Assembly (NCBI RefSeq): GCF_002571385.2
Contig: NW_019218106.1
Location: 10,972 to 74,971 of the forward strand
Source of the DNA: Stylophora pistillata
Lineage: Eukaryota
Direction: 5' to 3'
Length of the DNA: 64,000 nt
The position numbers were made by a program, and so were the translations under genes. The notes beneath the pieces were generated by a model, which was given only the letters and a program-made list of their open reading frames with translations, was not told the origin of the DNA and did no database searches. Of this stretch, positions 1 through 64,000 are shown in pieces. Position 1 is the stretch's first letter, and every line of letters begins with the position of its first letter.

Positions 1-451
1 AATAACTAAAATCAACCAATCAAATTGCTCTATTGCCGGTCCAATATTCTCTAAGTATTGGACCGGGCACTGTCCCGAATGGTCCCGAATGATACCGTAC
101 TTGTGTCCCTTTGAACTTCAGTCGTATAATAAATCTCTTATTAACCAAGCTTGCTCGGGGCCGTACTGGGAGAATATCGGCCCGAGGTCTTGACAGTACG
201 GACCGAGCGTAGCGAGGTCCGTACAAAAAAGACCGAGGGCCGATATTCTCCCAGTACGGCCCCGAGCAAGCTTGGTTAATAAGAGATTTATTATACGACT
301 GAAGTTCAAAGGGACACAAGTACGGTATCATTCGGGACCATTCGGGACAGTGCCCGGTCCAATACTTAGAGAATATTGGACCGGCAATAGAGCAATTTGA
401 TTGGTTGATTTTAGTTATTAGCCCTCTGACTGCCCGAGTCGTGTAATAATA
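1..451. mobile_element. Long palindromic (fold-back) non-autonomous element, left end outside window
   Basis: Bases 1-182 are the reverse complement of about 238-419, with an apex loop at 205-215. The right end reads ...cccgagtcgtgtaataat. A second, one-armed copy lies at 34535-34850. Confidence 0.85.
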
Positions 452-964
452 GTGAAAATTGATTTATAGTTAGCTATACATTTTTCAGCAACTACTTAAA
501 TTTCCCTTTATCCCTTTTTGCTTTTTCTTTATTGGAAGTAATGAACACAAATCTTTTTCAACGCTTTCATTTCTTAGCGGAAACGCTCGAATAAGCCTCT
601 CAGGGATTTTATTAGGTCTAAACGAACGAGAAGGGAGCTCATCAAAAGCATTTGAATGCGCACCAAAATGCGAGTGAATGTTTTGCTTTTGAACTTTCGT
701 TTATTATCAATGATTATTACATCGCTCGCAGCGCCCGTGGGCGAGACGAAACGAATCTTGTGTTCTGATTGGCTACCCGAGCGAGCAAGATGGGCCCATC
801 TTGCCCGCTCGGGATTACCCGCATTGATCCCGCGCATGAAAAAAATAGAATTACAACTACGTTCGTAATTCTTAAATAAATAAATAAATAAATAAATAAG
901 TACGTAAATTGAAGCTCCCCCATACGGGCTTTTCAGCCACAATGTAAACTAATTAAGTGCTTAA

Positions 965-1872
965 AGTGCCACTATGATCAAAATTTCGCATTGCTTTTTC
1001 TTTCCACTTCTGGAAACTAGAAGTAAGAAACACTTACCATGCCAAGTTTAATCGCAAAATTCGCACGGGAAGTATGATTATTTCAACTTTGTTTTTCGGT
1101 TTTGGTCGCCCGCCATTACTCATTTCAAAAATGGCCGAGTGTGGCGAAAAGAGTTCGCACTAGGAGGAGCCTTTCGGAAGTGACGTCATATGCGCACCTC
1201 GACAAACCAACTTGGCTAATCTTTGTATGCCATTTCTGAGAAGTGAGAGGTATTTGCAAAGCATAATTTGCGAGCAGAATGCCTCCAAGGTGTTGTGTCG
1301 TGCAAGATTGCGACAGGGTGGCCGACAAACAGTTAGGAATATCTGTTCATACCTCTCCTGGTACAGGAACCGAGCGTGCCATGTGGAAAAGATTCGTCAG
1401 CCAGCATAGAAAGTATTTTAAGCCCAATGGGACATTTGGTATTTGCTCACTTCACTTTACCGACGACTGCTTCACTCGTTCGGTACATATAAAAAGGACA
1501 GAGAGACGACTAAAGCCGTTACTTCGTTAAAATATTCTTCGCCTTCACTTTCAGATGAACTGGAAGAAGAATTCGAGGAAGAATACATCTTATGAAACGC
1601 CTAGAATTTCCACTGTGGAATCTCTCACAACACACGAAGCACGATGCGAAAGTGCGCATATGACGTCACAGGCCAACTCATGCGTAAAACCGCTCGGTTG
1701 CGAGCTGAGTAATGGCGGACGGGTTTTTCGTGAATTTCGGCCAGCTATATCAAGGCGTATTTCGCTTCCATCGACCTAAAAACTATCGCATAGTACAATT
1801 CTAGCCATAGTAACTTGATTGGCGCTAAAAAATGTCAAAAGCAGAGACAAAAAGTTTCGTCGTAGTGGCACT
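965..1872 (+). mobile_element. Kolobok-like DNA transposon, internally deleted, retaining a THAP domain
   Basis: TTAA target duplication at 961-964 and 1873-1876. TIR AGTGCCACTA(T/C)GA with RR...YY termini. Subterminal inverted motifs include GTGACGTCATATGCGCAC at about 1180-1197 and 1652-1669. TTAA TSD, RR termini and THAP together fit Kolobok better than piggyBac. Confidence 0.75.
1279..1530 (+). pseudogene. THAP (C2CH) zinc-finger ORF, truncated N-terminus of a transposon protein
   Basis: MPPRCCVVQDC...W..F...ICSLHFTDDCF...RLKP matches the THAP signature. The ORF stops just after the domain. Confidence 0.8.
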
Positions 1873-2307
1873 TTAAAAATCCCCACTGGCAGCAGGCGGC
1901 AGACCAGTGGGCTATTTACAGAGCGCAGCTGAAGACTTGAACCAGGGGCAACCGAGAACAAATCCAGTGAGTGGCAGGATGGAGGACTTGACCCCGTGAC
2001 ACCGGATTACAAGTCCAGCACCCTAACCACTCGGCGATGGAAACGCAAAAGGCGGCATAAGATAATCAAAACAAAGAAAACATAAACGACTCTCGTGAGT
2101 TTGATGTGCTACATGCACAGTTGGCGTTCTTTCCCGACTCTCGAAGTAAACAAGTCATTCTTAATTCTTAATAAAAAAAAAATTTTTTTCAATATAATAA
2201 ATCTTTTATTAACCAAGCGTGAGGTCGACGGCTGATTATTAGCCTCGTTATTTTTTTCGCATTTTTATGGACCATGACTTCGTCTCGGTTCATAAAAATG
2301 CAAACAA

Positions 2308-2340
<33 letters not shown>

Positions 2341-2899
2341 ACACTTGGTTAATAACGCATATTTTAATAGAAATTACACTTAATATAGCATGCATTTGTC
2401 TGATTGAAAACCTACAATATCTAAAACGGAAACTCACACAGGCTTTCAATTACGGATCCAAACGAAAAACATTCTAGCTATTTCTGGGAAGGGAAGGGTT
2501 TGTTAAGAACAGGGGGAGGGGGAGGGGGAGCTTACTTGAGATTGGAGCTTAGTAAAAGAAAGTAGAGGCCTGTTTGAGCGCTTACATCATATAATACTGA
2601 CAAACTAATCCAAAATTTATTTCACAACGCTTCGATATTTCTCGTTGAGAATTAATTATACTTTACAAAGCTTCCAACACACATTCTGCGTCTCCCTCGC
2701 ATATTTGCATGTTCACGTGTTCACTAAAATACTGGGAAGTTCGACCATATCTCACCAGTTCTGCGGGAACTGGGTTGGTCCTCTGTTAAACATCAGCTGT
2801 TACTACGCGACGTCACACAGCTGCACAAACTAGTGAGTGGACTTGCGCCCTCCTACCCAAATAGCTACATAAGCCAAAGGACAGGAATCCACCGTTGTA

Positions 2900-3147
2900 A
2901 TACCAGATTCAGGGAAAACTTAGACGTTCCTTGAGTTTCTGATATCGTTACTGGAAATTTTACGTTTTCATTTTTAAGATCACATAAAGCTTCTGCCACG
3001 TCTTGCGCACTCTCAAGAAATGTCGACCTTCCAATGTTCATTACGAGTCCAAGTACTACCATGTGCAAGATGGTAGTAGAGTCCACTCGCCAGAACCTTG
3101 TCCGCTGGAATAGGATTGCGGAAATTTGTAGGTTGTCTCCATAGTCG
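2900..3147 (-). pseudogene. PIF/Harbinger (HARBI1-like) transposase fragment, frameshifted
   Basis: Minus-strand translation RQPTNFRNPIPADKVLASGLY... followed by IGRSTFLESAQDVAEAL...VKFP, typical of the Harbinger transposase HTH region. Confidence 0.6.
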
Positions 3148-3395
3148 ATGCTGCAAGAGTTAACTAGTCACCAAACCAAACCAAACCTTGGCTCTTATTG
3201 GAGTACAGATCCTGCTCTTAGCTCTCCATTTTTCTCTAGCGTAATGCCCAGGGATCGATTCCTCCAGATTCTACGATACTTACATTTTGCAGACAACACC
3301 CAGGCACCCATCGCTGACTCAGCTGATTACAATAATATGTACAAAATTCAGCCCTTCTTGAACTTGGTAATACCTAAGTTTCAGGAAGTGTATAA
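3148..3395 (+). pseudogene. piggyBac (PGBD4-like) transposase fragment
   Basis: YWSTDP..SPFFSSVMPRDRFLQILRYLHFADN...YKIQPFL is the conserved piggyBac block. It is cut at TAA (3393-3395) by a Harbinger end. Confidence 0.8.
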
Positions 3396-3593
3396 GGCCC
3401 CGTCCACACTAATCCGTTTTCAAACGAAAAAGATTTGCGTCCACACTTATCGTTTTCGTATCATTTTCGCCCGTCCACACTACAACGCCGTATCCGTTTT
3501 GAAAACGCTTTTATACCCTCAGTGCGCATGCTCAAATGAACTCGACGCATGCGCATTTCAATATATCGGTCCGCGAAATTGGCGCCATTCTTG

Positions 3594-3659
3594 ATTCTTT
3601 GTTGTTGAGTGTTGTTGTGGTTTAGAATTCTTTGTTGTTGAGTGTTGTTGTGGTTTAGA
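3594..3659. repeat. Perfect 33-bp tandem duplication
   Basis: attctttgttgttgagtgttgttgtggtttaga occurs twice in tandem. Confidence 0.95.
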
Positions 3660-3685
3660 ATTCTTTGATATTTTCCTTCTAAACG

Positions 3686-4384
3686 ATGCCAAGAACAGCT
3701 GGAAAGCAACCAACACCTAAAACAGACTGTTTCACATGGACTGCTGATGAAGTACAGCTACTTCTGAAAGGCACAAACAAATACACAGTGCAGAAAAGCA
3801 CCCAGAGTGTAGACTGGGAGTCAGTCCAGTCGAAGTATGGCGACATCTTGGATATGTTTCAAGCAGAGTATCCTAACAGCGAAAATGCGGCTGCTTTAGG
3901 CAAGGAATACCCTCATAAACCGGAGGATATAACTAAGGCTACACTATCCACGAAGTTAAAGGCAGTTCGCAAGAAGTTTAGACAAAAAGTCGACTCGGGA
4001 AGGAAGAGTGGACATGGCCACGTGGTCTTGCTGTATTACGAGCTCTGTCAAGAAATATGGGGTGGCTCGCCAGCGACAAATAGGATAAGTTCCGGCTTAG
4101 AACCAAGTACATTAATTGAGGATATTGATGTAGATGGTGCTACTGATACCCCTGCAACGGTAGACGTAAATGATGATGAAAGCGAAAGCCTAGAAGATGA
4201 AGAGGGACCACAAAATGATGCAACTCCGACCAGTAGTACCATCAAGCATTGGAGGGAGCTACTTCATTCGAAGCTGAAGTGCTACAAACAAATGAGAAAA
4301 GTGGAGGACAAAACTCTTTGTAGATATCCAAATGCTGAGTATTGCCGAGGAAGAACTCGAAATAAAGAAGAAACTGATCACTAG
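3686..4384 (+). pseudogene. Harbinger-associated Myb/SANT-like (trihelix) DNA-binding protein, degenerate at the 3' end
   Basis: FTWTADEVQLLL...DWESVQSKY...KLKAVRKKFRQ..DSGRKSGHG...YELCQEIWGGSPAT followed by an acidic tail. A probable frameshift lies near the C-terminus. Confidence 0.75.
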
Positions 4385-4752
4385 AATGGAAGAAGTAGAT
4401 AAAGAAGTAGATAAACAACCAATGGGCAAGCACTTAGGGCTGCTACTCTTGTATGCCACCAATAAATATCACTGTTGCAGGTGTTGAAAAATTATTGAAC
4501 AAGTTAAATCCTTACTCCTCTCTGCCTTTATTACAGGCCGCTATTAAATGATCCGAGAAAGCTCCTGTTACAAAATGGTTACCCTCAAGGTGTTATCGCG
4601 TTCAACACTAATGATGTGTTGAGAGCTTTTACCACTCGCTTAGACGCCTTAACGAAAGGTAGCAAGACTCTGTAATTTTCTTCTTTATTCTCTTCTGAAG
4701 AGCAACTACAGCAACGCTCTATGCATCTAATAATAATAATCACCATCATGCT

Positions 4753-5136
4753 TTATAACATAACCAAAGTAAAGCGCGCGCTCTGATTGGTCAATTTAGC
4801 GTTCCCCATTTGCCCATGGGTGTACGCTGCTGACGTGAGCAAATGCAAAGACTATTTTTCCGCGCGCGCTTGTTTTTTCTGGTCGCGTAAGATTTGTTAA
4901 ATAAACGGGAACTCTTTAGCTACAATGTATCAATGTTATGTTATAAAACAAATGGTAAACACCACAGCGTACACTATTGAGTTATGGATGCACTTGGGAG
5001 GTTTGCTAAGCACTCAAGAAGCTAGAGTCGCTCTCGGCTACCGCCTCGAGCGACTCTTACGCTTCCTTCGCGCTTAGCAACCTCCCGCGTGCATCCATAA
5101 CTCAATAGTGTACGCTGTGGTCTTTACCATTTGTTA
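4753..5136 (+). mobile_element. Non-autonomous element with a terminal hairpin of about 190 bp (4947-5136)
   Basis: Left end ttataacataacc...ctctgattggtc. The arm aacaaatggtaaa...ttatggatgcac pairs with gtgcatccataa...tttaccatttgtt. Apex at 5034-5047. Confidence 0.75.
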
Positions 5137-5569
5137 ACTAGCGTGGGGAACCGACACTTTAAGTTGGAAAATCGTAGACTTGTTTTGGTTAGCTGACCGT
5201 GAGATTTTCCGCAGTATATTCGCTGTTTTGCAAAGGGGGAAATTGGGTGGCTCGCTCCGAAGTACTTGGCGAGCACCAAAGAACCAATTAAACGCCAATG
5301 ATCGAGCTGCATACGAAAATCACGCGTTCAAAACAGGATCTCAGTGTGGGTAAAACTCAAGGTCAGTTTTACCAACCCAAACATGACCAGCTAGCAAACT
5401 AATTATTCTCAACCATAACAAGCGATTAAAATGTCTAGCATGGTAAGAACTTAGCCAAGTTCACGCACACACTAAAAATAAAAGATCAAAACTACAAATT
5501 TATCAAAATAACACGAAGGCGTAAAAAGGCGAGACTCAATAAAACAAAAGGTAAACCTAAAAATACTCG

Positions 5570-6330
5570 AAATAGCAACCCTTTAAAATACTCTACAACA
5601 GATGTATCGAACAAAAATAAGAACAAACCAAATAACCCTGTTCAAGCTACAGTCCCCGAAAAAGATACCTTAGTTGTGTTACCCTACTGAGGTCTTCACA
5701 GTAACCAAGTCACGAAACGTCTGAAATCCTGCGTTTACATTGAATTTCCACTCTTTCGTCAATCTCAAGATCATATTCCAAAACACACGCCGCATCAAAT
5801 TCTTTTTTCCTTACAAATATAGCTTGAACCGGATCTCAAAGGTCCAAGGTTACCTATAAAGCTGGTTGCTGGAATTGTGATGAGTTCACATTTGCGAAAC
5901 AAAACGAAGACTCCATGACCGGAAAACAGAACATTTTAAGGCCCTAGCTAAAAGTGACCATTCATCAGCCATTGCTGGTCATGTGAAGACCACTGGTCAC
6001 AACATTAAATGCATTTAATTTGACATTTTAGCGTCGGGAAAAACTGACTTTCCCTGTAAAATTAAAGGGACTTTGTTCATTCAAGAGCTAAAGCCTTCCC
6101 TTAATGTCAATGTTAGTAGTGAGAAGTTTTTGTTATTTTAGCCAGTACTTCTCATTAGTCTAGACATGTACTGTTGTAGATTCTTTTTGTCTCAGTCTAG
6201 GTTCCAGACCTCTTACATTCACTATATAGAGTTTTCAACATTTCTAACGGTTCACTTTTGAAAATGTACGTTGACTAGCATACGAAACGTCAAGTTCTAT
6301 ATAAAATACATTGGAATACAATGTTTATCA
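5570..6330 (+). mobile_element. Degenerate Penelope-like retroelement 3' part (GIY-YIG endonuclease)
   Basis: Piecewise translation with stops and frameshifts: LVVLPY..., KIIFQNTRRIK.FFPYK, YKAGCWNC, KTKRRLHDRKTEHFKAL...SAIAGHVKTTGHNI, KIK.TLFIQELKPSLN. It ends with a hammerhead-like remnant (...GAAACGTC at about 6284-6291). Confidence 0.8.
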
Positions 6331-7208
6331 CCGCTGTTTGTCTTATTTTCTTAATCAAGCTACGATGGCCTAAGAACGAGAGTTTATATGGTCCAGAAAA
6401 TCTACAGCCCCGAATCCTATGGTAATTAAGTTCCCAGATTGCTCCAGTCCTTTGCAATACATTCAAGGTTTCCCTTAGAACAGCTACCACGGTGGGCACA
6501 CGGGCGCTGAAAAGATGCAGCGGTCTGCGTCGCAAAAAAATGGTGTCGATTTTCTTTTCCCGAGGGGGTCCCCGTGACGGCCAGTTTTGGTTTTGAAATT
6601 CATGCTAATTTATGTAAATTACCACAGTTCCTAACGCCCGAAGAGCAAAGATTTTTCCACATGAAAGCAGCCAAGATGCTAACCTATCATATGATACCAA
6701 ACTTCCCGTGGTTCATTCCCAAGTTCGTTAGAAATAGATGTTATCGTGAATGAGTCCATCTTTGTCGTGAGGAAAATGAGTGTTTAAAGTTGTCTTTTGC
6801 TTCAAAAGGCTGTCTGCCAAAGCGCTTTGAGATTTCTTCCTCTTGCACATACAGTGTGTTGTCCAGTTTCCGGCCGGTATCAGTTTCCGGCCAAAAAAAG
6901 TTAACTCGGTCATTTTCGATGGTATTTTAACTCTTCTTCCACCGAAGCGATCCGTCAGAAAAACGAACATCTCCGCTATCAACTGATGGTTTTGGCGGGC
7001 TTTTTGGTCTGGAAACGAGCGAACAAGAAGAATTTTTGTTCAGGTGAGTAAAATCTTACCGGCTAATTTTTGGTCTTATCACTGCACAGCGAAGCTACCG
7101 TACGTAAATAAATAACTTGCTTAATAGGAAATAGTTCACGGAGCTTGATAATTTTTTGAAAGAATTTACATTGAAGGTGGAAGTAATTTAGGGACCTGTC
7201 ATCATAAA

Positions 7209-7360
7209 CAGGGGGTGACGACTCAACAAAAGCTGTTTCGGGACAAAGCCAAAATTGTTCCGGGAATCTGGAGATTTCTCCGGAAATCGGGGCACTTGGT
7301 AAATTTTACCGGGAAACACGCGATAATTCCGGGACATTGAGAAAAATATCGGGACATCGA
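7209..7360 (+). mobile_element. Possible hAT-like transposon end with subterminal CGGGACA/CGGGAA repeats
   Basis: Starts CAGGGGG and has about 7 CGGGACA-like motifs in 130 bp. The partner end was not found. Confidence 0.35.
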
Positions 7361-7900
7361 AGGAAGTTTTATTTCACGTTTTCATTTACGTTAAACTCGT
7401 TAAGTTAGGCATGAAATCTTCTGTAAGTGAAAACATTCAAACAGCGAGTGTAGCGTTGCGGCTTGTGGTTTACACAAGGGACTTTACGAATCAGAATGCG
7501 ACTCAGTTTGAAAACACTGAAACCGAGAAGGGCCCGGGGCGAGAACGCCGTCACGAGCGCGGGAAAAACAAAGTAGGGAGCTTAAGCACCAGGCATTCAT
7601 GATTCACGGAGGCGAAACGGATGTGAGATTTCGAATATTTTCCTACTGCGCATGTCAAAAGGTCGTCGTGATTTGTCACGGCGGCCGCCAAGGCGCTTGT
7701 GGCCTCCGTGCTGATTTTCCACGACCGCGAATGGTAGATTGTACGTAGCAAAAAAGCACAACGTTGTCAACACCAAAAAGAGCTTCTGAAATTGGATTCG
7801 CACGATAAGATATATTTATTATCCTTAGAAGAAAATAAATATCTTTGATCGTGCAACACAAATATGAACAAGATCAAGTGTGGATGACTTGAAATGTACT

Positions 7901-7945
7901 ATTTAACAATTATGCCACGAGCGCGCGTTGGATATAAGATGATAG

Positions 7946-7977
<32 letters not shown>
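7901..7977. mobile_element. Hairpin element truncated by an assembly gap
   Basis: atttaacaattat...gccaac[tcggcgctacgcgcctc]gttggc followed by Ns. Confidence 0.6.
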
Positions 7978-9189
7978 NNNNNNNNNNNTTTTTCAGATTG
8001 TCAACGAACCGCGCAAAATTTGACCTAATCGCAAAGTCCTTTGTCTACATTATCATTTCAATCAAGCCAAGTAAATACGAGAAATTAACAAATACCAAGG
8101 TAGCGCAATGACGATACATGTCTAAGGAAACTGTCAAAGTAACCAGCGCTTAAAACAGCTAGGTAGAAATCCCAGCACGAGCACGTCACCTCCTTTAGCC
8201 GTTGCATGGGAATGGAAATAAGGTAGAAATTTTATCAGCACGTGCGGCAGTTTTCGTTTTCTTCTATATTCAGCTTTCTATTTTTCACTCTCCAATGGAA
8301 GAAAGAAGAACTTCATTTTTACAACTAAACTACTTGAATGATTGGTCCGCTTGAAAAGAAGCCTTGATCAATTGTTCCACCGCCGCGCAATTAGATGCAT
8401 TCTGGTAAGATTCAATATTTGAAAAAGTCACATCTTTTACGGCAAACTAGCCAATCACGGACACTTTCAGGGAATCCCCCCCTTGCAATTGTACAAAAGA
8501 CAGATACAACAGAAGATAAACATTCAAATGGCGCAGTGATTTAGGACACAGACGCCTTACGGTTGTAAATTTGCATACGAACCATGATAGAATATTTAAT
8601 CACCCTAGTCTAAGCTAAACAAAACCTGTTAAGACAAGTGGCGTACATCTTCCCTACCAACGTAATATTGAATTATGAAACAAGAGAGATCTTGATATGT
8701 TCTTCTAACCGATGTTCACCCAGAAAAGGAATAATTTTACTTACGGCGTAAAAATTAAGTTCTTAGTGGTTAATTTGTGTGTTTTAGTATTGAAAATCTA
8801 TTTTATAGGCGCCGCGCGATTGGTATTTAATTCCGGCCACGCAAGATTTATGCTGTTTCCTTGACTTTTTAGTCTTTGCTCCCGACGGTCTGCCCGCTGA
8901 ACAAGGAAAATTAACAAAAATTTAAACGTTGCGTTTGATATCACCTGTTTGCAAATGAAATGTAGGACGTGCCCTAAATTAGATTGACAAACAGAAGGAT
9001 TCAGTTGCATTTTTTCCTCTTTTCGCGATATAAAACGTTCAGCAATATTATTCAAATGTCCACTGTGGAAGGACCCCATTATTGAGTGTCGGTCGGTTGT
9101 GCCTTCGGTAATATATAATATCGACCTGATTGCGATGTGATGTGCTCAGTAAAGTGGAACATTTCCTCAGCAACTAAATAAGGGGGTAA

Positions 9190-9389
9190 TTTTCAAAAGA
9201 AATTGTGGTGCCGCGTTGGTGGGGTGTATTACAAGATCAAATGATTTTATCAACTTACTTGATACTATCAACTGGGAAATTGGCCGCCGTATAGAGTTCT
9301 TAAAGCTCTGACGAAGGGCTAACGCTCAAAACTTCAGCTTTAAGGTGGCTAATTTACATTATCAACTCATTTGATAAAACCAAATTATT
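9190..9389. mobile_element. Short Penelope-type non-autonomous repeat (inverted plus forward pieces) with a degenerate minimal hammerhead
   Basis: CTGACGAAGGGCTAACGCTC-AAAACTTC at 9308-9335. Same family as 55073-55210; about 9190-9265 resembles the reverse complement of that copy's 3' half. Confidence 0.65.
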
Positions 9390-10143
9390 AAGATAGGTAA
9401 GATAGGTAGAGCAGTAAACCAGCTAGTCAAAAATGTCAAGTTGTAAGTTTGTGTAGAGGCGTGCAATAAAATTTGATTGGGTGAAAACAAAGATCATCAG
9501 CTGATGTTCTCTGGACGAAGCATCTTTATATTTACTTTTAGAGCTACGATAGATCGCCCATCAAGCTGTTTTTGAGCCGAGACATCTAAAACCGGCTACG
9601 CTTTTAAAACTGAAATTTAATTGTCTCTTGTGAATAAAACTCAATTTCACAAGAGAGGATTTGCACTTGGGCCTTCGTTTGAAAGCGAGGATTTCTAGAA
9701 TCGAAATGTGCCAACGTATTGTCTCTGAAAATGAGCTGGTAAGTATAGTGATCAATGTTCTTATGGCCCTGAGGGAGAAATCGCTAGAGAGATGGGAAAC
9801 AGTTATTAAATTCTCAATCAAAGAAATAGTTTTCTTTCGCCATCCGTGATATAATGATTTTTTAAAACTGCGAATCCGCTGAAGACCTTTTCCTGACTGG
9901 TTGTGCGGATTGAGACCAAAAAGAATTCAGACAAAGCGGGGTTTGAATAAAATGATCGAGTTATTTCCTTCTAGCTAAACACTGTGGTCAATGGTAATAT
10001 GGCGTCCAATATAGATATATCAACGGTACAATAACGGTAACGAAGCTAATATTATCCGGCTCAGCCTTCCATGTCACAAGTGATTTACGGTAGCTTTTAC
10101 TATTGGAAACGAATATATGTAGAATATCTGAAACAAAGCAATG

Positions 10144-10179
<36 letters not shown>

Positions 10180-10477
10180 GAATTAGCCCACAAGATTTTG
10201 CAACCCGAGGAGATACATTCGAAGGTTTGAAGGGGCGTCACATATACTCTGAAAATGGGGGCGCTTTTCTTGCTTGAGGGGAATTTTTACATTGTTTCAG
10301 CTTCAACTTGCCACTATCCAATCTGACAACATAGAGACCAAGGGAATCCCCTTTTAAGTACGTACAGGAAGGGGCGGGCAGATTCATTGACGCACGGTTT
10401 TGTCGCAATTAGAGCGGTCATGCGTGTCGTAAATATGACACTCACCAACTGTTGTGTAAACAGATTAAGGCAGATAA

Positions 10478-10776
10478 ACCCTTTTACGATTTACATTCTC
10501 CACACTTTTCTCTATATATTTCCTTCGGTACTGACATGGAGAATTTGTTCCGTTTGACAATCGCGAGCCTCTTAAATTAGTGATCATTTTTTTTATTGTT
10601 TATTGTCGTGATCTACACGGTCGATTCAAGGAAGATGCTGTAGCTGTAGGGCAACCTCGTTCCCAGGGCCTTGCCACACCCCTGCCCCACCCCCAACTAA
10701 GGGAAAAGGCCCTGGGAACGAGGTTAGCTATAGGGGGAAATTAGAAGCCAGTCACTCTCTGGGGTTCTAATGTTAA
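10478..10776 (+). mobile_element. TTAA-ended MITE family, multi-copy in the window
   Basis: Shared core ggagaatttg..acaatc..gagc..ctt....gatcattt...ggagaaattagatgc..gtcactct..ggggt...gttaa. Other copies: 32052-32191 (+), 49419-49600 (-), 53733-53794 (+) and 54490-54905 (-). More diverged relatives lie at about 21060-21270, 25670-25900 and 26380-26490. Confidence 0.75.
10652..10726. mobile_element. 75-bp MITE nested in the TTAA-MITE
   Basis: TIR pair AACCTCGTTCCCAGGGCC / GGCCCTGGGAACGAGGTT. Confidence 0.85.
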
Positions 10777-11729
10777 ATCTCTTCAAAACGGGATGTGGTA
10801 TACATTCAATTTCAGATGATTAGCACAGTGGAATGTTTGATTTCTATAGAAATCACACACTGTTTCCACATTGTTTCTCTCTCTATTCTGAAATGTTTAT
10901 TAACAATTTGGGGGACCGAAAAACTTCCATTGACTTCTTATCACGTAATGTCGGTTGTCGCTTCGATACTGGATCGCTATCAACTGTAATTTGTGAAAAT
11001 CAGGTGTGGCCATCAGTTCGTGAGTGTGTATAGGTAGCATTCAGGCCTGAGTAACATTTATGTGTTGTCTTGATGAAATTAAAGGTTTTACTTATTGTAT
11101 TGTCCAGAATTTGTAACGGGGGGGGGTCGGGAGGGGGGATGGGTGTCAGACGAATCATATCCCTGGGCATGGATGAACTTTCTAAGATGATGCCACCATA
11201 AAGCATAAAATAGTCTGTTTTCTGTTGCATCCGACGACGTCAGAGATTTCTTTGAGACAAGGGTTGTTCGTTCAGACTCCCTCCTCCCTACCCCCTACCC
11301 ACCCCACCCCACCCATCACTCTCAGGGTTTCTCTGTGTTATCATTCAACCCCATTGTCAATATTAACTTAGGAAGCGACAGCCACCCTGGTAGTGTTCAC
11401 GATAGCATTTTTCTCCAATTTTGCTTATAGCTCGTTGGGTGAACGGTAAAAAAGAAATTCATGGTTCGCAGTTTAACTGAAAAGGAAGATTATATGTCAC
11501 CTGATGGCGTAGATTCCTTTGGTGACAGGCGGGTATAGGGGGAGGGGTGTTCAAGAGACTTTAGACCCTCAGTCGGGATAAACTTTTGATGATAATTTCA
11601 TGCGCTCTCGGTACTCGAAGGAAAGCGACAACAAAGAATCTCTAATACACTTGGTAGACAATAAAGATTAAAGTCCCCTGCCATTTCCAGTGTTTCCTTC
11701 TGTTATCACTCATACCTATAATGACCTTA

Positions 11730-11952
11730 GGGGCCGACCATTTACTTTTTGAGGGGGGGGGGTGGGTGATTTCTGGTCATCAAGAATTTTTCTTTTCTAG
11801 CAATCTGCTGGGCAGGATATTTTTTTCGTTCTAAATGCTCTTTTTTTCTGTTACATTTGGGCTGCATGCAATTTTTTTCTTCCAACAAGCGCTCGCAGGA
11901 ATTTTTTTTTCAAAATCACCCACCCCACCTCAAAAGTTAAATGGTCGGCCTC
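11730..11952. mobile_element. Harbinger/Tourist-like MITE
   Basis: TTA duplicated on both sides (11727-29 and 11953-55). The TIR GGGGCCGACCATTTA.CTTTTGAGG...GGTGGGTGATT is mirrored at the right end. Confidence 0.85.
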
Positions 11953-13044
11953 TTAACTACGTCAGTATCAGCTTAGAGTGAGACTTACATCTGGGTGGTC
12001 TTTGACGAAATCTATTTTCCTACTTTGCTCGAAGCTGATGGGGTGAACGGAAAAAATAAATTGATATGGTTCGTTATAGGTTAAATTCCAGTTAACGGTG
12101 TTAAATTTCGAGTCTCGTCTGCGTTTTAGTAAGTTTAAATAGCTGGTTAGACCGCCGGAAATTTGCTTGTTATTTTTCCTTCAAACTGTGGCAAGATTGT
12201 AAGTAGAGAGAAGATTGGCACGAGACAAGAGTGTGTTAAAGTGCGGTCTCGACCCAGCCCCTTTCGATACAGAAATCAATTACGCGTTTGCTTTTTCTCC
12301 ACGTTTGTTGCGTAGGATCGTAAGAGAAAGAGGAGACTAAAAGAAGTATAGTAGTTAGTATTCCTGGGCTAAGTTTGTAGATTTTTGTGGGAATTACGAG
12401 CGGCAGAACTGGGAAATGAGCAGGGCAGGCGTGAGAGGAATGGTACAGAGAATATTGAAAGGGTCATTTTAAGAAAAATGAATATTACTTAAAGCAGATT
12501 ACAATATCGATTTTACCACGATGGTCTAATCTGTTCCTGGACTGCGAGCTGTTAATAAAAATAGTTGTATCTTTGTCACGAGAAAACCAGCAATTCTGCA
12601 TGAATTACAATGAGGAAAACGTGTTATACGCCAATTATTGTATAACCCACGCTTAGGTCTACAGATAGATAATTGGGGTTGTCGTACGTATGAAGTTAAT
12701 GGTTATATTATCGGTTGTTTAAAATGACGTATTTCCTGAGGGGTATTCCCCGGATTGCAATTTTGCGATTTGACGCGAATTTTTTTTTTTTCTCTCGAGA
12801 TTACGGGAGCGGCAGTTGTTTCTGAAAATTTATTTCTTCTCATGTAGCACTGAAAAACGACCCAGCTTTATCTTGCTTTGAAATCATCACCGTAACCCAC
12901 TGAAATTATGTTCGGTCAAAAATAAACCGCGGATTCCCTGATTTGTTAGTTTTTATGAGACTGCTACGTCTTGTGAATGAGTTTCACTGCTCTCTGTCAA
13001 GGAGTCTTTTTGTCTAAATGAAATAAGTCAATTTTCCGATCGAT

Positions 13045-13262
13045 TGTTTAGTCGGCTGGTCTGTCAGTCAGTGGGCCGTTCTGCCGGGTCATTCAATCAC
13101 AAGACAACAAGTAGGTCATTCATTCATTTATTTATTCATTCATTCACTCAGTCAGTCAATTACTCTATTAAATGGTAGGCCAGTTAAGCAGTCACTTTTT
13201 CAGTCGGTCGGTCAGTCCGTCAATCGTGTCATCCAATCGGTCATTTGTTAGTTGGTAAGTCG
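13045..13262. repeat. Degenerate tetranucleotide array (TCAG/TCAT/TCGG)n
   Basis: Runs such as gtcagtcagt, tcattcattcatt and cagtcggtcggtcagtc. Confidence 0.7.
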
Positions 13263-14859
13263 ATATTTCAAGTAATCGCTCATCAAACCATGGCGGGTTA
13301 CTAGAGAAACCGTACGACCACTTTTCATAACGCTTGAAAATTATTTTGCATCAGGCTCAGATGCTGCCCTCCAGTACGTAAATAATCGTTGTATTTTGTG
13401 GGGCGTAGTCCGCTAAGGGAGTTTTGAAAAGGGAGTTTTGAAATCCTTGAGTTTGTTCCTCCTTTGGCAATAAATTATTCCAGTCCAACTAAGCAATATT
13501 CGCTACCCCTTCCCTTCCTCAAGGCTTTTCAACGGATCATCAGCTGTAATATTTGTTTATTAGTATTTCGAGGCAGCTTTATATAAATATGGGAACAATC
13601 TATAGGTTTGACGTAATATTTTCTTGCTGCCCTGTGCACCATATTAAGAGTCAATGCATTAAAACGGAGGCTTTCTTCACCTTAATTTCCCACTTTCTCC
13701 ATTCTGCAAATCCAAACTTAACGTAAGTCCCTAGACCTTAAAAAAATCTTCAAACGAAAAATAAAGGAAATAATCATGGCACAATTATTAATAAGTGCTT
13801 TAATATTTTAACAGCACTTTTTACCATTGTGACTTAGGTAATTAGTTCTTTAGACACGCATTTTAATGGTTGCGTCAAGAACAATAATGAAGGATGTACA
13901 ATTCTAAAAAAAGATCATACAGGTTTACATAAATCGTTTTTAAAGTTTGATAACATGAAACGTTTCCTGACGGAAAGTGAAAATATTGCATTATCGCCAT
14001 GCTTCTGTGGAAATTGACTTAAATGTCAACTGATATTTTCTTCCTTGTTTATATCAATGTCCGATCATTTAGCTATTGCTTCCTTCCGCTGCTATGTGAG
14101 ACGGTCTTAATGCGCGTTACTCACTTTAACGGAAAGAGTCAAAGCACGTTTTTGGTCACGGTTCACGGAAGTCACGAAATATATCATGGCGGTCTCGTAA
14201 TAGATCCCATTTAAAGATAACAACACGCGCAGGGAGCAGATCCTTGTCACCGGAAGGTTTTTGTTGAATTAAGCAAACGTTTTTAGCTCATATCAAGAAG
14301 CTGATTACCATCATTATTTCCCCTTCAATTTAAGAATCGATTTTTATTCTTATTGATGATTTTTTGACATTTGGAAATTTTTGTTTTCAATATTGTAACC
14401 CGAACGCGATTTTACTGAGTTGTTTTCGAAGTTCTTCTTAACATTAATCTCTTGAAGGTCTATTGTATTTATTGGCTCTTAACCACAGTATTACTCAAAA
14501 TTTTGCTCTGCAGTCTAATTGCGCAATAAAGAATTGTTATCCGACTAAAAAACGACCCAACTGTGTTATACATGGATACAAAATTAAGATAAATGATAAG
14601 AGTCATAATCCATTGGATTTCTAGGTAAACCTTGCAACGCATAAAAAGCCGTTTGATGTTTGTAAATACCCGTGGATTAAATTTTCGCTCTTTCAGTTCG
14701 TCATTTTTCATATTTTCGTTTAACACAAAGGTTGTTCATTAGCAGTTTAAATTATTAATAACTTCCCTTATTTAAAACACCCTCTTGTTTCAAGATCGTT
14801 CGGTTTCGTGACAAACAGGCGCTATTTGGAACGCCTGGCAAACTTCGTGGCGCGATAAA

Positions 14860-15030
14860 AATTCAATCAGCTGACGAAAATTCTTCCACTTTGCCGCCGC
14901 GTCACTTACCACTAGCCAATCAGCGTTCGCCAATGGAGGAGAAGCGGGGTGATTTGATTGGCGTGGCTAGTTTATGGGGGGTCGTGTTGTTCGCGCAAGG
15001 CTATTACATATCAAGCATGCATGGCGGCAT
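14860..15030 (+). promoter_or_regulatory. Probable CpG-rich, TATA-less promoter of KMT2C/D
   Basis: CCAAT boxes (agccaatcag at about 14913, gccaatg at about 14929, tgattggc at about 14955) and a YY1/TISU-like CATGGCGGC at 15020. CpG is common here and depleted in the gene body. The region lies about 350 bp upstream of the ATG. Confidence 0.6.
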
Positions 15031-15367
15031 GCTACGAGGCTCAGAGGCCACTGAAATTCCCCATCTTGGAGACTTTTCGACGCTTGCATGAAGAAACTAA
15101 ATTGTTTTGCCTTTGAGAGGAATCTATATACTTTAAGGGAAAATCGTTCGCGGCGTCGTGATCGTTGTTAGGAATTGCAAAAGTGCTATGAATTCAATTG
15201 TCCGTTTGCGTTTCTAGCTTCTTGACTGCGTTCGACCTGACGCGCTACCGAGTTGCAAAGGCGGAGCATATCTGTTCTGGAGAGTGTGGTGGATTGCTTT
15301 GGATTGAAATAACGAGAGAGAACTCTTGAAATCACAACACCGTGTGCAGGACCAGAATCAAAAAGCC

Positions 15368-18300
15368 ATGTCAGGTGAGTTGAAAATTGTTTTGTTTGAG
15401 ACTTGCATGCGATGACGTGCTGTACTGTAAATCCGCGTAAACTTCAGCAGTTGTTCGCTAGCTTACGTTCATGTGTCAATACTGGTTTCTTCGGGTTTCC
15501 ATATAGCTTTCATTGTGGATCAATCCATTGGGTATTACCCGAGCCACGACGCTGCCTAAAATTTTCCTTGCATGGTTTATGTATGTATCGATCAGTCTCG
15601 AGGACGCCATTTTGTGATGAAGTCCAAAGATTGTGGCGCGTTCCAATTGAAAAGTTTAAAATCATTTTTAAAATCTTGGAAATTTTGAAAACACGAGGCA
15701 CAAAAAGCAATTTGGGCTAATTCTGTCGAGCGAGGAGAGATAAAACTTACTGGGATTACCTTAAAATTCGTCAACCTACTGTCGCTTCGCTATCCTTCCT
15801 TTCAACACAACCGCGGCCATTCATGGGTTATGTTGCCAATAATAGTGGATTTTTTATTCGATGGGCGTAACACACGGTTTGGAAATAAAGCGCTTGCAAT
15901 GTGTACGGAAGAAAAAACATCAGCGCAAAGTACTTTAAGTAAAGAGCTTTGGTAGATTGAATACACGAGAACTAGTGAATCTCGAAAATGCGAACAAAGG
16001 CACGAACCACTGTTCTTGCGACATGAATAATTACTGCCAATGACATAAGATGGCGGAGGTACGAACGGTGAAAAATCGGAAAGATAAATGGTTTCAAATC
16101 CACCACTTCTACTTTGCTTAAAGATCTGGGTCCGTTTTAGCCACTGACTACCTCGCGTCTTTTCAGCGCACAAAGAAACGCTTCTGTTAAATTGTTCTTC
16201 ATCCTTTTACCGGGCGAAACATCTGCGTTCTTTGCGATTTTGTATTATTTATGAATGTTCATTTGTTGTTCTTCTGGAGTTCTCCCGTAGAATAGTACAT
16301 GGTTGAAATCGACAAAGTTGCGATTTGATGCCAATTTCACTTGTTGTGATAATGCGAGGTTCGCGTTTCGCTCGGTCAGGCCAACGACTGTTTCTACTGC
16401 AAGTTTAAATCGCCATGGCTTCACTTGAATTAAGTTTGTTCGTAGTAACTACCGATCACTGATGCAAGCTATCAGCTGAGCGACCAAAGTCATGGACGCT
16501 CTGCGCTAAGAAAATTTATTTCCTTCCAGAACGCTCAATCTATTTGCCTGATACGTCTGTGATCAGACTACGCCTCGTACAGCACAGTATCGTTAGCGGT
16601 GTAACGATCAAAACGCTTGTTGCAAGCAACATTCCCTATGTGTGTATTCCTTGGTTTTTTTGCCTCACTTCTAATCGGATTCGATTTTCTTCCCCCTCAT
16701 TGTAGGAAGAACAAAACGAGGTCCAGGTAGACCAAGAATCACAGAGACTGTGGTGAGTAGCTAAACTCTTTTAGTCTTTAAAAGAAGTTTAGAGGGTTAA
16801 ATCTGTGCTTTCTTATTCCAACACTCGCAAGATCTTATCAAAACTTGTTTTTCTCCTAAATGGGTCTATTGTTTGGATTCAAACTTGGAGCTTGGCTTCC
16901 TGTTTAATAACAACAACAATTCTCTGTTGGTTTTTAAAAGGAAGAAAATTAGTGGACATACTTTCGTGAACTAGGATAAAAGGGTGTAGTAAATTGAGTT
17001 TCACTATTTACTGTGACCTTCAGCGTATACATTATTAGAGCCTTGCTTTCTAACTGAAAAACAACTGCTAAGTGGTGGCATCTGTCATGTTAGGATTTTC
17101 ATTTGACTGGTGTTCTACCCTCAGTTCTTTTTGCAGAATTTATCTCTGTCATATAACAATATTCAAGGTTCTGATAAAGTAATTTTTTCAAGCTCTCACT
17201 TTATGAGGTAGAATATTACATCAAACTGTAACCAAAAAAATTGTAACTTGTACCCTCCTAACCTAAAATATTAGACTACCATTCCATGAATTAGTCTGTG
17301 GAGATCACTAGAACTATGGTAATATTTTCTTTACCATTATCTAGCGTTCACTTTCAATGCCTGCAATTTTGACAACATCTCTTCAACTCTTTAAATTAAA
17401 GAAGAATAGTTTTATTTTTAGCCATATTTACAAGATGTAGATAATTTTCCTTCTTTCTTAACGACGAAGTTGTAATATTTTACACGTCCTTTTTATCATC
17501 TGTACTTGTAAATATTCCGTAATTCAGCCCATGGCGGCAAGGTGTTTATAATAAAGTATCTATCTATCTATCTAAAGTTGTCAGAATCTTTTACTCAAGA
17601 TTGGAAAGTGTTTATTATTATTTCTACTTTTTTATTGGTCAGCTTGCAAGTAGATCTATCTTGGCGACTTTGTATTTAGTCTGTTTGTAGTTTAAGGTGA
17701 AGGGAAATAGGAAATATTTAGCAGGAAGTATTTAAAACCGTTTACTTGTGTCCACCTGAAACTTTTGATGACTTACTAGTCATTTCTCTTCCTACATACA
17801 TGTAGGAAGGTTTTGTAAGTCTTGTTTGTAGAAAATGTCATTTTGTAGCAGAGGCAAGTAAATTCCATTAGACTTTCACTTTCTGTGAAGTGTTTCTTTT
17901 GATTGCAGTGCAGTGAATGTGATCATAACATTTCCAATTTGTGATGGTTGATGTTTTACTTTTGTACTCAAATTACTCTTAAAAGGTTCAGATGCATTTT
18001 CAGAATAGATTGGGGTGCAAGGTGTGTTATGTGTGTTTTGACTGTCATCCGTTAGTGTTAAAGGGTATTTGCTTCATGATTAGCATCATTTAGATTCTCA
18101 TCAACAAAATGGCCAACTTTGTTAGTATTTTGTGTTTTCTTGGTATTTAAATTACAATGCAAACAGAATATGTTATTGGAGTAGTTAATACATGGACGTG
18201 ACGCTTGAAGCTTGCCTATTAATGATGCTGTTTAACGTTTGTGGGTCATTTGAGATGTAGTGAGGTGGCACATAAATTGTTTACAGAAAGTCTTTGCCAG

Positions 18301-21300
18301 ACCCAAAAGTATTTCTGTAGGCCACATATCTCAGGAATTCTTGATTTACTGTCTTATTTTCAAGCAAATAATAACATATGGACATATTAAATTCAACCAA
18401 AAGTCTAGTCTCCTGTTGTTTAGTGTCCCAGATCACAAGTGTATATTGAACAGGTTTAATGTTGTTGTAACCATGACTGCAAATATTTTTGGTAGAATTA
18501 GTCAGGTATTTGTTGTTTCTTTAACCTAAATAGCTAAAAAGATAGTTTACTAGTGTGATGTTGGAATTATTTTTCATAGTTTAAATTTTGATAGACTTGA
18601 ACTAAGTGTAATGGTCTCACTGCATTCCTTGGAAGGTTCTTCACTGCATTTCCAACAGTGCTTTTAATTTCTACTTGTGCAGTATGTGGTTGTGTAGTAA
18701 GAATTTTGCTTTTGACTACAGTGTTTCCAGAATTGGGAAACAAAGGAGATAATATGGGAGTACACAACAGAACAAAAGCTGTGTGTTATTATGTGAACCA
18801 TAACTTTTGTGTACAATATAGAAGTTTTGGTATGTGAAAAATTCAATATTTCTCTTTACTGTCTTCTATTTATTTTTACCATTGCAAGATATGTTGTTAA
18901 ATTAATGAATGAATTAGATTTTATAATCAGCTCATGCCTTAGTCATGAACAATGTTACTAAAAATTTGGTGTCACATAATGCACTAACAAAAGTGTATAT
19001 TTGAGCAATTTTAATTCATTTCTTGTCCTCTGCTTATCAGTTCTAATTTCACCACACAAGAGAAAACAAAAGAAAAAAATTGAAACTTAAATAGAAGGAA
19101 TATGCTTTTGTTAGAGTTTACTGACAAATTTAGTCAGTAAAGATCATGTCATTCAAGGCAACTTTTTGCATTGGGTTGGTGAAGTTATCATTTCGGCTTC
19201 CTGTCGTGTTGTAAGATTTGTTAGTCTCTTGAAATTCTCCCTTATAGAAGCTATTTGTTGTTTTTGTAAAATAGTCAGGATGGTATATCTGTTATAGTGA
19301 GATGATATGTTCCAACTGATAACTTTGCCTTTTTCTTACAAAGATGTATGAGCTGTTCAGTGAATATGGCAATGTGGAAAAATTCAGACAGTGCTATGTA
19401 TCAATACTTTGACATTGATGGCCAAACCTTGAGTTGTCAACCTAAATAGCTGGCGGAACCCTGCTATGAAGTGAAGAGCAAAGCTTGACGAGTGTCAGCT
19501 CGTACTTGTATATATATTATATATATATATATAACACTAAGGTTGCATATGATATTTATTGTATTGTGTTCTTTGCTGTCCTGCAGCATTCCTTGAGTCC
19601 ATATCCAAGTTCACCATTGACACCAGACTCAGAAGAAGGTTACATCTTGAGTATGAGAGAAGAAAGTAGATCAACAAGGGTGCGGAACAGACCAAAACCA
19701 CAGCCTGCAAAGAAGACGAGGGTCAATGCACAGAGGTTTGTGATTCTTTTTGAAGTTGGATTTCTAGTTGTTAATTTGTAAATTGATTGGTTTTTATTAG
19801 TCTCAGTACATTTACCCATTAAACATTATTTGTGAAATTTAGAACTGCCTATTTTGGTTACACAGTTCTCGTTTTGATAAACTGCACGGCAGTTTCCTGA
19901 AAAAAAATATTTGGATCCAATATTACTGTGTCAAGCTCATAGCTAGAATTAAAATATTGTTTGGTTTGATATGGCATAGAGTATGCAATATGGCCAAAAA
20001 TCTTTGTCTGATTTTTTGGGGGTTATTGGTCACATCATCTTTCAACCAAACAACACACGATGAAATAGAAGAAAAAAAAACAAACAGCAAGAATACAGAG
20101 ATAAAAAGCTAGAGGAATGTTTTTCTGGGGTACACTGTTTTACTCCTACAGAATTCTTTCAGCTACCTGTTTGTGATTTCAATTTTACACCTTGTTTGGA
20201 ACACGCAAAAAATTGTTGTTAATACTATTTTGCTGGTATTTAGGTTAAAAGGTTTGGAAGTAACCTTTTAATGTGTGTGAAATGACCTTTGGGGAAATGA
20301 TAAAGGGTCCTGTATTTAGTCTCTATAGCTATTGATTAAAGTTTTTTTTGTGGAATTTATATTTGATGATGTGGCATTTATTAGAGGGAAAATTAAATTG
20401 GATTTAGACATTATTTTCATTTCCAAATATAGAATCATTTATTTAATTGGATTAACTGTGATATTTTTGTTAAAGATTATGGCTGTTAATTAATTTTGCA
20501 GCTTCTTTAGTAAATGATTTAACTGGTTGAACACCATGGTTTGACAACTTAAGGGAAGAGTTAAGAAAAAAGGGGATTCCCATTGAATTTTAAGGGATCA
20601 AATGTTGTGGGTGAAATTAACTGACTTGACGCAGATGTCTGCTAATGTCATGCTTGAATGACTGTTTAATTGGTTTAAAGAGATTTTTAGTTAATTGGTG
20701 AAATTGAACCATGATTAATTGTTATGTAGGTGGTTGATTACCTAGAGTTTGATAATATTGGTTTATGTTGCTCATTGGACTCAGTCGGCCCTCAGCATTA
20801 TAGTTTTAATGTGATAAATTTATCACTTGATCTTTGTGTTTTGTTTTCACTTAATGAACTTTTCTTTTTCTGTGAACTGTTCTATTTTCAGCAAGTTGAA
20901 ATCTCCTATCAGAGCTTCACCAATTGGTTCCTGTACTGAAAGTAACCCAGGCTTGGACCATGAGAATATGATGGTGAGATATCTTGTAAAGTGCAATACA
21001 CTTATCAATGCTGAATATGTAAACACCAAGGATGTTAATTAAAACTTGTTTATTCCTGAAATCTGATATGTTCCCCAATTCTCCTTCTCAGTTGCAAGCC
21101 ATCTTATTGCACAGTGTAAATTGTTGAGGAAATTTGGTGTTATATTTTTCTGTAAAGATATAAATCTCTCCCTAAGATAATTGTTTATTTGGATCACCTG
21201 TCAGCGGAATAATGCATTAATATTGTAGGGGGGACTTTGTTGTTAACTGTGCAAGTTTAAGGGTTAGATGAACAGTATGTTCATACTCAGGCTACTATGA

Positions 21301-21744
21301 ACAATTTTTCAGCTACATTTTGTTACATATTGTTTGAGTGTGGAATATTCTCTCTTCTTGCTCTACTTTTTTTGGGGTTTTATTGAGGGCTGGGCATGGG
21401 CAAATTGACCGTTTGTGAAGACGGTTTTGCCCACCTGGTTTGACAATCTGGAGGAAAGGTTATCATTCTTATAAAGAAGTTCAGTTCAAAAAGTTTTGCC
21501 CGCCTGTGAAAAACCATTTGCCCTCCTGCTGAAAACATTAATGAAACCCCTGCTTTCTCCTTCAAATGCATTTCTTGATGAACATCCTGGATTAATTTAC
21601 ACGAGTTGTGTTGTTATTTTTCTGATCATTACAGGAGATGTCACCTTACTCTGTGCCTCTGGATGGGCAGTCATTGTATGATAATTTGACTCCGGATGAC
21701 TTTGGAGTTGTAAAACGACCAACAGTGGACCCAGATGAAGAACT
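15368..21744 (+). CDS. KMT2C: KMT2C/D exons 1-5: N-terminus with AT-hook ([13 protein letters not shown]...)
   Basis: gccATGtcag|gtgagt, followed by four small exons with canonical splice sites that join in frame to exon 6. Confidence 0.7.
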
Positions 21745-24700
21745 GTAAGCACTGACTTTCCTTTTTAACTGGTTTTGTTACCCTTTTAAGTAGCACTTAC
21801 ATTTAGCGAGTAATGAAAGAGGAAAAAAAAGCAAAACACAAAAATATCTTTTTATTACTAATTTGTTCATTTGCTGTTGTAAAACAAGGGGTGGAATAAT
21901 CAATATTTTACACTCCATCTCCTTTATATTTTTCTTGTATTTACAATTTACATTTCACTAGAATACCTGGCTTGCTTTGAAAGAAACTTTGAACAGAAAC
22001 GGGTTTCAGAAAGGGCCTGGGCACCAGGCAAATTGACCAGTTGTGAGGAGGATTTTGCCCACCAAGTTTGACAATCTGGAGGAAAGTTTATCTTATAAAG
22101 AAGTGCATCTCAAAACATTTCGCCTACCTGTGAAAACCAGTTGCTGAAAACATTAATGAAACTCCTGCAGAAAGTAGCTAGCAGTACATAGGAAGTGTTT
22201 ATGTACACTGTAAAAATAGCTGCATGTACAGTCAATAAAAGGTGCTCTATTATCCGACAGGATATTTTCCTACTCTAATTTGAAGTTCCTGTCAGGATTT
22301 TAGTCAGTGCATTATTATTTACACACCTGATTCTTTAACAGCAAAGCTGAGGTTTTTGAATTTCCTCATGGGTGTTCATATTCTTTTAATGAAAATGCTT
22401 GGGTGGAGTGAGCCTGATGATGTTTGTTTGTCCAGCTCGTTGCTTAAACATTTATGTTTTGAAAGACTTGGATGCCTTATACAAACTTGATTTGTGTGGA
22501 GGTGCAAGTTTTTCAGGGAAGCCTCTTTTCTCTTGTGGTGTAAACTTTTCCAAGGCAACAATTTGCACTGTAAGCAACTAAAGTTAAGCTTGCAGTACTT
22601 GGTCAGTGATGTTATGACCATGTGGGTGTCATAGGATAAAAACGATTTAAGTCTAAATCAATTTATATATTTTCTATATTTTTTTTATGTAGGGAAATCA
22701 TCACCATCATCTTAAAACCAGAAATCTAACTTTAAAAAGAGAAAGATTAAGATCAATATTATGAGTGACAAAACTCTTGGCACACTCCACCACTTTCAAA
22801 TTTTTCCTTTTGTTTGGTAGCTGGCATTTATATCCCCCTTCATTCCCATTTTAATGTTGCCAGCTGTCAACAAAATGATCGATAATTTCTAGCAGTGTTG
22901 TTTTGGGCTAAAAGGGGGACTTTCAAGTAAGTTATTAGAGATGAATTAGAAGATTCTTGAGTGGACAGCTGTCAACCACCTACTAGGGGAGGCATGTTAA
23001 GTGCTTTTGCCACTCATTTTAGTTTGAGATCATTTTGACTGAAATTTTATTTTAACTTAGGCTACACAGCTTTTAGACATAGTTGGAATGAATTTAGGGT
23101 CAAAATGGTTGGAAGGTTCTTTGATCGTTTTACTCCTAATATCTGACTCACAATTGTCCACTCCAGCTTCTATTTGTAACACTGACAGTCTTATCTCTCC
23201 AACTCTATTTTTCAACATTTTCATTTGTACAGGGCTAAAAACAAAACATGTTCATTCTGCAATTGTGGTGTGGAGAAACGCATGTTTCATGGCAAACTCC
23301 AGAGATATGCACCCACTCCAGGATTCAACCCTGTCAAAAAGCTCCAAAACAGACACAGACAGAACAGTGGCTGTGATCCTTTCAGAGACCGGTCATACTT
23401 AGATGCTTGTGACACAGGACAATTTGCCGAAGATCAACCAGAACCTCCACCTGTAGTAACTCGCCGTGGGCCTGGCAGACCACCTGGACGTGGACGACGG
23501 AAGGGAATTGTGGTTGTAGGGTTGCCATTAAGAACTGGTACCAATGACTTGACAATTGACAAGACTACATATGGGACTGTGAAGGAGAAAGAGTTGAGTG
23601 ATGTGTTTGAAGAAGATGGTTACACCTGGGCCCATCACTGCTGTGCTGCATGGTCTGAAGGGGTCAGCCAGACAGATTCCTATGATTTAATCAATGTTGA
23701 CAAGGCAGTTGTAAAAGCTATGTCTGAGGTATGTTGTTGAAAATTTTAAATTTCTTTGAGAACAAATCTTCTAAAATTATCTAGAGCTGGTCATAAAAAC
23801 AAATTTCAATGTAGGCAGCAGCTTTTGACAATCATTGGGCCAATCTTTTTTGTTTCTCTTCTTTGTTAAGAGGTTTTTGATTTGAATAAGTATTTAATTT
23901 GTATCTGGGATAAATGGGGTATTTCCGTGAAAACACATCTTCTGTTTAATTTTTTACCACTGAACTATGTTTTTAATTCAGTTCTGTGATCATTTTCCCT
24001 TTTCAGCGATGTGATCATTGCAATCGGTTTGGTGCAAGTGTCGTTTGTCAAATGCCACGCTGTGGCAAGACCTATCACTATCCTTGTGCAGCAAGTAGTG
24101 GTTCTTTTCAGGTTTGTCCAGATGAAGTACATGTCTGCTGACATTTTCCTCAGAAATTCAATCTTCTCTTTTACTCATTCAGGACTCGACACTAACATTT
24201 CAACTTACCAGCCTATTGGCTAGTGACATCTTAGATGTTACAACAGTTTCAGTTTGTTTACTAGCCAAACTGGCTAGTGGAAATCGAAAAACGTGAGCCA
24301 AAACTGAATTTCTACCAGTCTGTGGCTAGTTGGCTACCGTTAGTGTCGAGCCCTGCTCATTATCATTAAGTGATTAACTGTATTATGAGAATTAAAAGCT
24401 TCTGAATTGTTTTGGAAAGGCAACGAACTTAGGCACCTGTCTGGCATCACGCCTTCCAACAAATTTTCCTCTCAGAATTACACTTAGGATAAGATCAAAG
24501 CACAAATCAAGCTGTACTGTTGATTGTCATTCTTTCCCTCTTTATTTGGAACAAACAGACTTAGTCATAGAAGAATTCCCCTGTTGATTATGTTCAAGGC
24601 TTAACTGTTATCCTTTTCAAGAAGTTGGTCACTTTCATGTAAACAGAAAGCTGCCCTGACTCCCCTCTGTGTTCTCGCATTTCTAATTGGTAAACTTTCT

Positions 24701-37918: not shown

Positions 37919-39897
37919 TAGTGGCTAAACCGTAGTTGTGAAGATAATTGTGAGCTGAATCTTGGATTTTTTCCCCCGATGTTGAACAGAAGGTGCGGCT
38001 TACATAGCAAACTTTGCTGTGCTCTAAATCTTACTTTTTTATGTTGTTTTACCTTTATAGTACTTCAACCGCCAGCTTCTCAGCATCCTTCACCAGCACC
38101 CACTTCTCAATCACATATTCCCACCGCAGCTTCTTCTTGGAATCAAACCCAGACTCGCCCTCAGGGAAATGACCTTGATATTCTTTGCAACACTGGAGAC
38201 ATCTTACCTCATGTGGATGGGCAAGAAGTGGAAGAGATCTTCATGGATATTGAAAGAGAAATGAACATTGGACCGCTGAGTTTTCTGGATTCTGAAATGG
38301 ACAACAACGTGGCCAACGTGCAAGAGCAGTTTCCACCACAGAGTGATAATTCTGTGTCAGGTCATGGTGTAGGCTTTCAAGCAAGCCAACATCCAATGAG
38401 TGTTTACAATCAAGGCACCACTAATCAGGGGTACAATCCTGGCCCAACACACTTTCAGAGTGGAGGATCGGGTTATCAACGGGGCCCTCAGAATCACATG
38501 GATGGCTTTACTAATTCTGTTGTTCCAGGTCAAATCGGTTTCAACCACAATAATACATTCCCGAGAGGGAACGAATTCGATCTAGATGATCTTCCCAGGG
38601 AGAGACGCAGACCTCCAAGTCCACGGGTAGACCCAATGAAACAACAGCAGAAGTGGGAAGAAGATGAAAAGCTCGGTGCTACAGCAACAATATCGCCAGT
38701 ACTATATGCCAACTTGGAACACATTAACTTGAAGCAGGAGTATCCAGGTAAGTGACGCTTAGCAGAAACGGTAAAAGAGTGAACTAAATTCAGGTTTCCT
38801 GAGGTGTGGTTTGCAGATAGGATAGAAGTACAAATTTCGACGTGGATTTACTATTGGCTTGGTCTTAATGTGTCGTCTTAAATAGATATTCCACATATAA
38901 TTGTCATTTCATCCAGTTGCTATACGTTAATTTTACATGTTATTTTTAGGTATTTTCACTTAATTGGAACCTCATTAAACTCCTAGCTTGATTTATCAGG
39001 CAGAATTCCAAAACAGATTTTGCGGTAGACAATCGATTTAATTAGCTGTTGTCTTTAATTTCAAATAGAGTTTGGTGATTATAGGATTATAGAGTGTGGT
39101 GTACTTACAGGCGTTATCAACTCAGCGGTTGTGATGTTATATAACATTGTCCCCAATAAAAGCCGGTTTTTTTTTTCTTTATTGATCATAATTACATGTC
39201 ACTTTTCAATTTGTCGTAGACTGGCCCAACAGATACAGAGCAATTGCAAGATTATGGCGAAAACTTTCAGTTGAGCAAAGGGAACCGTACAGGGTAAGTT
39301 TAATTTCCTTATCATGAAAAGTTCTGCCATTACAATGTTTTGATGAACATCTCTCAGTGTTGGTTGGCTATATTTTTATTTGGTCGGACCTTAGTTGTAG
39401 TAACTCTTATCAATGCGTCTTAATTTTGTCGTGAAATACACAGTGCACAATTGAAACGCAGTCTCATGTACGGTAATCTGTTTGCAGTTAAAGGCCAGGG
39501 ACAACCGTGTTAGACTGAAAGACCAGGGGAAAAAGGTATGTGTTCATTTTTAAGTGTAATGGTATCAAGGCGTTACATTTTTCACCTCTGTACGGGTTTA
39601 AATTTTTCTAAACGAAGATTACGGCAGATTAAAAATGTGTCATTTTGAATAAATAATCAAAAATAGAACTGGACGTACAAGTTAGAGGGAACGTAATTCA
39701 AATGCTGAGAAGAATAGTGTTTTAAAAAAAGGGATATGAAGTCGTCGAGCTAGCCACTTCTGTCTGCAGTGTGATTGTAAACAAAAAACATAATTTCATT
39801 TACCTTTCTTTCTTTCCCCCGCAGCTGATTGCAAAAAACGAGGAGAAAGCAAAGTTAGAGTCCCAGAAGGCGTTGCAAATAAAGCAGCAGCAGCAGC

Positions 39898-39928
<31 letters not shown>

Positions 39929-42900
39929 GGAGCTGCAGTTACAGGAACAACAACAGCAAATGCAGCACCAGCAGTTAGAACAACAACAACAGCAAATGCT
40001 ACAGCACCAACAGCAACAACAACAGGCTCTACAGCTACCCTCTCAATCTTCACAAGGTCAATCTCTACTGCATCAGCATGATCAGCGTACAGCGTCTACA
40101 TCTCTTTGTCCAGTCACAGAAAGTGGAATGCTTCCAGTAAATAGTGTCATGCCCGTTCCCCTCACACCTAGCACACCTGCAAGGTCAATTACACCTGTGA
40201 CACCTGGCACCCCGGGCCCCTTGACCCCAACCACGCCCACCACACCCACGTTCAGTCAAGTGATGGGTCACCCCCCAATTGGACCTCCGATTCCAGCAGC
40301 TATAGCAGGTCATCAGTCTTCAGGCAAAACTACGAGTAACAAAGGTAAAAAAAGTAAAGAGGAAAAAGAGAGAGAGAAAGAACTGAGAAAACAGAGACTT
40401 CGCATTCAACAAGAGCAGGAGCGACAGTGGAAAATCCTCCAGCAGAAGAGAGCCTTGGAGCAACAGCGTCAACAACAGCAACAGCAACAAGAGAATGTCT
40501 TGCTTCGACAGGAACTCAAAAAGCAACAACAAGCAAAGGGAACTAAAGTACCTGAAGAACAGAAGAAAAAGCGTTTATCCAAAAGTGGAAGACGAGCCTC
40601 CTCGCAGGCATCTAAGGCTACTGACAAATCTGGAAGTGGCTCACATGACTCACCGCATCTTCAAAATAGCATGGCACCCCCTGAAGGCGCTGACAGTAGA
40701 GTAGAAGAACAAGTATTACCTGCTGGCCCTTCATTTTCATCAGCACCCAGAGCTAATGCAAACGCTCTTGCATCTACCAGTCAATATCAGCATGAATCGT
40801 CTCTCGACTTTTTGACTCCTTACGATGCACAACGCAATGGATTGTTAGGAGAAAGGCAGAGTGATGGAAGTGCGAATTCTAGTCATCATTCCTCAAACTC
40901 AAATGCAGGTGACATCCATTCTGCACAGGCAGGTGCCAACCACCAGTTTCAGAGATCTACGCTTTGGGAGAAGGAACATGGGGAAGAGGCAGTTCATCAT
41001 ACTGATGGATCAATCTGGCAAAAGTCACAGAGCTGCAGTGAACTTCAAGACCAGAAACAGACTAATCGCTCGTTAAGTTTAAACCAAGTTTCACAGGCAC
41101 ATGAAGGTTCTAAGCATAATTTGTGGGGTTGTGACAACTCGCAACCTGAGACGATTCAAGATCAGACGGGAAGAGAAAACGCTGAAGGCAAGGTTCTATT
41201 TCTTGAACAAAACACAGGACCTTTACAAGAAGGGGTCCGAGAAGAACAGAATTCCCAAAATAACTATGGTGCCCACGAGCAAGTCGTGTTTAACAATGAA
41301 AGACAACAATGGTCCCATCCTCATGTACCTGCAATTCCTTCAACTCAAGCACCAATGCTAAATCAACAATTGAGTTCTGATAGTGGACAAATTATGCACC
41401 AACCAGCTGTATCTGACGCCTTGCAGGCTGTTCCTTTTTCAGTACCACAGCAAACGGCATTAAAACCCACGGAGCAACATCTGCAGCAAGCTATGGAATT
41501 GCAACAACCTCCTCAACAAATTCCTGTTATGCATTGGCAAGAGGAGCTGTCACAAGTTCGAGCCCAGGTGGCTGCTGCTCATGACCTTCATCCCTCTCAT
41601 TCTGTTGCTCCTTCCTCAGCTCTTGCACCTCCTCCAGTTGCACCACCCCCACCCCCATTGACATCATCCCAGCAACCGCCTACCATTCCACAACAGCCAT
41701 ACGAACTGAGTTCTGGATGGCTACATCAGGGCCAGTTACCTTCTCAGGTACAGACACAACCAATGGTAACATTCCCACAGCCACCTCAACCCCACCAGGT
41801 ACATGGTCCTACAACTACGCAAGTGGCAATGCCTCAGACACCATTTCAACCTCCACCTCAGATCCCTATCCAGCTGCCACCCAATCATCCCACCAACCAA
41901 CCCATGTCAAATCAACCTCAGGATAGTCAATTGCAACAGCCACAACAACAGCAAGATGTGGTTCAGCGACAACAAAGAGACCAACTCATAAGAGCCCAAC
42001 AGCAACAGTTTTTTCAGATAATTCAGCAGCAACAGGCGATTCAACATCAGCAACAGGCGATTCAACATCAGCAACAGCAGCAACAGCAGCAACAGCAACA
42101 GAATGCTGCTATCCAACCAGGATTTGCAAGGGCACGGTTCAATACAGCTATCAACACCAAAGATCTGCCTGAAATTGACACCGAGGAGGAACACCAGGAA
42201 CGGCTTCGTTTTCTCTATCGTCAACGCCAAGCACAAAAACAGCAACAGATGCAGGTGCAAGCTCAACTGATGCACCAAGCTTGGATTCAACAGCAACTTG
42301 CTGCTGGGGGTAGTCAAGGAGTGGTTCCACCAGGTGTACTGGCAATGGATTCATCCAACCCTCAAATGTTGCAACAGTTTGCTCAACAAATGCGTCCTCA
42401 AATGCCGGACATGACTCAGCAGCAATTGCTTGCTGAATATCAAAGGAGAATGACGCAGCGGCAAGACATAGGCCAGCAGACCGTTCAATATGATAAGGTA
42501 TTGCAGGAGTTCCAACAACAGCAAGGGATTCCTGGTGGAAGTGCTCATGCTGTAGGCCCTTTCATTGAAGTCCCTCATCAGAGATTTGGCTTGAGACAGC
42601 CAACCCCTATAGTCCAACCAGGTTTGAAGCCTATAATGCCATATGGGGGACTTGATGGACAGTTCATCGGTCAACAGCAGCAACTGTACAAGATACAGTT
42701 GCAGCAACAAATGATGATGCAGCAGCAGAAGAAGGAAACATCCAATAAGAGCACCCTTCGAGCAAGCCCTGTTACAGGAAAGGCTAATGCAGAGGAAAGT
42801 GGTGGTGAAGTCAGTGGGAATGTTCGTGATGATAAGCTAAATGGCACAACTGTGTTGTCAGGTAACACCAACTCTGAAGCTGAAAAACTCCCTGATAAAT

Positions 42901-45900
42901 CTGTGGAATCCGGAACAGAAAATGAAAAGCAACTGAGTGAAGGAAAAGGTAACAGTACAAGTGGAACAAACCAGGTGGCCAGTGATTCTGGCAAGACATC
43001 CTCTGAGTTTGTAAAGGGCGAGAAGTTAGAGAACGCTATATCTGAGAAAGACCATTGTAGTGGTGACCATAAAAGCGACCAGGATAGTAGAGAGGTTAAT
43101 GATGCGAGAGGAACAAACAGCTATGAAGAAGAGACTGGCACCCCAAATTCTAAAGATGTAAGTGCACATATACCAGGGAGGTCAGATGATCCTAACACCA
43201 CAACTGTACAAAGGGAAGAACTATGTAATGTTACCTGTCGGGAAAAGAAAGCTAGTAAAGACGAAGATGTTGAAAAGGACCTTGCCATGGCCAATGTAAA
43301 TTGTGATAGCCCTTCAGATGAAATATGCTCAAATGTCGCAAATGAAAATAAGTATGAAGGTGGAAATGAATCGGAAAGATGCTCTGAAGAACGAGAGACT
43401 TGTATTGAACCACAGGGGGAGCAGGCGTCAGGTTCTCAGGCTCTTGATTCAAACAAATTGGATGGAGCTGCAAACTTGAAAGAAGTGTCGCGTCAAGAAG
43501 GGAAGCGCCAATCTAAACCTGAACCTTTGCTTGAAACCAACCAGGCACCTATTCAGCCACACAACGCAACCAGTCAGGTAACTGCAGTACCTCCTCCTCA
43601 GCCCCAGCATTTCCTCTATCAACAGCAATTTTTGTCATTACAGCAGTCCTTTGTACAAATGCAACAGCAAAGACAAGTTCTTGTTCAGCAGTACCAACAG
43701 TTGCAACAGCAACTGCACCAGGCTGGAGGACAAGATCCAGTACTGGCAGGTCAGGTAATGACTGTCCAATCGCAAGGACAAGTTCTCCAACAACAGATGT
43801 TACAAGCCTGGCAACAAATGCAACTTATACAACAGCAGGTGCAGCTTGGGGGAACAGCACATCAGCAGCTTGCAATTCAGCAACAGCCACAGGCCCAACA
43901 GCAACCACTTGTGGCTCCCCAATGGCCTTCAGGAGTCCCACAAGGACATTCAGTGGCAACACAAGCGGGAGTGTTTCCTGTGAGGCCCAGTGTTATGGCA
44001 GTCCAGGGCCCTTTACAGCCGGGCATGCCACTTGTAGAGAAGGTAGGAGCTGTATGCTTTTAACAGAAACTAACTTCCCATCACATTTCTTAGCAAGACT
44101 CAGGAAACCTCATAATGGCCGATTTTTCTTTTTTAACTAGTTATACCAATGATTAACACGTTTCCTTTTTGTTCAGGGACTTGAACAGAAACCAAAATCA
44201 AGGTCGAGGTCCAAAAGCAGGGACACGCCTCAACCATCTCCAATTAGACAACAAAGCCCTGCTATCGACTGGCAGCCACCAAAGGGAAAACAGTCTAAAA
44301 CAAGACAGAGGAAACCCAAAAAGTCAGAACCGCAAGCCAATGATCCAGATCTTGAACGTCAACAGCAAGTGCTTCAGCAACAAATATACCAACAGATGGA
44401 ACAGCGGCATCGGTTGATGAAGCAGAAACAGGGGGTTTTCGTTGAACAGGGTCAACAGCCAGTTGTGCAACCTCCAATGCCATTACAACAACCTGGGCAA
44501 CAGCCTCAAGTATCTCTTCCGCAAAACATGGTTGAACACCCAGGAATAATAGCACAGCCATCCATTGACGGCACCCATCCAATGCGACCTCTGTCGCACA
44601 CACCAGAGCTTTCAAAAGGGCAACGGCCTGATTCACAAGTTAATTTCCCACCTGGTACACCAGGACCTCAGATGCCTCTTCCATCCAGTACTCAGATTCC
44701 TCCGGGATATCCCCACGGTGCAGAACAAAGTTCTTTTTCACAAAGGTTCCCAACACCTGAGCATTATCTTCAGCAATTTGGTCAACACCCCAACCATCAA
44801 AGGCAACCACAAGTTCATTATGTTGCTGAAGCAAACAACCCTTTCAGTGACCAGTTTCAAGGGCTACACAGCAAAGGCAGGGGCAGAGGAGGGGCAAAGA
44901 AAACGTCTGGCTCTAGAAAGCCCGGAAAACCTCGCAGCAAGAAGACAGCAGAAGTTGAAGCTCCTTCAGAGGCGGATCTCCAACAACAGCAGCAGACTAA
45001 TCCTACTTTATCGGAGCAAAATCTCCAGGGCCTTGGCCTTACCCCATCTCAGCAAGCACAGGCTATAAAGCTGGAAAGGCTGGAATCGGAAGAATCGGTT
45101 CCTCAAACACCCGACGCTCAACAAAGTGGCTTATATACCGGCTCCACTGGTGCTGGTGAAGGTGAATGTCCCGATGGTAAAAGTGAAAGTCATGGTGCTG
45201 TAGGGCAAGAGGTGAAAGAGAAACCATCAGAGGAAGTATTTGCGGAGCAGTGTATTGAAGCGAACTCACTTTCAGCCACTGGCGAGAATAGTAATTGTCA
45301 TGCGCCATCTTTAAGAAATGAAGAAAGTGATGCCAACTTGTCCAACGAGAAGACGAATACTACAGAGAACGAAATTCCAGCTTCCGTACAAAACGATTCT
45401 AGTGAGTCTGCTGATGAGAGTAAACAACCGTGTGATGGGACTGGGTTGGAAGCATTACAAAAACTTGAATCGATGGTTGCAGACATGGCTAACGAGGAGG
45501 AAGCCTGTAAGGAGCTGGAAAAGCAGAGTGAATTGGAAAGAATCCACTTGCCTTTAGATGACGATGTTTATGACCCGGAAATGGACAAGATCTACGAGAG
45601 AGACTTCATGGTAGAAGAAACTCAGTTTGAGCAGTGTTTGTTATCTCCAATTAAAGCTGTGGACAATGGTTCTCAGGCAAATTCTGTAGCATCGCTGGAG
45701 TGCCACGAAGAAAGCCTCATTTCGCCTTTGCTTGAGGAAACGGAAAGACGTAAGGAACGTCAAGCGTTTTTCGCTGAATCTGCTTCCAGTGAAACAGCGG
45801 TCGCAGATAACAAAATTGCGGATTTGGGAAAACCTGAAGTAGGAAAAGAACATCAGACCGAAGAAGCAGAGCTGACTCCTTCAGAATCAAGTAAACATGC

Positions 45901-48900
45901 TGCTTGTAATGTTACAAACAAGAATGGAGTGGAAAAGGTGGATCATATTTCAAGAAATGCTCATCCAACAGCTGGTCAAGAAAAGGTTGTTGAAGAAACC
46001 AGGAACGATATGTTGCAAGACGCGAACATTGCTGACCAAGACTCCCAGCCACAGGAAAGAGACCTCAATCCGACACCAAGTGCACAAGCGGATGTCTCGC
46101 GCGTTGCTGAGGTGAAAGAGAACTACAGCGATTCTTTTACCAATCAAGGAATTGAGACAGCTGTTCCTGAACTAACTCCATCTACTTGCGAAACCATAGA
46201 AAGTGTCGCACCTCCAGTCAAAACTACAAGTGAAGTACCCTTAGTTAATAGTGTGGCACCTGTCGTCACAAGTAATGGTGAGGTGCCTCTAGCCTCAGGC
46301 GGTGAGCATAGACTTGTGGCGGAGCAAATTAACTGCACCGTACCTGTGAACAGCCAGGAATCCTTACCCCAACAAACAGCTAACGTGGCGAGTACAATTG
46401 GCCCTGAGGCTCTGCATGGAACAGTTGGCCAGATACCCGAAGCTCTCGACCATAATCAGAGTATCCAACCGGAAAGGCGTACTCCATCAAATCCTGCTCG
46501 TCCAGCAAATGGCGAGAAACCTGCAAAGACACCCAAGCCGTCGAGTCGGCCAAAAAATCCCCAGTCCAGTGGAGAGGGCCCGGTAAAGAAGAGGCCACAG
46601 GCGAAGGAGGAAGACCCCATGAAGAAAAAGCTGCAGGAGCTACGTAGGCAAGAATATGAGCGGAAGAAACGTGAGTACGAGGAACAGCAAAAGAAGAAGC
46701 GTGAACTCCAGAAGGAACTTCGTATCCAGAAACAGATGATAAGAGAGCAGAGGAAGAGGCAACGGATATACATAAATTCAAACAGCCGCAACAAACAGAA
46801 GACAGAAATTGAGAGCAATGCGAGCAATTCCTTGAAGATTTCCACTCCTAACAACACTCACAGGGATCTCAAACCAGCTACACCACTTTCCCTTTGTGAA
46901 CCAAAGTTGCTTTTGACCCATGCTTTAACACATCCGTATGGCAGCAGGGCTTTCAACGGGCAGTGTCTCCTTAAAGGAAACTTTGGATCTGCTAAAGTGG
47001 ATGGCATGGTGGACTATTATGCACAGTTTCCATCATCTGACATGGACATTGTAGTGGGGCATCCACCCACCCCACCCTCATCTCTCCCGCCGTCACCTGG
47101 AATACATCAACACCGGACAGATTCTAGTGGAAAACCGCTTGTCAATGGCGATGCTTCTCCCGAAGAACGCGAGGGAACCGAATTGGCTCATCTAAGCAAA
47201 CCATCAGCAAGCAGTCAGGATACCGAACATCAAGCAAAACGAGCTCGGTATACAGGCGTTTTAGAAACTAGTAAAGGTGGTGTCAGTGTTCCCCCGTCAA
47301 TGCCCACTCCACCGCTCTCAGATTCAGCAGCAACCGTCAGCGACAGATTAGTTGAAATAATTTCATCTGTGGGACATCTCCCCGAAGAGCGCGCAGAAGC
47401 TAATGGAAAGGAGTCCAGCAGTAGTTCATCCTCAACCTCCCCCGAAACAGTTCAGTATATAGCATCCTCTTCTCCTGAATCAGATGCTGTCAACAGAGTT
47501 CAGACCCCTCAGTTTTCAGCACTGGTGCATCGTGACAGCACAGATTCCCCAACATTCCCGGCAGTGGCAATCAAACGCGAGCAGGTAGAACATTACCTTG
47601 ACAACCGAGCTTCATGCAGTCAATCTTGTGGCAATTTTTTGGAGGATGGTTTCGTGCAAACTACGTGTAAATTGGAAGCGCACAACTCGTCAAGGCTCGA
47701 GAACGATACGGACGATTTGGATAGTATAAATGTGACACTAACTCTGTCGCCTACTTCAGAGCAAAGAGTAACAGAAACTGTAGCATCAGTAGCAGACTTG
47801 ATAGGCTGCTCTCCACCCAGGCACTCTGACATTGTCATTGAGCCCGCAGGAAAAGGCTTTGCTACCAAAGGGTTTATGGCGACCCACTCACTGACGACTC
47901 CAGGTGGAGATAATTTAAGTAATTCTATAGCTCCCAGGAGTCATACGTCATCGGACATTTATCAAAAGCAGCCCTTTTCTTGTTCGCAGTTGAGCTTATC
48001 ACCCAGCGAGGAAAAGTCCTCACGCAAGAAGCCCGAGGGGCCATATTGTAGGCATTGTGACGTTTTGATAATAGGCATTGGAGTTAAAAGAAAACCAGAA
48101 GACGACGCTGGGAAGACTACGGAAACAGCTGAATTGAATAGGACACAGCCTGATGCTGGAGACTATAAAATCTATGGAGTCAATGTCGAAGCTGGCGACT
48201 GTACAGGGGACATTTTCTGTTCGGAAGCTTGCTTAAAACAATATTTCGCGCATTTCGGATCTGCATGTTCCTCGCCCACACGGGAATGCAAACCAGACGT
48301 CAGTGTTAGAGAGCCTCCTTTAGAAGCGACTGTGACGTCAGTTGGTCAAACAAGCATCGGAGCAGGGAATGTAACGACAGTGAGTGATGTGGAGACTCGG
48401 GGGAGTCTCGTGGCCGATGGATTATCGCCGACATCTTTACGAAAAATACGCAGTCCCAGCTGGAAGGATGAAGACGAAGATGAAGAGGTAAGTTGAGTTC
48501 TGTACAAAGTATTTTGAGCTGTTATTAATTTGTTTTACCATTGTGTTCCTGAAATATTGGATGGGTAAAAGTATTCCCTAAGGCAGGGTGGACTCTTCCC
48601 TGTCAGAGCTCGAGTTCCATTATTCACGAGAATAATCTTGGCTGCTGTGTTTGCAGACGAAGATTTCTAAGCGACAGCGTCGGTTACGGTGGAAAAGATG
48701 GCAACAGAGCGAAGAAGCCAAGAGCGACAACAAACAACGGATAGAGTTGACACCTGAGGAATCAGCTGAGGTACGTAGAGCTAACAATAGATTGGGAGTC
48801 CGTTTTGTAATGTAACCGCCCCTAACAATCTGGGTTCTGGTTATTTTGCAGCTTCTGGAGAAACACAACGAATCATTGAAGCCTCCTGCCAATACAGTAG

Positions 48901-51900
48901 ATGACTTGAGGACGTGCACTCTTTGTGGTGCGAAAGGAGACGGTGATAACAATGCGTCAGCCCGGTAAGGATATTCTTCCCAGTTTTGACCCGGTTGCAT
49001 TTCCAAAAGGCTTCTCTTCCTCCAGATGGATGCAAACGTTGCTATAAGCTCTTTTTGTTTCCAGATGTCATAACAAATCTGTTTCTAGCCAAACGTTGAC
49101 ATTTTTTTGGCTAGATTGATAGCTAGGGCTAAGAAATAACTGTATGGGATCAGATGTGTCGTTTCACCACGCGTCGCAAAAGTGAGCTATTTTAAAAGTT
49201 ATAGACGAGTAACGTGGCAGTTAAGGCAACCATGATAGAAATTGTTTTTTACCTTGTCAGGCTGTTGAATCTAGATGTCGACGTGTGGGTTCATCTCAAC
49301 TGTGCTCTCTGGTCCTTGGAAGTTTACGAAACGCTTAATGGCGCATTGATGAATGTCGAGGTGGCTGTGAAGCGAGGGACTGTTACGGTAGGTATCATGA
49401 GCTGCAGGGAAACCAGCAACTAATTTCTCCTTACAATATCAGCCCCCGAATCACACATTTGTGTAACTAGTATAAAGGAAATGATCGCCAACTAAAGAAG
49501 TTCTTGATTGTGTAACAAATTCTCCTGTTCAGCACTTAAGGAAATGTATAAAGGATAGTACAGAGAATATGCATATTGATGTTAAGTTATGAAGAGTTAA
49601 AGAACTTTTCTTTAAGCTAAGTTCACCCCCTTTATTTCTTTCTTCAAGTGAGCAAATACTAAGACGAATAAAATCTGGAATGATTCATAACAAGATACCA
49701 GTTTCGTGATTAAAGCCTTAACGGCTGTGCATTTTCTTTTTTCACCAGAATTGTGTGGTTTGCTACAAAAGGGGCGCTACTGTGTCGTGCAAGCAGAAGA
49801 TTGGCCTCTCCAAGATCGGCTGCCCAAACAATTATCACTTCAGTTGTGCCATCTCTAAGGGATGTTTGTTCCTAAAGGACAAGGTAAGCATATGTTCTTT
49901 CCAAGTAGGATTTTATGACTGGTTATAACGCTCATTGATTTGTTGGTTTTGTAGACTTAAATATAATTTCAACCAGCCCGAGGAGTCGGTTCTTATATGA
50001 CAAAGCAGTTGATTTAGTAACAGCACCTCGATAGCTGAGTTGAATTGTCTTTATTTTGTTTTGTTCATTTTTTTGCTAGACCATGCTGTGTCATGAACAT
50101 AGACCAGAAGCCGCGGTGCTCGGAGACCATGTACTCTCCACTTATGCTGTGTTTAGGAAAGTTTATGTGAACAGGGACGAGATTCAACAGATCGCCAGGT
50201 GAGCACAGTAAGAAATTCAATCAAAACACGTTCCCCGTCCCCGTCTTCCCGTTTTCCTTCACTAATTTGCGTCCTTTTCTTCCGTCAGTATGTTACGTCA
50301 CAATCAGGAGACCAGCGACAAGCCTCAAACGTTACGCGTGGGAAGCTTGGTGGTTAAATCTCTGGGACAACTTTTGCCTCATCAGCTACAATCGTTCCAC
50401 ACCAGAGACGCCGTGTATCCGGTGAGTCATTTTTAGTTATCAACATGCACGTCGCCTTTCTTTACTTTCAGTTTATTGTGTTTAGTTCGATTTCTGGTTC
50501 ATTTGAATCTGCAAGCATTAGTCAGGGTGCTCTTTGCTTAATACGTGCTCTTACTTGTTGCCGCAGGTTGGATTCAAGACAATTCGTCTCTACTGGAGCA
50601 TGCGCTCTGTGAATCGCCGCTGTAAATATCACTGTGTGGTTGAAGACGCGGAAGGTTCACCAAGTTTTACCATCAGGGTTGATGATGATGGACATGATGA
50701 GCAACCGGTGTTCAGAGGAAAAACACCTAGAGGTAAATTCTCAACTGGTTGGTACCAAGCGAGTACAGTTTTCTTTTTTTTTTTTTTCAAGCAAAAATAT
50801 ACCGAGAATGAAACAGTAACAGTAACAGTAACAGTAAGGAACAAAGTAAAATTTCTGTTTATTTATTTTAAATATCTGTCGTTTTGAGACATTGGCGTGG
50901 AATTATCTTTTCTCTGTTTTTTTTTTTCTTGACAGATGTATGGCAGCAGATTCTTGTTCCTATTTTAAAAATGAGGAAAGAAGCTGGTCTGGTGAACTTG
51001 TTCCCTCAGTACATCACTGGTGAGGTGAGTGAAAAAGGGATTTATTAACTGGTGAAATCGTCATGCGTCTTGCTGACCGTTTTTGCTTGACAGTAGATCA
51101 TATTGAAACAAATTTGAGTCTCTTCCTCTCTCATATTTTACTTACAATACGGACTTTCCCTCTCCTTCAAGGATCTGTTTGGTTTGTCGGAGCAGTACGT
51201 CTTGCGGATCATCGAGTCGGTGAGGAGCCAAATTGTCTATTTGTTCTTTTATATTTTGATACGGAAAGTATGGTGCTTGACCCTGACTGATTTTAGTATC
51301 CATTACTATTTTCATACTTCTGTTTAATATAGCTTTGAGTTATGACAATCGGCATAGTACAGTTTTCACTGTTTTTAAAGTATTTTTACTTTTATACACG
51401 TGTTTTTAGATGCCTGGTGTCGATCAAATGCAGGGATACAACATGCGTTATGGCCCGTCACCCATCATGGAGCTGCCGCTGGCGGTAAACCCCACGGGCA
51501 GTGCTAGATCCGAGCCCCTGCTGAAGTCACATTTCAAGAGCGCAAGGTACGAGGACCTAAATCACGACACCAAAATGGTTCCTGCGGCTAAGACCTTTTT
51601 AAATTTTACTTTTTGTCCTGCTAATCCGCCAGTCTTCACTCTGGAGCGCTTTTTGATTGAATGTCGTAAGACGTAAAAGTAATCAACACAACAGCCAATC
51701 AGAGGAAAGGAATATGCATTTACGATCCGACACTCAATTGAAAAATTTCTCTAGCATGACAATTTCGTGATTAAATTTCGACGTTCAATTGAAGGTTGTG
51801 TTAAACTTGTACTTGTACTGTCTGATACGTTAATAACTGATTTCTGTCTGGTTGCTTCTGAGACGATTTCTGTCTGGTTGCTTCTGAGACTTGGAGGCCT

Positions 51901-54900
51901 GTGCATCCGATGAAGAAAACATCTGTTCATATCTTATATTTCTGTCGTTTTAGAGCACGCGCCCTTCGATCGGCCACAAGTTCTGGTTCGGCCGTGTCCC
52001 CCGCGGCCACCGTTGGTGGAGCAGGGAACTCGGAGGAGTCATCCGGACTGTACCTCAAACAGTTTGTCTACTCCAAGGCGACACAATACCGCAAGCTTAA
52101 AACCGAATGGAAAACCAACGTTTTCCTGGGAAGATCGAATATTCAGGTAAGACAGTTTCATTGATGATTCAAAGTGGCAGACAAATGAAATTATAAACGA
52201 TGCATCGATCCCTTGGTCATGAACGTTATATACAATGGAGTTTTTCTTTTAGGACAGGGATATCATATTTTCAAACAGTATACAAGTTTTAGTACCAAAT
52301 CTGTGACCCAAAACACATCAATTACTCGTACATGCAACGTCCGAAAAATTGCGTGTATGTACAACCCCTAAGTCCTACCTTGCACGCTTGCTTCACACTA
52401 TATGCGATAAGTTTGAAAATAGTCATCGTAGTTTAGTCGTATTTAAGCAAGTATTTTTATCCAACTTGTAAAAACTCCCTGATGAAGACTGCTATCGTCA
52501 GACGAAACGCGCAGGAGATTAAATCAAGTTATTCTATTTTAGTTCGTTTAGTGCTGCCTACTAGTTTATCATTTTAAAAGGGTCAAAGAGGACCTCAAAG
52601 ACTCTCTTAAGGGGACCAAAATTATTTGAACTGCTAACGAATTCTTGCCATACGGACCTCTGTTAAGGTCGGCACACACGAGGGGACTAGTCCCTGCGAC
52701 TAGTCCCGACGACAAGTCTTTGAAGGGTTTACGCGAGGGGACCGGTAGTAGGGACTAGTCCCTTAAGGCGTTCACACGAGGGCACTCAATTGCACAAGAA
52801 CATAGGAAAATTAAGAGGCAAAAGATGTTTCTTAGTCTGGGGCGTTACACGAAAACAATGAAAATTTGGTAACTTTTCATTGTAGCACTACTAAACATCA
52901 ACGCAAATGAACTACACTTGTTCNNNNNNNNNNNNNNNNNNNNNNNNNNNNNNNNNNNNNNNNNNNNNNNNNNNNNNNNNNNNNNNNNNNNNNNNNNNNN
53001 NNNNNNNNNNNNNNNNNNNNNNNNNNNNNNNNNNNNNNNNNNNNNNNNNNNNNNNNNNNNNNNNNNNNNNNNNNNNNNNNNNNNNNNNNNNNNNNNNNNN
53101 NNNNNNNNNNNNNNNNNNNNNNNNNNNNNNNNNNNNNNNNNNNNNNNNNNNNNNNNNNNNNNNNNNNNNNNNNNNNNNNNNNNNNNNNNNNNNNNNNNNN
53201 NNNNNTTTTTTTTGTAACACTTGAAGTAAAACCGCAAAGTCAAACATGTTACATAGGAATTCAGTGAACATATTAAAATTCAGGGACTAGTCCCCTCATG
53301 TGTGCCGACCTTTACGATCGGTGCCAGGTGATCCCCTTTGAAGCAGTGGCTCTGAAAATGTAACAGTGACATACGCAAATAATTTAAGTCGTTTTTCTCT
53401 GCCATTTCAGGGCTTAGGTCTGTTTGCAAACAAAGACATGGAAGCGGTAAGTTCAATCTTTGTTTCTATCAGAGCTGACGAAACAGCTGTCTTTACAAAC
53501 TTAGATATTAATTGCAGTGTTGTTTCTCTCCGACAGGGAAGCATGGTGATCGAGTACATTGGTTCTATTATTCGAAACGAGGTCGCAAACAGAAGAGAGC
53601 AAATCTATGAAAAACAGGTGAGTTGTGTGGAGTATGTGTACGTGACGCCATTTGATGTCATTGTGTTGCGCGTCAATTCATAGCGGAATGCTTCGTAAAC
53701 AGTTTCCGCAGACATGTTATCTTTTTACTTCTTTGAAGGGGTGATGTTGTCAGGAGAAAGTAGATGCTAGTCACTCTTAGGGGTCAAGGAGTTGAGGAAC
53801 ATGGGGGAAGGGGGTGGGCAAATTTAGTTTTGATCCTTACATGCCAAAGCTAATGTGTTTGTTATCTCTATTTTTTCGTAGAATCGTGGTGTGTACATGT
53901 TTAGAATAGACTCTGACGCAGTGATAGATGCCACAATGGCCGGCGGACCAGCACGTTACATCAACCACTCCTGTATGGTAAGTTACCAACAACATCCCTT
54001 TTTAAGTCAGATCCTTGCAGATTTCATTATTTCAGGTTACTAATGCTCTTGAAACGTGATCGACCCCAGAGGTGCAATTCATTCACAGTGCGCACCAGTT
54101 TTTGCTGAAGATCTAAGTTCCGTTCGCATACCTAGGCGTATGGACTTTGAAACAAACGCGATAAGATTTCAAAACTTTTTTCAACCAATCAAACTGCAGG
54201 AACACGAACAACAGAAAGTCTTAGTGTGGCGACTTTTTTTCCGACTCTTCAATGCGTGATTTCTGATTACCGGATAAATCATCCCTAGGACCTGTGCTAT
54301 TTCTCCGACTAGCGAGAGAAACTCCAAGCTTCTTTTGACCACAAGATGTTGATAAAAATGTGACAAAACGTCAAGTTTTGGTGTAAGCGCCCAAGATAGG
54401 TTCAACACATCCATTCCACATTTCAGTGTAGAAAAATAGTCTAACGCGAACTTCTTCATTTGACGTAATCCTTAAAATAACATCGAATATTTCTTTACAG
54501 TATTATCCCTAAACCAAACACTGAAGGCCGTGAGAATAAAGGAAATGATCGAAAACTAAAGATGCTCTTGATTCGTATGATGCACGATCTTCGCAGTAGA
54601 GAGCGCTATTTATGCAATAGCGGAAATCAGACCTGAAAAAAATCAGGCCTGTTCGGGGATTCGAACCACTGACCTTTGCGATACTAGTGCAGCGCTCTAC
54701 CAATTGAGCTAACAAGCCAACTGGGAGCAGGCCGTTAAGTTGATTCGTAATAAACCCGTGATGATAAATCAGTTATGATGAATATATGAAGTTCATATAT
54801 TCATCATATGCTCTTGATTGTTAAAGAAATTCTCCCTGTCGGTACCTTACGAAATGAATTAAGGACAGTGTGGAGAATATGCAGTCTGATGTCAGGGTTT

Positions 54901-56014
54901 AAGATTGTTCAGCCAGCTTTGCTCACAGCCATTTCATATTTTCTTCCATAGCCAAACTGTGTTGCTGAAGTTGTAACGTTTGAAAAGGACCAAAAGATTA
55001 TCATTATATCCAACAGGAAAGTTGAAAAGGGAGAAGAGGTAATATTCTGATCTTGGTTTAATTTGGATAGGGTTAACGAAGGGCTAACGCTCGAAACGTC
55101 AGCTTTTGTAATCGTTACGGTGGGCAATTTATCACTTCAACTTTGTTGATATATCCAAATTATTTCGTTACTCCCACCGACGCAGCCCCAAACAGTTTCT
55201 TTCGAAACTATCAGCCTTTATTCATTTGATCTTGATTTACTTCATTTTTCATAATGGTAGTTTATATGCTTCAGTACTGGGAATTGTTTGAAGCTCTCCA
55301 TTTGTTAGCAGATGTTTTACATGTCTGGGCCGTGTTTGTAGATGTAGAATTCACGATTTTGCATTTTGACTCGGCAAAAAATTAACGAGAGAAAAAGCTC
55401 CTCGTTCTCGATGTTAATTTTTCTTTCCTTTTGGATTTATTTGAAACTGTGAGCAATATTAAGAAACTCTCAGAATGGTACTGATAGAAAAACGAAGATT
55501 AACTGGCCAAAAGATTTTTTTTTTATTTTAAAAAAATGTTTTGTTTGCAAATGGTCCCATGGCATTTAAACTTTTGTCTTGTCCTACAACATGTAGTTGT
55601 GTTTTTTAACTAAAAATTAAAGAAAATGAGAAACGCCCTTGAATAAGTTTAGTTTATTAATGCTACCTTCGGTAGCTAGGCCGATTTTGACTTCAATTTC
55701 CCTCAAGTACCTTACAAAGTTAAGCGCGTCACTTTTCCCTGGCGGTTTTTCGGTGAATTGAGATCCAACGTAAATGCTTCCCAGAATTTTATCTTGAAAC
55801 AAACAGGAGTTTTTATGATTCGTACGTGTGCTGTGAATAGGTCATTTCTAAGGGAGTTGAAGGTGTTGTTTAGATGTGTCGTTGTGTGTGAAGTTTATTT
55901 ACGCGTCGTTTTCTTTTGCAGCTCACTTATGACTACAAATTCGAATTTGAAGATGAAGAAAACAAGATCCCATGCCTTTGCGGTGCTCCGAATTGCCGCA
56001 AATGGATGAACTAA
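15368..56014 (+). CDS. KMT2C: Histone-lysine N-methyltransferase 2C/2D (MLL3/MLL4 co-orthologue), 41 coding exons, about 5060 aa
   Basis: Manually traced GT-AG exons with consistent phases: 15368-15374, 16706-16752, 19587-19735, 20892-20973, 21635-21744, 23233-23728, 24007-24111, 24712-24769, 25409-25586, 26647-26761, 27381-27689, 28808-29329, 31837-32049, 32724-32905, 33235-33399, 33765-33886, 35244-35881, 36327-36482, 36620-36891, 37173-37324, 38061-38747, 39220-39293, 39488-39535, 39825-44042, 44177-48487, 48657-48770, 48852-48964, 49261-49387, 49749-49883, 50080-50198, 50289-50421, 50567-50732, 50936-51024, 51172-51219, 51410-51546, 51954-52146, 53411-53446, 53537-53617, 53882-53977, 54952-55038, 55922-56014 (sum 15183 nt). 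Domain order is AT-hook, ePHD, PHD clusters, [14 protein letters not shown] box, ePHD, FYRN/FYRC, Win motif, SET, post-SET. Exons 1-5 are the least certain. Confidence 0.95.
17330..17575 (+). mobile_element. Probable LINE (L2/CR1-type) 3' end
   Basis: taattcagccc..ggcggcaaggtgtt, then AATAAA and a (TATC)n tail. Confidence 0.5.
21385..22148. repeat. Two diverged direct copies (about 21385-21552 and 22010-22148) of a hAT-like end flanking exon 5
   Basis: Both contain ggcaaattgacc...ttttgcccacc..gtttgacaatctggaggaaag...gctgaaaacattaatgaaac(c/t)cctg. Confidence 0.8.
23233..27689 (+). CDS. KMT2C: KMT2C/D exons 6-11: extended PHD plus first PHD cluster
   Basis: CSFCNCG...[13 protein letters not shown]; [16 protein letters not shown]; CVLC...[12 protein letters not shown]...[12 protein letters not shown]; [18 protein letters not shown]; CPLC...[12 protein letters not shown]...YFCPSC. 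Confidence 0.95.
24180..24355. mobile_element. hAT-like MITE with 6-bp TSD
   Basis: TIR pair CAGGACTCGACACTAAC / GTTAGTGTCGAGCCCTG, CTCATT on both flanks, and internal TGGCTAG repeats. Confidence 0.8.
26040..26311 (+). mobile_element. Probable L2/Crack LINE 3' end with (TTG)n tail
   Basis: ctccccgcctcgattagt...ttatttgcaaggag stem followed by ttgttgttgtcattgttg. Confidence 0.45.
28533..28761. mobile_element. MITE with GGGCCC termini and CTG TSD (Harbinger-like)
   Basis: ctg|GGGCCCCTTTCTCAAAAG ... CTTTCGAGAAACGGGCCC|ctg. Confidence 0.8.
28808..33886 (+). CDS. KMT2C: KMT2C/D exons 12-16: linker plus second PHD cluster
   Basis: [24 protein letters not shown]...[13 protein letters not shown]; [14 protein letters not shown]...WKCKWCV; RWLHGSCD...YHCLYCRP. 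Confidence 0.95.
29545..30607 (-). mobile_element. Young Penelope-like retrotransposon (RT thumb, GIY-YIG and pLTR) in intron 12, antisense, running into a gap
   Basis: Open frame [20 protein letters not shown]...IPYIKG.SE...[24 protein letters not shown]...LESW...LN with stop at 29820. The 3' region carries a hammerhead motif. Confidence 0.93.
29635..29679 (-). ncRNA. Minimal type I hammerhead ribozyme (Penelope pLTR)
   Basis: Minus strand UGACU-CUGAUGA-UGAC(loop)GUC-GAAAC-GUC^AGUCA: intact core, stems I and II, and a palindromic minimal stem III. Confidence 0.8.
30608..31564. other. Assembly gap (others at 7978-7988 and 52924-53205)
   Basis: Runs of N, each adjoining a repeat. Confidence 1.
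31565..31691 (+). mobile_element. Probable LINE 3' end with (AAACTC)n tail
   Basis: ggaacgaaagttc.gttcc hairpin followed by gtggcgaatcaattaaactcaaactcaaact. Confidence 0.4.
32306..32527. mobile_element. Degenerate TA-flanked MITE
   Basis: Imperfect TIR pair tagcttcaaagcaggctcttt ... aaagcgtgcttgcagacta. Confidence 0.4.
34535..34850 (+). mobile_element. One-armed copy of the 1-451 hairpin element (intron 16)
   Basis: Closely similar to the reverse complement of about 135-448. It ends at cttggttaataagatatata. Confidence 0.9.
35244..39535 (+). CDS. KMT2C: KMT2C/D exons 17-23: includes [11 protein letters not shown] motif and HMG box
   Basis: LTESG...GRPGVGGF; [11 protein letters not shown]; [21 protein letters not shown]...[18 protein letters not shown]...PYRLKARDNR. 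Confidence 0.9.
37690..37916 (+). repeat. Probable LINE 3' end with long (ATT)n microsatellite tail
   Basis: AATAAA at about 37854 followed by about 17 ATT units. Confidence 0.55.
39825..44042 (+). CDS. KMT2C: KMT2C/D exon 24 (4218 nt): polyQ and Q/P-rich low-complexity region
   Basis: Uninterrupted ORF bounded by cccgcag| and AAG|gtagga, in phase with its neighbours. Confidence 0.92.
44177..48487 (+). CDS. KMT2C: KMT2C/D exon 25 (4311 nt): disordered/acidic region, coiled coil, conserved [22 protein letters not shown] block, YCRHC..FCSEAC zinc motif
   Basis: Uninterrupted ORF bounded by gttcag| and GAG|gtaagt. Confidence 0.92.
48657..56014 (+). CDS. KMT2C: KMT2C/D exons 26-41: ePHD, FYRN, FYRC, Win motif, SET, post-SET
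   Basis: [19 protein letters not shown]; VYPVGF..RLYWS; GEDLFGL; [10 protein letters not shown]; LGRSNIQGLGLFA; VIEYIG; YMFRID; [12 protein letters not shown]; GEELTYDYKF; [15 protein letters not shown]. Confidence 0.97.
51641..51754. mobile_element. Short degenerate MITE
   Basis: ctggagcgctttttgattgaatgtcg ... cgacactcaattgaaaaatttctctag. Confidence 0.55.
51839..51890. repeat. Perfect 26-bp tandem duplication
   Basis: gatttctgtctggttgcttctgagac occurs twice in tandem. Confidence 0.95.
52475..52517 (+). ncRNA. Degenerate minimal hammerhead ribozyme motif
   Basis: CTCC-CTGATGA-AGACTG(loop)CAGAC-GAAAC-GCGC-AGGAG. It lacks the U of the GUC cleavage triplet and has a stem II mismatch. Confidence 0.5.
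52666..53311. mobile_element. Harbinger-type MITE containing captured host sequence (spans a gap)
   Basis: tta|AGGTCGGCACACACGAGGGGACTAGTCCCTG ... CAGGGACTAGTCCCCTCATGTGTGCCGACCT|tta, with internal GGGACTAGTCCC palindromes. Confidence 0.88.
54575..54810 (-). mobile_element. tRNA-derived repeat (tRNA-like part 54645-54718) nested in a TTAA-MITE
   Basis: Minus strand GGCTTGTTAGCTCAATTGGTAGAGCG...GGTTCGAATCCC with A and B boxes, then a T-run and conserved flanks. A decayed copy lies at about 25170-25310. Confidence 0.7.
55073..55210 (+). mobile_element. Short Penelope-type repeat with mutated hammerhead core
   Basis: TTAACGA-AGGGCTAACGCTC-GAAACGTC-AGC ... cccaccgacgcagc...cagtttctttcgaaact. 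Confidence 0.65.
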
Positions 56015-56496
56015 CGCGAAGACATATTGTGTTTCAATCAGAAATGTATTTATCGTTATTTATTTAACGTGTTTCCCCTTGACGGAATGTTCTACAGTTT
56101 TTGGCCGGTTCAAATCCTTAGATTTCTTACTCTTAGGACTGCAAGGAATATATATATAAATATATGCATAAATTGTATGCTGCATCATTAAAACATAGTT
56201 TTAGTTCGCATTTTTTTCCTTATTTTTTTTTTTTGTAACACTTGAAGTAAAACCGCAAAGTCAAACATGTTACATAGGAATTCAGTGAACATATTAAAAT
56301 TGCTTGTTTTTTTTTTGTTTTGTTTTTTTTTTTGTTTTTGTTTTTGCCCTGAAGTGCGGCTTAATTATGACGATAATTATAGTGCCAAAATTTTCGAGAG
56401 TTTTTTAAAAATTTTACACGCGCCGAATGCGTGAAACATGGAATGTAGTGTACATAATACGGTATTGCCTGAAGTGAAGTTTTATTGAATATGAAG

Positions 56497-56502
56497 AATA
56501 AA
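56497..56502 (+). terminator. Probable polyadenylation signal of KMT2C/D
   Basis: First AATAAA I found after the stop codon (about 480 nt downstream), followed by GT-rich sequence. Confidence 0.5.
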
Positions 56503-58799
56503 CAATATGCTTAGAAAACTGTTATTTACTGGTGAGTTTCAGTGTTTTGAGACTGCGCATTTTTGAAAAAGCAGTGCCATAATGGCTGGTGTTACTCCTC
56601 TGAAACCTCTCTCGGGCGTCAAAGCCTTTGTTAGAATATGGCGCTAAAACTTTAATTGATTCTTTTGATTTTGAGACGCTGACAACGTCGGCGACAAGAA
56701 GGGGGTAATTGAGGGCAAGCTGCCTTAAAGGCACCTGAGAGAAAAACTAAGAACCTAGCAACTTATGGTTGTTTTCAATTTTGACGTAAAAGAATAATTC
56801 ATGAAAGGGCAGTTTGATACTTAGTAACGTGACCTTTGTGAAGCGCACATCACGCGAATGTTAACAACAGTTTGTTCCTCGTTAATCCTCGGCACGTACT
56901 TGGCTGGTTTTGTAAAGTGGATTATAATTTTCTTCGTGTTTTTGTGGCGCACTGCCTTGTACTTAACGAATCCACAAATTTCGTGTGGGATAAGTGTCTT
57001 CTTTCTTAATGGTGTGTTGAAAACGTTCACGGAACCAAACTGACGGTTCTGTTTGATTTCGAACTCAAGCACAACATTAATTGCCGTAGGGCGGACCAAA
57101 GTACTCTTGCAACTTTGTGATGTTAATGAATTCCGTTTCGTGGAAAGCTTCTCGTTAATTATTTTAGTCAATCGCAAATGAAACAAAATATGCGACATTC
57201 AAAGGAAAGGAAGTTTGAGAGCAATTCCTGACAAAAAAAAAAAAAAAAAAAACCAAAATGGATTTTTTAACAAGCAATGTAATTGAACGTGATGAAAGAA
57301 CTAAAGTGAAGTAACCCACGAATTTGACGCAAAAGTTAAGCTTCAGTTTCCTCTCCGTAGACCTTCGTGTCAGGAAGCAGGTGTTCTCGTTTGAAGTGGT
57401 TACGATATTTGACAAACTTTCGTGGCGCCCCGTTGACTAGGGAGCGTGTTGTTGTTAGGACAGGATGTCGCCATACATTCATTCTTTTTATCTCTGACAA
57501 GTCACAGGGATGGATGCTAGGCTTTGCGGAAAATGTCAGTAACTATAATTACAGTAGTGTCGACCCAACTCTAACGGACCAAACTCGCATATATATGGAA
57601 GGAACACTGACCCCTTTGCAATGAAATCAATAATTGGCCTGTAGCACTGACATTTTCATAAAAACTTCTGACCAAGAGGATAAGAATACACTTTGCCATA
57701 AAAAGTTCAACAGTGTTTTCTGATCAAAAGTACTATTTTTTGCAGTGTGCTGCGGGGAGAATACAGAAATTTCTTGAAATTCCTTAAACTTTTACAAAAC
57801 GTGTTTATCGTCGGATCGCATAAAAATTTTATTTGAGCGTTTGAATCTTTTTTTGTATTTACAATTATGTCACCTGCTAAAGGTAGGAGAAAAATTCACG
57901 AAAGAGCGATTGCTGTTTTCGTTACTGACTACTAATGGCACAGAAATATTTTCTAATTTGTAATTTTGGTGAATTCGTGTTTCATTTTCAAAATTTTTTT
58001 TTGAAATAAGTCAAGTCCAAAACATGATTTTGCTTCAATAAATATATATATGTATCAATTGCAAACCCACGTATCCCCTGTGTGCCTCGATATTGTTAAT
58101 CAAATCCATACATTCTGAGGTTGTTATATTAGTTCATTTCCGTTTATTCGTCTTTCAATTTGAACACTGCATTGATTTTGACTAATTTTAAGAAGCATTC
58201 TGTAAGGTGGAAAGCAGTCGTGTAGGTGAAGTATCTTTTGACTGTAATTGAGAGCATGTCGCGCAAGGGGTTTTGGGTGGTACTTCAAGTTGAGATAGTT
58301 TCCTATGCTGTTGGTGGCCATGAAGTCGTGGTGGTTTGTTGTATTTTGTTGTGGGTGTAATTGTTGAAGGGACCAGAGAATTAGGAAAATCGAATCGTCA
58401 AACTTGCCATCTTTCTGTTTTCGCTTCTTTTCATTCGAAAGTAAAATGTTATAATTCACAAATCGTTCCATTGAGATTTTAAAAAATATGAAATGTTGCT
58501 ATTTTTATTGCGGTTGTTTTTTTCTTACCATATTGCAACTATGAATTATATCGGCAAAACAAAATTAAAAGAATTAAGTAAAACTTGCCGAGACACGGGA
58601 GTAGAAATAATATGTCGAGTTCCACAAAATTGAAACTCAAATTCAAGTTAGCGTCATTTTCTAAATATCTTTTCCTCCCATTTTCAATACAAGTAATCAA
58701 CAACGTGTTTATATTGAGTCATCATGGGTCTACAAAAACATTTGTTGCGTCACTTGAAAAGCGACATTTAGGCCTCATTCCAGGGGTTTTCAGCATGAA

Positions 58800-58970
58800 A
58801 GACCCAGTTCTGCAAAACCGGAAATGTTCACTTCCGGTGTACGTGGTTAAAGCAAAACAATACCATCAAGGTAGACGACTTGTCGAGTTTATGGCTGTAA
58901 GCATGCCGAGAAAGAATGAGCGCTGATATTTAGCACCCCTTTTAAGGCTCCGCCATTTTCACTTTCCCGA
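58800..58970 (+). promoter_or_regulatory. Candidate promoter of the Smad4-like gene
   Basis: Inverted ETS-type pair ACCGGAAAT/ACTTCCGGT at about 58817-58839 and YY1-like CGCCATTTT at about 58951, in CpG-rich sequence. A possible non-coding exon donor lies at 59740 and an acceptor at 60333. Confidence 0.35.
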
Positions 58971-60615
58971 TAAATTCTTTTGTCACAAACCACTTGGTGG
59001 ATTTAGATACTGGCTGATATGCCAAGTGGGCCCCTCCCTTACGCAAACAAAGGCCCTCCTTGCACGCTAGCTAATGATGCATTTTATTAACCACAGGGTC
59101 CAACCTGTATTTTTCCGAAATTGTTGTTGGTTGCAGCTTTCATGCCAGAATCACCTTCGCGCGCGCAAGCCGAGGAGTTGTGCAGACATATTCTTCCTAG
59201 TCCCCCACGGAGCGAGACGAAAACATGGCCGAAAAGTAGACACCCTCAAATTCCAGACAGACAAACAAGACGGCCAGACGTTGGGAGTCGGAACACTCAT
59301 TGTACCACCCAAAAACGGGATTAAAGAAGACAAATTTGACTTATTGTAATTTCAGTCGGCGTATGAAAAGTCGCGAACGTGCTTGCTTCGCTGTTCGCGT
59401 GACAGGCTTAAATTTATCTATTCCATACTTCACGAAAAGCCTTCAAAGAGCACGAAATGTTTTCTTTCATCTCTGATGTATTGTTGCGTGTAAAAATACC
59501 GTGTAATTTAATACTTGCTGGTGAAACAAATATAGAAAGACAGATAGGCCAGTTTTATTTTCGTTTCGAAAATAAGACTTCAGGTCTGGGACATATGAAT
59601 GTCTTTCTCTTCACGAGCCACCTTGTGGATTAAGGCGACCTATTAGGGAACTTATGTAGGGGGAGAAAATTTCACTTTTCTGGGTATAGACATCTGAGTC
59701 GATATTGTACTGAAATTCAAAAGAATTATTTCATTTCCTGTAAGTCGTAGTTAATTTATATTGCTTCAGCTCTCACCAAGAGCACCGTAATTGTGATTCC
59801 AATAATCTTGCAGCTTACGTTGATTAATGGACAAAAAGAAATGCGTGGGCGACAGAACAAATGTTTTAAAACTGCTATGACAACTTGTTTCTCACATTTC
59901 TTGGCGCCAGCAGAAGTCAGGGAAGGAAATAGAAATACGTGTCTGCGACAGCCTTTCAAATTTAACTTTTCAACTTTGTCACATAAAAATAATCATTTTT
60001 TCCTTGCTTGGCAAGTGAACATGTATCCCAGAGGCTGCCGTTATGCAACAGCTTTAAGATTTTAGGGCTAGACGTGACTTATTTATTTCAGTCAAGGTCT
60101 TATTTCAAAACGAGTGGGTGGTGAAGAACTTATGCTTCACGATTACGTATCAAAAAACAAGCGAGAATTTTCGTGTGTGTGAAAACGTGTTGCGACGTAG
60201 TTGACCGGTGAAAACTCGTTTAGTCTGAACAAACATAAGCTTATTCTATTAACACAATTGTCACTAGGAAACATGTCCTCCGGTAATATCATTGCCATCG
60301 GATTTCCCACTTTTTTTTTTTTCGTGTCCTCAGCTTTGAAAGTAACCAAACATATGAAAATACATTGTTTACCATTTCCTGTCAGTCATTTTGATCGACA
60401 GGAACGCGTGTAAGGATTAATTGCTATCGTTTTCTGAGCGATATGATTGGGCGAGAGGCTTGCCATGACATGACCATAGTGGATTGAATCTGAACATGTT
60501 CTGCGCATATGGTGTTGTTTGGAAAGAACGTTCAAGAAAGTGGGATTTTGAAGGACGGAACCTTCTTGAATTTTGAACTACGACGATGAAATGAGGACTA
60601 TCCAGGGAGAGGGGA

Positions 60616-61063
60616 ATGGAGAAAAGCTTAGTGCAATCGGCTTCCCCGAAGAGAGGACCGAGCTCTGCCGATGCGAATCTAAGTATTGTGTTGAATTTAA
60701 TGTGCCATACAACTTGCCATCGTCAAGGAGGCGAAACTGAGAAATTCGCAAAGAGAGCCATCGAATCTCTGGTCAAAAAGCTTAGAAAGAAATCTGAAGA
60801 GCTTGACTCCCTAATCACTGCTATCACGACTAAAGGATCCAAGTCGTCAAAATGCGTCACGATCCAGAGAACTTTAGATGGCAGACTTCAAGTTTGTGAG
60901 CGCAAAGGCTTTCCGCATGTGATCTACGCTCGACTATGGCGATGGCCCGACATTCAAAAAATGGAGATGAAACATTTAGAATTCTGTCGATACGGCTATG
61001 ATCTCAAGTACGAGAGTGTCTGCGTCAATCCGTACCATTATGAGCGGATACGTAGTCCGGCCG
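60616..61063 (+). CDS. SMAD4: Smad4-type (Co-Smad) gene, first coding exon with the entire MH1 domain; gene continues beyond the window
   Basis: LSIV..LMCH...[32 protein letters not shown]...[33 protein letters not shown]...[11 protein letters not shown], with donor GCCG|gtaaga. It is divergent and may be a Smad4-like paralogue. Confidence 0.9.
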
Positions 61064-61685
61064 GTAAGAGTCATGTGTTTATGTCTTTTTTATTTTTTCT
61101 GTGGATACAGTAATGTATGTTGGGTCAATCGATCGTGTGGTGTCATGTCAAAGAGACCAAAATCTTAAACGCACGCATCGCGTACGTGCTGATAAAATTT
61201 ACACCGGCGCCTTATTATGTGAGAATGGCTCAAAACATAGAATATTTTATTCTCATCAATTTTGATTATCAGCTAACCCAAGGGGATTTTTTTATTTTCG
61301 TGCCGCGTTTGAAACTAAAACAGATCTTTCTCTGTTGCACTCGATCGGGGGTAATATTTTTGTAATTCACTCATGGTCATTGTCCCTTCCGACATATGAT
61401 CGAATCGTCGGAGTGTTTAGTCGTAACATTATCTTTCTGCTTATGAAAATGCTTACGGTGATCGCGCTTCCCGTTCAACAAATCCGGAGCTCACTCGCTC
61501 TTTCACGCTAGATTCGTCGTACAAAATGCTAATTTTCAAAGGAGTAGGCACGCCAATGTTTTCCTCCAAGCTTGGTCATTGTTTGGAAAACGAGCCAGCG
61601 GCTATTTTGCATTTTTAATTTCCAGTCGTTGATCGCTTAGAATTTTGCCGGATTTTTTCGCGCGATTTTGCTAGGACGGCTTGCC

Positions 61686-62064
61686 AGACTCTATGCTAGA
61701 CGGCTTGAACCCTGAATCACGCCAAATGAGTCGCGATCGTTTCGTGTGGGGCAGCAGAATTATTTTGTCTGGGTTTTGTTTAAGTATTATTGTTGGTTAG
61801 TGGTCATTGTCTGGCTGGAACGTTTCTTGTCTGAAAACGTCTGAAATGTCGTCTGCATCGCCTCTAATTTATTTTGGGAAGTGAATTTATTTTCGTCTAG
61901 ACTTGGAGCACGCGCGCGCGCTATTTAGAACCATTTTTCTGGGCAAAAAGCGCTCTTAAACCCCTGAATATGCTTCAGTCAAGAAGTAAACAGAATACCT
62001 AATTAGTATTCAAGAATGCCTCATCTGAATAAATTTTCATTTTAGTCTGCTTCTCTGTCTAGAC
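61686..62064. promoter_or_regulatory. Candidate intronic Smad-responsive enhancer
   Basis: 12 GTCT/AGAC half-sites in about 380 bp, including two GTCTAGAC palindromes (61895-61902 and 62057-62064). Confidence 0.5.
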
Positions 62065-64000
62065 GGTAGCGTGAACGCGTATAGTCATTTTGCGATCACT
62101 TTTGTGAAAGATTACATAGTCGCCATGTTTTTGAGCGAAAAACACGAAATGCGTGTTGTTCGCCGAACAGATTTTAGTGCGCGGAATGCCTTTTGAAATT
62201 TAGAATGGCGTTTCTGACAACGCTTATTGTTTGTTATTATAAATTTGACAATTTGAGTGCGCTATATTTTACCGTGAAAATACTGATTTTTGATTGGGGA
62301 AAATTCTCTGTTTTCAAAATTTCCTCAAGGGTCTTCCAGTCGATTCTCTGAAACTTTTAACTTGTTGGATTTCATCCATAAACCTTTTTCCCATTAATAG
62401 TTCCATCTCTCGACAAACAAAACCACAATGGCCACGTAGATGTATTCAAATTCCATGTGGTGGGATTTTGTCACGTAATTAAAATTTCGCTTTTGTGCGC
62501 ACGGCACGAAATTTTTTTTCGTATGCAATGTGTTTTTTATCCATTTTGTTCGATGAAAAAATAGTTTCTTCGTATTTATGTTCATTACAAACTTGCGTTT
62601 GCTTCAAAAAAGTGATCTGTCGGCTTCTTTTGTTCACATCATTTCTCGCTTAAACCTTGGGGGATCGACCCGTGGTACAAGCATTCAAATTTTTTGTTTG
62701 ACATTTTCTTGGTAATTTTTCATACATTGTTATAACTTACAATAGTACCACAATTGTCACTGGTCTTTCAGAACACAGTGGACAATCACTTTCCATATGT
62801 TTTAGCATTGGAAAGGAAGGAATTTTTCGCAAAATATTAGTTCCTCTATGAGTGGTTTTGTGGCTGAATCAATTAGTTTTATTCTTAACCAAATGTAACT
62901 TATTTTATCCAATTATTTTAAAATTGTGTATTGTAATAGTTGGTCAGCGTATATGAAAATATATGTGTGACCCATTTTACAAATGAGTTATGTAACATGT
63001 GAACATCTTAAGAAATGCAAATATAAGAAGTTTGAGTGATGTCCTCAAACACCTTTTCTTTAAATTGTCCCTGCAGACCAAGTGCATTTTATATTTCCTA
63101 CAACATGCACCCCACAAAACTTGCACACCCTGATTCAGAGTACACCAGACAGTGTTCTCAACTAAGGGAGTTAATTACAAAGATTAATCTCTTCTTTATG
63201 TCAGCATCTAGGTGTCTTAATTGTCCTTTTTTAAGTCCTCAACTGCATTTCCAGTGACCCTGGTTTTTGACAACAAGTGAAATGTCTTTGTTTTAGCTGG
63301 TAAAACATTACTTGTATCGTGTATGCATGAACGATCTTGTTTGTAATTGAATTTTTTGTTGCATGTGTAAGTGATTTTCAACATTATCAAATTAGGACAT
63401 CCGTGACTATTAGTATTTCATGAAGATCTTTGAGCCTTTATGTTGAAGCATTAAAAGTAAGATTGTATGTTTTTTTTCTTTTGACTTGCAATAAATGTTT
63501 GTGGTTGTTATTGGCATTTATTCATGATGAGTTAAAACATAAGCGGATGTTTGATTCCTTTGTAACTATTTTGGACTCATGAACATCCCTGAAATGAATT
63601 TTTCATAATTTCCATTTTTGTTTACCTTCAAAGAGACCAGGAAACTCCAGCAACCAGTAACTAGTCCAAAACATGGGTTTATTTTTTATATTTTTTGGCT
63701 AAAAAAGAAAAAGAAAAGCACAAGCAACAACACAGTCACAAATCAGTGGTTCATTTTTCATTATCTTCTACAGGTGCCTAAATTGTTTCACCATTTAGGG
63801 CTCTTTGAACAAAATATTGTCATACCAAACAATTTACATTGATCAGCTTTCAAGTAAAACCTTGTATCAACAATGTTTGATGAATTATTGTGTGGAGCTT
63901 TCTGAAAATGGGAATTAATTGTGGATCTTTTCTGTAACACAGAGGAACTTTTGAATCCTAAGTTCTTGAATGAAGGCCTTGTTTTTCTCTGTATCTTACA

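Follow-up and report, generated by a model that had tools for sequence, protein, structure and literature searches.

The window analysed here, a stretch of 64,000 nucleotides of Stylophora pistillata (contig NW_019218106.1, positions 10,972 to 74,971), holds two copies of a hairpin element whose apexes are mutually inverted. When both are oriented by their asymmetric bulge, the copy at 1–451 has TCGCTACGCTC (205–215, which read GAGCGTAGCGA on the + strand) and the copy at 34534–34849 has GAGCGCAGCGA at 34768–34778, its reverse complement except for one base. The assembled sequence also bears out a near-perfect palindrome of at least 182 bp per arm at the window start, with 1–183 pairing with 419–237 at zero mismatches. 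An earlier note, made from the letters alone, had read these as flip and flop forms produced by self-primed extension from a 3' hairpin and hairpin transfer, as at parvoviral or poxviral termini, and had named a passive template-switch micro-inversion as the alternative. The question is which process flips the apex, and whether the hairpin has a function. In our main reading, to which we give a probability of roughly 70%, both copies derive from a tyrosine-recombinase Crypton and have no genes, and the tip flip is likely left by a DNA polymerase that switches template at a hairpin, whose predicted folding is better on the bottom strand. Coordinates are given in Table 1.

Table 1. Features of the two hairpin-element copies, in window coordinates.
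Feature	Position	Strand	Remarks
Copy with standard apex	158–449	-	Runs from the 5' end at 449 through the hairpin to a 26-bp perfect stem; normal 3' end missing
Standard apex	205–215	-	TCGC-TAC-GCTC; 458 exact matches, either loop base allowed; the majority orientation
26-bp stretch	158–183	+	Pairs perfectly with 237–262; the switch into the duplicated arm is located here
Duplicated arm	1–157	+	263–419 reversed, identical; incomplete, adjoining a run of N
One-armed non-autonomous Crypton copy	34534–34849	+	TTATTAC... to ...AATAAGATATAT; apex inverted
5' 147 bp	34534–34680	+	Common to the start of the autonomous Crypton, upstream of the recombinase ORF
3' ~172 bp	34678–34849	+	Common to the end of the autonomous Crypton; contains the ~158-nt imperfect hairpin
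5' terminal 13 nt	34534–34546	+	Complementary to the internal arm 34683–34695 (one G.T pair on the - strand)
Internal half of predicted folded recombination site	34683–34709	+	Arm AGTCGTATAATAA, 5-nt spacer ATCTC, arm TTATTAACC (predicted fold)
3' end	34834–34849	+	Arm GGTTAATAA and 7-nt spacer GATATAT, found at the 3' junction in 148/159 copies (at most one mismatch)
Inverted apex	34768–34778	+	GAGC-GCA-GCGA flanked by 9-bp perfect stems; minority state, 43 exact matches

The element family and its Crypton partner

Both window copies belong to a young family of about 316 bp in Stylophora pistillata. A genome DNA search with the element gave 1937 candidate places, 40 of which were scored, and exact 35-nt apex patterns identified at least 549 genomic copies, a floor that counts exact matches only. 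For age and lineage we sampled 82 of the 458 standard, 41 of the 43 inverted and all 48 partial copies, leaving out 26 of the 171 (3 duplicates, the rest partial or more than 10% diverged). The median divergence from the majority sequence is about 2.5%, and linked changes at positions 71 and 83 tell two subfamilies apart (81/145 and 46/145 copies, with 18/145 others). The copy at 34534–34849 had been described as ending in a short terminal hairpin; this hairpin is about 158 nt long.

The partner was sought among genomic loci encoding DUF3504 (91 matches, best 30 loci examined). Two of these 30 have the element's first 147 bp directly upstream of the ORF, and a search with the partner ORF then identified L252, where the 5' part, the ORF and the 3' hairpin lie within one unit of about 2.4 kb. 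The 3' part also lies downstream of the ORF in L254, L256/259, L257 and L262, and both ends flank a DUF3504 ORF in L252, L254 and L256/259, with 86–99% identity. Since both ends flank a Crypton ORF, the short element arose by internal deletion from a ~2.4-kb Crypton of the same genome that encodes a DUF3504 tyrosine recombinase, of which it keeps 147 bp on the 5' side and ~172 bp on the 3' side; derivatives that share both ends with a Crypton have been described (PMC3212892).

The partner ORF matches DUF3504 at 69.9 bits (cut-off 29.7), with QRICH1 also above cut-off and a weak PF00589 match across the C-terminal part. DUF3504, QRICH1 and Phage_integrase were the sole domains above or near cut-off in the three ORF pieces searched, which showed no reverse transcriptase or further domain, and the nearest solved structure to the recombinase is QRICH1. 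The motifs HFGFRA, NHSVRK, SGH and YKS, which we take to supply the R, HxxR, H and Y of an R-H-R-Y catalytic set, are present in L231 and L252. Both of these copies have stops or frameshifts, and no complete open ORF was found among the partner copies examined, all of which are broken or ended by a contig edge. The flanks of 159 copies contain no terminal inverted repeats, long direct repeats or target duplication, just a loose TTAT/DTAT likeness at the ends. Judged by its shared ends, by the recombinase domain and motifs and by the absent repeats, the ~316-bp element is a non-autonomous Crypton derivative, probably of the CryptonA type. LTR- or Penelope-type terminal repeats were considered as a source of paired copies and rejected, as the pairs are gap-edge duplicates or independent insertions with differing flanks.

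Several other features of the window were recorded. Positions 713–860 hold a short high-copy repeat with a small hairpin and high contig depth, and similar sequence follows the element in L034. Positions 961–1877 form a unit whose bounding short inverted repeats end in TTAA; it contains a THAP-like ORF (1267–1530), and we assume it to be Kolobok-like. ORF pieces at 3145–3594 and 3683–4384 presumably represent a piggyBac transposase fragment and a Myb/SANT-like Harbinger partner protein, and 39866–44400 is a long glutamine-coding, CAA/CAG-rich region.

Apex states and their polarity

Genome-wide, exact 35-nt matches comprise 458 standard apexes, 43 fully inverted ones (7.8% of 549), 48 left-converted ones (GAGC-NNN-GCTC) and 0 right-converted ones (TCGC-NNN-GCGA). 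Backwards-sequence controls of the same patterns had 0 genomic matches, compared with 458 and 43. The left-converted loops are TGC in 26 cases, GCA in 16 and others in 6, with one pair being a gap duplicate; 30 of the 48 retain a TG- loop and 18 have the inverted-type loop. Every apex change thus begins at the left TC and reaches a variable distance, and the flip is limited to the 11-nt tip, with the bulges staying in place in nearly all inverted copies. An outer-bulge search gave 17 matches: 6 left-only changes at the outer TC, 1 whole inner inversion, 1 window copy, 1 right-arm conversion and 8 point changes. The inversion of the whole inner segment was seen only in L093/L154, one one-armed copy among the 17. 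Conversions at the bulge are rarer than at the apex and go in both directions, so strict polarity is a property of the apex only. Eleven loci have a symmetrised bulge, four of them multi-switch patchworks at the same hairpin (L338, L342, L354 and L358).

The polarity recurs in a second Crypton family (126 matches), where we found 5 left-starting events, 2 of them full inversions, and no right-only change among the 100 matches listed. Its full-inversion rate is about 1.5%, against 7.8% in the ~316-bp family. In the latter, the apex is rearranged in 91/549 copies, several-fold commoner than the ~2.5% change at an average site.

The earlier note held that confinement of the inverted apex to one rare sub-lineage would speak against flip/flop; the inverted apex instead occurs in both subfamilies (25 and 7 of 33 copies, with 1 mixed) and is scattered on a tree of 103 copies, with 28 changes compared with 28.0 for shuffled labels, although this tree is nearly star-like and carries little signal. 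Inverted copies have derived alleles in common slightly above chance (P = 0.016). They are not overrepresented among the copies of lowest divergence: about 3 differences or fewer are seen in 6/33 inverted and 15/70 standard ones. Variant copies do not stand out clearly as older than standard ones (means of 7.25 and 6.68 differences), where accumulation with age would predict 9.29 (interval -0.58 to 4.62), an expectation that drops to 6.8 without three outliers. Among the loci compared, a search for one site in two apex states gave two shared-flank pairs only, each with the same apex in both members. One rearranged hairpin, with the left arm converted and the tip deleted, is identical at two sites with different flanks (L331 and L337), which suggests that rearranged copies can still move.

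The four apex counts (458, 43, 48 and 0) and the rare outer flips together form a spectrum of template switching between imperfect inverted repeats. Switching between strands inverts spacers, and spacer inversion requires such an inter-strand switch (PMC5453318). The flip/flop pattern is a known mutational process, with no sign of virus-like replication, and the recurrent flips in both subfamilies, the partial states and the one-sided polarity favour the micro-inversion that the earlier note had kept as its second choice. We propose that the bottom strand of the element would fold, with G.T pairs, tandem GA/GA and a GCA loop, and that a polymerase synthesising the top strand would stall at this hairpin and switch to the opposite strand at GGACC/GGTCC. 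Its return could come after 2–4 nt (leaving a left-only change), after the loop, or after the whole 11-nt tip (leaving a full inversion). For the left-only class, a fold-back of the nascent bottom strand might serve as well. With its hundreds of near-identical hairpins, the family amounts to an experiment, replicated by nature, on how strand biases template switching in the germ line of an animal.

We think it unlikely that the flips arise during transposition, in complementary-strand synthesis across the folded element, instead of in ordinary chromosome replication. Variant copies being about as diverged as standard ones would fit such an origin, as would the excess of apex rearrangement over average-site change and the rearranged variant shared by L331 and L337. 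Full inversion, on the other hand, requires both strands at a fork (PMC5453318), and the flip rate is unequal between the two families, so that flipping is no obligatory step of transposition.

Two-armed copies and the palindrome at the window start

A genome search with the palindrome (40 of 1987 candidates scored) identified two further two-armed copies, L282 and L285, which are free of N and complete at both ends. Their arms bear opposite subfamily markers and differ at 9 and 19, respectively, of the first 160 positions, with the crossover in the inner stem of L282 and in the outer stem of L285. Arms from different subfamilies indicate fusions of two copies, not self-primed fold-backs. We take the two-armed forms to be rare by-products in which two copies of opposite orientation have fused, and the simplest origin would be the collapse of a tail-to-tail pair. 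Such a pair exists at L190:1279–1901, where a copy in opposite orientation sits exactly at another's 3' junction, whose spacer stays on the inserted copy's 5' side. A head-to-head pair, L112 (840–2423), was considered as a parvovirus-like unit and rejected, as it encloses unrelated sequence; the sequence around its two copies presumably belongs to a DIRS-type retroelement.

Hairpin transfer, in which a hairpin-ended intermediate primes its own extension and is nicked to give flip, flop and two-armed forms, would account for the presence of both apex orientations and of two-armed copies, for inversions that recur in both subfamilies without clear dependence on age, and for the identical arms of the 1–451 copy. 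We nevertheless regard it as highly improbable. It leads one to expect roughly equal numbers of flip and flop, and we counted 43 inverted against 458 standard apexes (43/549 of all states), with no enrichment in the least diverged copies. It does not predict 48 partial states with strict polarity, a flip of the 11-nt tip only, or bulges left unflipped in nearly all inverted copies (the exception being L093/L154). A molecule closed at the apex would also lose the right arm's mismatches, which are retained, and both of the gap-free two-armed copies (2/2) combine different subfamilies. The partner encodes a tyrosine recombinase, and we found no Rep/HUH or viral protein there.

The 1–451 copy itself calls for a separate judgement. 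It had been taken to have its whole arm duplicated, yet the left arm fails to reach the element start by about 30 nt, and a run of N longer than 8 kb lies immediately before window base 1. An N run lies within about 100 bp of 30/171 sampled copies, and the assembly has frequent duplicates at gap edges (L008, L009, L034/L035, L093). A perfect stem longer than 21 bp occurs in 0/145 sampled one-armed copies, compared with 26 bp here. In contigs of four runs (3 samples, 2 studies), flank sequence is joined to the 5' end of the element (423 or 441 to 741), and among the contig pieces listed none crosses the fold-back junction, 7876 further pieces falling outside that list. Raw reads of four runs from 2026 that bear the same species label had zero depth on the unique flank 451–690 at 98% likeness and are uninformative for this copy.

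On this evidence, we put the chance that the palindrome is an assembly artefact, a fold-back at a gap edge, at about even. A real intramolecular fold-back, left by a template switch without return, is possible but less probable: the two arms have two rare alleles in common, each found in 1/145 other copies, long-tract conversions occur in the gap-free copies L165 and L338, and a genuine palindrome might itself produce a gap. Against it stand the stop at the N run before the element start, the frequency of gap-edge duplicates, and the 0 differences in 183 pairs at a site occupied in three samples of two studies; the unique 26-bp perfect stem would also allow a short-overlap gap filler to change strand. 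We consider a fusion of two copies homogenised in assembly to be unlikely.

Two further observations were made at this end of the window. Contigs from three samples differ by one letter from the assembly near the element's 5' end (position inferred as 423–440), a weak hint that the assembled repeat is not faithful to the locus. All four contig runs also contain a joint from 449 to 628, at about 0.6 of single-copy depth, which may come from another allele or another locus.

Element ends and a predicted folded recombination site

The 159 copies with both junctions present define the ends and the target. Left flanks have an AATAA-like stretch at -11 to -7 followed by 6 free bases, and right flanks read D-T-A-T; the target is palindromic, and there is no spacer homology. 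The spacer GATATAT (at most one mismatch) lies at the 5' junction in 4/159 copies, compared with the 148/159 that have it at the 3' junction. Head-to-tail arrays show joined ends, ATAA-GATATAT-TTAT (L300, beside a gap). In L300/L301, three near-identical copies lie head to tail near an N run with circle-like junctions, which are either real or made by the assembly.

Directly below the hairpin lies a stretch to which the element's 5'-terminal 13 nt are complementary, and with its ends joined the strand is accordingly predicted to fold as arm, 7/5-nt bubble and arm. The predicted energy of this fold is -69.3 kcal/mol for the bottom strand and -64.3 kcal/mol for the top strand; the bottom strand has G.T where the top has A.C, two GA/GA pairs in tandem and a GCA loop. 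For the apex alone the values are -9.4 and -9.0, from a folding model that has no term for sheared G.A pairs. Such pairs give extra stability. Two further, sequence-unrelated Crypton families are predicted to fold likewise, with about 24 nt of end pairing and the same 7/5 spacers. Beyond these, a third family is mirrored, and a fourth (F6) showed no such site in its end-joined fold. In 18 Crypton loci we counted 8 occurrences of a GA-stem-GNA-stem-GA motif (5 antisense and 3 sense, some perhaps separate insertions), against 0 in reversed sequence, and one copy of another family (L233) has a GA/GCA tip on the sense strand. Two related architectures were seen in passing. Family F3 (L236, L237, L240) has its hairpin upstream of the ORF, a mirror arrangement with strongly differing tips, one with a duplicated inverted tip. 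The window itself holds, at 2190–2360, a second, diverged hairpin element of the same design, with 29 nt at 93% to the hairpin base and a decayed GA/GAA tip on the - strand.

On either strand, tyrosine recombinases cleave where the spacer begins at its 5' side. With that polarity, a crossover that always falls at the spacer's right edge would point to exchange of the bottom strand only, and the 159 junctions fit such an exchange. We propose that the 3' end would fold as a site with a 7/5-nt bubble for the recombinase to use, that one bottom-strand exchange would release a single-stranded circle, and that one further exchange would insert it at AATA-N8-TAT-like targets, with host replication completing the insertion. 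Such use by the recombinase is the likely reason for the hairpin's existence. The earlier note's functional hairpin intermediate survives in part: the hairpin is likely a working single-strand structure and recombinase substrate, and its proposed role as replication primer is not supported. We lean somewhat towards a general form of this model, in which animal Cryptons transpose as folded single-stranded circles by one tyrosine-recombinase strand exchange, as a eukaryotic counterpart of integrons and CTX, and in which the one-sided tip scars would be a genomic record of bottom-strand folding in vivo, possibly in the element's own second-strand synthesis.

The published model for animal Cryptons, for which no terminal repeats are reported, proposes circular DNA by analogy (PMC3212892). 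Under a conventional double-stranded circle, the hairpin would just bind protein or extrude as a cruciform and the strand asymmetry would be incidental, and the end-joined junction can indeed be read as an ordinary arm-spacer-arm site. If two strands were exchanged with unmatched spacers, however, roughly half of the copies should carry either the element's spacer on their 5' side or, on their 3' side, a spacer taken from the flank; the first was found in 4/159 and the second in at most 11/159. Moreover, three families unrelated in sequence share the pairing of the 5' end with the hairpin base. We therefore find a double-stranded circle rather doubtful.

Crypton movement has so far been proposed by analogy only. 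In this family the ends are defined, 159 insertions give a target motif, the partner enzyme is named and the substrates are of oligonucleotide size, so that single- and double-strand models would be separable in one in vitro assay. Our analysis adds the partner of the ~316-bp family, a count of apex states that shows their polarity in two families, and the origin of two-armed forms from two copies.

At parvoviral and poxviral termini, flip and flop are near equimolar and the terminal palindrome inverts as a block. The element resembles them in having an imperfect terminal hairpin in two reverse-complement states, and differs in that inversion is at 7.8%, involves the tip only and is accompanied by partial states. 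Quasi-palindrome template switching (Loytynoja and Goldman 2017, PMC5453318) likewise homogenises arms and inverts spacers between short inverted repeats; here, hundreds of copies of one substrate give a counted spectrum with strict one-sided tip polarity. CryptonA and its non-autonomous derivatives (Kojima and Jurka 2011, PMC3212892; PMC5753468 for the Eulor5/6 link; Glomhopper, PMC13465315) share with our element a single DUF3504-type tyrosine recombinase with its catalytic motifs, the lack of terminal inverted repeats and target duplication, and an abundant derivative with both ends in common. Our element differs from these described Cryptons in having, as its 3' end, a long hairpin that its 5' end completes. 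Such an end structure is absent from the Crypton descriptions in the available text of these three papers ("hairpin" and "palindrom" occur 0 times in that of PMC3212892, "hairpin" 0 times in that of PMC13465315), and a literature search covering titles and the starts of abstracts, with Repbase Reports, subscription reviews and supplements outside its scope, returned no folded single-strand Crypton mechanism.

The SE elements (PMC9345347) are partly alike, as a tyrosine recombinase copies out one strand and the carried spacer is mostly at one junction after insertion; they differ in being bacterial, in having four genes and, as that study found for SE-6945, in lacking an attC-like inverted repeat at the ends. 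Closest in design are integron attC (PMC5027507, PMC4792948) and CTX phage attP (named in PMC9345347), where a tyrosine recombinase acts on a folded single strand that presents a two-arm site with an unpaired spacer. As predicted here, one strand is favoured and the junctions are compatible with one strand exchange. In contrast to these sites, our element is eukaryotic and self-mobile, uses many loose targets and completes its site with its own 5' end, the likeness lying in the predicted fold and the junctions.
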